IMG/VR virus record: IMGVR_UViG_3300037459_000208 | Coordinates: 1 to 59,994 of that record | Origin: a virus | Lineage: Duplodnaviria > Caudoviricetes | Direction: 5' to 3' (one strand) | DNA length: 59,994 nt | Part shown: in pieces, positions 1 to 59,994 of the stretch | Layout: the number at the start of each line of letters is the position of its first letter | Position numbering within the stretch: the stretch's first letter is position 1 | The notes under the pieces: generated by a model | What the model was told of the DNA's origin: nothing | Seen by the model: the letters and a program-made list of their open reading frames with translations, nothing else | Databases searched by the model: none | Program-made: the position numbers and the translations under genes

Positions 1-127
1 GGGGGGGGAGGGGTCTCTTTCCCTCTCCCTCTGATCTTTATCTCCCTCTGCATCTCCTTCTGCTTAGGTCCACTTTTGTCCACACAGTCCACAGAGTCCA
101 CGGGGGTGTCAACAGGGCTGTCCACAG
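1..127. repeat. Terminal direct repeat, copy 1 (circular-assembly overlap)
   Basis: 1-127 is identical to 59868-59994; an ORF reads through the junction. Confidence 0.97.
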
Positions 128-524
128 AGTCCACAGGGCTGTCAACGGCCTTCTCTTTGGCCCTCTTTTTCGCCTGCCATGCCGTCTTGTAAGCGCGGCG
201 ATCGTCAGGATCCCTAGAGTCCCTGTACTTTTGGTAATTCGTAATCCTCCAGCCCCAATTGCGCCCAGGGTCGAGCGGTATAATTCGTCTCCCGTCCTCA
301 TCTGGACTCCGCGAATGAGGGTCCGGAGAGGCAAGGATGCCGATTGCCCTTTCGACGTCATCAAGAGGGAGGTTGAGCCGCCTGGAGAGAGCCGGGAGCG
401 TCATGTCGACGACCCCGTCCTTCTCGGCTATGGCCAGCATGAGGACGAAGGCGAGCCGGGTGACCACGTCGACGTCCATGATAGTCCCGTCGACGATGCT
501 CGAGTACAGCTTCACAAAGGACAC
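1..524 (-). CDS. Phage replication initiator / replisome-organizer-like protein, 5' part (continues at 59867-59354; about 345 aa)
   Basis: GTG at 524 after GGGAGG; translates MSFVKLYSSIVDGTIMDVDVVTRLAFVLMLAIAEKDGVVDMTLPALSRRLNLPLDDVERAIGILASPDPHSRSPDEDGRRIIPLDPGRNWGWRITNYQKYR, in frame with the 59354..59992 ORF; N-terminal HTH-like region followed by internal DNA repeats. Confidence 0.8.
   Translation of the reverse strand, partial: MSFVKLYSSIVDGTIMDVDVVTRLAFVLMLAIAEKDGVVDMTLPALSRRLNLPLDDVERAIGILASPDPHSRSPDEDGRRIIPLDPGRNWGWRITNYQKYRDSRDPDDRRAYKTAWQAKKRAKEKAVDSPVDSVDSPVDTPVDSVDCVDKSGPKQKEMQREIKIRGRGKETPPP
68..146. repeat. Iteron-like GTCCAC/GTCAAC repeats inside the initiator gene (candidate ori)
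   Basis: Eight GTC(C/A)AC copies at 9-12 bp spacing; includes TTGTCCACA (76-84) and CTGTCCACA (118-126). Confidence 0.65.
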
Positions 525-694
525 GATCGGGTCGCCTCCCGGTCGAGCTCCCGTAGACGCTCGAAGTCCTCGAGGGATACGATGACAACCGCGGGCCGGT
601 TGTAGCGAGTGAGGAGGACGCTGGCACCTTCCTGGACCTTTTTCACGGTCCCCGAAAGGACGGACGGTAGCTCACGCAGGCCGATTTCTTCCAT
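512..694 (-). CDS. Phd/YefM family antitoxin-like DNA-binding protein
   Basis: MEEIGLRELPSVLSGTVKKVQEGASVLLTRYNRPAVVIVSLEDFERL matches the Phd/YefM pattern. Confidence 0.85.
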   Translation of the reverse strand: MEEIGLRELPSVLSGTVKKVQEGASVLLTRYNRPAVVIVSLEDFERLRELDREATRSCPL

Positions 695-701
695 ACCGAC
701 C

Positions 702-730
702 AGGTTGTCAGACCTATTGACCATTGTCAA
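702..730 (-). promoter_or_regulatory. Sigma70-like promoter with inverted-repeat operator for the phd-like/initiator operon
   Basis: TTGACA-17-CAACCT, 7 nt before ATG 694; TTGAC-AATG-GTCAA inverted repeat overlaps the -35. Confidence 0.55.
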
Positions 731-743
731 CACCTTTGCCTAA

Positions 744-1091
744 TCATCGGTATCCGCCCTTCCAGGACGAGCGGGGAGACCTCCCGGCCCCTGGCGGCAG
801 GGAGACCGGTTCGAAAACCGACCAAGAGGCCTCTCCGCGCTCGGTCTGCAAATGCCTTCCCGTGGCCTCCGGCGTCCGGCGTTCCTCATCCGGAGTAGGA
901 GCGTGGTCCACGGTTCCGGTCTCGCTCCCCGAGGCTGCGGGGCGCGTCACGGACGGCTTCGTGATGGGTCGAGGGTGCTTGTGCTGCTCGTAGTTCACGG
1001 GAAGGTACCATTCGCCGCAGGTCCCACATCGTGCGCGCTTCTCCGTGTAGTGCCGAAGTCCGGCCTTCGGTTCGACGCCTCCGCAGGTCAT
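744..1091 (-). CDS. Hypothetical protein with CxxC/His motif
   Basis: ATGA overlap with upstream gene; RCGTCGEW...HKH. Confidence 0.5.
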   Translation of the reverse strand: MTCGGVEPKAGLRHYTEKRARCGTCGEWYLPVNYEQHKHPRPITKPSVTRPAASGSETGTVDHAPTPDEERRTPEATGRHLQTERGEASWSVFEPVSLPPGAGRSPRSSWKGGYR

Positions 1092-1444
1092 GGCAGCCGG
1101 AACCCCACGACGTCGGAGCCCTCATGGCGGTGGACCGTCAGCGGGTAGCGCCCGGCTTGAATCGTCAGAACCTCTTTGAAAAACGCTCCCAGCGAAACCG
1201 ATGCGCAGCCCGCGCCCGTCCGGGTGAGCTTCCATCCGTCCTTCGCGTCGGTTCCGGCCAGGCAGAGAAGCCGTAGATCGCGGTCGAGCAAGACGTAGAC
1301 TCTGCCGCCGGGGACGAGACCCGAGAGCTCCACGCCCCGTCGGTTGAGGATGATCCTCCCGTTGGCCGCCCTGGTGACCGTCGCCATGGGAAAGGGGCAA
1401 CACTGCTTGCCGCGAGCGGGCCGCTGGTACGTCTCCCAGGCCAT
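1088..1444 (-). CDS. Phage hypothetical protein, possible AbrB-like beta fold
   Basis: GRIILNRRGVELSGLVPGGRVYVLLD pattern; globular composition. Confidence 0.6.
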   Translation of the reverse strand: MAWETYQRPARGKQCCPFPMATVTRAANGRIILNRRGVELSGLVPGGRVYVLLDRDLRLLCLAGTDAKDGWKLTRTGAGCASVSLGAFFKEVLTIQAGRYPLTVHRHEGSDVVGFRLP

Positions 1445-1508
1445 TATGACGCCAGCTGCCCAGTCGTGTCGGCGCCGAGAAAGGCAAACCACTGCCTGGC
1501 GCCCCGCA

Positions 1509-1715
1509 TCAGGAGGCCCTGGCCGCCCCTGTCCGCTTGACGGGCACGACAGAAACGACGTTTTCGTCACTGAGATACTTCACTACCGCGGCGCGGATTG
1601 TCGCGGCCCTCGACCACACCGGACCGGATTCCCTGTTTTTCCTATCCCTGAGACTGTCGATGGCGGCGATCATCCCAGGCGGAAAACCCACGTTGATCTG
1701 TTTCATAGCATCCAT
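1509..1715 (-). CDS. Ribbon-helix-helix DNA-binding protein
   Basis: MKQINVGFPPGMIAAIDSL...SRAATIRAAVVKYL. Confidence 0.8.
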   Translation of the reverse strand: MDAMKQINVGFPPGMIAAIDSLRDRKNRESGPVWSRAATIRAAVVKYLSDENVVSVVPVKRTGAARAS

Positions 1716-1721
1716 ACACCT

Positions 1722-1750
1722 ACGATAGGACTACCATAGGCTAAAGTCAA
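1722..1750 (-). promoter_or_regulatory. Leaderless sigma70-like promoter of the RHH gene
   Basis: TTGACT-17-TATCGT, 6 nt before ATG 1715; CCTA/TAGG repeats overlap it. Confidence 0.7.
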
Positions 1751-2041
1751 CAGGAATCTCCGGTAATCCCGGGGTGTTCTATTTCGCGCCCCGTAGGCGT
1801 CCGGAGACGAGCTTCCGGGTCATATGGAAACCGTGGTAACGTTGCGGCTGGGCCTGCCGAGCTTACCTCGGCAGGAGCCATTCTTGGGCGCCCAAGCGTC
1901 CCCTTCACGTCCTCCGGCTCCGGGGTTCACTTCAGCCCCGGGGCCAACCCGACCGAGCTGCGGTCGCAAGGTCCTCTTGCGGAAAAAGGGTCAGTTTGCC
2001 AAATTTCGCATACTGAAAACTTGCCCGCGCGCCGAACGGAC

Positions 2042-2938
2042 CTACTCGAGCGCCGCGTTGGTGACTCCTGGGCTTGACGAATCCAGGAGGAACTCCCAAC
2101 CCTGCCCCGTAGCGACCTCGACGACCCGAAGCTCGTAGGACCGTCCCGAGCTCAAGCCGGTGGCGGAGAACACGTAGGCGCCTCCGGGTCGCGGTTGGAC
2201 GTTGGCCAGGAGCTCCCATTTCCCGGGCGCGGAGAACCGGAAGATGACGGATCCCTCGTTCCCGCTGACGACGACGCCGTCGAGGTAGCCCATGTCGCCG
2301 TCCCTTCCCGAGCTCACGAGGAACCGGCCCGCCCTGAGGTAGCAGAGGTTGTCCTCCGACGCGTCGCATATCAGAGGGGGAGGCGAGGGGGGAACCTGGG
2401 GGGTGGCGTCACGGTCAATTTCGTATCTCAGGCCGGCGCCGTGCATCTGCACCAGTCCCTGAGGGCCGGCCGCGAACGGCGGCCGCTGACCGGCGATCTC
2501 CACGTCGAACGTCTCGCCGGAAGCTGTCGCCGGGAAGCTGGCGGAGAGATGCGGCGGCGTGCCCGAATCATAGCCGGCGGAGATCTTGAACTCTCCAGGC
2601 GCGACGTAGGTGTCGAACCCGGTCAGCTCGTGGCAAGTCACGACGTTCGGCGGGAATGAACTGGAGAAGGTGATCGTCTCCGCCGGCGCGGAGCTCGACA
2701 CGACGACATCGACGACGAAGGATAGGGGCATGACCCAATCGTTGGACAGGCACACCGTCACGCTGGTGACGGTGCCCCCGTTGGCAGTGGTGCCGAAGCC
2801 GGACATCGTGTGGTAGGAGCCATCGGGCGGCCACAGCCAGTCCAGGGAGCCATCGTAGAAGGAATCCGACCGGGCGATCAAAGGCGAGGCGGTCGCGGGG
2901 AGGAGAAAGGCGAAGATGAGCAGAGTAGCCGGCTTCAT
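2042..2938 (-). CDS. Secreted protein: signal peptide, beta-rich domain, Pro linker, C-terminal Cys-containing domain
   Basis: MKPATLLIFAFLLPATA signal; PPSPPP linker; CDASEDNLCYLRAGRFLV...IFRFSAPGKWELL...YVFSATG...YELRVVEVATG. Confidence 0.85.
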   Translation of the reverse strand: MKPATLLIFAFLLPATASPLIARSDSFYDGSLDWLWPPDGSYHTMSGFGTTANGGTVTSVTVCLSNDWVMPLSFVVDVVVSSSAPAETITFSSSFPPNVVTCHELTGFDTYVAPGEFKISAGYDSGTPPHLSASFPATASGETFDVEIAGQRPPFAAGPQGLVQMHGAGLRYEIDRDATPQVPPSPPPLICDASEDNLCYLRAGRFLVSSGRDGDMGYLDGVVVSGNEGSVIFRFSAPGKWELLANVQPRPGGAYVFSATGLSSGRSYELRVVEVATGQGWEFLLDSSSPGVTNAALE

Positions 2939-3207
2939 TCTCGGTTGCACCCTCGGCACTGACGGTTATACGGAAGCCGACCCAGGGCGACCGATCTTCT
3001 GACCGTTTTGAGCGTCGCCCACTTCAACACGGACTCCGTTCCACAAGCACATCTCACGATACAACGAAGGGCACACCCGGTGACCCGCCTGCCATCGGCG
3101 CCGATTTCCCTAGGCAGGATTCCGATGACTGTCCAAGAGCCCGCCCTAAGACCCAACTTCCGCCGTAGGTCGTCGGGAATTCCTGACGGGTGCTCCGCGA
3201 ACTTCAT
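2935..3207 (-). CDS. Cys-rich protein resembling the N-terminal domain of HNH/AP2 homing endonucleases
   Basis: GLRAGSWTVIG...CIVRCACG...CRGC; leaderless promoter TTGACG-17-CAGGAT at 3242-3214. Confidence 0.65.
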   Translation of the reverse strand: MKFAEHPSGIPDDLRRKLGLRAGSWTVIGILPREIGADGRRVTGCALRCIVRCACGTESVLKWATLKTVRRSVALGRLPYNRQCRGCNRE

Positions 3208-3254
3208 GCCACTATCCTGTCCGCTCAGTCCCGGAGCGTCAAGTTGCGAACGTC

Positions 3255-3282
3255 AAAACGGCCGAGCGATGCCCGACCGTTT
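3255..3282 (-). terminator. Intrinsic terminator
   Basis: AAACGGTCGGGC-ATC-GCTCGGCCGTTTT hairpin with G-U pairs and U tract on the minus strand. Confidence 0.55.
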
Positions 3283-3581
3283 CCCACTCTGGCAGATCGC
3301 CAACGACGGCGCTGCCTATCTAGCATTCAGCGTCCGGTTCACGCCGAGGTCCACCCGGATCCCTCGCCCGGTTGCGGTTCAAGCGCGTCTCTTGCACATT
3401 GCTGGCTCTCGCGTTTTCTGGTGTGGTTATCGCCCGAACCCCGGGCTATGGGTCTCATGTTCCCCGGCGTGGGGACCGGTTGGCGCTATTCTATCATGCC
3501 AAATCCCGCAGCCGTTTATCCGAGGCGCAACAACTTTTGCGACCGGACCGGGTCTAAAGGTAGGTGGGATCTCTGGACGCA

Positions 3582-3788
3582 ATGATCCAGAAGGCCCAGG
3601 CGAAATTCCTGGCCGGCTGGATCTCGAAGGCCAAGGCGAAGGGCGACGAGCGCTTGCTGAGCAAGTGCTACCAGACCGCGGCCGTGCTGGATCTGTCTCA
3701 CCTCGTACCCTCACACTTTGCCCGCGGTTCGGCGCCCGGTATGACCGGCCGCGAAATCGTAAGGCGGGTGCTGGCGAGAGGACCCTGA
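3582..3788 (+). CDS. Hypothetical protein
   Basis: 68-aa ORF with protein-like composition. Confidence 0.55.
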   Translation: MIQKAQAKFLAGWISKAKAKGDERLLSKCYQTAAVLDLSHLVPSHFARGSAPGMTGREIVRRVLARGP

Positions 3789-3819
3789 CCCACGCCCGCT
3801 CCTCAGTTAGGATACCGGG

Positions 3820-4035
3820 ATGAGCCCGCTCCCGGTATCGCCCGATCAGGTCGACGCATGGCTCGAGCTCCGCAAGTTCGCCCCAGGCGCCGCCGCTCTG
3901 GTCTTCGGAACCCTGTGGCTGTGGTGCATGCTGAGAATCATCAGGGACCACTGCGACTGGATCCACCGGGGGCGACGCGAGGCATACCTTGCCGGCCGCA
4001 AGTCGATGCGGCGCGGCGATCCAGGCGACGAGTAA
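3820..4035 (+). CDS. Small membrane protein
   Basis: One hydrophobic helix; leaderless promoter CTGACC-17-TAGGAT 6 nt upstream. Confidence 0.65.
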   Translation: MSPLPVSPDQVDAWLELRKFAPGAAALVFGTLWLWCMLRIIRDHCDWIHRGRREAYLAGRKSMRRGDPGDE

Positions 4036-4126
4036 GACAGGCGCGCAGTCGAACGCGGCCCGGTTGCCCGTAGTCCCGCGGTGTTGGGACCAGCTCCAGA
4101 CGGGAAGGAACGATCTGCACGCCCGC

Positions 4127-4282
4127 CCAAACGGCACAGGAGCGGCACACCAAACGGCACAGGAGCGGCACAGGAGCGGCACACCAAACGGCACAGGAGC
4201 GGCACACCAAACGGCACAGGAGCGGCACACCAAACGGCACAGGAGCGGCACAGGAGCGGCACACCAAACGGCACAGGAGCGG
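4127..4282. repeat. Compound tandem array of CCAAACGGCACA (A) and GGAGCGGCACA (B)
   Basis: Order ABABBABABABBA plus partial B; 13 copies of the core CGGCACA. Confidence 0.95.
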
Positions 4283-4285
4283 GGC

Positions 4286-4732
4286 TCATGATCCACCACG
4301 CCTGGGGATTGAGTGCGGCAGGAGCGTGGGCAGCCTCTTAACGACGTTCGAGGCCCCAACCTCCTGCGCCGTCTGGCCGCCGGGAAGAACCAAGAATTCG
4401 AAGAATGCGACCCGGGCGCCGAATATCCTGTACCGTACGTTCCTGCTTTTTACATCGTGATACAGCATCGTAGACGCCTGCCGGCGGGCTGCTGCGCGGT
4501 CTTGTTTACGGGTCGGAAGTACGGGCCAGACGACGCGGAATAAGTCACCGTCCAGTGAAAATTCCATCATCATGGCCTCCCTGCCCCCCTCCCTGCCCGT
4601 AGCTTGCCGCACGACTTCGCCGCCGGACTGGACAATGAAGCGCTCGGCCTTGTCCAACCACGAGTCGAAGGACGATCGCCCGGTTTTCCAGTAGGGAAGG
4701 TCCTCGGCGAAAGGAAGATCTGCCACGGTCAT
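4286..4732 (-). CDS. Phage hypothetical protein
   Basis: ARRQASTMLYHDVKS...FFEFLVLPGGQT resembles a common uncharacterised phage family; ATGA coupling. Confidence 0.75.
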   Translation of the reverse strand: MTVADLPFAEDLPYWKTGRSSFDSWLDKAERFIVQSGGEVVRQATGREGGREAMMMEFSLDGDLFRVVWPVLPTRKQDRAAARRQASTMLYHDVKSRNVRYRIFGARVAFFEFLVLPGGQTAQEVGASNVVKRLPTLLPHSIPRRGGS

Positions 4733-5490
4733 GGCCCCGCTCCTTCGTCCCACCGCCGGACGGTGCTTCGACCCACCCCGACTTTCTTCGCGACCTCAGA
4801 GCGTCCCATCCCTTCTCGCAAGAGCCTCAGGCCGGCTATTTTTTTCCGTGACTTTGGCCGGTTGCCATTGGGCGAGGCCGGCTTCTCGGTCTTGAGGGGG
4901 ACTCCGGAGGGCACAGCCTTCGCCATCTCCTCGGGGTCCTCGGCGCGCTTGCGCATGACCTTGAGCTCGTCGACCGCGTGCCGGGCGGTCGCCTCCGCCT
5001 CCATGAGCTTGCTCCCCTGCTCTGTGAGCTCGGCCCGTTGCCGCTCAACTTTCTCGTCGACGACGACGCCGTCCCCGTGGCCAACGGCGACCGCCGCCGC
5101 CATGATCTCAGGCAACCCGGCGACCGCCACGGCAAGAACCAGGGCGGGGATGTGGTCCGCCAACCATTCGGGGTTCGTCACGATCTCGACGCCTCCCATC
5201 TTCGGGATCCTCAGCAGACAGGCCACCGTGCCGAGGACGGTGGCCCCGAGCAGGATCACCACCCAGGCGATTGAGAGCTTGATTCGGTGGTGCTTATAGG
5301 TGGCGAGTCGCCAGGCAAGCCAGCACTGGCCACCGGTGAACGTGATAGACGTGGCCAAGGCGACGACCAGGACGACGACGAATGCCGCGCCCTCGAATCC
5401 CCTGCCGTCCAGGACGATGAAGAGGTACGCCATCCGGGGAGCGGCGACCGCGAGGGAGCAAACCACAAGCCAGGGGGCGAGACGGTTCAC
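4729..5490 (-). CDS. Multi-pass membrane protein with coiled coil and C-terminal HTH
   Basis: About four hydrophobic helices; C-terminal LLREGMGRSEVAKKVGVGRSTVRRW. Confidence 0.8.
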   Translation of the reverse strand: MNRLAPWLVVCSLAVAAPRMAYLFIVLDGRGFEGAAFVVVLVVALATSITFTGGQCWLAWRLATYKHHRIKLSIAWVVILLGATVLGTVACLLRIPKMGGVEIVTNPEWLADHIPALVLAVAVAGLPEIMAAAVAVGHGDGVVVDEKVERQRAELTEQGSKLMEAEATARHAVDELKVMRKRAEDPEEMAKAVPSGVPLKTEKPASPNGNRPKSRKKIAGLRLLREGMGRSEVAKKVGVGRSTVRRWDEGAGP

Positions 5491-5852
5491 CTTGTCTCCC
5501 CCTCTACATGCCCGGGCACGCTGTGAGCAAAGACCCGTCCACAGGGTTCATGCCGCTCCGTCTTTGCCCGCGAACGACCCAACCCTGGGACCCATACAAT
5601 CTCCCCGCAGCTTGGACATTTTTGAAGGTGGTGCGGTGCTCCGATCGTGATGTAGAGCGGCAGGGTCGGAAAGAGGCAAAGCCACACATCGTATCCGTAA
5701 CCCCGCGCCGCTGACTCCCAGTAAACACCGACCCAAAAATCGGCGAGCTCGAACTGTAAAGTGGCCGTCCAGTGCCTGCCCTCCCAGAGGTAAAGGAGGT
5801 TATAAGTCTCCCGGGTCAGAGATCTCCAATTCGACTTCGTCCCGATCGTCAT
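5487..5852 (-). CDS. Hypothetical protein with C-terminal CxxC
   Basis: DFWVGVYW...VWLCLFPTLPL; CPSCG. Confidence 0.65.
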   Translation of the reverse strand: MTIGTKSNWRSLTRETYNLLYLWEGRHWTATLQFELADFWVGVYWESAARGYGYDVWLCLFPTLPLYITIGAPHHLQKCPSCGEIVWVPGLGRSRAKTERHEPCGRVFAHSVPGHVEGETR

Positions 5853-6376
5853 CTCTTCACACCTAGATTCTCCCGCGCAAGATCCGTCAATTCCTCCTCT
5901 GTCTCGGCGAGCGCCGAGTCGGGGAGACTCCCGATGATCCGGTTGCACTCGCCCCGGATGTTCGTTCCTGGCGGGGCGTCCTTCTGGGCCTCAACCTCGA
6001 ACCGGATCAGGAGGTCGTCACCTTGCCAGGAGGGGTAGCACTTGGCGATCCTGTCGCCCGGATTGATGGGCAAAATCTTCCAATTCAACCCCACTTCCCC
6101 GTCGTCAAAATTGGCACCCGTCCAGATGGCTTCGACCAACCCCGCGTGCGGCTCGTCAAGAAAGTCGATGATCTCATCCAACAGGACCTCGGCGGAGTCC
6201 CACTGGGACGGGCGGATCTGCTCCGGAGCCTTCCGCTGAAGGTGGTTCCCGATCCCCCTCAGTTTGTCCCGCTCCTCGATCATCGGCTCGATCACGTCTT
6301 CCGTCGCCTCGGCGATCGGGTCGACGACTGCCAGGATTTGAAGGATGACGCGGCTGAGATGTCGTGGCGTGCTCAT
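5849..6376 (-). CDS. Hypothetical protein
   Basis: 175-aa acidic ORF in a coupled operon. Confidence 0.75.
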   Translation of the reverse strand: MSTPRHLSRVILQILAVVDPIAEATEDVIEPMIEERDKLRGIGNHLQRKAPEQIRPSQWDSAEVLLDEIIDFLDEPHAGLVEAIWTGANFDDGEVGLNWKILPINPGDRIAKCYPSWQGDDLLIRFEVEAQKDAPPGTNIRGECNRIIGSLPDSALAETEEELTDLARENLGVKR

Positions 6377-6528
6377 TGTTTTTCCAGTTCAATGGTTGGT
6401 AAAGATATCGTGCGCCGTTCTTTAACGCGGTTAGCCCCGGGGCATGCTGCTACCGGCGCCGCGGGGCTGCCTGAGGGTGTCTGCGTTACACATCACCTCC
6501 TGTTGAAAGATTGCTTCAAGTCAGCCGA

Positions 6529-7473
6529 TCATCGGCGATACCATCCCGCCGCAATAACCGCCGCCGAGGCCGGACACAGATCGTCAGGGAACTTTATGCC
6601 GACGGTTTCGATGACAATGACCATGTCTCCCGTCACGCTAGAAACGTAGACATGATCCACGTTCGACACGAGACTAGCTGTCATCTCAATACTGATGATC
6701 GCGCCGTCGTTTCCGTCGCATCCTATCGCCCCTCCGGGGTAGATTGAAATCCGCCCTTCCTGTGAGGTGAGCGAAATATCCGTCAGCTCGCCAGCCTTGC
6801 GGACCAGCCAGGTGTAGCGGTCTACGGCACGCGGCTGGCTGCCATCACGACCCCTGGCATCTGCGAGACAGTCCGCTCGCAGCTCGTCCTCTGCTGGGTT
6901 GCAGCTGACCTCGATCGTAATGGGAAATTCAGGCGGGCAGGCGTCACCGAATCCGTCGTCGTTGTTGTCCTCTTGTTGGGGGTTGTCGTCATTCTTGCAA
7001 TTGTCACAAAGGTTTCCAACGCCGTCAAAGTCGTCGTCCTCTTGCTCCGGGTTGGGCTCTTTCTTGCAGTTGTCTTTGCCGTTTTCGATGCCGTCAAAAT
7101 CGTCGTCCATTTGGTCGTTAGAGCAACCGTCCTCGTCGACGGACGCTCCGCGCGCGGTGTCGGGACAGAGATCATCTTCGTCAGGCACCCCGTCATCGTC
7201 TGAGTCAGCGGCCGTCGGTGGTGGGGGTGGTGGGGGTGTGTCATCGTTGCAGGTGTTCGTCGCGTCGTTCGGGCAATCATCACAAGCGTCGCCGATCTTG
7301 TCTCCGTCCGCGTCCTCCTGGCCGGGGTTGGAGATAAACGGGCAGTTGTCGGACCCGAATTCCTCCTCGGCGCCGTCCTTGTCGAAGTCCGCTACTACCT
7401 CGGTAGTAGAGTCGCAGGCGAACGAGAGCAGCAAACCAGCTCCGAGAAGCAGGTAGGTGAGTGTTTTCTTCAT
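6529..7473 (-). CDS. Lipoprotein with thrombospondin type-3 (Ca-binding) repeats
   Basis: Lipobox LSFAC; repeated DNCP...NPGQEDADGDKIGDACD motifs. Confidence 0.9.
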   Translation of the reverse strand: MKKTLTYLLLGAGLLLSFACDSTTEVVADFDKDGAEEEFGSDNCPFISNPGQEDADGDKIGDACDDCPNDATNTCNDDTPPPPPPPTAADSDDDGVPDEDDLCPDTARGASVDEDGCSNDQMDDDFDGIENGKDNCKKEPNPEQEDDDFDGVGNLCDNCKNDDNPQQEDNNDDGFGDACPPEFPITIEVSCNPAEDELRADCLADARGRDGSQPRAVDRYTWLVRKAGELTDISLTSQEGRISIYPGGAIGCDGNDGAIISIEMTASLVSNVDHVYVSSVTGDMVIVIETVGIKFPDDLCPASAAVIAAGWYRR

Positions 7474-7492
7474 GGTTGATCCTGATTTCCTT

Positions 7493-8233
7493 CTAGGGGT
7501 TGTCGGATTGCGTGGCGTTCAGAATGAGGTTCAGGACAAGAATCTGACGAGGGGAAACGACCTGACTCGGCAAGACCACATCGTCGAACCCGTCCGCGGA
7601 GATCCTTATCTCATAGGCTCCCGGGTTGACCGTCAATAGAAACCTCCCCGCCGGGCCAGTCAACGTCGAGTCTCCGTTGATCGACACCCAAACGCCTTCG
7701 AGAGAACGACCTTCTTCGTCGGTGACTGACCCTCGAACTGCACCCAATTGGGACCCAGATGGCGGAGGCGTGGAAAGCGGCGGAGGCGGACTGTTTACCT
7801 CCTTGAAGACGAACCGCGGTTCTTTGGGCCGCTTCGCGTGCTTGGTCACCGTCAGCTTCTGGAGCAGGTTCAACCCGTCCCCTAAGCTCAGTGACCTCAA
7901 CGAAACGATGTCACCGACCGTCAGTCTACTGACTTTCTTGGACAGCTTGGCGAGCTCGGACAGGGCGCGGGTGAAGGTCATCTCAACCGTGGAGCTACAA
8001 TCGCCGCCTCTGGCGCCCAGGAGAAAGGTTGCCTCCAACGTCTTGCCGTCGACGATCGTGGGCACCGCTTCTGAGCAGACCTCCGTCTTCTCACTGAGTG
8101 CCGCCACGGGATTCAAGGCCCCGGTGAAGACAGCTCTCGCGTCGTTCCCGATCGCTCGACCCGTCGCGCACCCTGTCAGGGGTATCAGGAGCAGGAGGGC
8201 GATCCACGGACACCGCTGCGTTTTACTTCTCAT
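7493..8233 (-). CDS. Lipoprotein with C-terminal carboxypeptidase-regulatory-like beta-sandwich
   Basis: Lipobox LTGC; GAVRGSVTDEEGRSLEGVWVSI...TGPAGRF...PGAYEIRISADGF. Confidence 0.88.
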   Translation of the reverse strand: MRSKTQRCPWIALLLLIPLTGCATGRAIGNDARAVFTGALNPVAALSEKTEVCSEAVPTIVDGKTLEATFLLGARGGDCSSTVEMTFTRALSELAKLSKKVSRLTVGDIVSLRSLSLGDGLNLLQKLTVTKHAKRPKEPRFVFKEVNSPPPPLSTPPPSGSQLGAVRGSVTDEEGRSLEGVWVSINGDSTLTGPAGRFLLTVNPGAYEIRISADGFDDVVLPSQVVSPRQILVLNLILNATQSDNP

Positions 8234-8709
8234 GTTAGTCCTTTCTTCCAGTCTTTTGCCGAGACCTCGCAAACGGCGCCTTCGACCACCTCAAGTCGCA
8301 AATGCTCGTGGGTGTCGCGCGGAGCAGCTTGCACGAAGGCAGCGAGGGCGGCTTCTGCGGAGTCCGCGCCGTAGGTCAGGCCCCACCCCGTCAAACCCTT
8401 CTTCGACGCCTTGTCGATTCGTTTGCGGAGCTGTCGAAGGGATTCGACAGCCAAAACGATGCCATTGCTGCCAACAGGGAAGGTCATCCGGTCGGCGTGC
8501 CCAATTGGCTGCGCCAGCGACAAGAAGAAAAGCTCCGCCGCCGCGAGTAGTATGGTTTTGTTCTCCTTCTCGTTCCACCCTGGTGGATCCGGCGCCAGTT
8601 TCTCTTTCTCGATCATCGCGCCAAGGGCGAAATGGGCCGCCCTTCTCTCGTGCTCCGTCAACTTCAGAGGCTTAACGGCCCAAGTTGTTTCAACTTTATC
8701 ACTGCTCAT
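8230..8709 (-). CDS. Hypothetical protein
   Basis: ORF overlapping both neighbours. Confidence 0.7.
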   Translation of the reverse strand: MSSDKVETTWAVKPLKLTEHERRAAHFALGAMIEKEKLAPDPPGWNEKENKTILLAAAELFFLSLAQPIGHADRMTFPVGSNGIVLAVESLRQLRKRIDKASKKGLTGWGLTYGADSAEAALAAFVQAAPRDTHEHLRLEVVEGAVCEVSAKDWKKGLT

Positions 8710-8995
8710 TCGCTTCGATCTCCTCTTGTGGTTTGGTTGCGGTCATCCGGACCCCCTCGGAATCCGTCATATCCATCATGTTTCCGAAGGCACGAAGGGC
8801 GACCTCAACACGCTCGAGGAACGAGACAAGGTCTTGGGCGTGGATACTTGACAGCGGTTGCGCTTGTTCACCGGGCTTGCCGTCGGCCTGTCTCTTGAGG
8901 TGCGCAAGAACCTTGACAAGCTCGTCACCGTGGGCGATGAATGCCGAGGCGTCCTCCGGGTTCGCAGGCCCGTTAATGAACCTGTCCCAGCTCAT
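8699..8995 (-). CDS. Hypothetical protein
   Basis: ATG directly after the recT stop. Confidence 0.7.
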   Translation of the reverse strand: MSWDRFINGPANPEDASAFIAHGDELVKVLAHLKRQADGKPGEQAQPLSSIHAQDLVSFLERVEVALRAFGNMMDMTDSEGVRMTATKPQEEIEANEQ

Positions 8996-10018
8996 CTAAT
9001 CCGTCCCCTCTCGCTCCGCCGCCCTCGCTCCGCACTCCGGGGAGCAGACGTTCTCTTCGGAAGGCTTACCGCAGCCCTTACATCCACCAATTGAGATGCC
9101 TGCCTCGACGATCGCCTCCATCACGTTATCAAACTCGGAGGATAGAATCTCTCCGACTCTGTTCGGAACGTCCCACTCTTGCATCTCGAAGACGGACTTG
9201 AGACGGACCTTTCTATCCTTGCACGACTTGACGATTTTATCCCCTTGCTCCGGGGTGACAAGAGCCGGTTCCTCGGAGGGAGATTCAGCAGCGATGTCCG
9301 CTGCCAGAAGCGGGCGACCATCGGATTCATGAAGCGTCACGAGGTCTCCGGATTCCATCTGGTCGCTTGTCGCCATGGCGAAGCGGGACTGCTCATCGGT
9401 CGGCCAGGCCTCCCGGGCTCCGGCGTACGACCAAACCGTTTTCAGAGTCTGCTCTTCCGGCCACTTTGTCCACACCTTGTCAGTCTGCGCACAATCTCGG
9501 CGCTTCTTGATTTGATCCTTTCGAAGGATCCAATAGTCGGTTGTTCCATCAGGAGAGACTAGCCTCAGGTAGGCAAGGCGAATCGTTTTCCATGTCCCCT
9601 CTTTGTCAAAGCTGGGCCGATGGAATAATCGGGATTCCGACGGATCGTAATCGAATTCATCGTGATCATGGACCACGAAAGGACGGCCTTCGTAATCCGC
9701 CAGACGGGCAAGGCGATGGTATCCCCGTGAAGAAATTTGCCAATTGACTTCCAACACACCATCGTTCTTGCGGGGAATCAACCACACGTCGGGCCTTGGC
9801 CCACCTGGGTAAAGTCCGCTCATAGCGGAGAGGGCGATGGCGTAGCCGACCGACTGCTCGGAGCATTCGAAAAGTTGCGGGCTTCCGGCACCGAAGGCCA
9901 GCGCCATGTGCTTTTTGCTTTCCGTGATCGCCTTTTCTCCGACGATGAAGGGTAGCTCTTCGATGATGCGCAGCGCCGTGTCACGCCCGCGTTCGATCGG
10001 TTGCAGTTCACTTGCCAT
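8996..10018 (-). CDS. recT: RecT-family ssDNA annealing protein
   Basis: LFECSEQSV..AI..SAMSGLYP...VWLIPR...WQISSRGY...VWTKWPEEQTLKTV. Confidence 0.88.
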   Translation of the reverse strand: MASELQPIERGRDTALRIIEELPFIVGEKAITESKKHMALAFGAGSPQLFECSEQSVGYAIALSAMSGLYPGGPRPDVWLIPRKNDGVLEVNWQISSRGYHRLARLADYEGRPFVVHDHDEFDYDPSESRLFHRPSFDKEGTWKTIRLAYLRLVSPDGTTDYWILRKDQIKKRRDCAQTDKVWTKWPEEQTLKTVWSYAGAREAWPTDEQSRFAMATSDQMESGDLVTLHESDGRPLLAADIAAESPSEEPALVTPEQGDKIVKSCKDRKVRLKSVFEMQEWDVPNRVGEILSSEFDNVMEAIVEAGISIGGCKGCGKPSEENVCSPECGARAAEREGTD

Positions 10019-10527
10019 TATGCCGCCTCCTTTTCGCGGTCTGCTTTCTTCTTTTCGCTCGGGATAACGGACGGATCCTCCCACCATCCTACTGGCCATT
10101 CCCGGCGCTCGCTTTCGGAGAGGATAGCCAAGCTGAAGAGCTTGGCGTCACTGGCTGGGTAGTGGTCCAGGGCGAAGCTGTTCAACCCGACGAGAAAGTC
10201 TTTCGACAGGAAGGAAAGATCCATAATTGACGTCCTGGTCAACGGCCGAACCTCATATTTGGTGACGACCACGGTGCGAGGGAAAACCTCCACCACCTCG
10301 GGCTCGTATGCATCGGCGCTTTCTCCGTCTCCTGTGTTCTCTGGAAGGGTAACGGCGTAAAAACGCCGCCCGTATCGGTAGACCTGGGTCACAAAGTTGA
10401 CCCATCTCGGGGACGAGTCTACTTCCCTGGTTCCTTCCACCAGGTCCCATCCTTCGACGTATTCCAGCTCGAAAAATTCTTCACGGGTCAGCTTGGGAAT
10501 CGATTCGGTTTCCTGTGGTATCGACAT
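10018..10527 (-). CDS. Hypothetical protein
   Basis: RW...QVYRYGRRFYAV...TG...EVFPRTVVVTKY phage-type motif; AGGAG RBS. Confidence 0.7.
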   Translation of the reverse strand: MSIPQETESIPKLTREEFFELEYVEGWDLVEGTREVDSSPRWVNFVTQVYRYGRRFYAVTLPENTGDGESADAYEPEVVEVFPRTVVVTKYEVRPLTRTSIMDLSFLSKDFLVGLNSFALDHYPASDAKLFSLAILSESERREWPVGWWEDPSVIPSEKKKADREKEAA

Positions 10528-10549
10528 CGGTTTCTCCTTTTTTTACGGC

Positions 10550-11347
10550 TCAAAGAGCCCTGATTTCTTCGTCCATCCTATCGCAGAAAACGCCTGTCAT
10601 AAAGGCTTCCGCGATACCTTTCTGCGCCTCAGCGACTTGCGTTCGGGCCGCGGCGAAGTCCTGTCCAAAGAGGTATCGGACAACAACTTTGTGAGGACTC
10701 CGAGAGCTCACAATGATCAGGGCGATGATCGGGAAACGCCCCCACAGATCTTCGATTCCTTGACCATAAAGCGCCATCTGGATGTACGTTCCGAGTCGCT
10801 TGGCATGTCTCCTGACTTGCCATTCCTCGGTGACGTCGACATCCCACGCTTTCAGATCTTGGAGGATGACGGTCCCGTCATTCGCTTGCGCCACGAAGTC
10901 GGCGCGGAGCCGATAACAGATGCCATCGACCTGCCAATGGTGGCACACCTGGCGGAGACACGGTCGGTGGATGAGCTCTCGAGCTCGTGGATGTCGGTCG
11001 ACCGCGGCCGCCATCTTGCGAGCCTTGACGTACGCCGCGGGAGTCATCTTGTCTCGTCCGACGTGACTCTCCCTTTTCGAGTCGGTGACGACGAAGCGCG
11101 ATCGGAACTGCCCCGGCTCGGTCAGCATGCAATCGACCGCGGAGCCGAGCACCATCGCGGCGCTGGGCTTCCCGGCGGTGACGACGCGCCCCTGGGCGAT
11201 GTCCTTCCAGGCGTTCAGTATGTGGCGCTGGTACGCCTCCGGGCTCCGACAGTAGAGCTTCAGGGCGCCGGAGCCCGTCAGGAGACCGGAGGCATAGTAC
11301 TCCCCGGGGGACGGCTGCCACGGCGGCGGGTGGTCGTCCCAAATCAT
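10550..11347 (-). CDS. recE: RecE/exonuclease VIII-like PD-(D/E)XK nuclease
   Basis: YY...SGALKLYCRSPEAY...SAAMVLGSAVDCMLTEP...RLRADF...ILQDLK...YIQMALY; lies upstream of recT. Confidence 0.85.
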   Translation of the reverse strand: MIWDDHPPPWQPSPGEYYASGLLTGSGALKLYCRSPEAYQRHILNAWKDIAQGRVVTAGKPSAAMVLGSAVDCMLTEPGQFRSRFVVTDSKRESHVGRDKMTPAAYVKARKMAAAVDRHPRARELIHRPCLRQVCHHWQVDGICYRLRADFVAQANDGTVILQDLKAWDVDVTEEWQVRRHAKRLGTYIQMALYGQGIEDLWGRFPIIALIIVSSRSPHKVVVRYLFGQDFAAARTQVAEAQKGIAEAFMTGVFCDRMDEEIRAL

Positions 11348-11472
11348 CGGCGCCTGCCAAGTTCGATTGCCAGTGATGCACCGCAAAACCAGCACAGGGC
11401 GGCCGTTGTTCCAAGGAACAGCCACACCGGTAGAGTGATGGCGGCCAGGAGAAGTTTTTTCTTCGTGGTCAT
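11344..11472 (-). CDS. 42-aa membrane peptide (absent from the ORF track)
   Basis: GGAGG RBS; MTTKKKLLLAAITLPVWLFLGTTAALCWFCGASLAIELGRRR; ATGA overlap with recE. Confidence 0.6.
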   Translation of the reverse strand: MTTKKKLLLAAITLPVWLFLGTTAALCWFCGASLAIELGRRR

Positions 11473-11776
11473 CGGTGCCTCCGCCCTTCGCTGTCACCGA
11501 GCGTCGCCGTGGAGGTTGACCCACGCTTTCGCGAGGCCTTCGGTCTCAGCTTCCAGTCCGGCCCAGCTCACCGGTGCCTTCTCCCTTCGGGTGACGTGGC
11601 TCATGAGATCCCGGAGGACCTCCCGGTCAAACGGGAGGAAGGGGCGGCCCCCCGAAAGGGACCGCCTTGGGAGGGTGGCGTAGGACGCAGCCCCGAGCCG
11701 GATGGCGACTCTGGTCGAGTCGCCCGGCGCGCCGCCGATTGGCGACAAGGGTGCGCGGTAGGAATCGTAGTTTTCA

Positions 11777-12121
11777 TCAGCCGGACCCCTCGGGGCAACC
11801 TCCGGACGGCAGCAGGCCTCCATCAATGGCCTCTAAGTCGGTGATCACGACCCGGACGTAGGACCCTGGCACCAACTCTACAACTCCGTCGGAGCGATGG
11901 GCCTCACCGATGTCGAGGGTGTGCGAGTCGATCACGCGGGCGGGTAGGTCGAGTGCGCCTCGGTCCTGGAGCTCGGTCGCCCGCACACTCATGTGCCCCT
12001 TGAGCGTGTCGTTGACGTAGCGCCTGATGGATACCCCCCGGCTTCCCGCCTCGCGCCAGAGGTCCTCCTTCAGCGCCGCATCAATCCTCACGGTGGTGTC
12101 CTTGCCGCCGGCGTCCGCCAT
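11777..12121 (-). CDS. Protein with N-terminal ribbon-helix-helix domain
   Basis: TTVRIDAALKEDLWREAGSRGVSIRRYVNDTL; AAGGAG RBS. Confidence 0.75.
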   Translation of the reverse strand: MADAGGKDTTVRIDAALKEDLWREAGSRGVSIRRYVNDTLKGHMSVRATELQDRGALDLPARVIDSHTLDIGEAHRSDGVVELVPGSYVRVVITDLEAIDGGLLPSGGCPEGSG

Positions 12122-12154
12122 CTTCTTCTCCTTGAAAGTTCTTCTCGCGTGGGG

Positions 12155-12203
12155 TTGACTCCACTGGAAGCAAAGCGTACACTGCTTCCACTGCATCCGT
12201 CAA
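12155..12203. promoter_or_regulatory. Overlapping divergent promoters with palindromic operator
   Basis: Plus TTGACT-17-TACACT; minus TTGACG-18-TACGCT; TGGAAGCA-N10-TGCTTCCA centred on both -10 boxes. Confidence 0.75.
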
Positions 12204-12245
12204 GACTTTTCTCGACGGATCTTGAGAATCGACCAGGAGGACACC

Positions 12246-12473
12246 ATGGCAACCCAAGAAAACGAAGCCACCGCGCCAGTCACCCCTCATTCCACGGCGC
12301 TGGGAAATCTCTACGCCGCGAAGGCGGAATTCTCCGCACTCGCGACCGAGGCAGGCAGGACCCCGGAAGGACGGTGCTACCACATCGTCGTGACCGACCT
12401 TGAAAAACTCATCTTCGTGGCGGAGGGGTACTTCCGGCCCTCGCCCGACGCCTCGAACGAAGGGACACCATGA
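12246..12473 (+). CDS. Hypothetical protein
   Basis: AGGAGG RBS. Confidence 0.7.
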   Translation: MATQENEATAPVTPHSTALGNLYAAKAEFSALATEAGRTPEGRCYHIVVTDLEKLIFVAEGYFRPSPDASNEGTP

Positions 12474-12823
12474 TGTCCGACGACAAGATCGCCTCGCGGC
12501 GCAAGATCCACAGACTGGGGTTCATCCTGGCCCTTCTTGCCATCGGGCTGGGATCCGGGTTGGGATACGAGATCGGCTGGGGGTGGGGCCTCGTGGCGAC
12601 CAGTGCCCTGTTTTCGGCTTACTTCGCCATGGGGCTGGCAGTCGCCGTCGGTGGCGCGCTGGTGATCACGGCGTCCGAGGTAGAGAAGAAAGCCCGTCCA
12701 CAAGCCTTCGAGGCTGTGATCAAAACCATACAAGGCTTCACCGGAGAGCGGATCCGCCCGGACGATCTGGTTGCGGCCCTCCTGGAGCTTCAAGACACGG
12801 AGAACGACCATGATCCGACCTGA
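12470..12823 (+). CDS. Membrane protein
   Basis: 2-3 hydrophobic helices; ATGA coupling. Confidence 0.75.
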   Translation: MMSDDKIASRRKIHRLGFILALLAIGLGSGLGYEIGWGWGLVATSALFSAYFAMGLAVAVGGALVITASEVEKKARPQAFEAVIKTIQGFTGERIRPDDLVAALLELQDTENDHDPT

Positions 12824-12894
12824 GAACCTGAGAACCGTGAGCGCTGGAAGGCGATCACTGCCTGTCCAGTTGACCGCGCCAAGGAGTTAAGACA

Positions 12895-13212
12895 ATGACG
12901 CCATTTTCCGCCATTAAAGGCGGCGTTTTTGAAGCTCGCTTTCAAGACGCCCTGACCGAGATCATGGACGACATCTGCGACCCCAACAAGTCGATCGTCG
13001 ACTCCCGGGTGCTGACGATCAAGATCAAGGTCCAACCGACCGGGAGAGACGGAGCGAAGCTCATCCTCGATTCGGTCACCACAAAGCTTGGCAAGGTCGC
13101 CGAGTTGCCGACCGTGCCGATTCAAATCACGATGGAAGAAGGCGCCGCGGTCGCCTACGAAAAAAACTCAGAAGCGGATGGCCACGTCGGACTCCCCTTC
13201 CCTACGAACTAA
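12895..13212 (+). CDS. Conserved phage protein (small partner of a YfdP/YfdQ-like pair)
   Basis: GGVFEARFQDALTEIMDDICDPN...RVLTIKIKVQP...VTTKL. Confidence 0.75.
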   Translation: MTPFSAIKGGVFEARFQDALTEIMDDICDPNKSIVDSRVLTIKIKVQPTGRDGAKLILDSVTTKLGKVAELPTVPIQITMEEGAAVAYEKNSEADGHVGLPFPTN

Positions 13213-13224
13213 AAGGAAATTGAC

Positions 13225-13944
13225 ATGAACAAGGAAGCCCTCGAGTACCTACAAGAGAACCTCGGCTTTGCCCGCGGCTTTGACGATGACGAAAAGCGCG
13301 TCTACGACCGCCGTGTATACCGCGTTCCGCCGCCGGTGATCCCGCGCGTAAGCACGCGCACCGTCTCGACCCTGTCGAGCTTCGCTGGCTACGTCAGCGC
13401 TGATCCCGACGGCCTCGACTTGAAGAACTGGGGATGGATCCATGTTGAAAGTCCGTCCCGGGTTGCCCTGGTGGGATCGCCCGACGAGGTCCGCCAGCGG
13501 GAGATTCCCCTGACATGTGAGTGCCCCGTCCAGGACTTGACGGCACTGATTCGCTTCGATGATCCCTCCCTGATGATCCCTGCCGTGATCGCCATGCACA
13601 ACGCTGGCGACAAGGATGACCTCCTGAAAATGCTCGCCACCGTGACAAAGACGAACAGCGAGGTTCTGTTGGACGACATGGGATCCCAAACGAAGAAGGT
13701 CGAGAGAGGTGCCGGCCTGAAAGGGTGGGAGGCTCAAAAGAACCCTCTAAGCCTTGCCCCGTTTCGCACCTTCCCTGAGATTGAGCAGCCCGTAGGATTG
13801 TTTGTCGTTCGCTGGAACGCAGACGGCGAGGTGCAGCTGAAGGCCTCACCGGACGAGCGGTGGCGCGTCAATGCGGCCCAGAGGGTGAGGGCTTTTCTCC
13901 TGGCGCTCCTTGGGGACGATTGGGAGGCGAGGACTTTTGCATAA
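13225..13944 (+). CDS. Conserved phage protein (DUF2303/YfdQ-like)
   Basis: VSTLSSFAGYV...IHVESPSRV...NPLSLAPFRTFPEIEQP..FVVR. Confidence 0.75.
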   Translation: MNKEALEYLQENLGFARGFDDDEKRVYDRRVYRVPPPVIPRVSTRTVSTLSSFAGYVSADPDGLDLKNWGWIHVESPSRVALVGSPDEVRQREIPLTCECPVQDLTALIRFDDPSLMIPAVIAMHNAGDKDDLLKMLATVTKTNSEVLLDDMGSQTKKVERGAGLKGWEAQKNPLSLAPFRTFPEIEQPVGLFVVRWNADGEVQLKASPDERWRVNAAQRVRAFLLALLGDDWEARTFA

Positions 13945-14020
13945 GCCCGGCAAGAAGAAGGACGCCACGTTGCGCGCTGCCATCCTGGAGCAGCGCGTGA
14001 GCGCCGGGGAGTAGCGACAA

Positions 14021-14470
14021 GTGGGACTACGGAACGACATAGAGCAAGCTGCCGACTTAGTCAACGGGACCCGGTGCATGGTCCTCCAGGAGGCGGCCAA
14101 GCTCTGCGCCGGCTACGCGGGCACCAAGATCACCCCGGAGAGCTTGGCCGTCGAGCTCCTCGGGAACGCTCGCGGCGCAGAGCCGGAAGGCAGAGACCTT
14201 GAGCTCGACTGGGACTCAGCCCTAGCGCTCCAGGTCGACGGATGGAAGATGGCGAAATCCACAGAAGCGAAATCCACGGAGGCGAAGGAGTGGGCTCACC
14301 TCGGAGGCCAGGAAATGCTCCTGGAGGTCAGCGAAATCATCGGCGCACTCACCCCAATGTCTCAGGAGGAGACGATCATGGAGATCGTAAAAGAGCTCGG
14401 CCGGCTCCGCGACCCCGACGTCATGGTCCACGAGTGCGATCTGGACGACATGGGGCCAGGTCCCGAGTAA
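14021..14470 (+). CDS. Hypothetical protein
   Basis: 149-aa ORF with internal AKSTE duplication, followed by a terminator. Confidence 0.65.
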   Translation: MGLRNDIEQAADLVNGTRCMVLQEAAKLCAGYAGTKITPESLAVELLGNARGAEPEGRDLELDWDSALALQVDGWKMAKSTEAKSTEAKEWAHLGGQEMLLEVSEIIGALTPMSQEETIMEIVKELGRLRDPDVMVHECDLDDMGPGPE

Positions 14471-14480
14471 CGCTTTTTTC

Positions 14481-14520
14481 GGCCCGGCGGCGGCCCCTCC
14501 TGGCCGCCGGGCCTCTTTTT
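14481..14520 (+). terminator. Intrinsic terminator
   Basis: 11-bp stem GGCCCGGCGGC/GCCGCCGGGCC then TCTTTTT. Confidence 0.75.
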
Positions 14521-14531
14521 GGAGCTCAACG

Positions 14532-14777
14532 ATGAAAGACTTGATCCGGTGGGTGCTGGCCGAGGCCGCATGGGTCGCCGCCCTGACACTCGGGACGGTT
14601 TTCCCCATCCTCGGTTTTGCACACAACTTCCAACACCCGCACCTCACGCAGATGCAAGTCCTGCTCTCGGTCCCAGAATGGCACTGGTTCCCCTTCACCG
14701 CCTTCGTGGCGGCGGCGTGGGCGGTAGTCCTGCTCGTCCGGGCTCTGCGGACTCGCCCAGCGAAGACAGACGGATGA
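14532..14777 (+). CDS. Small membrane protein
   Basis: Two hydrophobic helices; GGAG RBS. Confidence 0.7.
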   Translation: MKDLIRWVLAEAAWVAALTLGTVFPILGFAHNFQHPHLTQMQVLLSVPEWHWFPFTAFVAAAWAVVLLVRALRTRPAKTDG

Positions 14778-16066
14778 GCTACGACCTGAGACCATACCAG
14801 CGAGCGGGCGCCGCCGCCGGCGTCCTCGCCCTCACCGACGGGCGGCCCAAGGATCACCCCTTGATCGTCATGCCGACCGGGTCCGGCAAGTCGCTCGTTG
14901 GGGCTGAGGTCATCTCTCAGCTACGGAACCATGGACCGTCGATCGTCCTACAGCCGAGCGGAGAAATCTTGCTCCAGAACCAGGCGAAGCTCCGAAGCTA
15001 CGGCATCGAGCCCGCGGTCTGGTCGGCGTCGATGTCCAGCAAAGAGACCGGCGACGGCGTGACGCTCGCCACGATCAAGTCCGTGGTCGAGCATACGGAG
15101 GCGTTCAGGCACATCAAGTTCGCGGTGGTCGACGAGTGCCACCTGGTCAACTCGGCACACAACCAAAGCACTGGCAAGCCCGGCCAGTACCGCCAGTTCT
15201 TCGACGCGCTCCCCGGAGTCCGCATCCTGGGCCTGACGGCGACGCCGTGGCGCATGGCCTCCAACAGCCACGGGACTGAGCAGAGATTCCTGACGCGGAC
15301 CCAGAAGAAGACCTTCAAGAGGGTGGTGCATTACACCCAGATCGGCGATCTTTTCCGGGACGGGTACCTTTGTCCCCTGAGGTACAAGTCCGTCGAGGTC
15401 TTCGAACCTGAGCAGCTGGAGCTCAACTCCGTGGCCTCCGATTTCACCGACACTTCAATTCAGCGCGCCCTCAGAGGATCCGACTTCAACCGTCGGCTGA
15501 TCAGCGGCATTCAGACGTTACTCGCCGCCGGACGAAAACACATCGCGGTGTTTACTCGATTCGTTCAGGGTGCAGGCGGGGCCAATGTCATCGCCGACGA
15601 ACTCGGCGAACCGGCGGGGGTTGTCCACGCCGGAATGCCGGCCGGGTTGCGGCGCCGGATCCTGGAAGGGTTTCAGGCTGGCGAGATCAAGGTCGTCGTC
15701 AACGTCGGGATCCTCGCCCTCGGCTTCGACTTCCCGGCCCTCGAGGCCGTGGTTGTCGGCGCGCCGACAATGTCACTCGGGAAGTGGTACCAGATGATCG
15801 GGCGGGTGGTGCGCACCCACCCGGGAAAGGAATTCGCCGAGGTCATCGACCTGTGCGGGAACCTGGAGAGGTTCGGCAAGATCGAGGACTTGGTCCTGAG
15901 GCCGGGGGGCGCGAAGGGGGACCTTTGGGCCTTCTGGTCGAAGGGCCGCGTTGACGCTGACGGGAGATCCCTGCCAGACCTCCAGATGACGAACATGAAC
16001 GTGCGGCCGCCGGACAACCCGGCGTCGAGGCGGGCGAAATACTGGGCGGGAAGGAATAGGCGATGA
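14774..16066 (+). CDS. Superfamily II DNA helicase (RadD/YejH-like)
   Basis: LRPYQ, PTGSGKS, VVDECH, GLTATP, GFDFP, QMIGRVVR. Confidence 0.95.
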   Translation: MSYDLRPYQRAGAAAGVLALTDGRPKDHPLIVMPTGSGKSLVGAEVISQLRNHGPSIVLQPSGEILLQNQAKLRSYGIEPAVWSASMSSKETGDGVTLATIKSVVEHTEAFRHIKFAVVDECHLVNSAHNQSTGKPGQYRQFFDALPGVRILGLTATPWRMASNSHGTEQRFLTRTQKKTFKRVVHYTQIGDLFRDGYLCPLRYKSVEVFEPEQLELNSVASDFTDTSIQRALRGSDFNRRLISGIQTLLAAGRKHIAVFTRFVQGAGGANVIADELGEPAGVVHAGMPAGLRRRILEGFQAGEIKVVVNVGILALGFDFPALEAVVVGAPTMSLGKWYQMIGRVVRTHPGKEFAEVIDLCGNLERFGKIEDLVLRPGGAKGDLWAFWSKGRVDADGRSLPDLQMTNMNVRPPDNPASRRAKYWAGRNRR

Positions 16067-16110
16067 GCGAAAAAACCACGATCGCCTGGACAGACCACAC
16101 TTTCACGTGA
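16063..16110 (+). pseudogene. Truncated 5' stub of a DUF5131 gene
   Basis: ATGA-coupled to the helicase; MSEKTTIAWTDHTFT* parallels MGQETNISWCDHTW at 16641. Confidence 0.8.
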
Positions 16111-16155
16111 TAGAGTGGACTGAACAAACCAAGTCCACTCTTTGGAGGAATACAA

Positions 16156-16641
16156 ATGGCTCAGACAAAAGCAGGCGCTATCAAGACGTCCGCAGGCAAG
16201 GCAGGGATTTCCGTCGCTCGATACATCCAGCGGTACGAGAGTGGTGAAAAGTGGTGCTACGCGTGCAAGAGCTGGCACTACATAGGAGCTTTCGGCAAGG
16301 ACACGACCAGGCATGACGGTAAGTCTCATCTATGCCTGAGTGCGAGGCGGTCGCGGGCGAAAGCGCTCTACCGGCCCAAACCCCCGGTCACGAAAGGAAG
16401 GGTTTACGTCGTTTTCCGGGAAGGGGACAGAAAGCAAGCCAGGCGCAGAGTCAACTACCTGGTGCAGGAGGGACTCATACCCCCGCCGTCTTCTCTGACT
16501 TGCTCCGACTGTGGTCAATCGTGGGAAAAAGGCCTACCCAGGCATGAGTACGACCACCACAATGGGTATGCTGCCGATCACCACGAAGACGTCGAGGCAG
16601 TGTGCTCGTCTTGTCACCACAACCGGCACCCGGTGAAATAA
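16156..16641 (+). CDS. HNH/Zn-finger homing-endonuclease-like protein
   Basis: KWCYACK...FGKD...DG...C N-terminal finger; ARRRVNYLV..G...CSDCG...HEYDH..GY...VEAVCSSCH..RH. Confidence 0.85.
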   Translation: MAQTKAGAIKTSAGKAGISVARYIQRYESGEKWCYACKSWHYIGAFGKDTTRHDGKSHLCLSARRSRAKALYRPKPPVTKGRVYVVFREGDRKQARRRVNYLVQEGLIPPPSSLTCSDCGQSWEKGLPRHEYDHHNGYAADHHEDVEAVCSSCHHNRHPVK

Positions 16642-17414
16642 TGGGTCAAGAAACAAACATCTCATGGTGCGATCATACTTGGAATCCGTGGATCGGGTGC
16701 CGCCACGTTTCCTCTGGCTGCGCGAACTGCTACATGTTCACGGGCATGAGGCGCAACGGTCGAGATCCTGCGCAGATCAGTAGGACGAAGACATGGGGGG
16801 ATCCGCGGAAATGGAACCACAAGGCGATGGCCGCCGGTGTAAGGCGCCGCGTCTTCACGTGCTCCTATTCCGACTTCTTCATCCACGATGCGGACCATTG
16901 GCGCCTCGAAGCTTGCCAGGCGATGGAATTTTGTCGCGCCCTGGACTTTCAGATCCTGACGAAACGTCCGGAGCGGTTCGGCGTCAACTTCTTGCCCGCC
17001 TCGAATTTCTGGCTCGGTGTTTCGGTCGAGAACAAGAAGCAGGGGCTGCCACGAATCGACATCCTACGGCGGACTCCGGCCGCGGTGCGCTTTCTGAGCA
17101 TTGAGCCGCTGCTCGAAGACCTCGGCGAAATCGACTTGACCGGGATCAACTGGATCATCATAGGCGGCGAGTCCGGTCCGGGAGCTCGACCAATGCGGAT
17201 CGCCTGGGCCGAGTCACTGATCGAGCAGGGCCGGGCGGCCGGGTGCCGCGTCTTCGTCAAGCAGACGGGAAGCGTCCTGGCGCGCAAGCGTAGGATGCGG
17301 GACTCGAAGGGCGCCAACCCGGCGGAGTGGCCGGCGTCCCTGTGCGTCCAGGAATCGCCCCGCGGTCACCCGTACTCGCTGCCACGCCAACCTGAACAGC
17401 TCTCGCTGCTATGA
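16641..17414 (+). CDS. DUF5131 (phage Gp37/Gp68) family protein
   Basis: WNPWIGCRHVSSGCANCY, VFTCSYSDFF, FQILTKRPER, RFLSIEPLL, WIIIGGESG, FVKQ. Confidence 0.95.
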   Translation: MGQETNISWCDHTWNPWIGCRHVSSGCANCYMFTGMRRNGRDPAQISRTKTWGDPRKWNHKAMAAGVRRRVFTCSYSDFFIHDADHWRLEACQAMEFCRALDFQILTKRPERFGVNFLPASNFWLGVSVENKKQGLPRIDILRRTPAAVRFLSIEPLLEDLGEIDLTGINWIIIGGESGPGARPMRIAWAESLIEQGRAAGCRVFVKQTGSVLARKRRMRDSKGANPAEWPASLCVQESPRGHPYSLPRQPEQLSLL

Positions 17415-17442
17415 GCAAAGCGCAGGACAAAGGAGGCCGACG

Positions 17443-18009
17443 ATGAGAAAGATACTTCTCGGTTTAGACCTGGCAACCAGAACCGGAGTCAGCCGCTTTG
17501 ACGAGGACGGCACTCTCGTGATGACGTGCGCGTGGGACCTGAAGCCCACAAGGCACGAGTCACAAGGGATGCGGTGGGTCAAGTTTGAGGCATCTCTGAG
17601 GCGGTTGGACGAATCTCTTCCCCAGGAGTCCTTCGTTATTTTTTCCTACGAAGAGGTAAGGCGCCACGCCGGGACGAGCGCCGCTCATGTCTACGGCGGC
17701 CTCGTGGCGATTCTTCAGCGGTTTTGCATAGAGAAGAACTACGACTACTTCGGGATCCCGGTCGGGACCATAAAAAAGGCGGCAACCGGCAAGGGTAACG
17801 CGAACAAGCGAGCCGTCTTAGACGCAGCGCGCGCCCGGTGGGGCGACCTGATACCCGAGGGAGATTTCGACATAGCTGATGCTGCCTGGGTCGGACAGAC
17901 GGCATGGAACGAGCTGTACCCGTGCGCCGCCAAGCCGAAAGCGGCGCAAGGGGAGATTTTCAATGCTCAATCCAGTCCATTGCCTGAAAGGGTCGTTACC
18001 AGTGCTTGA
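17443..18009 (+). CDS. RuvC-like Holliday junction resolvase
   Basis: LLGLDLATRTG, YEEV, IKKAATGKGNANK, DIADA. Confidence 0.9.
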   Translation: MRKILLGLDLATRTGVSRFDEDGTLVMTCAWDLKPTRHESQGMRWVKFEASLRRLDESLPQESFVIFSYEEVRRHAGTSAAHVYGGLVAILQRFCIEKNYDYFGIPVGTIKKAATGKGNANKRAVLDAARARWGDLIPEGDFDIADAAWVGQTAWNELYPCAAKPKAAQGEIFNAQSSPLPERVVTSA

Positions 18010-18452
18010 CAGGACAGTTAGTAGGACCGGCTTCAGGAGGGCGATCCGCCGTCCTGGATCGTCTGCCTACTTCTGTCGCGCCTCGAATTCATGGACACCG
18101 AATGAGAGAGCTTGAGGACCACTCCCTGATTGACGATGCCGCGTGGACCGCTCATCACCGCGCGGACTTGCGGTTGGACCTAGACGTCGAGCCAGCCGAA
18201 TGGGTGCGCTACGTCGATGGACTGACAAGCGATGCAAAGGGCTTTTGGCACGGCCTCACGGGCGCCCTCTCAGAGCGCGTGGGAGCCGACGATGCCTCGT
18301 GGCAGGAGATGATAGCGGTCCACGATCCGGCGCCGGCCGAGTGTGTGGGGGATACCTCCCATGATTTTTTCTACCTCATGGAGTGGCCGGGGGATTCGCC
18401 CAGGGTCCGCGCAAGGAAGCGGGGCTGCTACCAAAGGGCCATGGGCCGATGA
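18006..18452 (+). CDS. Hypothetical protein (start uncertain)
   Basis: Fills the gap; its stop overlaps the MTase start. Confidence 0.55.
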   Translation: MTGQLVGPASGGRSAVLDRLPTSVAPRIHGHRMRELEDHSLIDDAAWTAHHRADLRLDLDVEPAEWVRYVDGLTSDAKGFWHGLTGALSERVGADDASWQEMIAVHDPAPAECVGDTSHDFFYLMEWPGDSPRVRARKRGCYQRAMGR

Positions 18453-19939
18453 GCGCCATCGACTGGCGCGTCGGCGATCTCCCGGAGGCGCTCGCCGACT
18501 TCGACGACAACACCTTCCACGCGTGCCTCTGCGATCCTCCCTACGGCTTAAGCGACCCGCCGCCGCCTGATCTTCTTCTCAAATGGCTTGCCGGCGAGGA
18601 CGTCGAGCACGGAGCGGGATTTCTTTCCAGAAAATGGGATAGCCTGCCGCCGCCTCCGTCCTTCTGGAGCGAGCTCTACCGCGTCCTCCGGCCCGGCGCG
18701 ATCGTGATGGCGTTCAGCCACTCCCGGACGTCCGACATGCAGACCATGGCGATGAGGATGGCCGGGTTCGAGATCCTGCCCGCCTTCGCTTGGCTTCATG
18801 CCGAGGCGCAAGCCCTCGGCGCCGACGTCGGGAAGCTCATCGACAAGGCGGCGGGGGCACAGCGGGAAGTCGTAGGAACGAAGGCGGGGCAGCCTGGATA
18901 CTCGCTCTCCGACGACTCCGGGAGCGGTTTGACGATCGGTCAAGGGCGGAGCGGGACAGGATCGGGAGATCCCGTGGCCGAATGCTCCATCACTGCCCCC
19001 GCAACGCCCCTCGCCCAGCTCTTCCACGGCCACCACAGCCGGCTGAGGACCAACTACGAGCCAATCTGCGTCGGCATGAAGCCTCTTGACGGAACGCTCG
19101 CGGAGAACGCTGCCAGGTGGGGATGTGCGGTCTTCGACGCCGAGGCGGGGCGCATTCCGACGGTGAGCGCCGAGGACGACGCGATGCTCCATTCAAAACA
19201 CCTCGAGGCGTCAGTGAATGCGCTAGGAAAAAGCTGGCTCCAGTCCGGATCTCGCGGGGGAGAGCGCGCCAACGGCTACAGCCCGGCCGGTCGCTTCCCG
19301 AGCTCGGTCCTGATAGAGCACCACTTCGACTGTCAGGACGGCGCGTGCGTCCGCGGGTGCCCCGCCGCCGTCCTCGCGGACCAGGGGGGAGAGCTTAGAA
19401 GCGGATGGACGAACGGGGGAAAGGCGGGAGCTCTGTGTTACGGGGGACGGACGGAGTACTTGCCGTATCTCCGTCTGGATCAGGGCGGTACCGCCGACCG
19501 CTTTTTCTTCCAATCCCGCCCCGTCAGGAAGGAGCGCTCCGCCGGCTGCGAGCGCATGCCCTGGGAGCGGGCGCCGGACCACCCGGACGGGTGGCGCATC
19601 GTCGACCGTGAGCGCTTCGACGACCTGCAGGAACGCGACCGCTTCGAGGGCAACCCACACCCGGCCCTCAAGTCCCTCGAGCTGACGCGCTACCTGTCCA
19701 AGCTCTTGAGGCAACCGGGAGAGGCGCGGATCGTAGTCCCGTTCTCCGGCAGCGGCTCGGAGGGCATCGGCAGCATGCTCGCGGGATGGGAAGAGATCGT
19801 GGCGTTCGAGCTGTCCGAGCAGATGGTCGAGGTGTCCCGCCGGCGCGAGGCGTTCTGGAGAGGAATTATGGACTCCGGGACCGAGGGCAGCGTGAAGGAG
19901 CTCGGCCAGCATCACCCTGAGCAGATGGGCCTATGGTGA
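18449..19939 (+). CDS. DNA N6-adenine/N4-cytosine methyltransferase (beta class)
   Basis: N-terminal DPPY, HPALKS, C-terminal PFSGSGS. Confidence 0.93.
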   Translation: MSAIDWRVGDLPEALADFDDNTFHACLCDPPYGLSDPPPPDLLLKWLAGEDVEHGAGFLSRKWDSLPPPPSFWSELYRVLRPGAIVMAFSHSRTSDMQTMAMRMAGFEILPAFAWLHAEAQALGADVGKLIDKAAGAQREVVGTKAGQPGYSLSDDSGSGLTIGQGRSGTGSGDPVAECSITAPATPLAQLFHGHHSRLRTNYEPICVGMKPLDGTLAENAARWGCAVFDAEAGRIPTVSAEDDAMLHSKHLEASVNALGKSWLQSGSRGGERANGYSPAGRFPSSVLIEHHFDCQDGACVRGCPAAVLADQGGELRSGWTNGGKAGALCYGGRTEYLPYLRLDQGGTADRFFFQSRPVRKERSAGCERMPWERAPDHPDGWRIVDRERFDDLQERDRFEGNPHPALKSLELTRYLSKLLRQPGEARIVVPFSGSGSEGIGSMLAGWEEIVAFELSEQMVEVSRRREAFWRGIMDSGTEGSVKELGQHHPEQMGLW

Positions 19940-20122
19940 CATGGAGACCTCGGGGCCGTCCTTCTTCTCTATGGCCTTCACCAGGGCTTCGTGGCGCTCC
20001 ACCACGCCGTCGAGCTTCCGGCGGAGCTCGTTGGCCCTGTCGAGGTGCTGGTCGGCCAACTCCTGGAGGGTGGAAAGGGAGTAGTCGTCGAGGTCGCCGA
20101 GCGGGTAAATCGGGACCCTCAT
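19931..20122 (-). CDS. Small coiled-coil protein
   Basis: ATGA coupling; helical composition. Confidence 0.6.
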   Translation of the reverse strand: MRVPIYPLGDLDDYSLSTLQELADQHLDRANELRRKLDGVVERHEALVKAIEKKDGPEVSMSP

Positions 20123-20403
20123 GACGCGGGCTCTGGGGGTCGTTCGTCTTCGGCTTGGGCCGCGGTCTTCTTGATGATCGGACCGAGGAGCGCCATGCAC
20201 AGACTCCCGAGGTCAGATTCGTCCATCACTGAACTCTTCACCTGGAGCGCTGCAAGCCGAACGAGGGCCGCGGTTCCCCGCCGGCCGATTTGGTCCATCG
20301 CGTCTGCGCAGATTCCCATATCGGAGAACAGCTCGGCCGGATTCTTAGTCAACCAGATCGCTCGCGCGGCCTTCTCTTTGTCCGTCTTCGGCGTGGTGCT
20401 CAT
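20119..20403 (-). CDS. Hypothetical protein
   Basis: GGAGG RBS before ATG 20403. Confidence 0.65.
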   Translation of the reverse strand: MSTTPKTDKEKAARAIWLTKNPAELFSDMGICADAMDQIGRRGTAALVRLAALQVKSSVMDESDLGSLCMALLGPIIKKTAAQAEDERPPEPAS

Positions 20404-20468
20404 GACCGCCTCCTCCAGGTCCCGAACGCCACCGCGTCGGCGCGCATCCGTTGCGCCCGCTTGCCGTT

Positions 20469-20687
20469 TCATATGCCCATTTCCTCCAGCGCCAGGCTGA
20501 TCACTGCGCGGGCCGTTTCCGCGTGCATCGTGTTGTCTGGTTCGAGAAGGGGCGCGGCAGACTGTCGAAGACCACAGACATCGGGAACTAACCGTGTCTC
20601 GGTTTGTGCGGCGTGAAAAAGAGAGGATTTGTCCCTTGCGCCGAGAAGTTCCCAACTGAGGCGGACGACACTCAAGAGGACGGTCAT
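20469..20687 (-). CDS. Hypothetical protein
   Basis: GGAGG RBS; ATGA coupling. Confidence 0.6.
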   Translation of the reverse strand: MTVLLSVVRLSWELLGARDKSSLFHAAQTETRLVPDVCGLRQSAAPLLEPDNTMHAETARAVISLALEEMGI

Positions 20688-21133
20688 GAGATTTCCTCCA
20701 ACGGCGCAAGCCACCGGTCGCGCTCCGCCTCGAGGCCAGCCTGGTAGTCGGTCAGTCCTTGTCGAACCTCACCGACGGGGTTCGCCTTAGAAACGGCGCC
20801 CTTCGCCTGGCGGACCAGGGCCGCCGTGGCGCCGGTGACGGGCCGGAGATAGCCGTAGGTGCCCTGGGCACACCAGAGGATCGCCAGCGCCAGCGCGGCG
20901 GCAACCGGCAGAACTCGTCCGGTGGCGGTAACCCGGTAACGCAACGCCGCGCCCGGATTAGACCGCCAATTGGCGACGAGGCCTTCGTCGACGAGCTGGC
21001 GAAGCGCCTTGTAGGTTGAACTCCGCGGGGCTCGGACGTCGAAGACAATCGACCGTGCCTTGCGTCCCGCTTCGGCGAGGGCGCCCTGGTCGGAGGCGAG
21101 GAGGGAGAGGATTTTTTGACTCAAGAGGTTCAT
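20684..21133 (-). CDS. Winged-helix protein with a following hydrophobic helix
   Basis: RSSTYKALRQLVDEGLV...YRVTATG then VLPVAAALALAILWC. Confidence 0.75.
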   Translation of the reverse strand: MNLLSQKILSLLASDQGALAEAGRKARSIVFDVRAPRSSTYKALRQLVDEGLVANWRSNPGAALRYRVTATGRVLPVAAALALAILWCAQGTYGYLRPVTGATAALVRQAKGAVSKANPVGEVRQGLTDYQAGLEAERDRWLAPLEEIS

Positions 21134-21162
21134 GGTGTTTCTCCGGTGTTTTGGTGGCGGGA

Positions 21163-21318
21163 TCAGACCTTCTTGCGGGTGTCCGGGTTAGCTTCAAGGG
21201 CGGCGTATCGGGCGCGGCGGATGGCCATCCCGCGGAGGAGCTGGGCGCGTTGCTCTTGCTCGTCTCCCTCGGCTTTGATCTTGGCGGCGGTGGTGTTTCT
21301 GGCTTGAAGGGTCATCAT
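21163..21318 (-). CDS. 51-aa putative early protein
   Basis: MMTLQARNTTAAKIKAEGDEQEQRAQLLRG...; first ORF after a strong promoter. Confidence 0.55.
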   Translation of the reverse strand: MMTLQARNTTAAKIKAEGDEQEQRAQLLRGMAIRRARYAALEANPDTRKKV

Positions 21319-21340
21319 GGTCTTGTTCTCTGGTTGGTTG

Positions 21341-21397
21341 CGGGCTTTCCCGTCCAGTAGAGATAAACTACCTGATCAAGATCGCGATGTCAAGGGG
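21341..21397 (-). promoter_or_regulatory. Strong leftward promoter (homologous to 22140-22199)
   Basis: TTGACA-17-TAGTTT then ATCTCTACTGGACGGGAAA. Confidence 0.75.
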
Positions 21398-21445
21398 TGG
21401 GTAGAGATTCTTGACTTTATCTCGAAATTCCCGTATGGTTTGGCC

Positions 21446-21715
21446 ATGGACAGCACAGAACCAACCACGTCAACGCCCCGCGCCCAGGTCTCGGCGCTCG
21501 TAGCCGACCTCATTATGGGCAGCTCGCCGCTCAAGGTGGCCCTCGATCTCTGGAAGTCCCACCACGGCCTGACCTACGAGGGAGTCTCGATCCTTCTGGA
21601 CCGCAAAAAAGGGTCTGTCTCCGCATGGACGAAGAGACCCGAAAAGCTGCAACCCCTTGGTCGGGACATCTCCGATCTCATCGGATACGAGCAGAGGCCC
21701 GGTGGAGCAGCTTAG
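21446..21715 (+). CDS. Cro/XRE-like HTH regulator
   Basis: HGLTYEGVSILLDRKKGSVSAW; leaderless promoter TTGACT-17-TATGGT at 21411-21439. Confidence 0.7.
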   Translation: MDSTEPTTSTPRAQVSALVADLIMGSSPLKVALDLWKSHHGLTYEGVSILLDRKKGSVSAWTKRPEKLQPLGRDISDLIGYEQRPGGAA

Positions 21716-22115
21716 CCTCCCTGGATTCGGCGGGAACCGGATTATCCGAACGGCGGACCTGTGGCGCCATGTGGTCGTGACCGAGGCGGGCTGCTGGGAA
21801 TGGTCCGGGACTAGAAACAATGCCGGGTATGGGATCGTTTCCGGCGGCGAGGTTCTTGTCGCCCATCGCTTGGCCTATCTCCTGAGCCGAGGAGTCGACC
21901 CTGGACCACTCCTTGTTTGCCACCGGTGCGACAACCCCCCCTGCTGCAACCCGGACCACCTCTTTCTCGGCACCCACGCGGACAATCACCGGGATGCCCA
22001 GATCAAGGGACGATCCAGCCCATACGGGCACAAGGTGAAGAGCAGGAGACCATTCGTCGTCGGCATCGCCGAGTACATAGCAGCCCTCGATCATGCCGAC
22101 GACGTATCGATCTGA
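21702..22115 (+). CDS. HNH endonuclease
   Basis: CWEWSG...GYG...AHRLAY...VCHRCDNPPCCNPDHLFLGTHADN..D. Confidence 0.95.
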   Translation: MEQLSLPGFGGNRIIRTADLWRHVVVTEAGCWEWSGTRNNAGYGIVSGGEVLVAHRLAYLLSRGVDPGPLLVCHRCDNPPCCNPDHLFLGTHADNHRDAQIKGRSSPYGHKVKSRRPFVVGIAEYIAALDHADDVSI

Positions 22116-22139
22116 GAAATATTAGAGTTTCTCCAGATT

Positions 22140-22199
22140 CCCCTTGACTTGTTCGAGTCGGTTCGGTAGATTGTCTCTACCGGCTGGGAAACAACCCGG
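22140..22199 (+). promoter_or_regulatory. Strong rightward promoter
   Basis: TTGACT-17-TAGATT then GTCTCTACCGGCTGGGAAA. Confidence 0.75.
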
Positions 22200-22241
22200 T
22201 CGCGTCCGCAAGGGAGCGGGCGAAACAACCGGAGAAAGAAC

Positions 22242-22502
22242 ATGCAGACCTCGACCAGCTACACCGTCCGCCCGTCCTACTGCACCGGAAATAACGAAGA
22301 ATTCGATCTGTCGGCCGACGATCTCAGGACGTTCTTGATCTCAGAATTGGACGAAGCGACCGAACCCGGCGACGAGAGGCTGGATCCGGACCTTCGACTT
22401 GCCGAAGTCCTGGCCCTCGGGGATGACTTCGATGACTTCATCCGCTTCGACGTTACGAGGCCGGGGTGCCTGCAAAGCACGCTTGGCGTTTCCCCCGCGT
22501 GA
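22242..22502 (+). CDS. Acidic hypothetical protein, putative early gene
   Basis: GGAG RBS; follows the promoter. Confidence 0.7.
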   Translation: MQTSTSYTVRPSYCTGNNEEFDLSADDLRTFLISELDEATEPGDERLDPDLRLAEVLALGDDFDDFIRFDVTRPGCLQSTLGVSPA

Positions 22503-22571
22503 ACCCGACCAACCGTTTTAACCGGGCGTTCCCTCCGACGAACCGACCAACCGACCAACCAGGAGACCACC

Positions 22572-22943
22572 ATGACGACCAAAATAAGCCGCCTCGATAG
22601 CGCCCTCTCCGAGATTATGGATTCCTACGCCAACACCATAGACCAAGACGAGCGCGTCAAGAAGTTGAGCATTGTGCATTCGGCTCATCGCGCCCTGACC
22701 GCCGAGATAGAAGCAGCGGCGGCAAAGGAGGAGGCAGCCTTTCGTTTATCGGCCGCGGCCCAGGATCATCGCCGCACCTGCGACGAAATGCGGTCGAAGA
22801 TTGAGGGGATTGCCAAGTCGCTTTCTTGGGGACCGGCCGATCCGACCAGGAGTTACCTGGTAACGGCCATGGGGGTGGCATATGAAGAGATGAAAAGCTC
22901 ACTATCGTTGCTGCTCTTGGCGGAGGAGGAAGAGGAATCATGA
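22572..22943 (+). CDS. Helical hypothetical protein
   Basis: AGGAG RBS. Confidence 0.75.
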   Translation: MTTKISRLDSALSEIMDSYANTIDQDERVKKLSIVHSAHRALTAEIEAAAAKEEAAFRLSAAAQDHRRTCDEMRSKIEGIAKSLSWGPADPTRSYLVTAMGVAYEEMKSSLSLLLLAEEEEES

Positions 22944-23770
22944 TCACCAGACCGAAGCACCCCGGCGACGACCACGACGAAAGCAGCGGCACGGCCGCCG
23001 TGCTCGGCAAGCAAAGCGACGTGGCGAGATACCCTACCGAAAGAGAGCTCGAGATCGAGCAATCGAACAATGAGTCGGCGGAGCACCACGCCGACCTTTC
23101 CGAGGCCGTCGACTTCAAAGCGACCAAGCGCCGGGAGCTCGCCGCTCAAGCCGCTGGCGCCAGGCCAGGTAGGACCGACCACCCCGAGGACGGAGCGACC
23201 GAAAATGCCAGATGCGACCACGGTCGTCTCCTCACCGAGGTTTGCGGAATGTGCTTGGCTAGTGAGGATCGGCCTATACCACCTCTTGACACGAGAGGCG
23301 CGTGGAACCAGTTGAAAGCCGAGCCCACCACTCTCCGCCCGGACACTCCGCCCGTGGCTCTCTTCCCCCACGAGACCTTGCTCGCCGCCCAGAGGGAGGC
23401 GGGTCCGCTCAACGCAGTCGCCAGGGGGACGGACGGGCTCTACCGGGCTCTCACCGTCCCAAGGAAGGAATGGACCGACATGAGCGTGGGCGACCAGGCC
23501 GGGTGGTGCGCGGCGCACGGCTTCGACCTGGACGATGAATCCCAGTGCCCATTTTGCGCCTCGGTCTTGACCGCAGGCGGGGTCACCCCTCCGAAAGCCC
23601 CCCGGAAGCCAGGGCAGGCTTACGGAGCCTACGCGGTATTCTGCGATTATTGCGGATTCTGCGGTCCGTACGTTTCGGACGAATGGTCTTCGAGTGGCAT
23701 TGAGAGAGCTTGGACTCTCTATCGGGGAGCGATACGAAGCGCCAAGGGTAGGTGGAGGGAGATGACCTGA
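22940..23770 (+). CDS. Protein with C-terminal Lar-like zinc ribbon
   Basis: CPFC...YAVFCDYCGFCGP...IERAW. Confidence 0.65.
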   Translation: MITRPKHPGDDHDESSGTAAVLGKQSDVARYPTERELEIEQSNNESAEHHADLSEAVDFKATKRRELAAQAAGARPGRTDHPEDGATENARCDHGRLLTEVCGMCLASEDRPIPPLDTRGAWNQLKAEPTTLRPDTPPVALFPHETLLAAQREAGPLNAVARGTDGLYRALTVPRKEWTDMSVGDQAGWCAAHGFDLDDESQCPFCASVLTAGGVTPPKAPRKPGQAYGAYAVFCDYCGFCGPYVSDEWSSSGIERAWTLYRGAIRSAKGRWREMT

Positions 23771-23773
23771 AGT

Positions 23774-23965
23774 TCACCCCGACGAGCTCCCCCGGCCCTC
23801 AACGGACGATTCGTCTTCCGGCTCCCAGGGGTCCCCAGCGTAGAGCTCGGCCGCTTCCGCGGCAGCCTGGCGCCATTCCTCGAAGGTTCCCTTGAAGACG
23901 CCGTCGAGCTTGGCCGTCAGGTAGGCCGCCAGGACTTCCGTGTCGACATAGTAGATCGTTCCCAT
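23774..23965 (-). CDS. Small acidic protein
   Basis: Extended -10 CGTGGTATCTG 6 nt before the ATG. Confidence 0.6.
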   Translation of the reverse strand: MGTIYYVDTEVLAAYLTAKLDGVFKGTFEEWRQAAAEAAELYAGDPWEPEDESSVEGRGSSSG

Positions 23966-24350
23966 GGCGACCAGATACCACGGGAAGCTTTCTTTTCATT
24001 ACGGCCAATGGAGAACTGGTGTCTACTAGGTCGAGCACGGAAGCCGGGACGTCGTCGCGAAAAGGAGTTTCTTTTACGTCACGATGTCGCCCGGACGCGG
24101 ATGAGACCAGCCCTCCGAACAACCCCCCACCCTAGGCGGGATCTTCGATACTCGAATTCGGGCGGCTTGGGATCCGGTGGCCACGGCAGAACTCGAAACA
24201 GAGCCTGGTCGGCCTCCTTCACGAGCCGATCCAGGGTCGCTTGCTGTTCCGAGGTTAAATCGATCACCTCGCCCACCACCAGAAAAGTGCCAGCGCCGCG
24301 ACGCCGTACATGAAGCAGAGGAGGATTTTGTCGATCAGTGGGAAGCACTC

Positions 24351-24405
24351 GGGGCTGCCTCGGGGCTGCCTTGGGGCTGCCTTGGGGCTGCCTTGGGGCT
24401 GCCTT
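24351..24405. repeat. Tandem repeat 5 x GGGGCTGCCT(T/C)
   Basis: Directly visible 11-bp units. Confidence 0.95.
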
Positions 24406-24594
24406 GGGGGCCGTCCCCCAATTCCGGATGCCTGAGCCTTTCGCGCGCATACCTCCTGTCGGCCGATGTCACCAGGAGGCTATTTGGTAAAGGATCGGTG
24501 AGATTCGAGTGCCTTCTTGCCGTGTCCATGCTCCACAGTTTACCAGAAACCGCGATGAATGAAGCCCGCGCGGCCAAGTCATCGTGGGACACGT

Positions 24595-27500
24595 TCAGCG
24601 GGCCTCATCCCCTTCCCCCTCCGTGTGCTCCGCCGTCTCCTGGTTCGCCCCAAGGTTCATCCGCGCCACCCTAAGGGCGGCATCCGCCTGGTCCGCTTCC
24701 ATGTTGGCGATGTCCACCCTCGTGGCCCCCTGGGACTTGATCATCCTGGCCATTTCGGCCACCTGAGCCTTGAGGGATCGCACCTCGGAGACCAGGTCGG
24801 AGCTGTCGCCCCCGGCTGGGGCCACAGGGGCCAGGAACTGGCCGGCGTCGAAACTGACGGTGTCGGCGGGGCTCAGGACCCTCTCGTCGCGCCTCAAGAG
24901 CGCCAGGCCGGTCGACCGGGCGATCCCTCCGGAGTGGAACGTCTGAAGTCCGGAGAGGATCGAGCTCATGGTCCGAAGCTCACCCTGGACGCTGCCGGGT
25001 CCCGTGTTGCGACCGGTGAAGTCCAGCCCTTTGGTCATCTTTGCCTGGATTGAGCCGCCGACGCGGAGGGCGTCCTTCATCGTCCGGAGCTTGTCGATCA
25101 TGGCGGAATTCTCGTTCGTCAGAGCGGCCTCGGTGCCAGCGGTGCCGGCAATGATCGGCTGAAGCGCCGCGACGATCTCGGCGAAGTTTTCAGCCCCAAG
25201 CTGCTGGACGATCGGACCGGCGGGCCCCAGCGCTGCGACGATCTCGCCGAAGTCGAGGTCGGAGAGGTCGATCCCGCTCAGCTGATCAACGAAACCACCG
25301 AAGTCGAGACCGGCCGCGTCGAGCGAGTTGACCAGGTCGGCGAAGGGAAGGGCTCCGATCGCTTCGACGACGTCCGCAAAGATGTCCGCCCCGAGGACGT
25401 CCACGAGGTCGGAGATGGTGGCCTCGACCTGCAATTGGGTGCCGTTGAGGTTCTCCATGAGGGTTGCCAGAAGGTCCGCATCTATGATCCCGCCGCCGAG
25501 GGTCGCGATGCTGGTCTCAAGAGACGAGAACGAGGCAGCCGATGACGCCGCCGTCGGCTGCGCCGCCGTCGTCAGCTCAATCTCCGCCAGGGATGCCGCC
25601 TGAGCCTCCAGAATCTGCCGGTCGGTGGTGACGAGGATGTCGGCGGCCTCGACCTGCTCCAGGGTCGCGAGGATGGCGTCAAGGATCGGCTGTGTACCTG
25701 GTCCGGCCCCGAAGCGCTCGATCGTCTCGGTCCTGAACGCTTGCGACGCATCAGCCAGAGCTTCAAGCGCTTCGGCCCTTTGAGCGTTCGTCAAGGACTC
25801 GTCAAGCGCCGTCGCGGCGAGCTCCTCGAATCGCGCCTGGGCTTCGTCGAAGACGACCTTGTTGGACGGCGCCGTGAGATTCCTCAGAGCCTCGATTTCC
25901 TGGCGGATTCCGACCTTCAGATTCTCCTCGATCGCGTCCGACGCGAGGACGAGCCGGTCACCGGCATCGGCGAGAGCATCGGCGCCAGCTCCGACGATCA
26001 TCAGGCCAGCGACGACGTCGACGAAGCGCTCCTCGACGTCGTCGAGGGCGGCGGCGGAGGCGTTTAGAGCTTCGGCCGGACCGATCGCGTCGAGCGCCGT
26101 CTTGACGAACTCCGCCCGGGCGACCGCGAACGCGTCCGAGACCTTTGAGAGATCGAATCCGGCGCGGCTGGCCTTATCGCTGACGTCCTTGAGCTGCTGG
26201 GCCAGGGTTGCGGCCGACGACGCCGTCGGGCCGAGGCGCGCGCGCCTGAAGCCCTCAAGGATCCCTTCTATGTCCCTCCGGGCAGCCGACAGGTCGCTCG
26301 CCGAGGACCTCGCCGACCGCGTTCCGGTCCTTCCCCCGGGCACCGTGCCGGGGCCTCTCGTCGGATCCGTTGCCGTCGGTCGGCTCAATCGGGCAATGGT
26401 GTCGTCGATGAGCCGGCCCAGTGATCTCGACAGGGCTCCGGCCGCTTCCAGCATTTGGCGCGCCAGGATGAGCTCGGCTGTTTTGAGGGCTATGGCGATC
26501 TTTCCTTGCCGCGCGGCGATTCTGGCAGCTTCTGCGGTGTCTCCAACCCGCTCCGCCTCCGACCTCGCGAGGGCGAGTAGGGGACCAAGGACTTGATCCC
26601 GGACGGTCCTGCCGATTTGGCCAAGGCTCAATCCGAGCTTGTCCGCATTCTTGACGAGGAAGTTGATCGTCTTCACGGTCTCTTTGCCGGTCTCGTTGAG
26701 CTTGCTCAGAGCCCCACCGAGTCCCTTCAGGGCCGCCTTCCCGAGCGCTTCGAACTCTCGTCGCGTCGTCTCGCGGATGTTTTTCTTCGCCTCGCGGGCT
26801 GCGTCCGGGGAGAGATCCTCCCGGATTTTGACGTCCTCGATAGCTGCCGTCCGACGCTGGCCGATGTCTCTGACGGCGCCCTCGAGGTCGGAGGCGCGGA
26901 ACTGCGCGGCAGTGGTCTCCCAGGCGTCTCCCAGGGCCAGGAGATCGACGTCGGCCATGAGGCGGAGGCCCTCGGCGACCCCTTGGGTCCCGATCCCGGC
27001 CTCGGCGGCGAGATCGCGGAACTCTTCCACCCGGTCGTTCCAGGCTTGCTGCTCGGCAGACGTGGCGCTCAATTCCTGGCGGAATCCGAGCATCGCCTCG
27101 GCGAAGGACTCGGCGGCCGCCTCCGCCTCTCTTCTTGCCTCCTGGCGACGGCCACGGCCACCGCCCCGCTGTCCAGCAAGACCGCCGCCGGCCAACAGCT
27201 TTGCGAGCGCCTTATCCGCATCCGCCACGACCGCTTCGAAGAGAGCACGCGTCGCCCCGACCAGTAGCCCCTCAACTGCCAGAAGTTCTCGGGCGGCCTG
27301 GATTTGTTGAAAGAGAGCAAGCTGAGCATCAAGGGCGGCAAACTTTTGCAACTCGGCAGCCCCTACCTGAGCTCCCAAGACTTCCTGGGTCAGACTGATC
27401 AAACTTTTGCCCAGGCCCGACGCGGCCCCTTTCGCGGCTGCTTCGATCAAGGCCGGATCGATCGCAGCCGGGATGTCTTCGAGCGCTGCTGCGACCAGAA

Positions 27501-30500
27501 TCATGTCTTTTTCGACGTCCGTCATGGAGTCGTGGAACGAATCCGCGCCCTCAACTACCGATTCCATACCCTCGGCGACACGGTTGGCGGCGTCGTCTGC
27601 GAGCTCTCCGGTTCCGGTCAGGGTTTCATGTAGGCCAGATCCTGGCGTCCCGATGGCTTCACCGAGAGCGGTGACCCCAAGACTTCCTGATTCGCCGGAT
27701 CTACCAAGAGCGATGATGTCATCCGAAAGGCCGGTTATGGAAGAACCGGCCTCATCGCCACCCTGAATGATTCCACCGCCACCGCCACCGCCGATGCCAC
27801 CGCCCGCGGGACCAGGAACCCCGCCGAGGGGAAGCTCACCGATTTTAGTTCTCTGTTCCTGATCATCGGCTGCTTTTTGGATCGCCACGAGCTCTCTCTC
27901 TCGTGCCGCGGTTTCTAGATCCAAGGCTGCGGCAAAGGACGCTGCCTCTTCTGTCATTTTAATAAGTGCCGATATACCACTGTTAAACCCCGGTATAAAT
28001 TGCCCAAGGCCTTGTTCTATGTTCGCCCTGATCGCCTCTAATTCTTCGTTTCTAAGAATGATCAGCTTCTCAAACGCCGGACCGAATCCTGAACCAACGT
28101 CCAACATTTCTCCCAGCTTTTCACGCATGATGGAAAATTGAATGCCGAGATCTTCTACTAGTCTCGCCGCGTCCGCCATCCCGGCCTGATCTATCAATCG
28201 TGCGAAGTTTAGATTCTCACGAAGCTCGTCAAGATCGACGTTCTGCGTAGCGCGACTCAATACCGCTGCCACGGTGTCCCCGATTCCTCCGAAAGTTCCA
28301 CTCTTTACTTGCTTGGCGAGAACTGCCGCGATAGCTTCATCAGCGGTGTCGAAAATACCGATAAGTACGCCGGCGACGGAGGCTTCTACGGCCTTACCGT
28401 CGTTTCTTATTCGCAGCTCAATCATCGGCAATTCTTGAATAAATCCACCAGCGGCTATCCTGATTGAATCAAGGCCATCCGCCAGGCTTTTTAGTATTTT
28501 TTGCGCCTGTAGGTTCTCGGAAGCATTCTGGACCTCCGTGGTCGTCAGAAAGCCACGTTCGTTGAACCGTCCCTGGGGACCAACTGCGAAACCAACGCTG
28601 CCCGAGAATCTTTTAAGTTCCCTTTCGGATATTATGTTTTTCACAGCCGAGAAGAGAGCGACGAAGGCACCAATGACCGGCAAAGCGGTGGCCAGGACCG
28701 CTCCGGCTTGCGCTCCTTGGCCCCCGCCACCCCTACCGGCGGCTCCGATTGAACCGAGTGCGCCTATTGCAGCCCCGGCCCCGTCTCGTCCGTCCGCCCG
28801 ACCTGCGCCCGGTCGACCTCCGACTCCGGATGTAAAACCTCCAAGGACCTGAACGAAATCAAGTGCCTTGTCGATCAAATCGCCGATGTCGGAATCTATC
28901 TTCCCGATAAGATCAGCTATCCCCGCGGCAGCGGACTTGACTTGTTCGGTCTTCTCGATCGCTTCCTGGGCAATTATCTTCATCGACCCGAACGTCGACC
29001 CACCGGTTATCGGATTACCCTGAGGATCCAACCGTTGGAGACCGGGCTGAAAGCCACCAGGGAGAAAAGACGGAGAGATTGCCGAAGCAGGAATGACGGA
29101 ACGCAGCTTGAGTTGACCGCTGGCGACGTCAACCAGAGCCTTCGCGAGAGCCTTGGCTCGTTCTTCTTGTTCGCCGAGAAGATCCGTTAGACCGCCCGTG
29201 GCGTCGCCGGCGGCGCCGGCAATCTGAGGCGCCTCAGATTGAACGTCGAGGAGGTCTTCCTGAGAATCCTTGGCTCCGACCTGGGCTGTCGCGAGGACGA
29301 GGAATCCGGTCTCGAGCTCTCGGAGGTCACTGGCCATGGCCAAGATCGGGGCCCCCGTGCCTATGGGGGCGAATTTCGCCACGGCCTCCAGGGTGCTCGC
29401 GAGCTTTCCGAGCTGGACGCTCGCGAGGACCGCCAGGAGCTTCGGCAGGAGCGTCAGCTGCTTTATCGGCTTCGTGAGCCGGTCCGACAAAATCTTGAGA
29501 CCGACGGAGACCAGAGTTGTGATACCGGGTATTTCCTTCAACCCTTCGCCGAAGTCGCGCCAGGCTCCGATGAGGTCGGCGGTGTCCCTCAGGAGTTCGG
29601 ACATCGGATCGGAAAGCGGCCCGATGCCGTCGGCGAGCAGGAGCCGAAACTGATTCGTCAGACGCTGGCCGTCGGAACGAAGGGTCGAGAAGGCCGCTGC
29701 CGCCTCCTTGTTCAGGGCCGTGTTCTCTTCGGACGCCTTGCTCGAAACCCTGAGCCGATCGGCAACGCGGTCAGCGTTGACAGCCATGGGTAAAAGCGCT
29801 TTCGCCGTTCGCTTACTCGCCAGGCCAACTTTTTCGAGCCCAATAGAACTACGCTCCCCGAGCGTACCGAGACCTTTCAAAAATTGCAGCGCCGCGTCCG
29901 CGATGCTCCCCTCTGCCATGTCCCGAAGCTCGTCGGTGGTGACTCCGGCAATCAACGCCAGATCTTCGAGTCCTTCCCCGGTCTCGCGAGCCTTTAGGAG
30001 AGCTCCGAAAAGATCGAACAGGGCGGAGCCGACCCCCTCGGCCTTGGCTCCCATTTCCGCAAGGGCTGCTGCGAATCCTAATGTAGCCGATGCGCCGAGG
30101 TTGAAGTTTGCCGTTGACCGGGCGATCTCGTTTGCAATCGGCAAAATCTCTGCTTCCGTCGCTTTAGACGTATTCCCGAGCTTGGTCAAAGCCGCGCCAG
30201 CGTTGTCGATCTCGTCAATGGATTCTCGATTGATCGCCAGGATGCGCGCCAATCCCTTGATGGCGACATCACCGGCAAGGTCCGTCGCGGCCGCCAACTT
30301 GGCCCCGGTCGTGGCGGCGTTGGCGAGCCCGGCCTCGGTCTCGATACCCAACTGTCCAGCGACGGCCGCGAGCTCGATCAGGTTCTCGGTCGCGATGGGA
30401 ATCGGACCCGTCGAAAGCTCTTCCAGTCGATCGACAAGACGGGCGAGACCCTTGTCCCCGAGGTCGTCTGTCACCTTGCGGAGGCTGACTACAGCGTCCT

Positions 30501-31164
30501 GGAGGTCCGCAAACGCGTCGATACTCCCGAGGGCCAGCGCCCGGACCGCCCGAAATACCGACTGGATTCCGAAGTAGGCACCTACCAGAAGGGCGGCCTT
30601 TTTGGCCAGATCAGATATGGCCAGACCGTGGCGGACAGAGGTCTTGGCGGCCGATCTCTGTGCAGCGGTGAGCTCCAGAGTCTCTTTCTGCGCCCTGTCT
30701 AGATCCCTGGCGAGGTCTGCGCCCTCTTTGCCGAGCTTGCCAAGGTCATTCCCGTACGCGCGCGCGGCGGCCCCGGCCGCGCGCGCCGAGACGTCACCCC
30801 GCTTCATCAGGATGTTTGCAGCCTCTTGCTTTTTGGCCAAGAGGGCGAGCTTGTCGGCGGCGGACTTCGTGTCCCTCTTGTTACCGCGAAGCCCTTTGCC
30901 CCATTGCTCCGAAGCTTTTCTTATGGCCTTGAGCTCCTCGACGACACGGTCAAGGGACGTCTCAAATTTTTTTGTCACAACCTCGGAGGAACGAATCTCG
31001 TCAAGGATCCCCGACAGGCTATTCCTCGACTGCCGTCCGACCATGTCGTAAGCCTTCCCGACCTTTATAACGTCCGCATGCCACTTCTTCGCAGCCCTGA
31101 CGCGGGCTTGCTCTTCACGGGCAACCTGCGAGGTGTCGATTTCCAGAGGGATAACGGCAGGCAT
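24595..31164 (-). CDS. Tail tape measure protein (TP901-like core)
   Basis: 2189 aa, Ala-rich helical; LAAVAGQLGI...LTKLGN..KATEAEI core; C-terminal FHSGG...ALLRRDERVL; follows the chaperone genes. Confidence 0.95.
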   Translation of the reverse strand: MPAVIPLEIDTSQVAREEQARVRAAKKWHADVIKVGKAYDMVGRQSRNSLSGILDEIRSSEVVTKKFETSLDRVVEELKAIRKASEQWGKGLRGNKRDTKSAADKLALLAKKQEAANILMKRGDVSARAAGAAARAYGNDLGKLGKEGADLARDLDRAQKETLELTAAQRSAAKTSVRHGLAISDLAKKAALLVGAYFGIQSVFRAVRALALGSIDAFADLQDAVVSLRKVTDDLGDKGLARLVDRLEELSTGPIPIATENLIELAAVAGQLGIETEAGLANAATTGAKLAAATDLAGDVAIKGLARILAINRESIDEIDNAGAALTKLGNTSKATEAEILPIANEIARSTANFNLGASATLGFAAALAEMGAKAEGVGSALFDLFGALLKARETGEGLEDLALIAGVTTDELRDMAEGSIADAALQFLKGLGTLGERSSIGLEKVGLASKRTAKALLPMAVNADRVADRLRVSSKASEENTALNKEAAAAFSTLRSDGQRLTNQFRLLLADGIGPLSDPMSELLRDTADLIGAWRDFGEGLKEIPGITTLVSVGLKILSDRLTKPIKQLTLLPKLLAVLASVQLGKLASTLEAVAKFAPIGTGAPILAMASDLRELETGFLVLATAQVGAKDSQEDLLDVQSEAPQIAGAAGDATGGLTDLLGEQEERAKALAKALVDVASGQLKLRSVIPASAISPSFLPGGFQPGLQRLDPQGNPITGGSTFGSMKIIAQEAIEKTEQVKSAAAGIADLIGKIDSDIGDLIDKALDFVQVLGGFTSGVGGRPGAGRADGRDGAGAAIGALGSIGAAGRGGGGQGAQAGAVLATALPVIGAFVALFSAVKNIISERELKRFSGSVGFAVGPQGRFNERGFLTTTEVQNASENLQAQKILKSLADGLDSIRIAAGGFIQELPMIELRIRNDGKAVEASVAGVLIGIFDTADEAIAAVLAKQVKSGTFGGIGDTVAAVLSRATQNVDLDELRENLNFARLIDQAGMADAARLVEDLGIQFSIMREKLGEMLDVGSGFGPAFEKLIILRNEELEAIRANIEQGLGQFIPGFNSGISALIKMTEEAASFAAALDLETAARERELVAIQKAADDQEQRTKIGELPLGGVPGPAGGGIGGGGGGGIIQGGDEAGSSITGLSDDIIALGRSGESGSLGVTALGEAIGTPGSGLHETLTGTGELADDAANRVAEGMESVVEGADSFHDSMTDVEKDMILVAAALEDIPAAIDPALIEAAAKGAASGLGKSLISLTQEVLGAQVGAAELQKFAALDAQLALFQQIQAARELLAVEGLLVGATRALFEAVVADADKALAKLLAGGGLAGQRGGGRGRRQEARREAEAAAESFAEAMLGFRQELSATSAEQQAWNDRVEEFRDLAAEAGIGTQGVAEGLRLMADVDLLALGDAWETTAAQFRASDLEGAVRDIGQRRTAAIEDVKIREDLSPDAAREAKKNIRETTRREFEALGKAALKGLGGALSKLNETGKETVKTINFLVKNADKLGLSLGQIGRTVRDQVLGPLLALARSEAERVGDTAEAARIAARQGKIAIALKTAELILARQMLEAAGALSRSLGRLIDDTIARLSRPTATDPTRGPGTVPGGRTGTRSARSSASDLSAARRDIEGILEGFRRARLGPTASSAATLAQQLKDVSDKASRAGFDLSKVSDAFAVARAEFVKTALDAIGPAEALNASAAALDDVEERFVDVVAGLMIVGAGADALADAGDRLVLASDAIEENLKVGIRQEIEALRNLTAPSNKVVFDEAQARFEELAATALDESLTNAQRAEALEALADASQAFRTETIERFGAGPGTQPILDAILATLEQVEAADILVTTDRQILEAQAASLAEIELTTAAQPTAASSAASFSSLETSIATLGGGIIDADLLATLMENLNGTQLQVEATISDLVDVLGADIFADVVEAIGALPFADLVNSLDAAGLDFGGFVDQLSGIDLSDLDFGEIVAALGPAGPIVQQLGAENFAEIVAALQPIIAGTAGTEAALTNENSAMIDKLRTMKDALRVGGSIQAKMTKGLDFTGRNTGPGSVQGELRTMSSILSGLQTFHSGGIARSTGLALLRRDERVLSPADTVSFDAGQFLAPVAPAGGDSSDLVSEVRSLKAQVAEMARMIKSQGATRVDIANMEADQADAALRVARMNLGANQETAEHTEGEGDEAR

Positions 31165-31622
31165 TATCTATTATTCCTGCTTTTCTCAATCGCAGAAGAA
31201 AGACCGGCGGCCGCCGACCTGAAAATCGAAAGCAATAGGTCTTTACTCTCGACGCTGTAGACTTTCATCATCGGACAAGCGGCGATGAAGTGGCTTGTCA
31301 TAGGGACACCTCTGTCACCAAGCATGCCGATGCCGTATTCGGAAAATGCCTTGAGGAAGAATTCGGCCTCCGGGTGTTCTGGCAAGTCTTCACCGTCTTC
31401 CTCCTCTTTAGGCTTCGGGAAGTAGGTTTTCTCACCGGTCAGCGAAATCCAGAACTTCCCGTTTTCGTCTTCCTCGGCATCATCCTCGGCCTGTGCTTGC
31501 TTTCGGGCTACGCTTCGCTCTGAGGCGCTTCCTCCAGCTCCCCGGAATTCCCGTTCAGCCCGATCGTAAATAGAACGTCCGACCCCTTGTGTTTCCGGAC
31601 GTGGTCCAGGAAGGGCAAAAAA
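31164..31622 (-). CDS. Tail assembly chaperone, -1 frameshift extension (gpT-like)
   Basis: The -1 frame is open from slippery T TTT TTG (31622-31616) to TAA 31164, which overlaps the TMP start. Confidence 0.7.
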   Translation of the reverse strand, partial: FFALPGPRPETQGVGRSIYDRAEREFRGAGGSASERSVARKQAQAEDDAEEDENGKFWISLTGEKTYFPKPKEEEDGEDLPEHPEAEFFLKAFSEYGIGMLGDRGVPMTSHFIAACPMMKVYSVESKDLLLSIFRSAAAGLSSAIEKSRNNR

Positions 31623-32179
31623 TGTTGGACGCTGTCCTCCAATGATTCACTGCAAGCTATGCACATTTCGAGCATGAAATCGTTGATCGTATCCGGATCG
31701 TACTCTGGAAGGTTGGTTTGACTTTCGAATACTCTCCACTTCTTGAATATCCGCTGGCGAAAAAACGTGCGCACCTCCATCGCCGGAAGGCCCGTTAAGT
31801 CGGTACCGTAGAAAGATCCTTCCCACCCCATGATCTGGTGGATTATCCTCTCCATCCTGACCTGTTTTTCCCCCGCGTTTGGCAGGCTGTCAAGATCACC
31901 GTCACGGAGATGGCCTTCCCATTTCTTTCCGCCGTGCTTCGTCATCAGCTCGCTGATTAGCTTCTCAGTGCCTTTGTTGACGAAATCATGGTTCTTAGGA
32001 CGGAGGATGGCAAAGTGGTTTGGAAACCTCAACTCAGGGTGCTTTCCGCGACACGAGATTCGGGTTCCTCGGTTCCTAAACTTACGGACCTCGGTCTCCT
32101 CGGCCTCGCTCAATTCCTCGCGCATCACTGAAGCGAGGATCTCGACGCCATCGGCTTGGTGTGTTTCGGTTGTGGGCAT
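31508..32179 (-). CDS. Tail assembly chaperone (gpG-like)
   Basis: Position between tail tube and TMP; contains the slippery heptamer. Confidence 0.75.
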   Translation of the reverse strand: MPTTETHQADGVEILASVMREELSEAEETEVRKFRNRGTRISCRGKHPELRFPNHFAILRPKNHDFVNKGTEKLISELMTKHGGKKWEGHLRDGDLDSLPNAGEKQVRMERIIHQIMGWEGSFYGTDLTGLPAMEVRTFFRQRIFKKWRVFESQTNLPEYDPDTINDFMLEMCIACSESLEDSVQHFLPFLDHVRKHKGSDVLFTIGLNGNSGELEEAPQSEA

Positions 32180-32189
32180 CGGTAATCCT

Positions 32190-33878
32190 TTACGATCCAG
32201 CCATGAAGGACCATGAACCCTCGGGGATTTCGATGTTCCCGGGAGCGTTGCTCACATGCGCCTTCATATCCATTTCAATGGTAGCCTCGAGCATACCGTC
32301 GCCTTCGCCACCGGGCCACGAGAAAGCCTTGATTTGAGCCGCCGCGAAATGCCACCATACCTGGTCTGGAATCGTTTGGCCGTCGTGCAGAGCGAAGGTC
32401 CAAATTAAATCAAAACGGACCTTCTGCGTGAATTCCTTGATCCCCAGTTTCGTGAGAGCCGCGGGACGATCGGAGAAGGCGTCTTCTTTGAGCCCCAACG
32501 GAAGGGAAGCGGAAAACCTCATCGTTCCGGGAATCGTGTCTTTCGGCTCAGTCTCAAGATCGCTGTCCTGTCTTGAGTTGTTGGAAGCGAGGGAGATCGT
32601 AAGACCGGTCGCTCCGCCAAGTCCTTCCGAGGTGACAGAGAAGTGGATCGCCTTCTTGCTCTCCAACGGCTGTGTCCCATGCGGGACGATCCCGATCGTG
32701 TGAAGCCCTCCCGGGTTTCCGTCACCGGTTCCGGTCGACTTCCCTACGGGGGCCATGAAGGCCGGAGTGAACGGCGGAGTTGCGCCATGAAAGGTCACTG
32801 CGTTGGTGTCAGTAAAGTCCCCACCGGCGAGGACAGCCGGAGCAAACGTGGCCGTTAGCGCTCCGGCGGTCGCCGGGCCAGCCGCTTCGAAGGTGTAGAC
32901 ACCTTCGGAACCCACGACGGAGAACTGATCACCCGCGGAAACGGATCCGGTTGAGGATCCGCCCGCCATCGTGATGGAAGTGGCGCCGGCCGCGACCGCC
33001 CCGTCGACGGTGACCGAGCCGTTGTCGTAGTCGCCCCCGGCCGGAGCCTGGGATTGGTCGAGCTGGCTGTTGAACGTGCATCCGCCGCCGTTCCACGGCC
33101 CCGAGTAGGCAATGTTCGAATCCGGAGTAACAGCGATTTCGAGGTCCCCGGGGACGCAACTGTTTGCGGCATGATGACGCTTCATGTCGAAGTTTCCCAT
33201 CCGCTGGTAGAATGAGAAGCACGCCAGAGGGGCGCTGCCCGCCGTCGCGTAGTTGCCGATCTGGACGGTCAACGTGGCCGTCTCCGCGGTCATCGGGGTC
33301 CCGTAGAATATCTTCGGGGTTCCCGCCGGAGCTGGGCCTTCCGTGTAACCGGGGACGATTTCGAGGACGTCGTCCGCTGCCGGATGGAGGAAGGCTTGAA
33401 CGACCACGTTCCGGTTGTTCTCGGGAAGGGCCGAACCGAATATGCGAATCGGGACATCCGCCTGCGTCAGGAAAGCGGCGAAGCTCGTCCCCGTGATCGT
33501 GATGGTAACCCCGATCTCGCCGGTTGACAGGGTCACGCCGGTCGCGACCGTGAAGGATCCAGTCACCGAAAGGAGCGCGGGAGGAACCGTTACACCGGTC
33601 CTCAGACAGGACAAAAGAAACCACGCACCCTGCTCGGTCCCTTCGTCCGTACCGGACTCTTGGAGGTTTGTGCCGTCCGACATGTTTTTGTTGGTCTCAA
33701 GGCTCTGGACGTGCCCTTGGTTGACGTCCTTCCCCTCGATGTTCGTTCCACTCCCCGCGATGGTGAACGCGCCGGTTCTCATCAGCCGAGCCAGGACGCC
33801 GGTCACCAGATCTGGACCCACCTGGGGGTTCCAGTATGTATCAGTGTGAATCTGTGATGCGAGTCCGCCTTCAGACAT
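32190..33878 (-). CDS. Major tail (tube) protein with inserted beta domains
   Basis: Position before the chaperones; Gly/Thr-rich 562 aa. Confidence 0.7.
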   Translation of the reverse strand: MSEGGLASQIHTDTYWNPQVGPDLVTGVLARLMRTGAFTIAGSGTNIEGKDVNQGHVQSLETNKNMSDGTNLQESGTDEGTEQGAWFLLSCLRTGVTVPPALLSVTGSFTVATGVTLSTGEIGVTITITGTSFAAFLTQADVPIRIFGSALPENNRNVVVQAFLHPAADDVLEIVPGYTEGPAPAGTPKIFYGTPMTAETATLTVQIGNYATAGSAPLACFSFYQRMGNFDMKRHHAANSCVPGDLEIAVTPDSNIAYSGPWNGGGCTFNSQLDQSQAPAGGDYDNGSVTVDGAVAAGATSITMAGGSSTGSVSAGDQFSVVGSEGVYTFEAAGPATAGALTATFAPAVLAGGDFTDTNAVTFHGATPPFTPAFMAPVGKSTGTGDGNPGGLHTIGIVPHGTQPLESKKAIHFSVTSEGLGGATGLTISLASNNSRQDSDLETEPKDTIPGTMRFSASLPLGLKEDAFSDRPAALTKLGIKEFTQKVRFDLIWTFALHDGQTIPDQVWWHFAAAQIKAFSWPGGEGDGMLEATIEMDMKAHVSNAPGNIEIPEGSWSFMAGS

Positions 33879-34132
33879 TACGATTCTCCTCTGCGGCCTG
33901 ACTTGGCCTTTCGTGGTTTCTGGTCACCCTCTTCGATGATCTCCAGGGCTTCTTCGGAGGGGAAAAGACTCCCGGACGGCGCGTGCGCCGCGAGTGGTTG
34001 TACGGTTTCCGCGGCCTCGTTTGCATGCGACCAGGTCAGCACCTCGGCGTAAGAATCCGCCTCGAACGCGGGTTTCCTGTCACCCGGCTGGCGCAGTGCG
34101 ACGAACTTTCCGTTTCGTTGAGTTTGAATCAT
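33878..34132 (-). CDS. Hypothetical protein in tail module
   Basis: TAATG coupling. Confidence 0.65.
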   Translation of the reverse strand: MIQTQRNGKFVALRQPGDRKPAFEADSYAEVLTWSHANEAAETVQPLAAHAPSGSLFPSEEALEIIEEGDQKPRKAKSGRRGES

Positions 34133-34140
34133 TGATCCAC

Positions 34141-34815
34141 CTAGTTGATCGTCTGGTTTCCGGTCCGCAACTCGTTTCTGCGGAGAGGTATTTGCTGCAA
34201 AATGACGTCGTAGGCACCCAATTCGCCCTGGGGCACAGGGCTGCTCATGTCGTCAATCTGTTGGATCTGAAAAATTGGATTGAAGCCCGTGAAATGTGGG
34301 GCGAAGTCCTCCGCGGGGATGACGACCCCCTGCCACAGCTGGCGGTAGGCGCCCGTGTACGCGCCTCGGATCGCGGGCGCCGTCGTCTTCGGGAGATGAA
34401 ACCACGCTTCGAGCGTGATGCGCTCTTCGATCTCTCTGATGTCTCCCGGCTGGACGATGGCGGTTGGACCACCCACGATCTTGTGGAGGACGTAGCCCGC
34501 ACCGGCTACGCCTGGCGATCCGATGAGGTCACGGGGCGAGAAGGGGCAAACGCCACCGACCCGCGGGTGCGCTCCCTGGATCGACGCGAGGCTCGCTGGT
34601 TGCTCGCTTCCCATCTCCCAGAACGGGCAGACAGGATCGTGGCCTCCGGAGGTCGGGGGGATCGACTGGGGGACGTCGAGGCCCGCGAGGACCAGCCGGC
34701 GCCACCTGACGGCGGGAACGTTGTAGACCTCGACGCGGGTTGCTTCGTCAACGCTCACCGTGCTATACCTTTTCTCGCTGGGCGGCCGGAAGGATCTGAC
34801 CGACCCTGAAACCAC
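34141..34815 (-). CDS. Putative tail terminator/completion protein (start uncertain)
   Basis: Synteny only. Confidence 0.5.
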   Translation of the reverse strand: MVSGSVRSFRPPSEKRYSTVSVDEATRVEVYNVPAVRWRRLVLAGLDVPQSIPPTSGGHDPVCPFWEMGSEQPASLASIQGAHPRVGGVCPFSPRDLIGSPGVAGAGYVLHKIVGGPTAIVQPGDIREIEERITLEAWFHLPKTTAPAIRGAYTGAYRQLWQGVVIPAEDFAPHFTGFNPIFQIQQIDDMSSPVPQGELGAYDVILQQIPLRRNELRTGNQTIN

Positions 34816-34903
34816 GGTCGAACGGCTGCTTCCCTACCTGGTCTATGGGTGGTGGCATCGACCATCCGGTCGCCTGGCAACAATTGGGTGCGTTCCGAGT
34901 GTC

Positions 34904-35275
34904 TCACGTCGAGATCACCCCCGCAGAGTTGATCGCCGCTGCGACCTGCTCGAACGTCTGATCGGTCGGGAGCCACAGCGACTGGACGACCAGCGACGTC
35001 GTCGACACGGACCGGCCCGGGACGAAGTCGGCCGCCACCAGGCGCGCTGCGTCGTTCGACGGGACCGGATAGTGCCGGAGTCCCGCGGGAGGCCGACTCG
35101 AGCCACCGTGCCGACCCTCTGCCCAGTTGACGACAACGCTGGCCCGGAGCTCCCCGGTGTCGAGCCGGGTAATCGAGATGATCATCCCGTTGGCCATCAC
35201 CAGGACGGCGAAGAGCCCTGCCCTGTACGCCTTGAGTCTGGCCGCAGCGTAGTCGCGCAGGAACGTGTCAGGCAT
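34904..35275 (-). CDS. HK97 gp10-like neck protein
   Basis: TRLDTGELRAS motif and position. Confidence 0.6.
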   Translation of the reverse strand: MPDTFLRDYAAARLKAYRAGLFAVLVMANGMIISITRLDTGELRASVVVNWAEGRHGGSSRPPAGLRHYPVPSNDAARLVAADFVPGRSVSTTSLVVQSLWLPTDQTFEQVAAAINSAGVIST

Positions 35276-35672
35276 TGGGCGGCGCTCCGTGCTGGATCCT
35301 GATCACCGACAAGATGCCCATCGCGCCGGGCGACAATTCCGACGACGTTCCGAGGATGACGGACGGCAGGGAGTCCGCGGGAACGGATCCGTCCCGGTTC
35401 GTCTCCTCGATCACAATCGACTTGTCCGGAGGGGAGCCCAGCCGAGCCCTGATGTCGGTGGGCGCCAGGAGGGTTCTTTCCTCTCCGCCGCCCTCGGTCT
35501 CAAGGATCGCCAGAGCTGCCCGGTAACGAATCGAAACCCCCGCAGGCGGCAAGGGATCCGCCCCCAGGGAGTCGACGACCGGAAGCACCACGGTCGCCTT
35601 GTAGAAGCGAAGAGCGTCTTGACGCGAGAGCAACCTCGTCGCCCTTCGCCGCCTGATCGCCACGGAGCTCAT
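35268..35672 (-). CDS. Putative head-closure protein
   Basis: Synteny; beta-rich 134 aa. Confidence 0.5.
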   Translation of the reverse strand: MSSVAIRRRRATRLLSRQDALRFYKATVVLPVVDSLGADPLPPAGVSIRYRAALAILETEGGGEERTLLAPTDIRARLGSPPDKSIVIEETNRDGSVPADSLPSVILGTSSELSPGAMGILSVIRIQHGAPPNA

Positions 35673-35787
35673 TGGAAATCGCCCCTTCGCGATGAGCGGT
35701 GAACACCGCCATCAACCTCTACACACGGCGAGGTAGGCTTGAAGGATAAGGGCCGAGTGAGTCCCGGCGACTTCCGCGCATACCTTA

Positions 35788-36726
35788 TCAACCGGCACCC
35801 CCGAACGGGAACGATTCCACCAAGAGAGAAAAAATCTTTTGGCGCGATTGGAAGAAGTCCGCTGACGACCCGTCCGCGCCCCAGCGCTCCCGGTATTGCG
35901 CGCCACCGGCGTCAAGTTGTACCTCGACGAGCCCCGCGTCCTCCGCCGGCTCGTCCGCGTCCTCGCCGAGTAGGAGCGCCTCGGCGATCTCGTCGGCGTA
36001 AAGCAGGATCGCGTCCTCCCAGCTGTCGAGCCAGTCCACGATGATGGGACCGATCGCCGAGTAGGCGTTGAGACGCGGCCAGAGCAGGGTCTGCGTCGCG
36101 GGGTCGAATAGCGAGCTACCCCGCGGCTGGCAAAGCCTGACGACCTCCTGCTCCAGCCTGGCGGTTGCCTTGATCAGGGTCGGACCCTTCTGTGCCTCGG
36201 GGAGCGCCGACAACGAGACGTTGTTGGGATACGCCAGGGCCAGCCGCGCTTCGGCGTCTGAGATCGACGTGTAGACATTCGCGCCGAGGACGGGCGCGAC
36301 CTTCGACTGAACGATGAACGCGGTGCCCTCGAAGAAGGCGGCCTTGAGGTCGATCGACACGCCGACCGGAGCGACGAGCTCGAACTGTGCGAATTGCGAA
36401 AGCTGTCCGGGGGAGACTTCCTCGGGGGAAACATTGGTGAAAGCGTAGGTGAGAATCTGCACCCCGGTCGCCGTGACGGTCACGTCCGGAGACCATCGAA
36501 ACTCAGAGGTCAGCATGGTCGGAATCGTCGGACCCTTGAGCATGCGAACCTCACCCGGCGAACCGGTGTGGGCGTATGACGTGATGTCGAGCTCGATCCG
36601 GCCACTGATGAACGGCACCGGACTACCGAAGTTGAGAGGAGGGACCTCCACCCCGCCAACGCTACCCTTTTGGGTCGCGGTGACCGGGATCGCTTCGTCA
36701 TGGAGGACGGTGACGTTCTCGGTCAT
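35788..36726 (-). CDS. Head-tail adaptor (DnaT-like C-terminal domain) with N-terminal extension
   Basis: ANVYTSISDAEA...LIKATARLE...QTLLWPR. Confidence 0.7.
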   Translation of the reverse strand: MTENVTVLHDEAIPVTATQKGSVGGVEVPPLNFGSPVPFISGRIELDITSYAHTGSPGEVRMLKGPTIPTMLTSEFRWSPDVTVTATGVQILTYAFTNVSPEEVSPGQLSQFAQFELVAPVGVSIDLKAAFFEGTAFIVQSKVAPVLGANVYTSISDAEARLALAYPNNVSLSALPEAQKGPTLIKATARLEQEVVRLCQPRGSSLFDPATQTLLWPRLNAYSAIGPIIVDWLDSWEDAILLYADEIAEALLLGEDADEPAEDAGLVEVQLDAGGAQYRERWGADGSSADFFQSRQKIFSLLVESFPFGGAG

Positions 36727-37556
36727 TTGTACGCCCTCACTGCCGCCGTTGCGTTCTCAAAAAGCTTGGGATCGAGGGTTGCTACGCCCTTTCCATCGAT
36801 CGTCGCGCATCCTTCGGTTTGGACCACCAGAGAATGCGCGAGCTGCATCACGGCGTCCGCGAAGCCGAGTAGGTCCCTAGTGAGGACCGCGGCCTCGGTG
36901 GCCGTCCATGTGATGCCGTTGTCCACAATCGCTTCCCCGACGACGCTCGGCCATACCGGTTCTGTGTTACCGGTTGTCCCGTCGATGTCCGCGAAGAAGG
37001 CCAACGGATTGGAGATGTCCGTCGGTAGGGTCCAACCCGGGAAGCTCCCCGACGATCGGGATCCTCCCTCCACCACCGTTGATTCCGGGAGCCAAGTAAA
37101 TATTTGCCCAGGCATCAGGAATCCGCCCGTGTAGGTCATTTTCCACTCAAGGTGGCTTGGGGCCCAACGCTTGTTCCCTGTCAAACGGTTTCGGCGCGCT
37201 GGACGGGACCATCCCCGGCTGCGGTAGACCCCCCACCTATTCCTCCCCGTCACCCTGGCGAGAGGCTCGTCTCCGAATTCCACCGGGTTTTCGTGAACGT
37301 CGGAAATCGTCGGAATCCCCTCAATCGGCCACCTCGCAAACGGCAGGACCTCCGTGTCTATACCGTCCGAGAGCTCCTCATAGGATTGACGCCACAAGGG
37401 GCGACCCATAAGGTCTTCGCTGCTTTCGATCAGACCAGAAACCCTGTCGGATAGGCGTTCGGCGTGGTTGGGCGCAAGCCCGGTTTCGTGAACGATGTCC
37501 ACCGGGACCAGAATCCGACGGTCGGTGGCCGGCGCTGTGGTCCGAATGTCCAGCAC
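36723..37556 (-). CDS. Head-tail connector-like protein with insertion
   Basis: VSGLIES...GRPLWRQSYEE...WPI...MTYTGGF. Confidence 0.65.
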   Translation of the reverse strand: MLDIRTTAPATDRRILVPVDIVHETGLAPNHAERLSDRVSGLIESSEDLMGRPLWRQSYEELSDGIDTEVLPFARWPIEGIPTISDVHENPVEFGDEPLARVTGRNRWGVYRSRGWSRPARRNRLTGNKRWAPSHLEWKMTYTGGFLMPGQIFTWLPESTVVEGGSRSSGSFPGWTLPTDISNPLAFFADIDGTTGNTEPVWPSVVGEAIVDNGITWTATEAAVLTRDLLGFADAVMQLAHSLVVQTEGCATIDGKGVATLDPKLFENATAAVRAYK

Positions 37557-37562
37557 GCTTGC

Positions 37563-38171
37563 CTACTTCGTCTTTTCGACGGTCCCGCCCGGGACGGTCC
37601 TCTTCGGGGAGGCCAAGGGTCCGCGTCTCTGCCTTTTCTTCACCTCGGTGTCGGCCTCGGCCTCAGCTTCTGCCGCGGCTTCCGCGTCCCTGGCTTCCGC
37701 GTCCCTGGCTTCAGCTGCGGCTTCCGCGGCGGCCTTTGCGGCGTCCAAGGCTCCCTTGGACGCGGCGATCGACTTGGCTTCTGCCCTGGCTTCCGCGCCC
37801 AGTGCGGCATCAGCGGCTCTGGCCGCCCTGGATTCCGCGGCCGCCCTGGCCTCCGCCGCGGGAATCCTGATGGCCGCGCCGCGCTCGATGAGCTGCAACG
37901 CTTCCGGCTCCGGGAAAAATGGATCGTCCGACGGGTTGTTCTTGCCATAGGGGCGGAGGAGACGCACCTGGACCTTGCGCACCTTCACGGTCCCGACCTT
38001 CGATCCCTTGGACGCGGCAACCTCTTCCGGCGTGGCCAATCTGGCCATCGTCCCCCCAGACTTCAGCGTCGTGCTGCAAAGCTTTCTCGCGGCTTCATCC
38101 GTCATCCCGATGACTTCCCCGACCTGGTTCGCCCCGTGGACGGCGTTGAGTTTGACTGGTGTGAGCTGCAT
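37563..38171 (-). CDS. Head-module protein with two small repeated domains and an Ala/Glu-rich tail
   Basis: V.L...G....GE...EA..L...G.A pattern twice. Confidence 0.7.
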   Translation of the reverse strand: MQLTPVKLNAVHGANQVGEVIGMTDEAARKLCSTTLKSGGTMARLATPEEVAASKGSKVGTVKVRKVQVRLLRPYGKNNPSDDPFFPEPEALQLIERGAAIRIPAAEARAAAESRAARAADAALGAEARAEAKSIAASKGALDAAKAAAEAAAEARDAEARDAEAAAEAEAEADTEVKKRQRRGPLASPKRTVPGGTVEKTK

Positions 38172-38173
38172 GA

Positions 38174-38656
38174 TTATGCCGCCGGTAGGGTGTCGACGCC
38201 GCCGTAGACATGGGTGACGGAGTAGGAAAAGGTGTCGGTTGCTCCGCGACTGAGATCGCCGGTGGTCTGGCTTCGGATAAATCCGCGGTGTGCCCGGATG
38301 TCCTGGTATCGGGCCTTGAAGACGCCGGTCTCGGTCGACCCACCGGATCCTCCGGTTGCAACGACCGTTGGGACGACGGTGTTATCTGTCTGGAAGTCGG
38401 CGGCGCCCGTCCCTCCAATGTCGGTCGCATCCTGCGCATTCAGAGCAAGGCTGAGGGTTTCGTTCTCGTCGAGCGTGGCCGTGAACTGGACATGGACCGC
38501 GAACGACTGCGCGTTCGCAGGCGGAGCGTGGAATGCGCCGTCGTCTTCGACGTTGTCTCCGGAGCCACCGGCCAGGCCGGTCACAGCGTGAGAGGAAAAC
38601 ACCGGGGTCTCGTGGGCTCCGATGTCAAGGCTTACTGTCTGTGCGTTCCTAGGCAT
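38174..38656 (-). CDS. Putative capsid decoration/cement protein
   Basis: AGGA RBS; 160-aa beta-rich protein directly after the MCP. Confidence 0.7.
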   Translation of the reverse strand: MPRNAQTVSLDIGAHETPVFSSHAVTGLAGGSGDNVEDDGAFHAPPANAQSFAVHVQFTATLDENETLSLALNAQDATDIGGTGAADFQTDNTVVPTVVATGGSGGSTETGVFKARYQDIRAHRGFIRSQTTGDLSRGATDTFSYSVTHVYGGVDTLPAA

Positions 38657-38667
38657 GATCTTTCCTC

Positions 38668-39927
38668 TTAGAAGGAGACTCCGGTCAGTCGGAATCCAGC
38701 GTTTCCGCGCGGCATGAGCGTGCCGATTTTCTGACGGCCCCGCAGAACCTCGGTGTCCTCTTCGATGGTCGAAACGAGATCTCCTCCGGACTGGGTGTAT
38801 GAAGCGTTCTCGAACCATTGGACGTCCAAGGATGGCCCTTGGCCGACCAGGAATTGGTCCATGGCCTGGAAGATGATTTCGGTGTCGGACCCACCCCCGA
38901 GGTTCGTCGGCATGTTCGTTGTGGAGCCGAACGGAGAGCCGAGCCAAGTCCCCGTCAACATTTCCATCAGAAAAAAAGGAACGTCGTCGTTCGTCGTTCT
39001 CAGGCCGAACATGATGTGGTTCTTGGTACGCTCGGAGACGATCCAGGCCTTCCGGGACATGCCCCTGATGTTGCTCTCGTCGACTGATGTCATGATGACT
39101 TGCACGTCGTCGAGAACCAGAGGGAGCGTGCTTCCAGATGATGCCGCCGTCGCCGTGATGAGGGTTCTGAGGCCTTTGATTCGGTTGTTTAGTCCGGCTC
39201 CGTTGATGAGCTCGACGTCGAAGCCAGAGGAGAACGCGACCAGCATCATCTCTTCGAGTCGGCGGAAAACCGCGGGAGATGCAGCTTCTCGGTATTCGGC
39301 CGAGACGGGCATCAGCGCCATCGCCTTGCGCATGTTGCTCTCCCTCTCCCCCTCTTCCGGCTGCGTCAGAAGGGAAAGGGTGTTGACTTCTTCGACCCAC
39401 GTGATCGTCGGGAGGACCTCCCAGCCGTTGACGCCGAAGACGTTCCCGATGACGGGGATCATCTCGGGACGGAGGCCCAGGACAACGGACATGGCGACCA
39501 AGGGCTTGAGCCAGAGCTCAAGCATTTGGCCTTCGACGAGAAGACCGCCCTCGCCTGCGGTCGCAAGGTTGATCGTCTTGGACATCCGGGGACCGACCGT
39601 CTTCTCGAATGACGCCATGACGCGATCGAGGCCGCTCGTCTCGTCGGAGTACTTCTTCTTGATGGTGGAGCTTCCGCTGTCGCGCCCGGCCTTCGCCATG
39701 CTCCACAGGAAAGCGCCGAGGACCGGGTACCCGCTCGTGTGCTCTTTGATGACGTTCTGCCCCGCGATCAGGGCGGATTGTTTCTCGAATTGCGCTTCGA
39801 GAAGACTGTCGCGGTTCTTGAACGCTGCCTCGACCCTGTTCTGGACCTCTTCGTCCAGAAGCGGGGCGTACTTCAGGAGGTATTCGTCCTTCTGCGCCTG
39901 CGTCAGGTCGCTGACTTGAGTTCCCAT
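38668..39927 (-). CDS. Major capsid protein (HK97 fold)
   Basis: AGEGGLLV...ITWVEE...KAMALMPVS.E...LINGAG...IKGL. Confidence 0.93.
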   Translation of the reverse strand: MGTQVSDLTQAQKDEYLLKYAPLLDEEVQNRVEAAFKNRDSLLEAQFEKQSALIAGQNVIKEHTSGYPVLGAFLWSMAKAGRDSGSSTIKKKYSDETSGLDRVMASFEKTVGPRMSKTINLATAGEGGLLVEGQMLELWLKPLVAMSVVLGLRPEMIPVIGNVFGVNGWEVLPTITWVEEVNTLSLLTQPEEGERESNMRKAMALMPVSAEYREAASPAVFRRLEEMMLVAFSSGFDVELINGAGLNNRIKGLRTLITATAASSGSTLPLVLDDVQVIMTSVDESNIRGMSRKAWIVSERTKNHIMFGLRTTNDDVPFFLMEMLTGTWLGSPFGSTTNMPTNLGGGSDTEIIFQAMDQFLVGQGPSLDVQWFENASYTQSGGDLVSTIEEDTEVLRGRQKIGTLMPRGNAGFRLTGVSF

Positions 39928-39935
39928 GAGTTCTC

Positions 39936-40949
39936 CTATGAGCTCGGAATTGCGCCTGTGAGGCGGATGATTTCGTCTTCTACTCGCCCGGATATGTGGT
40001 CCTCGGCGAGTTTTTCGTAAGCTTCTGGCGAGGGATCGGGTTCCTCGGGAGCAGCTGGATCCGCGTCATCCGGCGGCCTCTTGGACATAGCTCCGACCAG
40101 CGATGCCACGGACTCCAGAATCTCCTTGTGCCTGAGGTCGGCGGTTCCTGCCGCGTCGGCGTCCGCAACCGTATGCGAATTTCGCTTCCATGGTTCACTG
40201 GCGATCTCGTCCGGCGACATCTCGAACAGCGCCATTCCCTTCGAAGGGTCCAGCGCCTTGATGATCGCCTCGGCGGTTGCGATGTTGACCGTCAGGAGGC
40301 CGCTGTCCTGCCGCCTGTAGCTTGCGGCCCAGTCGCCCACAACCCCGTGATCGATTCCGGCCGCCTTCGCCCTCAGTAGAGCGTCGCGGTTGCTACCGAT
40401 GGGGACGTGCGAGGTCTCCAGGAGTTCCTGTTTGATGAAGTCGATCCCGAACGTTCGGCCCGAGTCCTCTGGCGCCATCTCAAATTTCAAGGGGAGGTAT
40501 CCGACCGAGCAGGACGCTCCGGCGTCCTTGAGAGCCTTCGTCTCAAGGCGGAACTCGATCATCTCCTTGACGAAACGGGCCATGGGACCGGGTCCGAGCT
40601 TGAGTGTGTTAAAGAGCTTCTCGTCCTCAACTTCGATGTGGACGGAAACACCGATCCATTGACGCGGGTCGTGGAAGGCGAGCCAGACGGGAGCTTTTTT
40701 GTAGGCCTTGAGGTCGAAGCCTTTGGCGCGAATGGTGTCCCGGTCGCGGTCCACGGATTCAGTCGACGCGACGAATTCGAATTCGTCGGTCTTGGTCGTG
40801 GCTTTGACCACGAGCCGGTCGCCGTCAAAGTCGTGGCACACCGGGGTGCCCGAGTGGTCCGCGTCGAGGTTTTTGTGGACCAAACGGCGGAAGTCGTCCG
40901 CGCTCAAAACCGGAGGCAAATCTGTAGGAAGCTGCGCGCTTTTTTCCAT
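39936..40949 (-). CDS. HK97-type prohead protease
   Basis: FVASTESVDRDRDTI, LAFHD, SVGY.P, QELLETSHVPIGSNRDAL. Confidence 0.92.
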   Translation of the reverse strand: MEKSAQLPTDLPPVLSADDFRRLVHKNLDADHSGTPVCHDFDGDRLVVKATTKTDEFEFVASTESVDRDRDTIRAKGFDLKAYKKAPVWLAFHDPRQWIGVSVHIEVEDEKLFNTLKLGPGPMARFVKEMIEFRLETKALKDAGASCSVGYLPLKFEMAPEDSGRTFGIDFIKQELLETSHVPIGSNRDALLRAKAAGIDHGVVGDWAASYRRQDSGLLTVNIATAEAIIKALDPSKGMALFEMSPDEIASEPWKRNSHTVADADAAGTADLRHKEILESVASLVGAMSKRPPDDADPAAPEEPDPSPEAYEKLAEDHISGRVEDEIIRLTGAIPSS

Positions 40950-40972
40950 GCCATCTGTTTTAGCAGGAGTCC

Positions 40973-41001
40973 TTGACAGAAGGGAACATCAGACATAGGA
41001 T
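40973..41001 (+). promoter_or_regulatory. Leaderless promoter of the antisense cassette
   Basis: TTGACA-17-TAGGAT, 6 nt before ATG 41008. Confidence 0.75.
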
Positions 41002-41007
41002 GCTAGA

Positions 41008-41220
41008 ATGAAGAATGAAGTGAAGCAAGAGATCCGCAAGAGGCTCTACGATGACAGAGGGAGGCTCCTGCTGTACGGGACGAAACCGGAACCGCCTCCT
41101 CTCCGGAACGTCGGGGGGGAAGGACCCGATGACGCCGTTTTCGTCGGAATCTTCGCCGGTATCGTCTCCGCCCTTGCTTTCCTGTCTTTCCTGTCGATTG
41201 CGCTGGAGCTTTTTCAGTGA
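41008..41220 (+). CDS. Small membrane protein
   Basis: C-terminal hydrophobic helix. Confidence 0.7.
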   Translation: MKNEVKQEIRKRLYDDRGRLLLYGTKPEPPPLRNVGGEGPDDAVFVGIFAGIVSALAFLSFLSIALELFQ

Positions 41221-41513
41221 CCTGCCCTCACTGCGGAAAGTCCCCCGAGGACCCCCTTCGCCCCGGGGCCATCATCGCGCTGCGCAGAATCGGGATGGGC
41301 TTGAGTCAGATGGACCTCCTGACCAGGGCAACCGACTACGCCACGGCCGCCGGGGACGAAGATCTCGCCGCCAGGATGCTTCGTCGGGATCAGCAATGGC
41401 TTTCCCGGATCGAGACGGTCAGCACCGGCACGCCGCCCTTCGCCGAGCTCGAAGCGCTCTGCGCCGTCCTTGACCTCGACCCGGCGAAGACGGCGAAAGG
41501 GGAGCGAGCGTGA
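41217..41513 (+). CDS. XRE-type HTH protein with N-terminal CPHC
   Basis: IIALRRIGMGLSQMDL...QQWLSRIET...LEALCAVL. Confidence 0.75.
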   Translation: MTCPHCGKSPEDPLRPGAIIALRRIGMGLSQMDLLTRATDYATAAGDEDLAARMLRRDQQWLSRIETVSTGTPPFAELEALCAVLDLDPAKTAKGERA

Positions 41514-41767
41514 TAGACCGAACGAGCGTCAATCGTTTCGCCCCGTGGTTCGTCTGGATCGCCTCCTCCTTCTTGATCTACTGGCTTCTCTCTTCGATCA
41601 TTCCGCGAGACTCTACCGATCGGCCTGGAGGGAGGTCAGGGATGATCCTACACGTCGACCACTTGACCGGGTGCCACTACCTGGCGCGCGTCTTTGGCGG
41701 CCTTGTCCCGCGTCTCGATGCGGACGGAAATCACATCTGCACCGGAGAACAAGGAGACGCGCCATGA
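41510..41767 (+). CDS. Membrane-anchored protein with DUF6440-like motif
   Basis: TM helix then VDHLTGCHYL...GGLVPRLDADG. Confidence 0.75.
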   Translation: MIDRTSVNRFAPWFVWIASSFLIYWLLSSIIPRDSTDRPGGRSGMILHVDHLTGCHYLARVFGGLVPRLDADGNHICTGEQGDAP

Positions 41768-41987
41768 TGCTCCGGATGCCTCTCCTGGGCCAGCTGGATA
41801 GCGGTCTTGTTCGCGTCCTTTTGGCGCTCCGCCGACCTCGGTTTCGGCGTCATCGCCGGCGCCCTCATGTCCTTGGTCATTTTGTGGGCTCACGAAGCCG
41901 CCAGATCATGACCGGGTCTAGTTCGGCGTCGAAGATCGTTCCCTCCAGGGCATGGCCAAGGCCGCCCCGTCCGCGCCGGAGCGATCA

Positions 41988-42524
41988 GTGACCTCCCTCC
42001 AGTGGCTCAACGACCTGGCGCAGTGGCTCGGCCGAATCTTCCCGCGTCTTACCTTGGTCCCTCCGACTCACTGCGGCGTCATGTTCGGACCAAGGGGCGG
42101 CACCCTTCACAAGGGCTCCGGGCTTGTCCCATGGTGGCCGATGGTGCAAACTCTTGAGCAAGTAGACGTCACGGTAGGGTCGATCGACGTGGCCGCCGTC
42201 GCGATGCCAGCCAGCGGGGACGAGATGATCCCGCGAGTCAGCTTCGTCGGGACAGTCGCAAGGTTTCAAGTCGAAGATCCGTGCGTCGCGGTTCGCCGAT
42301 CTCTCGACATCAAAAGGCTCGTGGATAACACCTGCCAGTCCGCTATCGGGACGCACTGGAGAGGAATAGACTCGGCAGACGTGGCGATCTCAAAGGCTCG
42401 TGACGAATCCATGGAAGACCTCGGGCAGTTCGGAATCTGTCTTCTATCACTGAGGCGGTCGCACCTCGGAACCGGAGTCGCTCTTTTCAACTTGGCCGAC
42501 TGGACCAACACGTCCAAGGAGTGA
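41988..42524 (+). CDS. SPFH/band-7 domain protein
   Basis: VPPTHCGVMF...GSGLVPWWPMVQ...ARFQVEDP...LGQFGI. Confidence 0.7.
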   Translation: MTSLQWLNDLAQWLGRIFPRLTLVPPTHCGVMFGPRGGTLHKGSGLVPWWPMVQTLEQVDVTVGSIDVAAVAMPASGDEMIPRVSFVGTVARFQVEDPCVAVRRSLDIKRLVDNTCQSAIGTHWRGIDSADVAISKARDESMEDLGQFGICLLSLRRSHLGTGVALFNLADWTNTSKE

Positions 42525-42531
42525 TCCGTTT

Positions 42532-43875
42532 CTACTCCTCGGGATCGAGGTGGCCGGTCCCGACTTCGAGCTCGTCCTGACCTTCGATAGCGCCGAACCC
42601 ACCAACAGACCGCCGTTCGTTCCTGGTGAAGTCCCCCGGGATGGACGTCACCATCTCCAAGCGATCGTCGGCGCTCTGCATCGGCCGGAGCCGGAAATCA
42701 AGGATCCATCCCCCGGGATACTCCGGAGGCGCGGAGACGCGGCGCCCGTTCCTCTTGACCATCCGGTCCATGAAGAAACGGGACTGCAGCCAGGAACGCC
42801 TGGCCTCAAGGTCGGGGTGGATCCGGTTCTCCCGGAGCGATTCTCGGGAGACGAGGGAGCTTGCACGGTTCGCATCGTCGGTCTGTCCGATCGCGGCCGG
42901 GGGTACGCCCAGGACCTGGAGGATGTCGTCACGACGGTTCTTGAGGCTCGATTCGCTGTCCATGTCGGCGGGCGAGTGATCGAGCTCCTTGACGGTGACG
43001 CCAGCTGACCTGCTACCCGGTTGACCCTCGGGGTATCCCAAAATGAGGGACGCTCCGGCGTTCTTGGCACCTTGGATCGAGTGAAACTCATTCTTGAAAC
43101 GCTCAAATTCCGTTGTGCCAAGGCCAGGAGCCATGATGATGTGCCGCATCAGAGCCCCGCCGTCCAGGAGCGCCGCCAGGTAGTCCGACATCGTCTCCTG
43201 GTGGTTCACCTCGTGCGCGGCTGCCTCGACCCTGCCGGCCGCTGACCCATAGGGATCGGATATCCTCGGCACCCGGAACCATGCCACGTCCTCCGGCTCG
43301 AAAAACTCACCCCCGAAACGAAAGTCGGGGCGCGTCGGCGTCGGAGGGTCGACTTCCAAGACCGGGAGCGGCCACCACCTCACGGGATGACCGAGCACCG
43401 GGTCCCGGAAGATGAGGTAGTAGAAAGACCCCACGGCGTCGATCGTCATAGCCTCCAGGCGGTCGACCTGCATTCCAGAGAGCTGGATCCACGGCGGACC
43501 GTCCTCGGTCCCCATCGCCAACATCGTCAGGAACGGGTGGTCGGTGACCTCGACGAGCTCTCCGGCATTGACGGCGTCGGACACAGCGACGCCGTGCGCA
43601 CCCTTCCGGCCGGCTGCAGCAAGATCTCGCCGGCGAGCTCCGTCTACTCCGCGAGCGGAACGAAGCAGAAACCACTCCGCCTCCGCCTTCTTGCTGGCCA
43701 CCGTGCCGCTGGCCAAGTGGACCCAGGGGTTGGTGTTTGACGTCGCCAAGAGTGCCGCGGGAGAAGCGGTGGCGCGCCTCCCGAAGGACGGACGTCCGCG
43801 GAGGCCGGCGCGCTCCGCGATGCGGGTTGCTTCGGGTGAGTCGATGGTCAGAGCTTTCGTCAGGGCTGACAGCAT
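42532..43875 (-). CDS. Portal protein (HK97 family)
   Basis: NPWVHLA...HPFL.ML...GSFY...WWPLP...DPYGS...ILQVLGVPPAAIG...NRA...TRNERR. Confidence 0.92.
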   Translation of the reverse strand: MLSALTKALTIDSPEATRIAERAGLRGRPSFGRRATASPAALLATSNTNPWVHLASGTVASKKAEAEWFLLRSARGVDGARRRDLAAAGRKGAHGVAVSDAVNAGELVEVTDHPFLTMLAMGTEDGPPWIQLSGMQVDRLEAMTIDAVGSFYYLIFRDPVLGHPVRWWPLPVLEVDPPTPTRPDFRFGGEFFEPEDVAWFRVPRISDPYGSAAGRVEAAAHEVNHQETMSDYLAALLDGGALMRHIIMAPGLGTTEFERFKNEFHSIQGAKNAGASLILGYPEGQPGSRSAGVTVKELDHSPADMDSESSLKNRRDDILQVLGVPPAAIGQTDDANRASSLVSRESLRENRIHPDLEARRSWLQSRFFMDRMVKRNGRRVSAPPEYPGGWILDFRLRPMQSADDRLEMVTSIPGDFTRNERRSVGGFGAIEGQDELEVGTGHLDPEE

Positions 43876-44174
43876 CAGGTGTCCTCTCGGCGCTCGACAC
43901 GGACCGTCCCCTTCGCGCCCACCGCCGCCTCCAGCGTAAACTTCAGCTCGCCGAGCCCTGGCGTCCACCTGCTGTAGTGGTAGGTGAAAGGGCCACCCTC
44001 TTTCACGTAGTGGAAGTCCACCTCGACGCCGCCGTGAGTGACGACAAACCGAGTGGCGGCGTCAACGTCGAGGGAATAGAGGACCGTCAGGGCCTGCGGA
44101 GCCCTAGCGTCGGGTAGCGTGACAACGGCGTCCGTATTGGGGCCTGCCGGCGCGTCAAATCCGAGCTCTGCCAT
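43875..44174 (-). CDS. Hypothetical beta-rich protein
   Basis: TGATG coupling to the portal. Confidence 0.65.
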   Translation of the reverse strand: MAELGFDAPAGPNTDAVVTLPDARAPQALTVLYSLDVDAATRFVVTHGGVEVDFHYVKEGGPFTYHYSRWTPGLGELKFTLEAAVGAKGTVRVERREDT

Positions 44175-44278
44175 GCGGTCTCAGTCCCGCCCTCGTGATG
44201 GCAACTCTAGCGTCGGTTGGGATCGTTGGCGTGGGGACTGCCTCATGCCGTCAGGGTACCCGCACCCGGCCGAAAAAG

Positions 44279-44758
44279 TCAATGCCGAGTGGTTTGGCGG
44301 CCGTCTGCGGCACTGCCAAGACGGGCTCCCGAGAGAATCTTCTCTTGCTCTACGCGAGCCCTCCTGACGAGGACCCGATTTCTCCAAAACTGAATCGTCA
44401 TCGGGCGGAAGAGACTCCGAACCTTCAGGGCGAAAACCCTGGATCTGGCAACTTGGTCGAGCACGGGTCCGGCTCGTCCCCATCGAGCCAGGTTTCTTCT
44501 GGACACCTCGTCGGCCATTTCGCCCAGCCGCTCTCGCGCCGCCCGTGCGAGGTCTGCGTCGAGGTCGAGCTCGAAAGGGCTCACGAATGTCCCCGACTCG
44601 TCCTTGAAGAGGACCATACCCCGGGCGTCCGCGACCCTCCGGAGCACGCTGCCGTGTCTGTCCTCGGGATGCTTCGATAGGATAAGTCCCATCATCTCAT
44701 TGGCTCGTTCTTCCCGTTCCTGATCGTCCATGTCCTTACTCCTTTTCCGGTTCTTCAT
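44279..44758 (-). CDS. Hypothetical protein
   Basis: ORF in the terL-portal interval. Confidence 0.6.
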   Translation of the reverse strand: MKNRKRSKDMDDQEREERANEMMGLILSKHPEDRHGSVLRRVADARGMVLFKDESGTFVSPFELDLDADLARAARERLGEMADEVSRRNLARWGRAGPVLDQVARSRVFALKVRSLFRPMTIQFWRNRVLVRRARVEQEKILSGARLGSAADGRQTTRH

Positions 44759-44930
44759 TCTTCTGAACTCCCAGCCACAAGAGCTCCGCCGCCCTCCGCA
44801 GCCCGATCCCGCCGAGGAGTAGGAGGCCGGTCCCAGGTCCCCAGACCCACCGTCCGGCCAGGTCGGCGAAGCCCCAGACGGTCAGGAGCCAGCCGGCGAT
44901 GGTGGCGACGGCGTAGCCGCGAGGGCTCAT
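44736..44930 (-). CDS. Small two-helix membrane protein
   Basis: Hydrophobic; typical position upstream of portal. Confidence 0.7.
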   Translation of the reverse strand: MSPRGYAVATIAGWLLTVWGFADLAGRWVWGPGTGLLLLGGIGLRRAAELLWLGVQKNEEPEKE

Positions 44931-45187
44931 TCGATCCAATCCTTGTCGAACCCTATTCGGAAAGCCTCGTCCTCCAATTCCAAGACCTCTTCCATCGATA
45001 GGAACCGCGGTTTCTCCGAGACCTCCTCCTCGTCTTCGTCCGAATCGGCACCTCTTGGTTTCTCAGGCGGCTCCGCGATGGTCTCCGGGTCCTGCATACG
45101 AATCGCGGCCCCACGCTCGATGATCTGCAAAGCCTCCGCCTCCACGTCGAGCCCTGACTCCAGGGTCTGGATTCTTCTCTCTCCCAT
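44927..45187 (-). CDS. Acidic protein sharing a motif with 37563..38171
   Basis: EALQIIERGAAIR. Confidence 0.65.
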   Translation of the reverse strand: MGERRIQTLESGLDVEAEALQIIERGAAIRMQDPETIAEPPEKPRGADSDEDEEEVSEKPRFLSMEEVLELEDEAFRIGFDKDWIE

Positions 45188-45190
45188 CGC

Positions 45191-45694
45191 CTACCCCTTC
45201 GCCCTGTCGAGTGCCTGGAACCACTGGTCGATGATCCGGAGTGATTCCTTCCCTTCGGTCTCTATGAAGTGGGCGGACAATCCTGTCATCGCGGTCCTGA
45301 TCGCCTCCACGGGAACGATCCCGTGCGCGTGTTCTACGGAGTGCTCTACGAGCAACTCGCCGGTCGGATGGATCTCTTCCGTCTCGAAAACGAACGCGAT
45401 TGTCTCTGGCCAGCCCGGTTCGTTCAGCTCGACCGCGAGGAGGCGAGCGTCTTCGGGGAGCCCTTTCGTGACTCGTATCGTCTCTCCTGGGGCCATGACC
45501 CTGCCCTCGGTCGACAAATGGCGGATGAGATCCTCCGACCACCTGACCGTGACGCGGTTCGGCTCTGGACGAGTCGTCACGCAAGGCGGCCCGAGGCATC
45601 CGACAGACCCCTCGTAGCATTGACACGTCGCCATTCCGGCTCCTCTCAACAGACCGACCGGCTCATCCTTCGTGCTATGGTTCTTTTCAGACAT
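45191..45694 (-). CDS. Hypothetical protein
   Basis: AGGAG RBS; GLPEDARLL motif. Confidence 0.65.
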   Translation of the reverse strand: MSEKNHSTKDEPVGLLRGAGMATCQCYEGSVGCLGPPCVTTRPEPNRVTVRWSEDLIRHLSTEGRVMAPGETIRVTKGLPEDARLLAVELNEPGWPETIAFVFETEEIHPTGELLVEHSVEHAHGIVPVEAIRTAMTGLSAHFIETEGKESLRIIDQWFQALDRAKG

Positions 45695-45769
45695 CGGCGG
45701 TTACTCCTGTGGCCGTTGGTGTGGCGGATCCGGGTTGTGTGATCTCCCCGGGTCCGTCTTTCTACGCTA

Positions 45770-47473
45770 TCACATGTCTTCGATGAAATTGTGAAGTCGG
45801 GTCGGTTCCGGCTCCTTCGCGGCGGTTCCCCCGGTTGCTCCGACGAACCACTCGCCGCCTGATACCTTGAACGCGTTGAAAAGAACGGCCATCGCGTCCG
45901 CCAGGTCGTCCTGACCCCCGGGCTCACCGGTGAACAAGTGAAGCCGATCGGCCGCCATTTTGTTCCAGGCGCCGGAAAGGAACAGAACCCCCCCAAATCC
46001 GTCACCGTCTGGATCCGGGCAGGCGCACACACCTTGTGTCGTGAACATGTTAACTGATTCGGACGGTACCATAAGTTTTCCGCATCGACGGCACTTCGCG
46101 GCGGCTTTCTGTGCGTGCTGGAGGGAGCGTGAGCGCTTTGGCTCCCTCTGGGATGCGAGATGAACAGTTATTCCGAGTCGTTCGAGATCCCCCTTCAGGC
46201 GTTCGCTGAACGCCTTCCCTACGGCTGGCTCATTGGGCAAAACCTGCTCCACACCCTTCCCGTCCCCGGTTGCGGTGTCAATCACCAGCTGCGCAAGGGC
46301 GGCGGCCGGAGGCGAGTACTCGACAGCGGACTCCCATAGCCACCTGTCCCCTACCGCACCACCGAGCGCGGATGCCGTCTTGTCAGACCCTCCCGCGTTG
46401 AAGTCCCACCCTCTGCCGCGACGCGTGGGCGCAGATATTATGCCGTCCTTGACGAGCTTCAGGACGGCATCGTAGGTCGGCAGATCAGCCAGTCCCACTC
46501 CGATAATCTGGTTCCACGCTTCGCAAAAGACGCCTCCGCCGGCGTTCTTCTCTGGCCGCTGGGAGTCGACTGCGTCGTAAAGCCTGGGATTGGTCCTGGC
46601 CCGGTCGTCGATTTGGACCATCACTGAATCTTCCTGGCAAAGCGGCTCTCCTGGGGACCTTGGATCGGGTAGGACTTGGCATTTCTCCGGGAAGGAAAAC
46701 GCCTTGATCGGAGCGTATCCAGGAAGGCAAAGAACGGTCCATTCCTCGAGACCGTAATTCTCCAGCCAGACCTCGATCCTGCCCCATAGATCACCGATTG
46801 CTAACCGTTGATGCATCAAGATTTGGCACGGGTTGCGTCCGGACGCGCTGGCCTGGGCGCGCATCTTCCAATCGTTTTGCCACCACTCCCAAACCGCAGC
46901 TTGAACTAGCGGGGATTGTGCCGACTCGAAGCTCTTAAACGGATCGTCGATCACCCCAAGGTCCCATCCGAAGCCGAGATTTCCGCTCGCGACGGTAACG
47001 GCTCGGAAAGTCCCTCCCTCTCTCGTTTCCCAAAGGTTGACCGCGCTCGAATCTCCTTTTAGTTTAACCCCTGATCGGATGAGCTTGGCCCGGGCGTTTC
47101 TCGAGTGATACCTCAGGAGTGTGTCCTCAGCGCAGCTCAGGTACATCTTCGACCGCGGCTCGTTCCTCATTCTGCACGAAGGAACCCCCTGCGCGACGAT
47201 CCGTGACTTCCAGGACCGCGGCGGAGCCATAATGACAAGATTTTCTACCTCTCCGTCGAGGACGGACTGGCAAGCTTCGATCATCGCCCCGACGTGCCAC
47301 CAGTTAAGATGCGGACCAGGGTCCACTTCCTGAAGGTGCGCGCGCAGAGATACCCCGGTCGCCCCTGTAGGCCGTTCGTCCACCGTTGTCCTTGTTCTGG
47401 CTGCCAGGTAGTCGCGAACCCCAAGTTTTATTGCTGGTATCATCTCTCCTTCGTCGCGCCCCACCAGTCGCAT
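45770..47473 (-). CDS. terL: Terminase large subunit
   Basis: Walker A MAPPRSWKS, Walker B GVIDDP, nuclease RGWDF...DKTA and QDDLADA. Confidence 0.93.
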   Translation of the reverse strand: MRLVGRDEGEMIPAIKLGVRDYLAARTRTTVDERPTGATGVSLRAHLQEVDPGPHLNWWHVGAMIEACQSVLDGEVENLVIMAPPRSWKSRIVAQGVPSCRMRNEPRSKMYLSCAEDTLLRYHSRNARAKLIRSGVKLKGDSSAVNLWETREGGTFRAVTVASGNLGFGWDLGVIDDPFKSFESAQSPLVQAAVWEWWQNDWKMRAQASASGRNPCQILMHQRLAIGDLWGRIEVWLENYGLEEWTVLCLPGYAPIKAFSFPEKCQVLPDPRSPGEPLCQEDSVMVQIDDRARTNPRLYDAVDSQRPEKNAGGGVFCEAWNQIIGVGLADLPTYDAVLKLVKDGIISAPTRRGRGWDFNAGGSDKTASALGGAVGDRWLWESAVEYSPPAAALAQLVIDTATGDGKGVEQVLPNEPAVGKAFSERLKGDLERLGITVHLASQREPKRSRSLQHAQKAAAKCRRCGKLMVPSESVNMFTTQGVCACPDPDGDGFGGVLFLSGAWNKMAADRLHLFTGEPGGQDDLADAMAVLFNAFKVSGGEWFVGATGGTAAKEPEPTRLHNFIEDM

Positions 47474-47489
47474 ACCATGTCCGACGCTA

Positions 47490-48407
47490 TCAGAATCCGG
47501 CGAATCCGGCATCGAGCTTGATAAGGAACAGGACCGCCAGGTCGGCCTGAACCTCATTCTGATTCTGCGCGATCACCTGTATGTCAGCCATCAACGGGAG
47601 CGGGAACGGGTCGGCCGGCAAGGTTATGATGGGCTGGGTGGAGTCCTTGTTCCCCGTGAGCTCTATCAAAGGTCTCCAGCCATAGTTTAGAAGCCACCGG
47701 CGCACCCAGAATTGGCCGGCAAGGTTTCCGCCCATGCCCCCGTCCTGCTTGGAAAATGTTCCAGCTACGGCCAGGACAAACTCCCGCCGGCTGCCCCCGG
47801 TCGTCCAGAACGCCACCTCTGACCGTACTCTTCCCGGAAGGATCCGGGTGATGGTGTTACTGCCGATCGTCACGGTGATGATGCCCTCCGGCGTTCCTCC
47901 CGGCGGATCAGATGCCGGGACGCCGGATTCCCCCGTCTGGAAGATCCTCACCCTCCTCGTCCCGGTTCCCGCCAGCGTCGTGCCGATCGGGAGACCTGTA
48001 AGCGCCACCCCGTCCACCACGGTCCCGAAGACGAAACCATTGACCGGCGTCGTCCCGTTCAGCGGTAGCGTTTGCGTGAGGATGGGGAAGTCCGTGTTCT
48101 CCAACCCAGGCGGGTTTTCGTAGAGGACCTGAAGAAGCACCTCCCGAGCTCCTGACCCCCCCGCGGTGTCGTTCGCCGAGGACGACACGACCGACAACTG
48201 TCCCGCGGCCGTCGGGAACGGGTCGCAATCACCAATCGCGTCACCGAGGAGCCGGTTGTTCGCATTGCTCCCTTTGACTCGGCCGGTGACTGCGAAAAAG
48301 ATTTGGGCGTCGGCCCAGGACACGGAAAGGGCCGCGACGAGCAGCAGCGATGAGACGATTCTGCGTGCAAACTTCCCGCCGTCTTCCCGTTGGTTGCCAA
48401 ATTTCAT
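47490..48407 (-). CDS. Probable virion-associated or exported beta protein
   Basis: Signal-like N-terminus; VVSSSANDTAGGSGAREV...LNGTTPV motif seen in phage structural regions. Confidence 0.7.
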   Translation of the reverse strand: MKFGNQREDGGKFARRIVSSLLLVAALSVSWADAQIFFAVTGRVKGSNANNRLLGDAIGDCDPFPTAAGQLSVVSSSANDTAGGSGAREVLLQVLYENPPGLENTDFPILTQTLPLNGTTPVNGFVFGTVVDGVALTGLPIGTTLAGTGTRRVRIFQTGESGVPASDPPGGTPEGIITVTIGSNTITRILPGRVRSEVAFWTTGGSRREFVLAVAGTFSKQDGGMGGNLAGQFWVRRWLLNYGWRPLIELTGNKDSTQPIITLPADPFPLPLMADIQVIAQNQNEVQADLAVLFLIKLDAGFAGF

Positions 48408-48502
48408 GCCTTGTCTCCGTTCGCTGGGCTATCCGCCGCCAGGCTGATGGTCGTCGTCTTCCTCTTCTTCGTCGTCGTCCGTGCTGTTCCAAGGGTTATT
48501 CA

Positions 48503-49171
48503 TTACCCGTCTCCTTTGTTTACAGGTGGATCAAGTCCAAGGCGGAGCTCAACTAGAGACATCCGTCTCTTGAGAGTGTTTACGTGAACGATGGTGTTGT
48601 CGAGTTGGTAGTCGGTCGTATCGGCAACCGTTTGCATTCTCAAACGGTCTTCCTTCGCAGCTCCCTGCTCGACCTGTAGCGTCACCACTAGCAGGCCTTG
48701 CTCGCTCTGTAAGGCGCCGAGAGTTGCGAGCGCAATTACGATCTCCCGGTTTTCCTTTCGGATTTCGCGGACCTCGACGACGAGCTCGGTGATCGCCTCC
48801 GCGACCGCCGTCCTTTGCTCGGCCATCGCCTTGAGCTCCATCTTGAGCTCGGCGGAGACGGACGCCACTGACGCCTCGACGGTGTCCAGTGTCTTGTCAG
48901 CTCCACCTGCGCCGATCGCCACAGTGATGAGCCAGGCCACGAAGGCGCCGACCAGTCCGGCTACAGCTATCCAGTGGACCGGGAAGGGTGGACTGTGGAC
49001 TGTGGACGGTGGCACCGCCGGCTCGTCCGGAGCCGGGGAAGACGGGCGCGAGGGCGGCACTAGGACCGTCCTTCCTGTCCTGCTTCCGGCGAGCCTCTCT
49101 AGCAGTTCAAGAGTGGCCGCGCCGAGCTTTCGAACCGCTGAATCTTCGTCTTTTGTCCCGTTGCCCATCAT
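48503..49171 (-). CDS. Single-TM coiled-coil membrane protein (lysis-related candidate)
   Basis: WIAVAGLVGAFVAWLITVAIG then long heptads. Confidence 0.7.
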   Translation of the reverse strand: MMGNGTKDEDSAVRKLGAATLELLERLAGSRTGRTVLVPPSRPSSPAPDEPAVPPSTVHSPPFPVHWIAVAGLVGAFVAWLITVAIGAGGADKTLDTVEASVASVSAELKMELKAMAEQRTAVAEAITELVVEVREIRKENREIVIALATLGALQSEQGLLVVTLQVEQGAAKEDRLRMQTVADTTDYQLDNTIVHVNTLKRRMSLVELRLGLDPPVNKGDG

Positions 49172-49521
49172 CTTATCTCGTGTCCATGGTTGAGCGTTTC
49201 GCGATGGCTCGCGTCATCTCACTGAGACCCTGGCCGCCCACTTTCCGCCAGGCGAACTCCTGGCCCGGTTCCTTGCATGGCCGCATCGAAGGGAAGAGAG
49301 GTCTTTCCGCCTGGTCAAGTCCCTCCGGATCGTTCGGTTGGTCTTCCGACGCCAACCAAAAGCGCAGAGCGATCGCCGAGCCGCACGGTTCGGAGACGGT
49401 TTCTCCAGGGTGGAGCAAATTCCCCCGGCGGTGGAAACGACTGTTCCGAACTCGCACCATCCAAACGCCTCTTCGCACCAGTCGCAACACACTGTGCACG
49501 AACTACAGGCTGGCAGGTTGG

Positions 49522-50406
49522 TCATCTTAGCTCCACTATTTCCGCGCTCGCGGTGGCAACGTCGACCGCTATCCGGGGAGACTTAGAAGCCGCGGGAATC
49601 CCACCGAAGTAAGCGGACGACGAGAAGCTTTCAAGATCGTTGGGGTTTGGCCAGAAGAAGGTCTTAAGGCCGCGCGCCGGCCCACCCATCCATGCGTTTA
49701 CCTTCGCAGAGTTTGTCGCCAACAAAAAGGATAACGGGATGTCGTTCTTTCGCAAGGGGAAGCGTGGTGTCCATGATCCCCCTCCGCCGACGCTTCTTGT
49801 CGTCGGGCTCAAAGGCTCGTCCGTCTTGGTATTCGGCGCGAGAACCTTGCCGACACCGATGTCGAGGCTGGCGGAAAGAAAGGCTGCCTCCAGAGCAGAA
49901 TCCGGCCCGTTGCCTGACGTCGTATCGATGGTGATCCTACCGCTACGAATCACCGTCGGGGTGAAGCGGAAAGGGGAATGGTTCAACCGATTGACCAGGC
50001 GTAGCCGTTGGTCCTCCGTCAGGATGTCGGAATCCGGCCTGACGACACAGTCGAGCCCAGCTCCGGAATCAATATCCGCTGGACCGACTCCGACGGGTCC
50101 GTCCCACAGTTCGATCTGCATTCCGTCCGGAGGTTGCAGGTTGTTCCCTCCGATGACCAACGTGTCGATCATCTCATCCTCTCCGAAGTCGAACTCCACG
50201 ATGACGCTTCCGCCTCCGAGATCGGCCGATAACCACGCGGTTGCGTGGTCATCGTCGAGCATGCGGGAGGCTTCCGCGCCAACCTCTTCGGAGTCAGCGG
50301 TAACCGTCAGGCTGCCGTTCCCTTGCGTTCTCGCCAAGAAGTTGGGCGGGATCCCGCACAGAAACGAGGTGGACAGCGGATCGAATGGAACGAGCGATCC
50401 CATCAC
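49522..50406 (-). CDS. Tail protein with discoidin (F5/8 type C)-like domain
   Basis: VTADSE...ASRMLDDDHATAW.S...IVEFDFG...IDTLVIGGNNL. Confidence 0.7.
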   Translation of the reverse strand: MMGSLVPFDPLSTSFLCGIPPNFLARTQGNGSLTVTADSEEVGAEASRMLDDDHATAWLSADLGGGSVIVEFDFGEDEMIDTLVIGGNNLQPPDGMQIELWDGPVGVGPADIDSGAGLDCVVRPDSDILTEDQRLRLVNRLNHSPFRFTPTVIRSGRITIDTTSGNGPDSALEAAFLSASLDIGVGKVLAPNTKTDEPLSPTTRSVGGGGSWTPRFPLRKNDIPLSFLLATNSAKVNAWMGGPARGLKTFFWPNPNDLESFSSSAYFGGIPAASKSPRIAVDVATASAEIVELR

Positions 50407-50858
50407 ACTGTCCGTGGCGGATTCTGTACGCGCTCTTCGACGAGATCCCTCAAGGATTGCGTCCGTGCTTCGGAGCTCAGGATCTCGGCATACAAATCAT
50501 CGTTCTTTATCCTAAACTCCTCCATCACCGCCTTGTCAGCATCCGATGAGCCCGCGCTAGTGAGTATTTGATCGTTTAGGGCAATAATCAGAGCTGTCGA
50601 GACTTCATCGATATCGCCGCGGTCTACAGCATCATCAGGATGCCCCCGCGTCTCTTTCTTGCCGCTGATCCCGTCCTCCCACGAAATTCCTCTGTGATAG
50701 GCGACTCCAGCGAACCTCCGGACCTCTCCTGACGACAAGGTCAGCAACGCGTGGCCTTCGTCATCGCCCCCCCATCTCGCCTTAAAGCTCTCTCCTCTTG
50801 ATGTCAGTTCTACCGTTGCGCCACCTAAAGAACCAAGGGTTATAACTACTCTGCTCAT
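50403..50858 (-). CDS. Hypothetical tail-region protein
   Basis: TAATG coupling. Confidence 0.65.
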   Translation of the reverse strand: MSRVVITLGSLGGATVELTSRGESFKARWGGDDEGHALLTLSSGEVRRFAGVAYHRGISWEDGISGKKETRGHPDDAVDRGDIDEVSTALIIALNDQILTSAGSSDADKAVMEEFRIKNDDLYAEILSSEARTQSLRDLVEERVQNPPRTV

Positions 50859-51436
50859 TACAGACTCCCCGCCGAGTGATCGTGAATGATGTTTTTACGA
50901 GTCGTTCCACCGTCAGTGCTCTTCGCGCAAATGTCCCCACTGTCTCCGAATCCTGTTCCATCGGATAGCCAAAGGATCCCCGCCCCTTCCGCAGGGTCGG
51001 AAGGTTCAGCGGTCTGTTCGGTCAGTCCTTGGCTGCCGCTGACGACGAGGTTCCCCGTGATGTTGACTTCGTCCGCCACATCGGTGGTGCCATCGGGTTC
51101 CACGCCGACCAGGAAAAGATTGTTCTGAGCCGTCCCCCCGACCCTCATCGGGATCAGATCGCCAGTCTCGTTTTTGAATTGGAACTGGCCCACCGCCTGC
51201 GCCCTGAAGATCCACTCTTTGCCGCCCACGGTAGAGGCGTCCAGATTGAGGGCGGCGTTCCCACCCGTGGGAGCGACTACGATGAGTGGGGACTCAAGAA
51301 TATGCGCCAAGGCCTGGGCAAGAGACAGAAGCTCGCCGGGGGGTTGAGATGGTCCGCCGAACGCGCTGTCCTGGACCGGCCACTTGTGCGTGTCGAGGGG
51401 TGTCGCAACGTCTGGGAAGCTGTCGTATTCCGCCAT
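50858..51436 (-). CDS. Short tail fibre-like protein
   Basis: EWIFRA...FQFKNETG..PMRV and EQTAEPSDPAEG..LWLSDG fibre-type modules. Confidence 0.6.
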   Translation of the reverse strand: MAEYDSFPDVATPLDTHKWPVQDSAFGGPSQPPGELLSLAQALAHILESPLIVVAPTGGNAALNLDASTVGGKEWIFRAQAVGQFQFKNETGDLIPMRVGGTAQNNLFLVGVEPDGTTDVADEVNITGNLVVSGSQGLTEQTAEPSDPAEGAGILWLSDGTGFGDSGDICAKSTDGGTTRKNIIHDHSAGSL

Positions 51437-51448
51437 GGTGATGAATTC

Positions 51449-54079
51449 CTAAAGGTTGAGAAACTCTCCGTTCAGTGTGACGGGTTCGCCGTTCAGGGTC
51501 AGGGTTTGCGATTCGGCTAGGCTCATCACCTCAAAAAGCATTGTATCATCAGTCGAGAATTCTATCGACTCGACCACAGAGTCCTGACCGGCTTGCCAGC
51601 CCTTAATGGGGTCAAGACTGAACACGCGAACCGTGTCCCCCGTCACGGTCTCATAGAGCCGCATAGTCACGACGGGGACCTTGGTCCATTCCCGGTCCGC
51701 AAAAATGAGAGATGCCATCTTGTCGATGGCGGCGTCGGCCTCGGCCCTCTCCTGGATAGCCGATGGGATCGGGTCTGCCAAGTCGACAGCTCGCTCGCTC
51801 GCGTTGGCGTTATCCCGGGTTACGGTTTGCCCAGGGGCTTCCCATCTCGCGCGGTTCACCTCGGGAACCGCCGTTACCGCAGCGTCCCTGTCCTGAGGGC
51901 TATCGTTCTTCGCGTACAAGAGGGAAATGCTTCGAAGTTCTCGGCTCATAGAAATGGTTGAAACTCCGGCGTGATCAAATTCATTGATCTCGTCGTCTGG
52001 AACTCCCGGCAGTTGATACCCAAAAATGCGAAAGCTTTCCGTGTCTGGAACCCACTGGAAGCCGTTGGGTATCAAAAGTGTGTTGAGAAACTTCCTGGTG
52101 GATATCGATCCACCAAGCTCAGTGGACAACCCAACCGGGGCAAGGTTCAGAAAGCTCGATTCCTCGGTTACGACTCCGGTAAAGCCAAAGCGGCGCTCGA
52201 GGACGGCCTTGAATAGTCCAAGCTGTGACTCTTCCTCTCCCGTTGTTCCTTGGTAGCCTGAGGCTGTCACGGTTATTCTTCCGAGGTCTGGAATCTCTCC
52301 CCGGTCCAGGACTGCTATCCCTAGTTCCTCGACGATTTCGGCGGCGAACTTTCCAGCGCCTGTGATCGGCGTTCTGATAGTTCCCGGGTTGTTTAGGTTT
52401 GGAGGAGCGGGACCACCTAGACCCTCGACGGTTGTCAATACCTGGTTGTCGTCAGAAATATCCTCTACCGTAAAGATTCCGTTCGGTTCGCCGCCGGCAA
52501 AGATCAGTTCTATCGACTGACCCGGGAGGTCACCGTCGGGTTCCAGAATGTCAACGAAGCTCAATTCGGGCTGTCCGGCGCTGATCGTTATCTCGTCGGT
52601 GGTATTGTCAAAGTCGAAATTACCTTCCTTCACCACGTCCCAGGTCATCGGCGCTTGCTTTGATCTTATTTCGTGAACCTTGAAAAGAACTTCGGTGATT
52701 ATTTTCGAGTCGAACTCCGCTCCGCTGTCGGTCGTGGGCACGTTGTCGGCTCTGCCGTAACTTATCGGGATGGTGCGCCCGACGATGCCGTTGGCGTTCT
52801 CTGTAAGCGGGCCGTCTCCTACTGACACCCGGCGAGATGGGGTGATCTCGGACAGGGCTGCCAGGTCGACGCCTCCGTCTTCGTCCACACTTCCTGCAAA
52901 AGGCGTCGCAAATCTCCATAAATGTTCTGGTCTAATTGCTTCGGTTGCAGCCCAAGAGCGGGCGCGCCTCATGTTGATGGTTGCGAGCGTGAACGCATCG
53001 TTGTGCGTCCTAGCTTCCGCCGTGATAATACCCCACGGTGGACCAGCCGTGATAAAGCTTGGCCCCAGGAAGGGACTTCCTATCGTGAGCCGGGCCGTGC
53101 CGCCGGCGGCCGATACCTTCGCCGCGAGGGTGAACGACCCAACGAGGGATACGTTTCCGGCCGCGCGACCCTCTCCCGCGTAGACGTTGACCGTTTCTCC
53201 GTCCGTCTCAATCACCATGTGGACGGAAAACCACCCGTTGCGAGGCGGAATGAACCCGGTTGCGAACCGCTCCGCCTTGGCTATTAAGGTCAGGTCTCCG
53301 AGCGCCGCCAAGAGCAAACCCCACGAGCATGTCGTGATGGACGTCTGGTCGCCGCTGAGGACTATAATCCCGTCTGAGGTGAATTGTGGCGACGGGATGT
53401 CGTCGGCCACCCCGATCCATGTGAACGTATAGCCAGGGAACCCCGGCGCCGACCCGTCGACGTCGAACGCCGTAGTAGCGCTGGTTTCGAGCCAATTCCC
53501 CTGTTGGTCGTCGCTGCCTCCCGGGGTGAATCCGGTACGACCGATGTCGTACCCCCCGAACTTGTTCAGCTGCAAAGGCTCGTCGAGGTCGAGCTCTTCG
53601 TCCCTGTACGTGACCTCGATGACGTGTCCACCCTGGAGGGCTCGCGTGTCCGTGATGATCCCACGAACCGGGATGTCCCGATCGTCCCAGTCGAAGGCGG
53701 ATCCGTCGATCTGCCCTGGTCCCCATCCGCAGAGGTGGAACTTCTCGTCGAGCTCGACGCTTTTTAGCCTACGGGTCATCGCGGCGTCGGGACGGAACTT
53801 CCACCGATGCTCGCCGGCGCGCGAAGACGTCGTCCCCCAGAAGGAGCGATCGGAGTTCCCCTCCGATCGCGCGATGGCTTCGACCCACTTGACGGGGGAC
53901 CCGTCGACCCACCCGTCCCGGTAATGGATGACGGCGCCGTTGACCACGGCTCGATGGTTGTGGCCCAACATGAGGTGGAACTCGACCAGATCCCCCGTGA
54001 GCGTGTCATGCCCGCCGAGGACGACTACCCACCAGGCGTCGGCGTTGGGGTGGATCCGGAGCTGGGAGAAGATGCTCAC
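51449..54079 (-). CDS. Large tail-tip/hub protein with LamG/ConA-like insertion
   Basis: 876 aa; GWFSVHMV...VNVY...LTIG...EAR; GRTIPISYG...NVP. Confidence 0.7.
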   Translation of the reverse strand: MSIFSQLRIHPNADAWWVVVLGGHDTLTGDLVEFHLMLGHNHRAVVNGAVIHYRDGWVDGSPVKWVEAIARSEGNSDRSFWGTTSSRAGEHRWKFRPDAAMTRRLKSVELDEKFHLCGWGPGQIDGSAFDWDDRDIPVRGIITDTRALQGGHVIEVTYRDEELDLDEPLQLNKFGGYDIGRTGFTPGGSDDQQGNWLETSATTAFDVDGSAPGFPGYTFTWIGVADDIPSPQFTSDGIIVLSGDQTSITTCSWGLLLAALGDLTLIAKAERFATGFIPPRNGWFSVHMVIETDGETVNVYAGEGRAAGNVSLVGSFTLAAKVSAAGGTARLTIGSPFLGPSFITAGPPWGIITAEARTHNDAFTLATINMRRARSWAATEAIRPEHLWRFATPFAGSVDEDGGVDLAALSEITPSRRVSVGDGPLTENANGIVGRTIPISYGRADNVPTTDSGAEFDSKIITEVLFKVHEIRSKQAPMTWDVVKEGNFDFDNTTDEITISAGQPELSFVDILEPDGDLPGQSIELIFAGGEPNGIFTVEDISDDNQVLTTVEGLGGPAPPNLNNPGTIRTPITGAGKFAAEIVEELGIAVLDRGEIPDLGRITVTASGYQGTTGEEESQLGLFKAVLERRFGFTGVVTEESSFLNLAPVGLSTELGGSISTRKFLNTLLIPNGFQWVPDTESFRIFGYQLPGVPDDEINEFDHAGVSTISMSRELRSISLLYAKNDSPQDRDAAVTAVPEVNRARWEAPGQTVTRDNANASERAVDLADPIPSAIQERAEADAAIDKMASLIFADREWTKVPVVTMRLYETVTGDTVRVFSLDPIKGWQAGQDSVVESIEFSTDDTMLFEVMSLAESQTLTLNGEPVTLNGEFLNL

Positions 54080-54273
54080 GGTCTCGACGGCCCCGTCAAT
54101 AGAAGGCGGCGGTTACGTCGTCTCCGCCGGGAGCGCCAAACCGCAACGTCAACCAGCATGACGGATGGGGCCCTGTCCCGGGTCTCACATTGTTCAATTT
54201 CCGCCGCGACCCGGCCTAATGCCGTGAGCAACTGGGCGCCGGTGCGGAGATTGAGATATCGGACCGGGTTCAA
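54076..54273 (-). CDS. Small hypothetical protein
   Basis: AAGGAG RBS; GTGA overlap. Confidence 0.45.
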   Translation of the reverse strand: MNPVRYLNLRTGAQLLTALGRVAAEIEQCETRDRAPSVMLVDVAVWRSRRRRRNRRLLLTGPSRP

Positions 54274-55052
54274 CGCGAGCTCCTTCTACGCCAGGCCGGT
54301 GAAACCGCGTGGCCGGTTCGGTGGGTCGGCAAGGTGGCGTGGTGTGGCGTCGCTGCGTTTCATCCGGTCGTCTCAGGTGACACGGGCGGGAGCGGCGGTC
54401 CAAGTTTCCCGCCGCTCCCTTCCGACGGCCGGCGGGGAGGACGTTCCCGCCGCGCCGAAAGAGACCCTACCACGAAATTTCTCCCGTACGGTCCACGGAG
54501 TGATCCGCGGCTAGGCCCCTAGCCCAGGACGCGCGGTCGTAGCGTGGCAGTGGTGCCGCGCAAGCGGAGCGTCCTACTCCTCGCCTGTCCGCTCACGCGC
54601 TAGACGGCACCACAGCTCCCCGGCGATCCACGGGACGAGGGGTAGCAGCATCCCCGCGAGGGCCACGACGGTCAGGAAGAGGGGATGATCCGTCATCCCG
54701 GCTCGTCTCCATTCCAGGGGCGCGACTGTGACTTCGCCTCGATCCGATCGAAGACCTTCGTCAGGAGGACGGCCAGGCCGACGAAGCACCCGACGCCGAC
54801 GAATCCGGCGATCTCTACCGCCAAAGCTCGGCCGCGATCTCCCGGCTGAATCACCTGCGTCCCTCCCGTGGCGCGGCCTCCGGGTCGAACCCCAACATGC
54901 GCGCGATGAAGACACAAGGGACCGCGATGAGGAAGTACGCCGCGCAAAGACAGAGGATCGCCGCCCGTCTCCAAGCGTTGTGGTTCTCCCATGACCAGGG
55001 GTCGTCGGGCCGTGGCCAGCTATTCGGAGAGCGGCCAGGGCGACGGCCCATC

Positions 55053-55385
55053 TCAGAGTTCAAAGTCGACCCCTTCCGCGGCCTCTAGGCGTTCGCCGAT
55101 CACCCACTCCTCGATGTCGATCTCGGCTTCCTCCAGTTCGCAGCCTGTCTCACTGATTAAATCATCCTCGACTTGGTCGGCCTCTTTTTGGGTAGCCTTG
55201 ACGGCGAACACGTGGCCGCGCGCCGTGACCAGGAAGACCTTGGGCGGTTCGTCCTTCGGCATCTCCGCCAGCATCCGAACGATTTCCCCCGCCACCATTT
55301 GGAGCCCGTAGTAGGACATGCCGGAATCTTTCATCCTTCCCCTGATCCACGTCGCCAGCGTCGCGAGCGCCTCACGGTCGGTCAT
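55053..55385 (-). CDS. Hypothetical protein
   Basis: GGAGG RBS; ATGA coupling to the MTase. Confidence 0.7.
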   Translation of the reverse strand: MTDREALATLATWIRGRMKDSGMSYYGLQMVAGEIVRMLAEMPKDEPPKVFLVTARGHVFAVKATQKEADQVEDDLISETGCELEEAEIDIEEWVIGERLEAAEGVDFEL

Positions 55386-56476
55386 ACTACCTCCCATCGG
55401 AGTGTGTCAACGCCTGAAACCTGACACAGTTTTCGGAAAGCCATTGCGTAAACGAACGGGACCTGTCCGTCCCCAAGGGCTTCAATGCGCTCCACTCGGT
55501 CGGCCACCCCATGAGCCACTCTACCCAAGTCGGGTTCAGCGGGCCACCTGGGATGACTTCCTTCAGGTCTCGACCGCGACGCGCCAGAAGTTTCTCCCGA
55601 TCCTTGAATGCCCCGCCCGTACCGTCGCTTCTCTTCGGTGTCGGGAAGCTCTCGGCGTAAGGCTTGCGGAGCACGCCGTTCCCCGCCGTCCGGGCTTGCT
55701 CCTGATCCTGGATCGTCAGCATCGAAGCGGTGGGGGTTGGGAACCCTTTTCTCCTCAGACGCAGAGCGTCTGACTCCCGGATACCAATTACCGCCCCGAG
55801 GAGAGTCAGATTTCCCCTCTGATGTATCCTCGATGTTCCGGCGTCTGCCTTCTTCGGGGTGGGCCATCTCCTCGACATCGTCTCCAGGCTTGGCCTCCCC
55901 CGGCTCGCCACGTTGTTCCCCGTTCCATTCCCCGAGCTCCCGTACCTCGCGACGGAAGGGGTCGGGAACTCCGCGACGTGTGGCCAAGATCCAGAGGCGG
56001 TCCCTTTGGTGAGGGGCGCCGACGGAGGACGCTGAAATGCAATCCCAGACCGCATCATACCCGCTCTCGGCCAGGTCTCCGAGAATTCGTCCAAAGTACC
56101 AGTGAGCAAGGAGAGCTGGTACGTTCTCCAGGAAGACGATTCCCGGTCGTACTTCGCGAATGACCCGAATGGTGTCGGGCCACATGTTTCGACTGTCGTC
56201 CTCGCCTCGTCGCTTTCCGGCGGCGGAGAACGGCTGGCAGGGGAATCCTCCGCTGATGATGTCGACTCGTCCGCGCCATTTGGTCCCGTCGAATTGGCGG
56301 ACGTCTCCGAATATCGGGAATTCGGGGAGGAATCCGCCCCGTTGGCGAGCTCGGAGTACGTCCTGGCGGTACTGGATCCACTCGACGGCGCAGACGCACC
56401 GTTGCCCGATGAGCAACCCGCCGAGGATTCCGCCGCCAGCCCCGGCGAAAAGTTCAAGCGTCCGTTTTCCATTCAC
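55382..56476 (-). CDS. dcm: DNA cytosine-5 methyltransferase, alpha polypeptide (motifs I-VIII, X)
   Basis: ELFAGAGG, GGFPCQ, LENV, PHQRDR, RIEALGDGQVP. Confidence 0.95.
   Translation of the reverse strand: MNGKRTLELFAGAGGGILGGLLIGQRCVCAVEWIQYRQDVLRARQRGGFLPEFPIFGDVRQFDGTKWRGRVDIISGGFPCQPFSAAGKRRGEDDSRNMWPDTIRVIREVRPGIVFLENVPALLAHWYFGRILGDLAESGYDAVWDCISASSVGAPHQRDRLWILATRRGVPDPFRREVRELGEWNGEQRGEPGEAKPGDDVEEMAHPEEGRRRNIEDTSEGKSDSPRGGNWYPGVRRSASEEKRVPNPHRFDADDPGSGASPDGGERRAPQALRRELPDTEEKRRYGRGIQGSGETSGASRSRPEGSHPRWPAEPDLGRVAHGVADRVERIEALGDGQVPFVYAMAFRKLCQVSGVDTLRWEVV
55387..56472 (-). CDS. Cytosine MTase beta polypeptide in the overlapping frame (motif IX)
   Basis: 361 open codons; four (F/W)PTP repeats; LNPTWVEWLMGWP. 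Confidence 0.75.
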   Translation of the reverse strand: MENGRLNFSPGLAAESSAGCSSGNGASAPSSGSSTARTYSELANGADSSPNSRYSETSANSTGPNGADESTSSAEDSPASRSPPPESDEARTTVETCGPTPFGSFAKYDRESSSWRTYQLSLLTGTLDEFSETWPRAGMMRSGIAFQRPPSAPLTKGTASGSWPHVAEFPTPSVARYGSSGNGTGNNVASRGRPSLETMSRRWPTPKKADAGTSRIHQRGNLTLLGAVIGIRESDALRLRRKGFPTPTASMLTIQDQEQARTAGNGVLRKPYAESFPTPKRSDGTGGAFKDREKLLARRGRDLKEVIPGGPLNPTWVEWLMGWPTEWSALKPLGTDRSRSFTQWLSENCVRFQALTHSDGR

Positions 56477-56931
56477 TACTCGCCCGATCTTTCCCGCCGG
56501 ATTCCGCGTAGGCTGTCATCGCCAAACTTAAAAGCGTCCCATCTCCCGCGGCAGACGTCGACCTGGTGTTGTTCGAACGTCACGAACGAGCGCAGCTTCC
56601 TTCTTTCTTGCCGCGCCCACTCAATCTTCCCCTCAAGGTCGACGACGTGAGCCAGGCAACCGCCTTCGATCTCCGTTCGGATCACGGCCTTGTCTTCCTC
56701 GCACGCCTTCGCTTCTTCCGTCAGCCGGTTGACCGAGTCGTTAGCAAGGACGTATCTCGTCTGTTCGTCGCCAAGGTCTCTGCCGAGATTCGCCACCTCT
56801 TCCTCGAGAGATGCCACCTCAGCTTCCAGGGTTCCGACAAGGTCGGGGTCGGAGCCGGCGCAACCCCCAAGGGTCAGAGCCAAAAGTGGAAAGATAAACG
56901 CTATCCAATTAGTTTCCATTTTTCGTTGCAT
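56476..56931 (-). CDS. Coiled-coil lipoprotein
   Basis: Lipobox LGGC; heptad repeats; AAGGAG RBS. Confidence 0.75.
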   Translation of the reverse strand: MQRKMETNWIAFIFPLLALTLGGCAGSDPDLVGTLEAEVASLEEEVANLGRDLGDEQTRYVLANDSVNRLTEEAKACEEDKAVIRTEIEGGCLAHVVDLEGKIEWARQERRKLRSFVTFEQHQVDVCRGRWDAFKFGDDSLRGIRRERSGE

Positions 56932-56969
56932 CGGTTTCTCCTTGCTTGCTTGTGTTTATGGACCGGGGT

Positions 56970-57248
56970 TTACCACGACACCACTTCAATCGTCGATTGA
57001 CCACTCGGAGAGTAAAGCCTGATTTCGCCACCGCGACCGGATACTTGATCACGAACCATGTCGAGCGCGTTCAGGCGGTCCACGGGAGTCCCTCCGGCCT
57101 GCGCCCACTCGAGGGACGCGCGAACGTCAAAGGTTTCGACCCACAAGAGAGGCTTGCCCTGAGTATCGACCGAGACCCAAAAGTCCGCGGAAGAAAAAGT
57201 GTCCCCTTCGCGCCGGTACTGGGCGATGACTTGCAGTCCACAGATCAT
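56970..57248 (-). CDS. Hypothetical protein
   Basis: ATGA coupling. Confidence 0.55.
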   Translation of the reverse strand: MICGLQVIAQYRREGDTFSSADFWVSVDTQGKPLLWVETFDVRASLEWAQAGGTPVDRLNALDMVRDQVSGRGGEIRLYSPSGQSTIEVVSW

Positions 57249-57958
57249 TTCTTATCTGACCACCATTTGAGAACTGCGTCAAACTCATCACTGATACCCG
57301 GCGCGCGCTCGTCAATCGCGCCGGCCAGCTCTCCGAAAAGTACCATGACTTCTCGCGTGACGATCAATTGGGTTGCCGCGTCCAACCCTAGAAGCTTGCT
57401 GAGGCGAGCGCTGATTTTCTCCAACCTGTCAATGCATTGAAGCCTCAGCTCTGGGTTGTCCTTTGCCGACAAGAGTATCGCAGTCACAATCCTGGTGCGA
57501 TCCTCCGCCCGTGCCGTTTCGATGTCCGTCCACTTTTCGATAAAGCCTTCTGTGTCAGCTGCCCATTTCCTAAGAACCTTCGCCTTCATGCGGCAAGCCG
57601 CTGCGGCTGATAGGCCCGGGTTATCGTTGGCAATCTGTCTTAGAGTGAGACCAGACAGGGTTCCCTCCCAGACGATCAATTCGTGCTTCTTCCTGATAGC
57701 CTTTCGCTGAGCCTTCAAAGCGTTTTGGTGGTCTGAGGCTTTCGGGTCAATGTCTCCTGTTGTTCGGTGGTGCCGCTCGTTCCACGCTTTCTCCACCCTC
57801 GTGAAGATTGCTTCGAGCTCATCGGGCTCAACATTCAGATCGTCCGCAAGGTTGTAGATTGCTCTCCCGGGCGACGATGCAAACCTGACCACATTCGTGA
57901 CCTGATTGTTGCCGATTGCGCTATCTTCGATTGCTGTTCTTTCGTTTTCCATGTTCAC
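57245..57958 (-). CDS. HTH protein of terminase-small-subunit type (copy B)
   Basis: LSGLTLRQIA...LSAAAACR HTH; CIDRLEKISARLSKLLGLDA; C-terminus shared with 57955..58452. Confidence 0.7.
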   Translation of the reverse strand: MNMENERTAIEDSAIGNNQVTNVVRFASSPGRAIYNLADDLNVEPDELEAIFTRVEKAWNERHHRTTGDIDPKASDHQNALKAQRKAIRKKHELIVWEGTLSGLTLRQIANDNPGLSAAAACRMKAKVLRKWAADTEGFIEKWTDIETARAEDRTRIVTAILLSAKDNPELRLQCIDRLEKISARLSKLLGLDAATQLIVTREVMVLFGELAGAIDERAPGISDEFDAVLKWWSDKK

Positions 57959-58452
57959 TTATTACTGGCCATCCATTCCATGACTGCGTCAAACTTCTCT
58001 TTAATCTCCGGTGCGCGCTCATCAATCGCCGCAGCTATTTCTCGAAAGACATCACCGGCCATGATGTGCGCTTCAATGGTCAAACGATCCTTCTTGCCCC
58101 AACGCTCTGGATATTTCCTTTCGAGGAAGGTCATTGCCGCTTGCCACGAGTCGTCCATGTGGACACGTACTTTCGACACCGCGTATTCCTCGGCGGTCGC
58201 AATGGCTTCTTTTACGTCCTCAAAGAACTCTAGATAAATTAGCTCTCCGTCTGGGACCCTTTTCCCCGAATTTCTCAGGGCCAAGGCTTCCTCTCCTCTC
58301 CCCTTCCAGTTGAAATAGGTCTGCTCGGATATAGCCGATTTCATCCACGCGATATTCTCGTAATTTCCTTCTTTGATGATGTCTACGATCTTATCGTGGC
58401 GTTGCCGGGTAAGCCGGGTCGGCTGTCCGGGTCCTCGTTTTTTCTTAGCCAT
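57955..58452 (-). CDS. terS: Terminase small subunit (copy A)
   Basis: GQPTRLT...IVDIIKEGNY...ISEQTYFNW...YLEFFEDVKEA...WQAAMTFLERKYPERWG. Confidence 0.8.
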   Translation of the reverse strand: MAKKKRGPGQPTRLTRQRHDKIVDIIKEGNYENIAWMKSAISEQTYFNWKGRGEEALALRNSGKRVPDGELIYLEFFEDVKEAIATAEEYAVSKVRVHMDDSWQAAMTFLERKYPERWGKKDRLTIEAHIMAGDVFREIAAAIDERAPEIKEKFDAVMEWMASNK

Positions 58453-58608
58453 GATTCCTCCGGTGGGTTGAAGCGCTTGGCCATGGCAGGGATTGACGCG
58501 TCAGAACTTCGTCCCATTCACCACGAAGTCCGCAGTCCATACACCTGCGTCCTTCGCAAGTGTGGACGATCCTGTCGAGCGGATGAGGGCAGTGCTTTTG
58601 ATCCCCGG

Positions 58609-58812
58609 TCATTTCTTGTCCGCCATTTCCCCCGCGGCCAAATCTTCCGCGATAGACGAAACGCTGTATCCCGACCTACCGGACTTGTCAATCAACATAG
58701 CAATCCTGGCCGATAAAGGAAGCGGTGCTCTTGACGGGAATGAGACTCCACAGTAAAGACACCTGCGGTTGCTGTAGTCGCCAGTCCTTTGACAGTCTGC
58801 ACATTTGATCAT
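58609..58812 (-). CDS. Small zinc-finger protein
   Basis: CADC...CLYC. Confidence 0.55.
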   Translation of the reverse strand: MIKCADCQRTGDYSNRRCLYCGVSFPSRAPLPLSARIAMLIDKSGRSGYSVSSIAEDLAAGEMADKK

Positions 58813-59162
58813 TTCTTCGTTCCTTTCGGGTACGGTATTCTTGGACATCCGGCGCAAACTCCCCACGAGTCGAGCTCCCTGTCCCTATCGCAGATGATGC
58901 ACCGGACGACCCTTCTCATCGCACAGACCTCTTTAAGTGGCGACGGACCGCCTCGAGGACGTCGCTGTCTTGCGTCTGGTCCAGGCAGTCGAGGCACATC
59001 CACCGGACGTCAAGAGGATCGCCCCGGAACGCTGCGCCGTACAGACGAACCGACGGAATCCCCGGCCAAGTAATCTTCCTGCACGGGAAAGCGTTGCAAG
59101 GCTGCGCCGATCTACGACATACGATCGAAGCAGAAATGATCAAAACGTGCTTCCCGGGTTCT

Positions 59163-59357
59163 TCATGGTGTCCTCGGTCCAAGAAGCACGGCGAGACGCT
59201 TCATCATTTCCCGTCCTTTGACATTGTTTCGCCACGCCGATCTCCGATCCTCTTCGGCGGATCCCGAAGTTGCCGTTTGTAACCGGCGCCCACATTCCAA
59301 ACAATTGACGTCCTTGAATCCGGCCGCCAGCGCGCCCTCTCGCATAACACTTCTCAT
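59163..59357 (-). CDS. Small CxxC protein
   Basis: ATGA overlap with the initiator stop. Confidence 0.5.
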   Translation of the reverse strand: MRSVMREGALAAGFKDVNCLECGRRLQTATSGSAEEDRRSAWRNNVKGREMMKRLAVLLGPRTP

Positions 59358-59994
59358 GGCGCTGTCCATCCGGTCGGCCTTCCGTCGTCGCCAAGTTGGT
59401 AGGTGTAGCCGACGTAGAGCGGGCTGACGTCATCCGGGTCGTTGTGCGGTCCGTAGTGGGCGAGGTCGCATCTCATGCAATTGGTCGGCATCACGAGCCC
59501 TGGCGTCTCGACGGCCTCGCCGCACGTTCCACAGTCCCCGTTTCCCGCCGCCTTCGCGTAGTCCGTGGCGCCGCCGGCCGCCACCAGCTCGGCGCGATCC
59601 TTGGCTCGGTCGATGACGATCGTTGGGGTGATCGTCCGCCAGGCGCCGGCGATTGCCAGCCGGTAGACGTCGACGACGAACGCCCCGTAGGTGGGGACGA
59701 GCTTCGCCAGCAGTGTCAGCTCCGCCTTCCAGGAGGCGGCCGGCTTGGCAGGTCCTGGCATCGTGGTCATGCGGTCGCGCAGCAGGTCGACGGTGAGGCC
59801 GACCTCGGCGAGCGATTGTGGGATCCGGATCTCCCCCGGGTCCGGATTCTTCTCTCCACTTCCACCCGGGGGGGGAGGGGTCTCTTTCCCTCTCCCTCTG
59901 ATCTTTATCTCCCTCTGCATCTCCTTCTGCTTAGGTCCACTTTTGTCCACACAGTCCACAGAGTCCACGGGGGTGTCAACAGGGCTGTCCACAG
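59354..59994 (-). CDS. Replication initiator-like protein, 3' part
   Basis: Continues 524..1; VDSP repeats; helical domain ending AIAGAWRTI; C-terminal CxxC...CxxC. Confidence 0.8.
   Translation of the reverse strand, partial: VDSPVDTPVDSVDCVDKSGPKQKEMQREIKIRGRGKETPPPPGGSGEKNPDPGEIRIPQSLAEVGLTVDLLRDRMTTMPGPAKPAASWKAELTLLAKLVPTYGAFVVDVYRLAIAGAWRTITPTIVIDRAKDRAELVAAGGATDYAKAAGNGDCGTCGEAVETPGLVMPTNCMRCDLAHYGPHNDPDDVSPLYVGYTYQLGDDGRPTGWTAP
59868..59994. repeat. Terminal direct repeat, copy 2
   Basis: Identical to 1-127. Confidence 0.97.

Follow-up and report, generated by a model that had tools for sequence, protein, structure and literature searches.

In Aeromonas phage Aeh1 the nrdA gene is split by mobE, a free-standing HNH gene that lies within the coding sequence with neither intron nor intein, and nrdA remains functional. 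The closest known analogue of the locus described here is the mobile-ORF (mORF) gene hybrid of mitochondria. Passages of the published accounts place such hybrids in fungal mitochondria, in atp6 of Allomyces macrogynus and in atp6, atp9, cox2 and nad3 of Glomus sp. (PMC3630166), and describe partial duplications of atp6 and cob beside endonuclease ORFs in Endoconidiophora (PMC6279837). Intronless homing proceeds through repair of a DNA break, in the course of which flanking DNA is co-converted (PMC12724721; also PMC2790892, PMC2330249). The DNA studied, hereafter the window, is the whole 59,994-nucleotide stretch of the IMG/VR virus record IMGVR_UViG_3300037459_000208.

The DUF5131 locus of the window

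All features of the locus are on the plus strand. The original prediction described a helicase stop codon overlapping the ATG of a DUF5131 stub, followed by an HNH-type gene and a complete DUF5131 gene, and all of these are present. The SF2 helicase gene (14519-16066; ResIII, E 2.4e-16; Helicase_C, E 8e-12; phrog_16 DNA helicase, E 4.2e-65) ends in a TGA (16064-16066) that overlaps the ATG of stub 1 (16063-16065) as ATGA; it is here that the original DUF5131 gene had its native start. The native 5' end survives as stub 1 (16063-16110), which has 15 codons and reads MSEKTTIAWTDHTFT, that is, MSEKTTIAWTDHTF through 16104 and then Thr, followed by TGA (16108-16110) and TAG; its likeness to the DUF5131 family extends through the Phe codon and one base beyond it. 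Stub 1 and the nuclease gene are separated by a 50-nt leader that contains, in another frame, a further DUF5131 N-terminal remnant, IEWTEQT (stub 2, 16110-16130). Stub 2 is the single occurrence of IEWT in the six-frame translation of the window. In 2.65 million translated positions IEWT was found 62 times, in every case (62 of 62) in a DUF5131 N-terminus or stub context, and the fused stubs of two family members (P0032 and P0040) also read IEWTEQT. Stub 2 is older than stub 1, and the stacking of two stubs in the window suggests serial invasions. The Ile-Glu-Trp-Thr codons of stub 2 form the left arm of a hairpin with perfect 10-bp arms and a 10-nt loop (16112-16141; RNA fold -19.4 kcal/mol, z -2.43), whose fold energy was equalled by 2 of 200 shuffles. 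Just downstream of the hairpin is the nuclease ribosome-binding site, GGAGGA (16144-16149), 6 nt before the nuclease ATG.

The nuclease gene (16156-16641, 161 aa) ends in a TAA (16639-16641) that overlaps by one base the ATG (16641-16643) of the complete DUF5131 gene (16641-17414, 257 aa). The latter starts MGQETNISWCDHTWNPW and has its own ATG, a complete N-terminus and a Shine-Dalgarno-like GGTGA. It matches PF07505 over profile positions 1-226 of 243, with 219.6 bits (gathering cut-off 28.9) and E 6.1e-65, and it also matches phrog_2045 (E 2e-64); DUF5131 is a radical-SAM-superfamily protein. Within the gene we distinguish a presumed replacement 5' end, MGQETNISWCDHTWN (16641-16685), with AT-rich third positions, from a presumed resident body, which runs from Pro-Trp on (16686-17414), carries PF07505 and is native-like in composition.

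The label HNH in the original prediction has no basis in Pfam, but weak PHROG hits, invariant Cys and His columns and modest HNH fold matches speak for it. ORF 16156-16641 matched no Pfam family at E<=0.01, and at E<=10 it matched zinc-ribbon models only; the match to the PHROG HNH family phrog_2255 was weak (E 9.9e-4), and a sequence profile search of PDB structures returned nothing relevant. The predicted structure (pLDDT 92.9) has a helical N-terminal domain with a zinc ribbon (residues 1-75) and a C-terminal domain (about 85-161) that appears to be of the HNH/beta-beta-alpha-Me type, with the signature CxxC...HEYDHH...CxxCH. Residues 85-161 aligned best to HNH nucleases: the Gme HNH nickase (Z 5.5, rmsd 4.4, 74 aligned), then Hpy99I (Z 4.9), McrA (Z 3.9) and the GVE2 HNH protein (Z 3.6). 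Hpy99I was also the top Foldseek match (E 2e-3). Eight residues, C116, C119, H130, D133, H134, C150, C153 and H154, are invariant across 49 nuclease sequences. The predicted fold suggests that the ORF probably belongs to the HNH/beta-beta-alpha-Me superfamily, a placement that is probable rather than proven because the fold scores are modest. The family is unnamed and large, with 7217 cluster representatives at E<=1e-3, and 19 of the 150 best representatives start with the DUF5131 motif. Among isolated phages the nuclease had only two matches, both distant (30% identity) and in a different context.

Recurrence, break point and composition

The pattern of a stub, a nuclease gene and a DUF5131 gene with a new start, for which the original prediction called for a survey, was present in 38 of 81 distinct loci of the window nuclease family. 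On reading, 16 of these stubs were separate and 22 were fused in frame to the nuclease; the other 43 loci had no recognisable stub. Stubs were also scored with an 8-residue matrix trained on nuclease-free DUF5131 N-termini only. Scores of at least 12 bits were obtained upstream of the nuclease in 32 of 81 loci, as against 2/81 for minus-strand, 2/77 for upstream-shifted and 0/69 for downstream-shifted controls, and one of the two positive upstream-shifted controls was a true DUF5131 start. Because stub 1 scores 15.1 bits and the scores across the 81 loci exceed those of the controls, the stub in the window is more than a chance resemblance. The nuclease gene is directly upstream of DUF5131, on the same strand, in 67 of 81 loci, with the DUF5131 start 0-700 nt downstream (median 24 nt), and it is downstream of DUF5131 in one. 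No DUF5131 was found within 3 kb in 13 loci, in two of them because the contig ends. Dozens of phages and prophages that are not related to one another have this arrangement of three elements. Among 80 viral DUF5131 loci, one has a credible stub.

The pattern also occurs, at the same DUF5131 site, with two other nuclease domains, a classical HNH + NUMOD3 nuclease on the opposite strand (L002) and an Endonuclease VII nuclease (L009). Both have the same N-terminal domain as the window family, so that three nuclease domains occur at one site. The stub ends fit the predicted break between DHT(F/W) and NPW. They fall from W+1 to W+6, Asn-Pro-Trp is never included, and no stub extends beyond the Asn of the W-x-D-x-T-W/F-N-P motif.

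The proposal that the first 14 codons had been recoded found a counterpart in composition: a GC3 trough runs from W-6 to W+7, only in nuclease-linked genes. In nuclease-linked DUF5131 genes (n=49) GC3 rises from 0.55 over the first 13 codons to 0.72 over the 15 that follow and 0.76 in the gene body, and that of the nuclease is 0.60; nuclease-free genes (n=72) have 0.64, 0.60 and 0.62 at the same three positions, with no dip. For genes with high-GC bodies the difference was -0.236 when linked (n=37) and -0.027 when nuclease-free (n=29; p=1.2e-8). The first ~14 codons of nuclease-linked genes thus have low GC3 in common with the nuclease. Between W+7 and W+8, GC3 jumps from 0.65 to 0.89, and from W+8 on linked and nuclease-free genes are equal. 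Stub GC3 is native-like, at 0.75, and that of the new ends is 0.56 (n=21; p=7.7e-4); the stub is higher in 15 loci, lower in 2 and tied in 4. In the window the values are 0.64 for stub 1 (11 codons) and 0.36 for the new 5' end (codons 2-15), followed by 0.86 in codons 16-29 and 0.79 in the remainder of the gene; taken alone, the low value of the window's new end is not exceptional, as 2 of 17 control genes are equally low. The trough could come in part from selection for recoding rather than from foreign origin.

Stub and new end of one locus are strongly diverged: across 31 loci the median nucleotide identity is 0.57, and no locus exceeds 0.74. In 3 of the 31 the wrong downstream motif had been picked. 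The nuclease core and DUF5131 show weak co-divergence: their identities correlate weakly (Spearman 0.23; 1711 pairs, 59 loci), and some locus pairs share 0.81 of the nuclease core and 0.33 of DUF5131. Judged on these pairwise identities, the nuclease phylogeny is incongruent with that of the host gene. Identity in the first 9 N-terminal residues did not co-vary with nuclease identity (Spearman 0.07), in a test too weak to decide either way. A search of viral and metagenome contigs with the helicase gave no close relative of the phage, whether with or without the cassette, and blastn comparison of 198 loci gave no pair of occupied and empty alleles. One sequencing run, perhaps the source of the record, contained the stretch at contig level, as a single contig with neither joints nor variants.

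A homing cassette and its alternatives

We put the probability at about 0.75 that the element is an intron-less homing cassette with a replacement DUF5131 5' end, the cleavage, its site, the repair and the immunity being steps of the model below. Recurrence, the stub ends, the GC3 boundary and the unrelatedness of stub and new end all favour the splicing-free mobile cassette of the original prediction. So do the weak correlation of nuclease and DUF5131 identities, the rarity of the nuclease among sampled DUF5131 loci, the three nuclease domains at one site and the lack of an Rfam intron match at E<=10. As in a mORF-type gene hybrid, an endonuclease ORF lies between an inserted and a native copy of one terminus, which are diverged and of different origin. 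The cassette would begin with a short leader, continue with the free-standing gene of an HNH-type nuclease and end with the foreign first ~14-15 codons of DUF5131, including the start codon. The N-terminal domain of the nuclease would recognise the coding sequence of I-x-W-T/C-D-x-T-W/F-N-P in nuclease-free DUF5131 5' ends, and the DNA would be broken at about the Asn-Pro codons. Repair of the right-hand end from a cassette-bearing donor would copy in the donor's 5' end and nuclease and keep the recipient's gene body, and the recipient's original 5' end would lose 0-15 nt and remain upstream as the stub. The left junction may need no homology when the genome context is new; alternatively, the stub of the donor may act as the homology arm on the left. 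The gene would stay whole without splicing, and the stub would afterwards be a short upstream ORF, as in the window, or supply the nuclease start codon, as in the 22 in-frame fusions. Immunity of the resident allele is unproven, because the new 5' end keeps the same amino-acid motif as the target.

An alternative is that the nuclease and a complete DUF5131 gene travel together and have replaced the resident gene except for its first 14 codons; the entire downstream gene, and not its 5' end alone, would then be foreign. Some loci (L151/L162, L099/L101) have unrelated sequence upstream but similar DNA from the beginning of the stub, across the nuclease and for about 500 bp of DUF5131, as such co-transfer would produce. 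Five loci (L104, L118, L142, L143, L160) have stub and nuclease with no DUF5131 body, so the body is not always retained. Transfer of the whole gene is unlikely, given that GC3 is at body level from W+8, where it equals that of nuclease-free genes, that the body in the window (0.79) is close to the helicase (0.84) and not to the nuclease (0.67), and that nuclease and DUF5131 identities are poorly correlated.

The nuclease and DUF5131 might instead cooperate and be inherited as a functional operon, the stubs being relics of one ancient rearrangement that were kept because they start nuclease translation. Tight adjacency and short spacing in 67 of 81 loci of many phyla agree with an operon, as do the translation of 22 stubs as the nuclease N-terminus and the retention of the stub by some nucleases with no DUF5131 nearby. 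We nevertheless regard an operon as quite improbable: 16 stubs are out of frame or stop-terminated, the stub-to-nuclease junctions vary widely, and stub composition is native and that of the new end is not. Moreover, three unrelated nuclease domains share one site, one of them on the opposite strand; nuclease and DUF5131 show weak co-divergence; and, when 30 DUF5131 loci were sampled among 301 genomes of the Actinomycetes class, only 1 carried the nuclease and 29 lacked it.

Tandem duplication of DUF5131 with decay of one 5' end, independent of the nuclease, was the outcome that would have told against the original prediction, and it was not seen: the downstream copy in its own locus was the best match of the stub in only 1 of 25 loci, and stubs are no closer to that copy than to unrelated alleles. 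In one genome (L193/L199) an 85-residue DUF5131 5' fragment does precede a complete copy by ~550 nt, and no nuclease is recognisable in the interval. Elsewhere the nuclease always lies between stub and complete copy, W+6 bounds every stub end, and stub scores are far above control scores. Duplication, or chance resemblance of the stub, is largely refuted by the control scores and the best-match test, and we consider it very improbable. A self-splicing intron or an intein around the nuclease ORF, with stub and body joined by splicing, is hardly credible: group I introns often have the upstream exon fused in frame to a homing endonuclease ORF, but the stub is followed by stop codons, the gene downstream is complete with its own ATG and GGTGA, splicing of an intron would duplicate the motif, and positions 15500-17500 gave no Rfam intron-family match at E<=10.

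Significance and comparison with known elements

If the locus is a homing cassette, phage coding sequence that looks essential can accommodate a homing endonuclease with neither intron nor intein, because the endonuclease carries a spare gene end. The stub would be a dated scar from which the break site can be read, to a precision of a few bases, with no need of biochemistry. An unnamed family of thousands of proteins would gain a probable function and, as its probable target, a 40-bp site. The fused stubs would also account for mis-annotated N-terminal extensions (M..IEWTD..) on "hypothetical proteins". A further consequence is that the first 14 codons of nuclease-linked genes would differ in history from the remainder. 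The chances are about even that the locus represents a widespread and undescribed class of homing elements of phages and prophages, 5'-replacement cassettes, with a modular nuclease and stranded, co-opted and stacked stubs. Members of the class would combine one target-reading N-terminal domain with interchangeable HNH or Endonuclease VII cutters and recoded first ~14 codons. Every invasion would strand the start region of the victim as a stub, which would then be co-opted as the translation start of the nuclease, and perhaps as promoter or operator, and stubs stacked by successive invasions would be a readable record of past hosts.

In Aeh1 nrdA the two polypeptides reassemble; DUF5131, by contrast, would be rebuilt full-length, its old 5' end discarded. 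The cassette resembles SegF, SegG, SegB and MobE of T4 in that a free-standing nuclease gene adjoins the conserved gene that it presumably cuts, although the window nuclease family has no Pfam model. In the phage literature covered, no report was found of a duplicated, diverged target-gene end around a homing endonuclease. The likeness to mORFs lies in the entry of an endonuclease ORF into a protein gene together with a foreign terminal segment, the native segment being left as a remnant. Copy divergence is also similar, with 63.5% nucleotide identity for Glomus atp6 (PMC3630166) and a median of 57% at DUF5131 loci. The hosts differ, the DUF5131 cassette being found in phages and prophages of many bacterial phyla and mORFs in mitochondria, and so do the nucleases, which are of HNH and Endonuclease VII types in the former and LAGLIDADG and GIY-YIG types in the latter. 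The DUF5131 cassette further differs from mORFs in that a single nuclease family is dedicated to a single target gene and that stubs can stack. Finally, the two are mirror images: the spare-gene-end design is so far on record from fungal mitochondria, where mORFs replace the 3' end of the gene, whereas the DUF5131 cassette replaces the 5' end. The 5' version is the more demanding, because the cassette must replace the start codon and translation signals and therefore bring its own, and the remnant keeps the old ones.

Layout of the nuclease locus

The window is a complete virus record (59,994 bp, with terminal repeats), and the stretch is present in one marine-sediment metagenome run. Stub 1, the leftover native DUF5131 N-terminal codons, starts at 16063 on the plus strand, where its ATG overlaps the helicase stop (ATGA), and reads MSEKTTIAWTDHTFT before two stops. 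A leader of 50 nt, with a perfect 10-bp hairpin and a GGAGGA ribosome-binding site, separates stub 1 from the nuclease ORF (16156-16641; 161 aa), whose TAA has one base in common with the ATG of the complete DUF5131 gene (16641-17414; PF07505, E 6.1e-65). An Rfam search of window 15500-17500 found no intron-like RNA. Given this layout, the PF07505 match and the lack of intron-like RNA, the locus as first described, from the helicase stop/ATG overlap through stub, ORF and TAA/ATG overlap to a complete DUF5131 gene, was correct as written.

The window nuclease was not recognized by Pfam, and its PHROGs matches, to endonuclease VII and HNH families, were weak. A word-indexed search gave 132 full-length relatives (E<=1e-3), and an exhaustive profile search gave 7217, 1200 and 178 cluster representatives at E<=1e-3, 1e-10 and 1e-30, respectively. 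Two CxxC pairs and HEYDH are among the invariant columns of a 49-sequence alignment. Confidence in the AlphaFold model is high (pLDDT 92.9), and the best structural alignments of its C-terminal half are to HNH nucleases, with modest scores. Because of the weak PHROGs matches, the invariant Cys/His columns and the modest fold alignments, the protein is named a probable HNH-type nuclease; its N-terminal domain is separate and modelled as helices plus a zinc ribbon.

Inside the leader is a second stub, IEWTEQT (16110-16130), in a frame other than that of stub 1, and its codons supply the hairpin's left arm (hairpin at 16112-16141; -19.4 kcal/mol, z -2.43). IEWT occurs only here in the window, and each of its 62 occurrences among 2.65 million translated positions is in a DUF5131 N-terminus or stub; IEWTEQT is exactly the stub of two fused members of the nuclease family. 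Stacked stubs were found in two of the 81 loci surveyed, the window and L118. A sigma-70-like site lies at window 16087-16116, its -35 (TGGACA) formed by the stub Trp-Thr codons and its extended -10 (TG-n-TAGAGT) at the left edge of the cassette; it is a consensus match only, one seen versus 0.2 expected in shuffles. The stub/cassette junction may create a putative promoter for the nuclease.

Survey of nuclease loci

With the family alignment as query, species-representative genomes yielded 24 loci and viral contigs 62; with six duplicates taken out and the window added, the set comprised 81 distinct loci. The genomes were from Chloroflexota, Binatia, Bacteroidota, Actinomycetota, Acidobacteriota, Gemmatimonadota, Cyanobacteria, Pseudomonadota and Myxococcota, plus one Alicyclobacillus plasmid. 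In 67 of the 81 loci the nuclease is followed on the same strand by a DUF5131 gene whose start lies 0-700 nt (median 24) away; no DUF5131 match was obtained in 13, a contig end being the reason in two. In the one reverse-order locus (L119, 2033-3522), the nuclease directly follows a complete DUF5131 gene and a second is absent. Stubs were scored with a matrix trained on nuclease-free DUF5131 N-termini alone, and at a cut-off of 12 bits a stub was found at the nuclease start or just upstream in 32/81 loci, versus 2/81, 2/77 and 0/69 in controls. Reading of the translations gave 38/81, 16 of them separate, as in the window, and 22 in-frame fusions with the nuclease. P0002, the closest relative of the window nuclease (70% identity), is of the fused form, with a leader equal in length to the window's, and the DUF5131 motif opens 19 of the 150 best family representatives. 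The pattern of stub, nuclease and new start, for which a survey had been suggested, thus recurs, and the cassette is a real, recurrent element.

Five loci (L104, L118, L142, L143 and L160; about 2900-3500 in each) have a stub and nuclease with no DUF5131 body within 3 kb downstream; either DUF5131 was lost after its decapitation, or the stub moves together with the nuclease. In Streptomyces phage Riptide (L200, 2391-3030), a distant relative of the nuclease (30% identity) lies between two tRNA-Met(cat) genes of a tRNA cluster, the second of which it overlaps; here too a nuclease is flanked by a duplicated target.

Two surveyed nucleases, L002 and L009, share the N-terminal domain of the window nuclease but have different nuclease domains. 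L002 carries this domain (47% identity over 86 residues) with NUMOD3 and a classical HNH domain (PF01844); it is on the opposite strand, flanked by stub MGENSKIEWCDHTFN and a complete DUF5131 gene. The L009 protein joins the shared domain to a stub and an Endonuclease VII domain (PF02945, E 3.3e-17) and is encoded directly upstream of DUF5131. Domain swapping is usual behaviour for homing endonuclease families. Because it is constant while the nuclease domains swap, the N-terminal domain is the candidate target-reading part.

Identities of nuclease core and DUF5131 are weakly correlated (Spearman 0.23), and some nuclease pairs about 80% identical lie beside DUF5131 genes of only 33-38% identity. 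DUF5131 was present in 26 of 301 evenly sampled Actinomycetes-class genomes, and 1 of 30 DUF5131 loci from that sample, the starting locus, had the nuclease. Among viral contigs, metagenome contigs and the surveyed loci, no close relatives were found that form an occupied/empty pair.

Presumed break site and replacement 5' end

Counting codons from the invariant Trp (W) of the motif W-x-D-x-T-W/F-N-P, all stubs end, by reading, between W+1 and W+6, and none includes the Pro-Trp after the motif Asn, in agreement with the predicted break before NPW. A random duplication process would not produce this bound. The observed stub ends would follow from a DNA break near the Asn-Pro codons whose left end was trimmed to varying extents. 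Inverted repeats with arms of at least 5 nt take in the Trp-Thr codons at 7/39 stub ends, versus 6/114 full-length N-termini and 22/624 other TGGAC sites, about a five-fold enrichment over controls; at the L094, L111 and L125 stub ends and at window 16112-16141, these codons pair with a complementary copy 9-16 nt downstream. In L111 (3625-3640), a T run exactly at the boundary of the Phe and Asn codons has one surplus T, which shifts the frame of the downstream DUF5131 gene at the presumed cut site; it could be a scar of imprecise repair or a sequencing error in the homopolymer.

Some nuclease-linked DUF5131 genes have about nine extra residues (e.g. RGxDGSxG) between IEWT and TWNP, where stubs break. 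Such N-termini occur in L085, L086, L089, L095, L102, L109, L110, L113, L125 and L127, and also in L002 and L119. The frequencies, 10/59 nuclease-linked genes versus 2 of about 29 sampled Actinomycetes genes (one nuclease-linked, one behind a 5' fragment), do not differ significantly. Insertion-type genes may be resistant alleles. In L199 (minus strand, about 1480-2300; the same place as L193), a DUF5131 5' fragment of 85 residues precedes a complete, insertion-type copy by about 550 nt, with no recognisable nuclease between them.

In 49 nuclease-linked DUF5131 genes with canonical spacing, third-position GC (GC3) rose from 0.55 over the first 13 codons to 0.72 over the 15 that follow and 0.76 over the body, with 0.60 for the nuclease; in 72 distinct nuclease-free genes the same segments gave 0.64, 0.60 and 0.62, with no dip. 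(L185, one row of the nuclease-free control sets, is from a genome flagged unpublished.) Where body GC3 exceeded 0.7, the dip was -0.236 in nuclease-linked genes (n=37) versus -0.027 in nuclease-free genes (n=29; p=1.2e-8). At single-codon resolution, the trough extends from W-6 through W+7, and from W+8 on nuclease-linked and nuclease-free genes no longer differ, so the right-hand boundary is one or two codons beyond the longest stubs. The window's own GC3 step alone is not significant. Within loci, stubs had a GC3 of 0.75 versus 0.56 for the new ends (n=21, p=7.7e-4), being higher in 15, lower in 2 and equal in 4; stubs are native-like in composition. Stubs are no more similar to the downstream copy in their own locus than to unrelated alleles: that copy was the best match in 1/25 loci, a median of 35% of other alleles matched better, and median nucleotide identity between a stub and its own new end was 0.57. 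DUF5131 N-terminal residues gave no signal of co-variation with the nuclease. Judged by sequence, the replacement 5' end appears foreign, and the recoding put forward in the original prediction is borne out by the trough. Recurrence, the stub-end bound, the GC3 trough and the stub/new-end divergence together support a cassette of nuclease plus replacement 5' end.

Comparison with known systems

A literature search, with supplements outside its scope, found no phage report of 5'-end replacement by a nuclease cassette. Two reports describe fungal mitochondrial mobile-ORF hybrids in which an endonuclease ORF carries a C-terminal segment of foreign origin, the native segment being stranded downstream (PMC3630166; PMC6279837); Allomyces atp6 is given as the first such case, and the two copies of Glomus atp6 are 63.5% identical (PMC3630166). 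The design matches that of the DUF5131 cassette, but the mitochondrial hybrids replace a C-terminal segment, whereas the DUF5131 cassette replaces the 5' end, in phages, with a dedicated HNH/Endonuclease VII family.

Follow-up and report, generated by a model that had tools for sequence, protein, structure and literature searches.

Which DNA a phage packages is decided by its small terminase, a choice that governs both transduction and the way satellites hijack phages. The connection between this protein and the large terminase is poorly resolved: according to PMC13595956, the P22 holoenzyme is the only case with structures, and these are of low resolution. The locus analysed here puts a question to that connection: why would one phage carry, in tandem, two genes that resemble different families of small terminase along most of their length and end in closely similar tails of 31 residues? 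The window, that is the whole stretch of DNA analysed, is a complete phage genome of 59,994 bp.

Two translationally coupled genes

The two genes, referred to here as A and B, are followed by a third open reading frame and lie far upstream of the large-terminase gene (terL).

57955..58452, minus strand: gene A, 165 amino acids, ATG start, TGA stop
57245..57958, minus strand: gene B, 237 amino acids counted from GTG
56970..57248, minus strand: open reading frame of 92 amino acids, its ATG overlapping the TGA of B as ATGA
45770..47473, minus strand: TerL, the large terminase, 567 amino acids from the methionine at 47473; the frame is open as far as 47557

At the A/B junction, AATAAGTGAACATG, the GTG of B overlaps the TGA of A as GTGA, the arrangement already described in an earlier, sequence-only reading of this DNA. 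The database gene call for B (P0001) is 235 residues long and begins at an ATG two codons inside the GTG; whichever of the two starts is used, A and B are tightly coupled. The 92-residue frame is possibly a third coupled gene: its GC3 of 0.656 is similar to that of the neighbouring genes, and searches of PHROG and Pfam gave zero matches. A, B and the gene upstream form a low-GC patch (0.506, 0.535 and 0.519, respectively, against 0.613 for the genome). Scans for repeats, promoters and terminators around the pair returned none above chance, and thus no candidate packaging site was found. Neither gene is adjacent to terL, the end of A lying 10.4 kb and that of B 9.7 kb upstream of it.

A and B belong to different families

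A belongs to the small terminases (TerS), and among them to the phrog_4102, Sf6-gp1-like type. Its residues 3-142 match the phrog_4102 TerS profile with an E value of 2.7e-27, and the motif of WxAAxxxLERxxPxxWG type that had been pointed out in it is present, with W103, A105, L110-E111-R112-K113, P115, W118 and G119 invariant in five A-type sequences. The AlphaFold2 model (pLDDT 81.9) predicts the order known from solved TerS structures, an N-terminal helix-turn-helix (HTH) and then a helical core, with two helices towards the tail end (H120-146 and H148-163). When the model was compared with 48,161 solved chains, the TerS of Sf6 (3hef_A) came first with a Z score of 7.1, the next row having 5.5; the alignment covers 91 residues at an rmsd of 4.4, within model residues 11-121. 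Foldseek gave the same pair an E value of 2.3, which is not significant. A-type relatives at two loci (L003 and L004) sit directly upstream of TerL, and in Arthrobacter phages the match to A runs into the annotated TerL in three of five rows.

B appears, on sequence grounds, to be a second TerS-type protein, of the phrog_645 type (E values of 2.8e-7 and 1.7e-9 against that profile). Residues 1-75 of B are private to it; after them come an HTH, a long hairpin of helices that closes with KLLGLD, and the tail it shares with A. The AlphaFold2 model of B (pLDDT 80.8) has helices H78-101, H106-112, H118-164, H169-189, H192-218 and H222-236. An exhaustive search of 1.84 billion representatives returned 15 relatives at E ≤ 0.001; phrog_645 was matched by nine of the ten that were scanned, and a full-length homologue at 60% identity is found in another sequence. 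In 15 B-type sequences, L189, G191 and D193 of the KLLGLD motif are nearly invariant. Both the HTH-plus-KLLGLD architecture of B and the membership of the two proteins in different TerS-like families thus stand as the sequence-only reading had put them.

Genomic position ties much of the phrog_645 family to packaging. Phage records matching a phrog_645-type gene number 32, and in five of the six lineages inspected (SchottB, JaNo, P1312, Leaf and ZL12) the gene lies immediately upstream of TerL; in TA17A it is not next to TerL. For gp1 of the Gordonia phage SchottB, the annotation reads terminase small subunit. In bacterial genomes, where B-type loci were collected by matching the family motif as a degenerate DNA pattern, the motif occurs in 44 open reading frames, 31 of which are followed by a frame of at least 150 amino acids starting no more than 500 bp downstream. 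Twelve of these 31 downstream frames match TerL phrog_2, five TerL phrog_38, three phrog_5909 and three phrog_7579; the figures are counts per family with no union given, and because none of the TerLs compared matched both phrog_2 and phrog_38, a union of 17 or more of the 31 is probable, with 12 as the certain minimum. At several bacterial loci, L033, L042 and L050 among them, the phrog_645-type gene is followed by a frame of about 352 amino acids, with no TerL adjacent. Since some of these genes lie away from TerL, the family may extend to DNA-binding proteins of other function.

The structural resemblance to TerS that was to be looked for in both proteins was found for A, as described above; for B the matches fell short of significance. 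In Foldseek, the TerS of P74-26, G20c and Sf6 were within the top 15 rows for the B model, but with E values of 0.9-1.2, which are not significant; a wide structural search returned generic helical hairpins only, and in the BFVD viral structure library 'Terminase small subunit' accounted for 6 of the top 30 rows, all at E > 0.001. A sequence search of the PDB with B gave a chance match only (E 1.5), a tblastn search of 50,697 phage records with B gave zero matches, and scans of IMG/VR with B and with TerL gave none. Metagenome scans with alignments of each protein and its closest homologue (B with P0002, A with P0004) produced pattern matches among which no relative was confirmed, and NCBIfam returned nothing meaningful for any of these four proteins.

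The profile phrog_645 carries the label 'Rnase E', which is also present in RefSeq phage records. The RNase E/G catalytic domain was found by Pfam in none of 11 family proteins (B and ten relatives), and this work indicates that the label is probably mistaken.

A shared C-terminal tail on unrelated cores

57958..58050, minus strand: the 31 C-terminal residues of A (its tail), in which a long helix ends and a short terminal helix follows a proline kink
57248..57340, minus strand: the 31 C-terminal residues of B (its tail), homologous to those of A

The claim that set off this analysis, a match of the last 31 residues with 17 identities and no gaps (55%), was reproduced exactly. BLASTP of A against B gives an E value of 2e-9, and B, searched against the whole genome in six frames, matches only itself and the tail of A (E 9.1e-7). 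The tails are identical at 62 of 93 nucleotides (67%), and 8 of the 17 identical residues are encoded by different codons. The dN/dS estimate, based on 31 codons, has a pS of 0.66 and a pN of 0.25, which argues for an old divergence with purifying selection, in line with the selection at the protein level suggested earlier; together with the nucleotide identity, the pS rules out a recent gene conversion of the tails.

Outside the tails the proteins are as dissimilar as had been claimed. Profile-profile comparison of the A family with the B family (hhalign) gives a probability of 1.4%, so that whole-gene paralogy is ruled out and the cores are, at the level of sequence profiles, unrelated. In the AlphaFold2 models of both proteins, the tails share a predicted helix, proline kink and helix, forming amphipathic two-helix units; both are acidic, about 31 residues long and C-terminal to the predicted oligomerisation core.

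The two closest homologues tell different stories about how well the tail is kept. That of A (P0004, encoded on a 911-nt contig) retains it, with 16 of 31 residues identical. In that of B (P0002, on a 2,572-nt contig), which is the only close one, the core is identical at 85 of 137 residues and the tail at 8 of 29, conservation there extending to shape only; with 17/31 identities against 8/29, the tail of B has its nearer match in A, within its own genome, and not in P0002. Set against the earlier reading's own demand that the tail be conserved in homologous pairs, this outcome counts half against that reading. The more distant A-type proteins, P0005, L003 and L004, have either no such tail or an unrelated one. 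Judged from these sequences, it looks like a grafted module of mosaic origin that has been kept by selection.

The pairing of A-type and B-type genes is rare

Among the 44 B-type loci in bacterial genomes, none has an A-type neighbour, and a full-text literature search found no paper on tandem unrelated TerS genes with a common tail. A related complete phage (G001), the nearest complete relative, has a TerL that is 58% identical and a single A-type TerS with a different tail, and it has no B-type gene; B is therefore dispensable in that lineage. The rarity supposed in the earlier reading is thus borne out. About 6 kb separates the TerS and TerL genes of G001, so that a non-adjacent terS is a trait of the lineage. 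Both TerS families, A-type and B-type, pair with both TerL types elsewhere.

A candidate docking segment on TerL

47348..47473, minus strand: first 42 residues of TerL, hypervariable; candidate docking segment for the tails

TerL matches the profiles phrog_4758 (6.5e-23) and phrog_38 (3.7e-22) and has homologues at 40-58% identity. Its first 42 residues are identical to those of seven homologues at between 3 of 30 and 8 of 31 positions, an eighth (P0025) being without the segment; outside it, identity to all eight ranges from 205/497 to 309/512. Compared with G001, the TerL N-terminus is identical at 3 of 30 positions and the remainder at 309 of 512, and the TerS tail of G001 is different; any covariation between the tail and the N-terminus of TerL is drawn from this one comparison. 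In lambda and P22, the C-terminus of TerS binds the N-terminus of TerL, as set out in parts of PMC9611059 and PMC6739421. By analogy, we infer that the first 42 residues of TerL may be the docking segment for both tails.

Prediction of a complex of TerL with residues 190-237 of B scored 0.00 twice, was run without controls and weighs neither way on binding. Several observations weigh against the adaptor reading set out below: TerL lies 9.7 kb downstream of B, G001 does without B, the tail of P0002 has diverged, the matches of B to solved TerS folds are not significant, and some phrog_645-type genes lie away from TerL.

A proposed model: two DNA readers, one adaptor

The reading that we favour, with about even confidence, is that A and B are unrelated DNA readers whose common tail is an adaptor into one partner, most likely the N-terminus of TerL. 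The two would be translationally coupled DNA-recognition subunits of the small-terminase kind, A with its Sf6-gp1-like HTH and helical core, B with a different HTH, the long hairpin that closes with KLLGLD and, ahead of these, 75 residues of its own. Each would form its own homo-oligomer, as separate rings, and both would plug into the common partner through the tail, which would act as an exchangeable adaptor. If the partner is, as seems most likely, the hypervariable N-terminus of the phage's one TerL, a single packaging motor would be served by two different DNA readers, which might work together at a packaging start site made of two parts or, alternatively, provide two packaging specificities. 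We consider fairly unlikely the more specific proposal that A and B are interchangeable, unrelated TerS subunits through which packaging starts at two kinds of site, be these the phage's own genome and a second class of DNA or the halves of a composite start site; TerS tails would then be portable adaptors by which phages swap or stack their recognition subunits. A mixed ring of A and B is less likely, because the rings of solved TerS structures are built by the central helical core (as sections of PMC9611059 describe), and in A and B these cores are unrelated.

The tails might bind each other rather than TerL, with a helical bundle joining A and B oligomers into a hetero-complex whose DNA specificity is unlike that of A or B alone, as with the Rpp-TerS complex of satellites. 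We consider this unlikely. Translational coupling of the two genes does favour co-assembly, the amphipathic two-helix units of both models would suit it, and there are parallels: Rpp and lambda TerS form a hetero-complex with a nascent four-helix bundle and a switched DNA specificity (in the portions of PMC6739421 that deal with it), and a C-terminal helix of phage E217 has been proposed to join TerS oligomers (in passages of PMC9611059). What tail-tail binding leaves unexplained is that the tail is kept in the closest homologue of A and missing in distant A-type TerS proteins; moreover, self-association of the tails and docking on a partner are not mutually exclusive.

B could also be a regulator or decoy, a TerS-derived DNA-binding protein that uses its copy of the A tail to compete for the partner of A and so times or limits terminase activity, or that acts mainly as a transcription factor. 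Pfam matches in the relatives of B are confined to HTH families at or below cut-offs, generic ones and sigma-70 region 4 among them, the HTH of B resembles ECF-sigma-like clusters in the Atlas, and the private N-terminal region of B, the family members that lie away from TerL and the ability of G001 to manage without B all fit such a role. Most members of the family nevertheless occupy the TerS position and B keeps the whole HTH-plus-hairpin core of phrog_645, and we regard a regulatory B as rather improbable.

For the pair to be an evolutionary leftover, one TerS would be replacing the other after horizontal acquisition. Grafting of the tail would have adapted it to the motor already present, and either A or B would now be redundant. 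The low-GC patch is consistent with such an acquisition, the pairing of both TerS families with both TerL types implies that TerS replacement is easy, and G001 has one TerS only. Both frames are intact, however, and a full-length homologue of B exists elsewhere; in the tails, synonymous sites have changed almost to saturation and the protein sequence has been preserved, so both tails have long been under selection, and we see little more than an outside chance that either gene is a leftover.

That the tails match by chance, or that a segment was duplicated during assembly, has a negligible probability and is refuted by the BLASTP E value, by 200,000 shuffles of the B tail of which none gave 17 identities or the observed BLOSUM score, by a nucleotide identity and eight synonymous codon differences that therefore exclude a duplicated read or contig end, and by the same tail in P0004, from another contig.

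If A and B are indeed two unrelated TerS cores bearing one tail, as in the reading we favour, they would amount to a natural experiment that separates the adaptor from the DNA reader, and the shared tail points to residues for mutation. It would suggest that recognition subunits are exchangeable or stackable by tail grafting, which would be useful for the engineering of packaging specificity.

Comparison with known systems

The use of one TerL by small terminases of different DNA specificity has a precedent in Staphylococcus aureus, where the pathogenicity-island (SaPI) TerS and the helper-phage TerS share a TerL. The terS genes of SaPI and helper are homologues and reside on two genetic elements in conflict; A and B, unlike these, stem from unrelated families and are found in one phage genome, in tandem and translationally coupled. 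In the E. coli cos PICIs, too, a second small DNA-binding protein, Rpp, enters the complex that recognises DNA for packaging and changes the DNA that is recognised, but Rpp is encoded by the satellite, mimics the DNA-binding domain of TerS and binds TerS itself; it differs from B (PMC6739421) in being without a copy of the TerL-binding tail.

Lambda gpNu1 and P22 gp3 each have an extreme C-terminal segment after the core that links to the N-terminus of TerL (described in parts of PMC9611059 and PMC6739421). The tail described here is in the same position, and the TerL N-terminus, which by this analogy would be its partner, is the variable part of TerL here. The lambda and P22 segments have no sequence similarity to the tail of A and B, and it is in this phage that the same segment is carried by two unrelated proteins. 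Sf6 gp1 (PDB 3HEF) is the best solved fold for residues 11-121 of A, at 15% identity; the helical extension of A (residues 122-165, 44 residues) has no counterpart in the aligned part, and the stalk of Sf6 gp1 is a beta-barrel, according to a section of PMC9611059.

For B, the nearest comparison is with the phrog_645 proteins of actinobacteriophages, such as SchottB gp1, which share with it the HTH, the long hairpin and KLLGLD. Their genes are single and directly upstream of TerL, and their C-termini are unrelated. B, unlike them, lies at a distance of 9.7 kb from TerL, behind another TerS whose tail it bears.

Genome organization

The window corresponds to one entire IMG/VR virus record (59,994 bp). 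It carries direct terminal repeats, 127 bp being common to both ends, and no tRNA genes were found in it. From about 24.6 kb to the window end runs a single long minus-strand block, which holds the large terminase (TerL) and two tandem genes, A and B. The window also holds a 2,189-aa ORF at 24595..31164 (-), and the start of TerL is overlapped by a gene at 47490..48407 (-), whose 305-aa product matches no family and has an N-terminus resembling a signal peptide.

Genes A and B and their neighbours
57955..58452 (-): gene A, 165 aa
57245..57958 (-): gene B, 237 aa
56970..57248 (-): 92-aa ORF, its ATG overlapping the TGA of B as ATGA
56476..56931: lipoprotein-like gene, next after the 92-aa ORF; signal peptide and Cys read from the translation
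55382..56476 (-): C5 cytosine methyltransferase, 364 aa

The A/B junction, ...AATAAGTGAACATG..., is a GTGA overlap in which the GTG of B lies over the TGA of A; an alternative B start, an ATG two codons inside the GTG, is chosen in the database gene call (P0001). Because the 92-aa ORF, which has no PHROG or Pfam match, overlaps B in its turn, the three genes may form a coupled trio. The patch 57245..58866 is low in GC, at 0.506 in A, 0.535 in B and 0.519 in the upstream gene of 85 aa, where the window overall has 0.613; this is compatible with horizontal acquisition or with the Lys/Glu-rich composition of its genes.

The methyltransferase sits beside TerS genes both here and in G001, a related complete IMG/VR phage, but on opposite sides: in G001 it directly precedes TerS (2082..2822 (-) of L011, the stretch carrying both genes; 246 aa). 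The Pfam match covers the N-terminal half only, and comparison of the translations by eye places the surplus of the longer one in a charged, low-complexity middle stretch. A second same-strand open frame, without Pfam match, spans nearly the whole gene in each phage (361 aa here, 239 aa in G001). In Gordonia phage SchottB, a methyltransferase lies two genes past TerL.

A C-terminal tail shared by A and B

The last 31 residues of A and B align without gaps at 55% identity, with 62 of 93 nucleotides matching and different codons at 8 of the 17 identical residues. A and B match each other in BLASTP at E 2e-9, 17 identities were reached in 0 of 200,000 shuffles of the B tail, and a six-frame genome search with B matched only B itself and the tail of A. 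The core families, by contrast, are unrelated by profile comparison (hhalign probability 1.4%). The initial observation of overlapping genes with dissimilar bodies and a common tail is thus confirmed. In both AlphaFold models, a long helix runs out within the tail, the chain kinks at the conserved Pro, and a terminal helix about 15 residues long follows.

Identities in tail and core for A, B and their closest homologues (P0004 for A, P0002 for B)
A vs B: tail 17/31; core unrelated
A vs P0004: tail 16/31; core 86/133
B vs P0002: tail 8/29; core 85/137

The B tail is therefore far nearer to the A tail of the same genome than to that of P0002, despite B cores that are 62% identical. Tail conservation in homologues, named as a test in the sequence-only reading, holds for A against P0004; in P0002 it is reduced to the same length and the Pro in place. 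Among the A-type relatives compared, only P0004 (63% identical to A) keeps the A tail, and distant ones stop shortly past a conserved ...LERKYPERWGKK motif or have unrelated tails.

Over the 31 tail codons, pS is 0.66 and pN 0.25, which rules out recent copying between A and B and bears out the suggested protein-level selection. Judged from these comparisons, the copies are old, with their similarity maintained at the protein level, and the tail looks like a grafted module under selection.

Identity of A

A matches phrog_4102, 'terminase small subunit', with E 2.7e-27. Foldseek alone returned no significant match for its AlphaFold2 model (pLDDT 81.9); in a comparison with 48,161 solved chains, the small terminase of Sf6 (3hef_A) ranked first (Z 7.1, rmsd 4.4, 91 residues aligned across model residues 11-121; runner-up Z 5.5). 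A-type relatives lie directly upstream of TerL in two IMG/VR contigs, and in Arthrobacter phages the A match extends into the annotated TerL in three of five rows.

Identity of B

B matches phrog_645 (E 2.8e-7 in one scan, 1.7e-9 in another), as do nine of ten relatives scanned, with E down to 1.5e-30. When 1.84 billion representatives were searched exhaustively with HMMER, 15 proteins came up at E <= 0.001, and only P0001 (B's own record) and P0002 at E <= 1e-30. The phrog_645 label, 'Rnase E', looks like a propagated annotation error. Pfam finds no RNase E domain in B or ten relatives, five of which match helix-turn-helix (HTH) families at or below cut-offs, the rest being without significant match; the label also sits on RefSeq genes of Ribeye, TA17A, PrincessTrina, Lymara, Colucci and DrYang, whose GenBank versions read HTH DNA-binding or hypothetical protein.

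That the family is a small terminase is argued from its position immediately upstream of TerL. The B-family protein P0011 matched 32 phage records, and of six lineages inspected, this arrangement occurs in Gordonia SchottB, whose gp1 carries the annotation terminase small subunit, Arthrobacter JaNo, Thermobifida P1312, Microbacterium Leaf and Streptomyces ZL12, and not in Mycobacterium TA17A. Among bacterial and archaeal genomes, a degenerate family-motif pattern picked out 50 loci, 44 with the motif inside an ORF. A same-strand ORF of >=150 aa starts <=500 bp downstream in 31 of these 44, and 3 of the other 13 lie at a contig end. The downstream ORFs match the TerL families phrog_2 (12) and phrog_38 (5), as well as phrog_5909 (3) and phrog_7579 (3); since no TerL examined elsewhere matched both phrog_2 and phrog_38, at least 17 of the 31 likely match TerL, a figure from per-family counts without a union. 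BLAST with 18 TerL queries alone placed TerL adjacent in 10 bacterial loci and 2.1 kb away in one. In three Thermoleophilia MAG contigs (L033, L042, L050) the phrog_645-type gene is followed by an ORF of conserved size, about 352 aa, and in L035, L038 and L039 likewise by one of 160-167 aa, neither TerL-sized; such loci may represent a second, non-canonical family context, or split terminases.

In the B model (pLDDT 80.8), the HTH is followed by a helix of 47 residues, a helix running back, and the two tail helices. TerS of P74-26, G20c and Sf6 are among the top 15 Foldseek rows, at E about 1, and generic hairpins swamp a wider structural search. Six of the top 30 BFVD rows bear the name 'Terminase small subunit', each with E > 0.001, and Atlas look-alikes include, as a lead only, a viral cluster labelled putative terminase small subunit. 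We conclude that B belongs to a TerS-type family, its TerS fold being putative and some members lying outside the TerS position. The proposal that A and B come from two different TerS-like families is supported.

Private N-terminal extensions occur in several TerS-type proteins: about 70 residues with CxxC in the A-type TerS of G001 (L011 1366..2085 (-)), an extension with CxxC in the B-type P0007 (237 aa), and a helical N-terminal region of its own in B (residues 1-75).

Rarity of the arrangement

TerL homologues are 40-58% identical, one of them (P0022) being encoded in the 60,611-bp G001. That phage encodes just one TerS, of the A type (239 aa, phrog_4102 E 3.3e-25), about 6 kb upstream of TerL, with an N-terminal extension and an unrelated C-terminal tail, and nothing anywhere in it matches B or phrog_645. 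An A-family HMM matched none of 2,721 ORFs from the 50 bacterial loci, and in the flanks retrieved around the 44 sampled B-type genes no A-type gene occurs. Elsewhere, either TerS family is found paired with either TerL type. A full-text literature search found no paper on a phage with two TerS genes that differ from each other, in line with the sequence-only reading.

Discussion

TerS of lambda and P22 binds the TerL N-terminus through its own C-terminal part (PMC9611059; PMC6739421). In the phage studied here, TerL (45770..47473 (-), 567 aa) is least conserved over its first 42 residues, with 3/30 to 8/31 identical in the seven homologues having the segment, against 205/497 to 309/512 for the rest across all eight; in the single comparison with G001, both this segment and the TerS tail differ. 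Together, these points suggest that the tail would act as an adaptor through which A and B, forming separate oligomers, both plug into TerL. A mixed A/B ring, one of the outcomes first proposed, is less likely, because central cores build rings and those of A and B differ. Overall, the initial interpretation is partly supported. That the tails associate directly with each other seems unlikely to us, a role for B as decoy or regulator is quite improbable, and we give very little weight to the pair being an unfinished TerS replacement.

The separate elements are already known: TerS families, C-terminal TerL-binding segments, and the SaPI-helper conflict, in which two TerS compete for one TerL. 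Rpp-TerS hetero-complexes have been described as well (PMC6739421). What sets this phage apart is a tandem pair of unrelated TerS-type proteins with a common tail.
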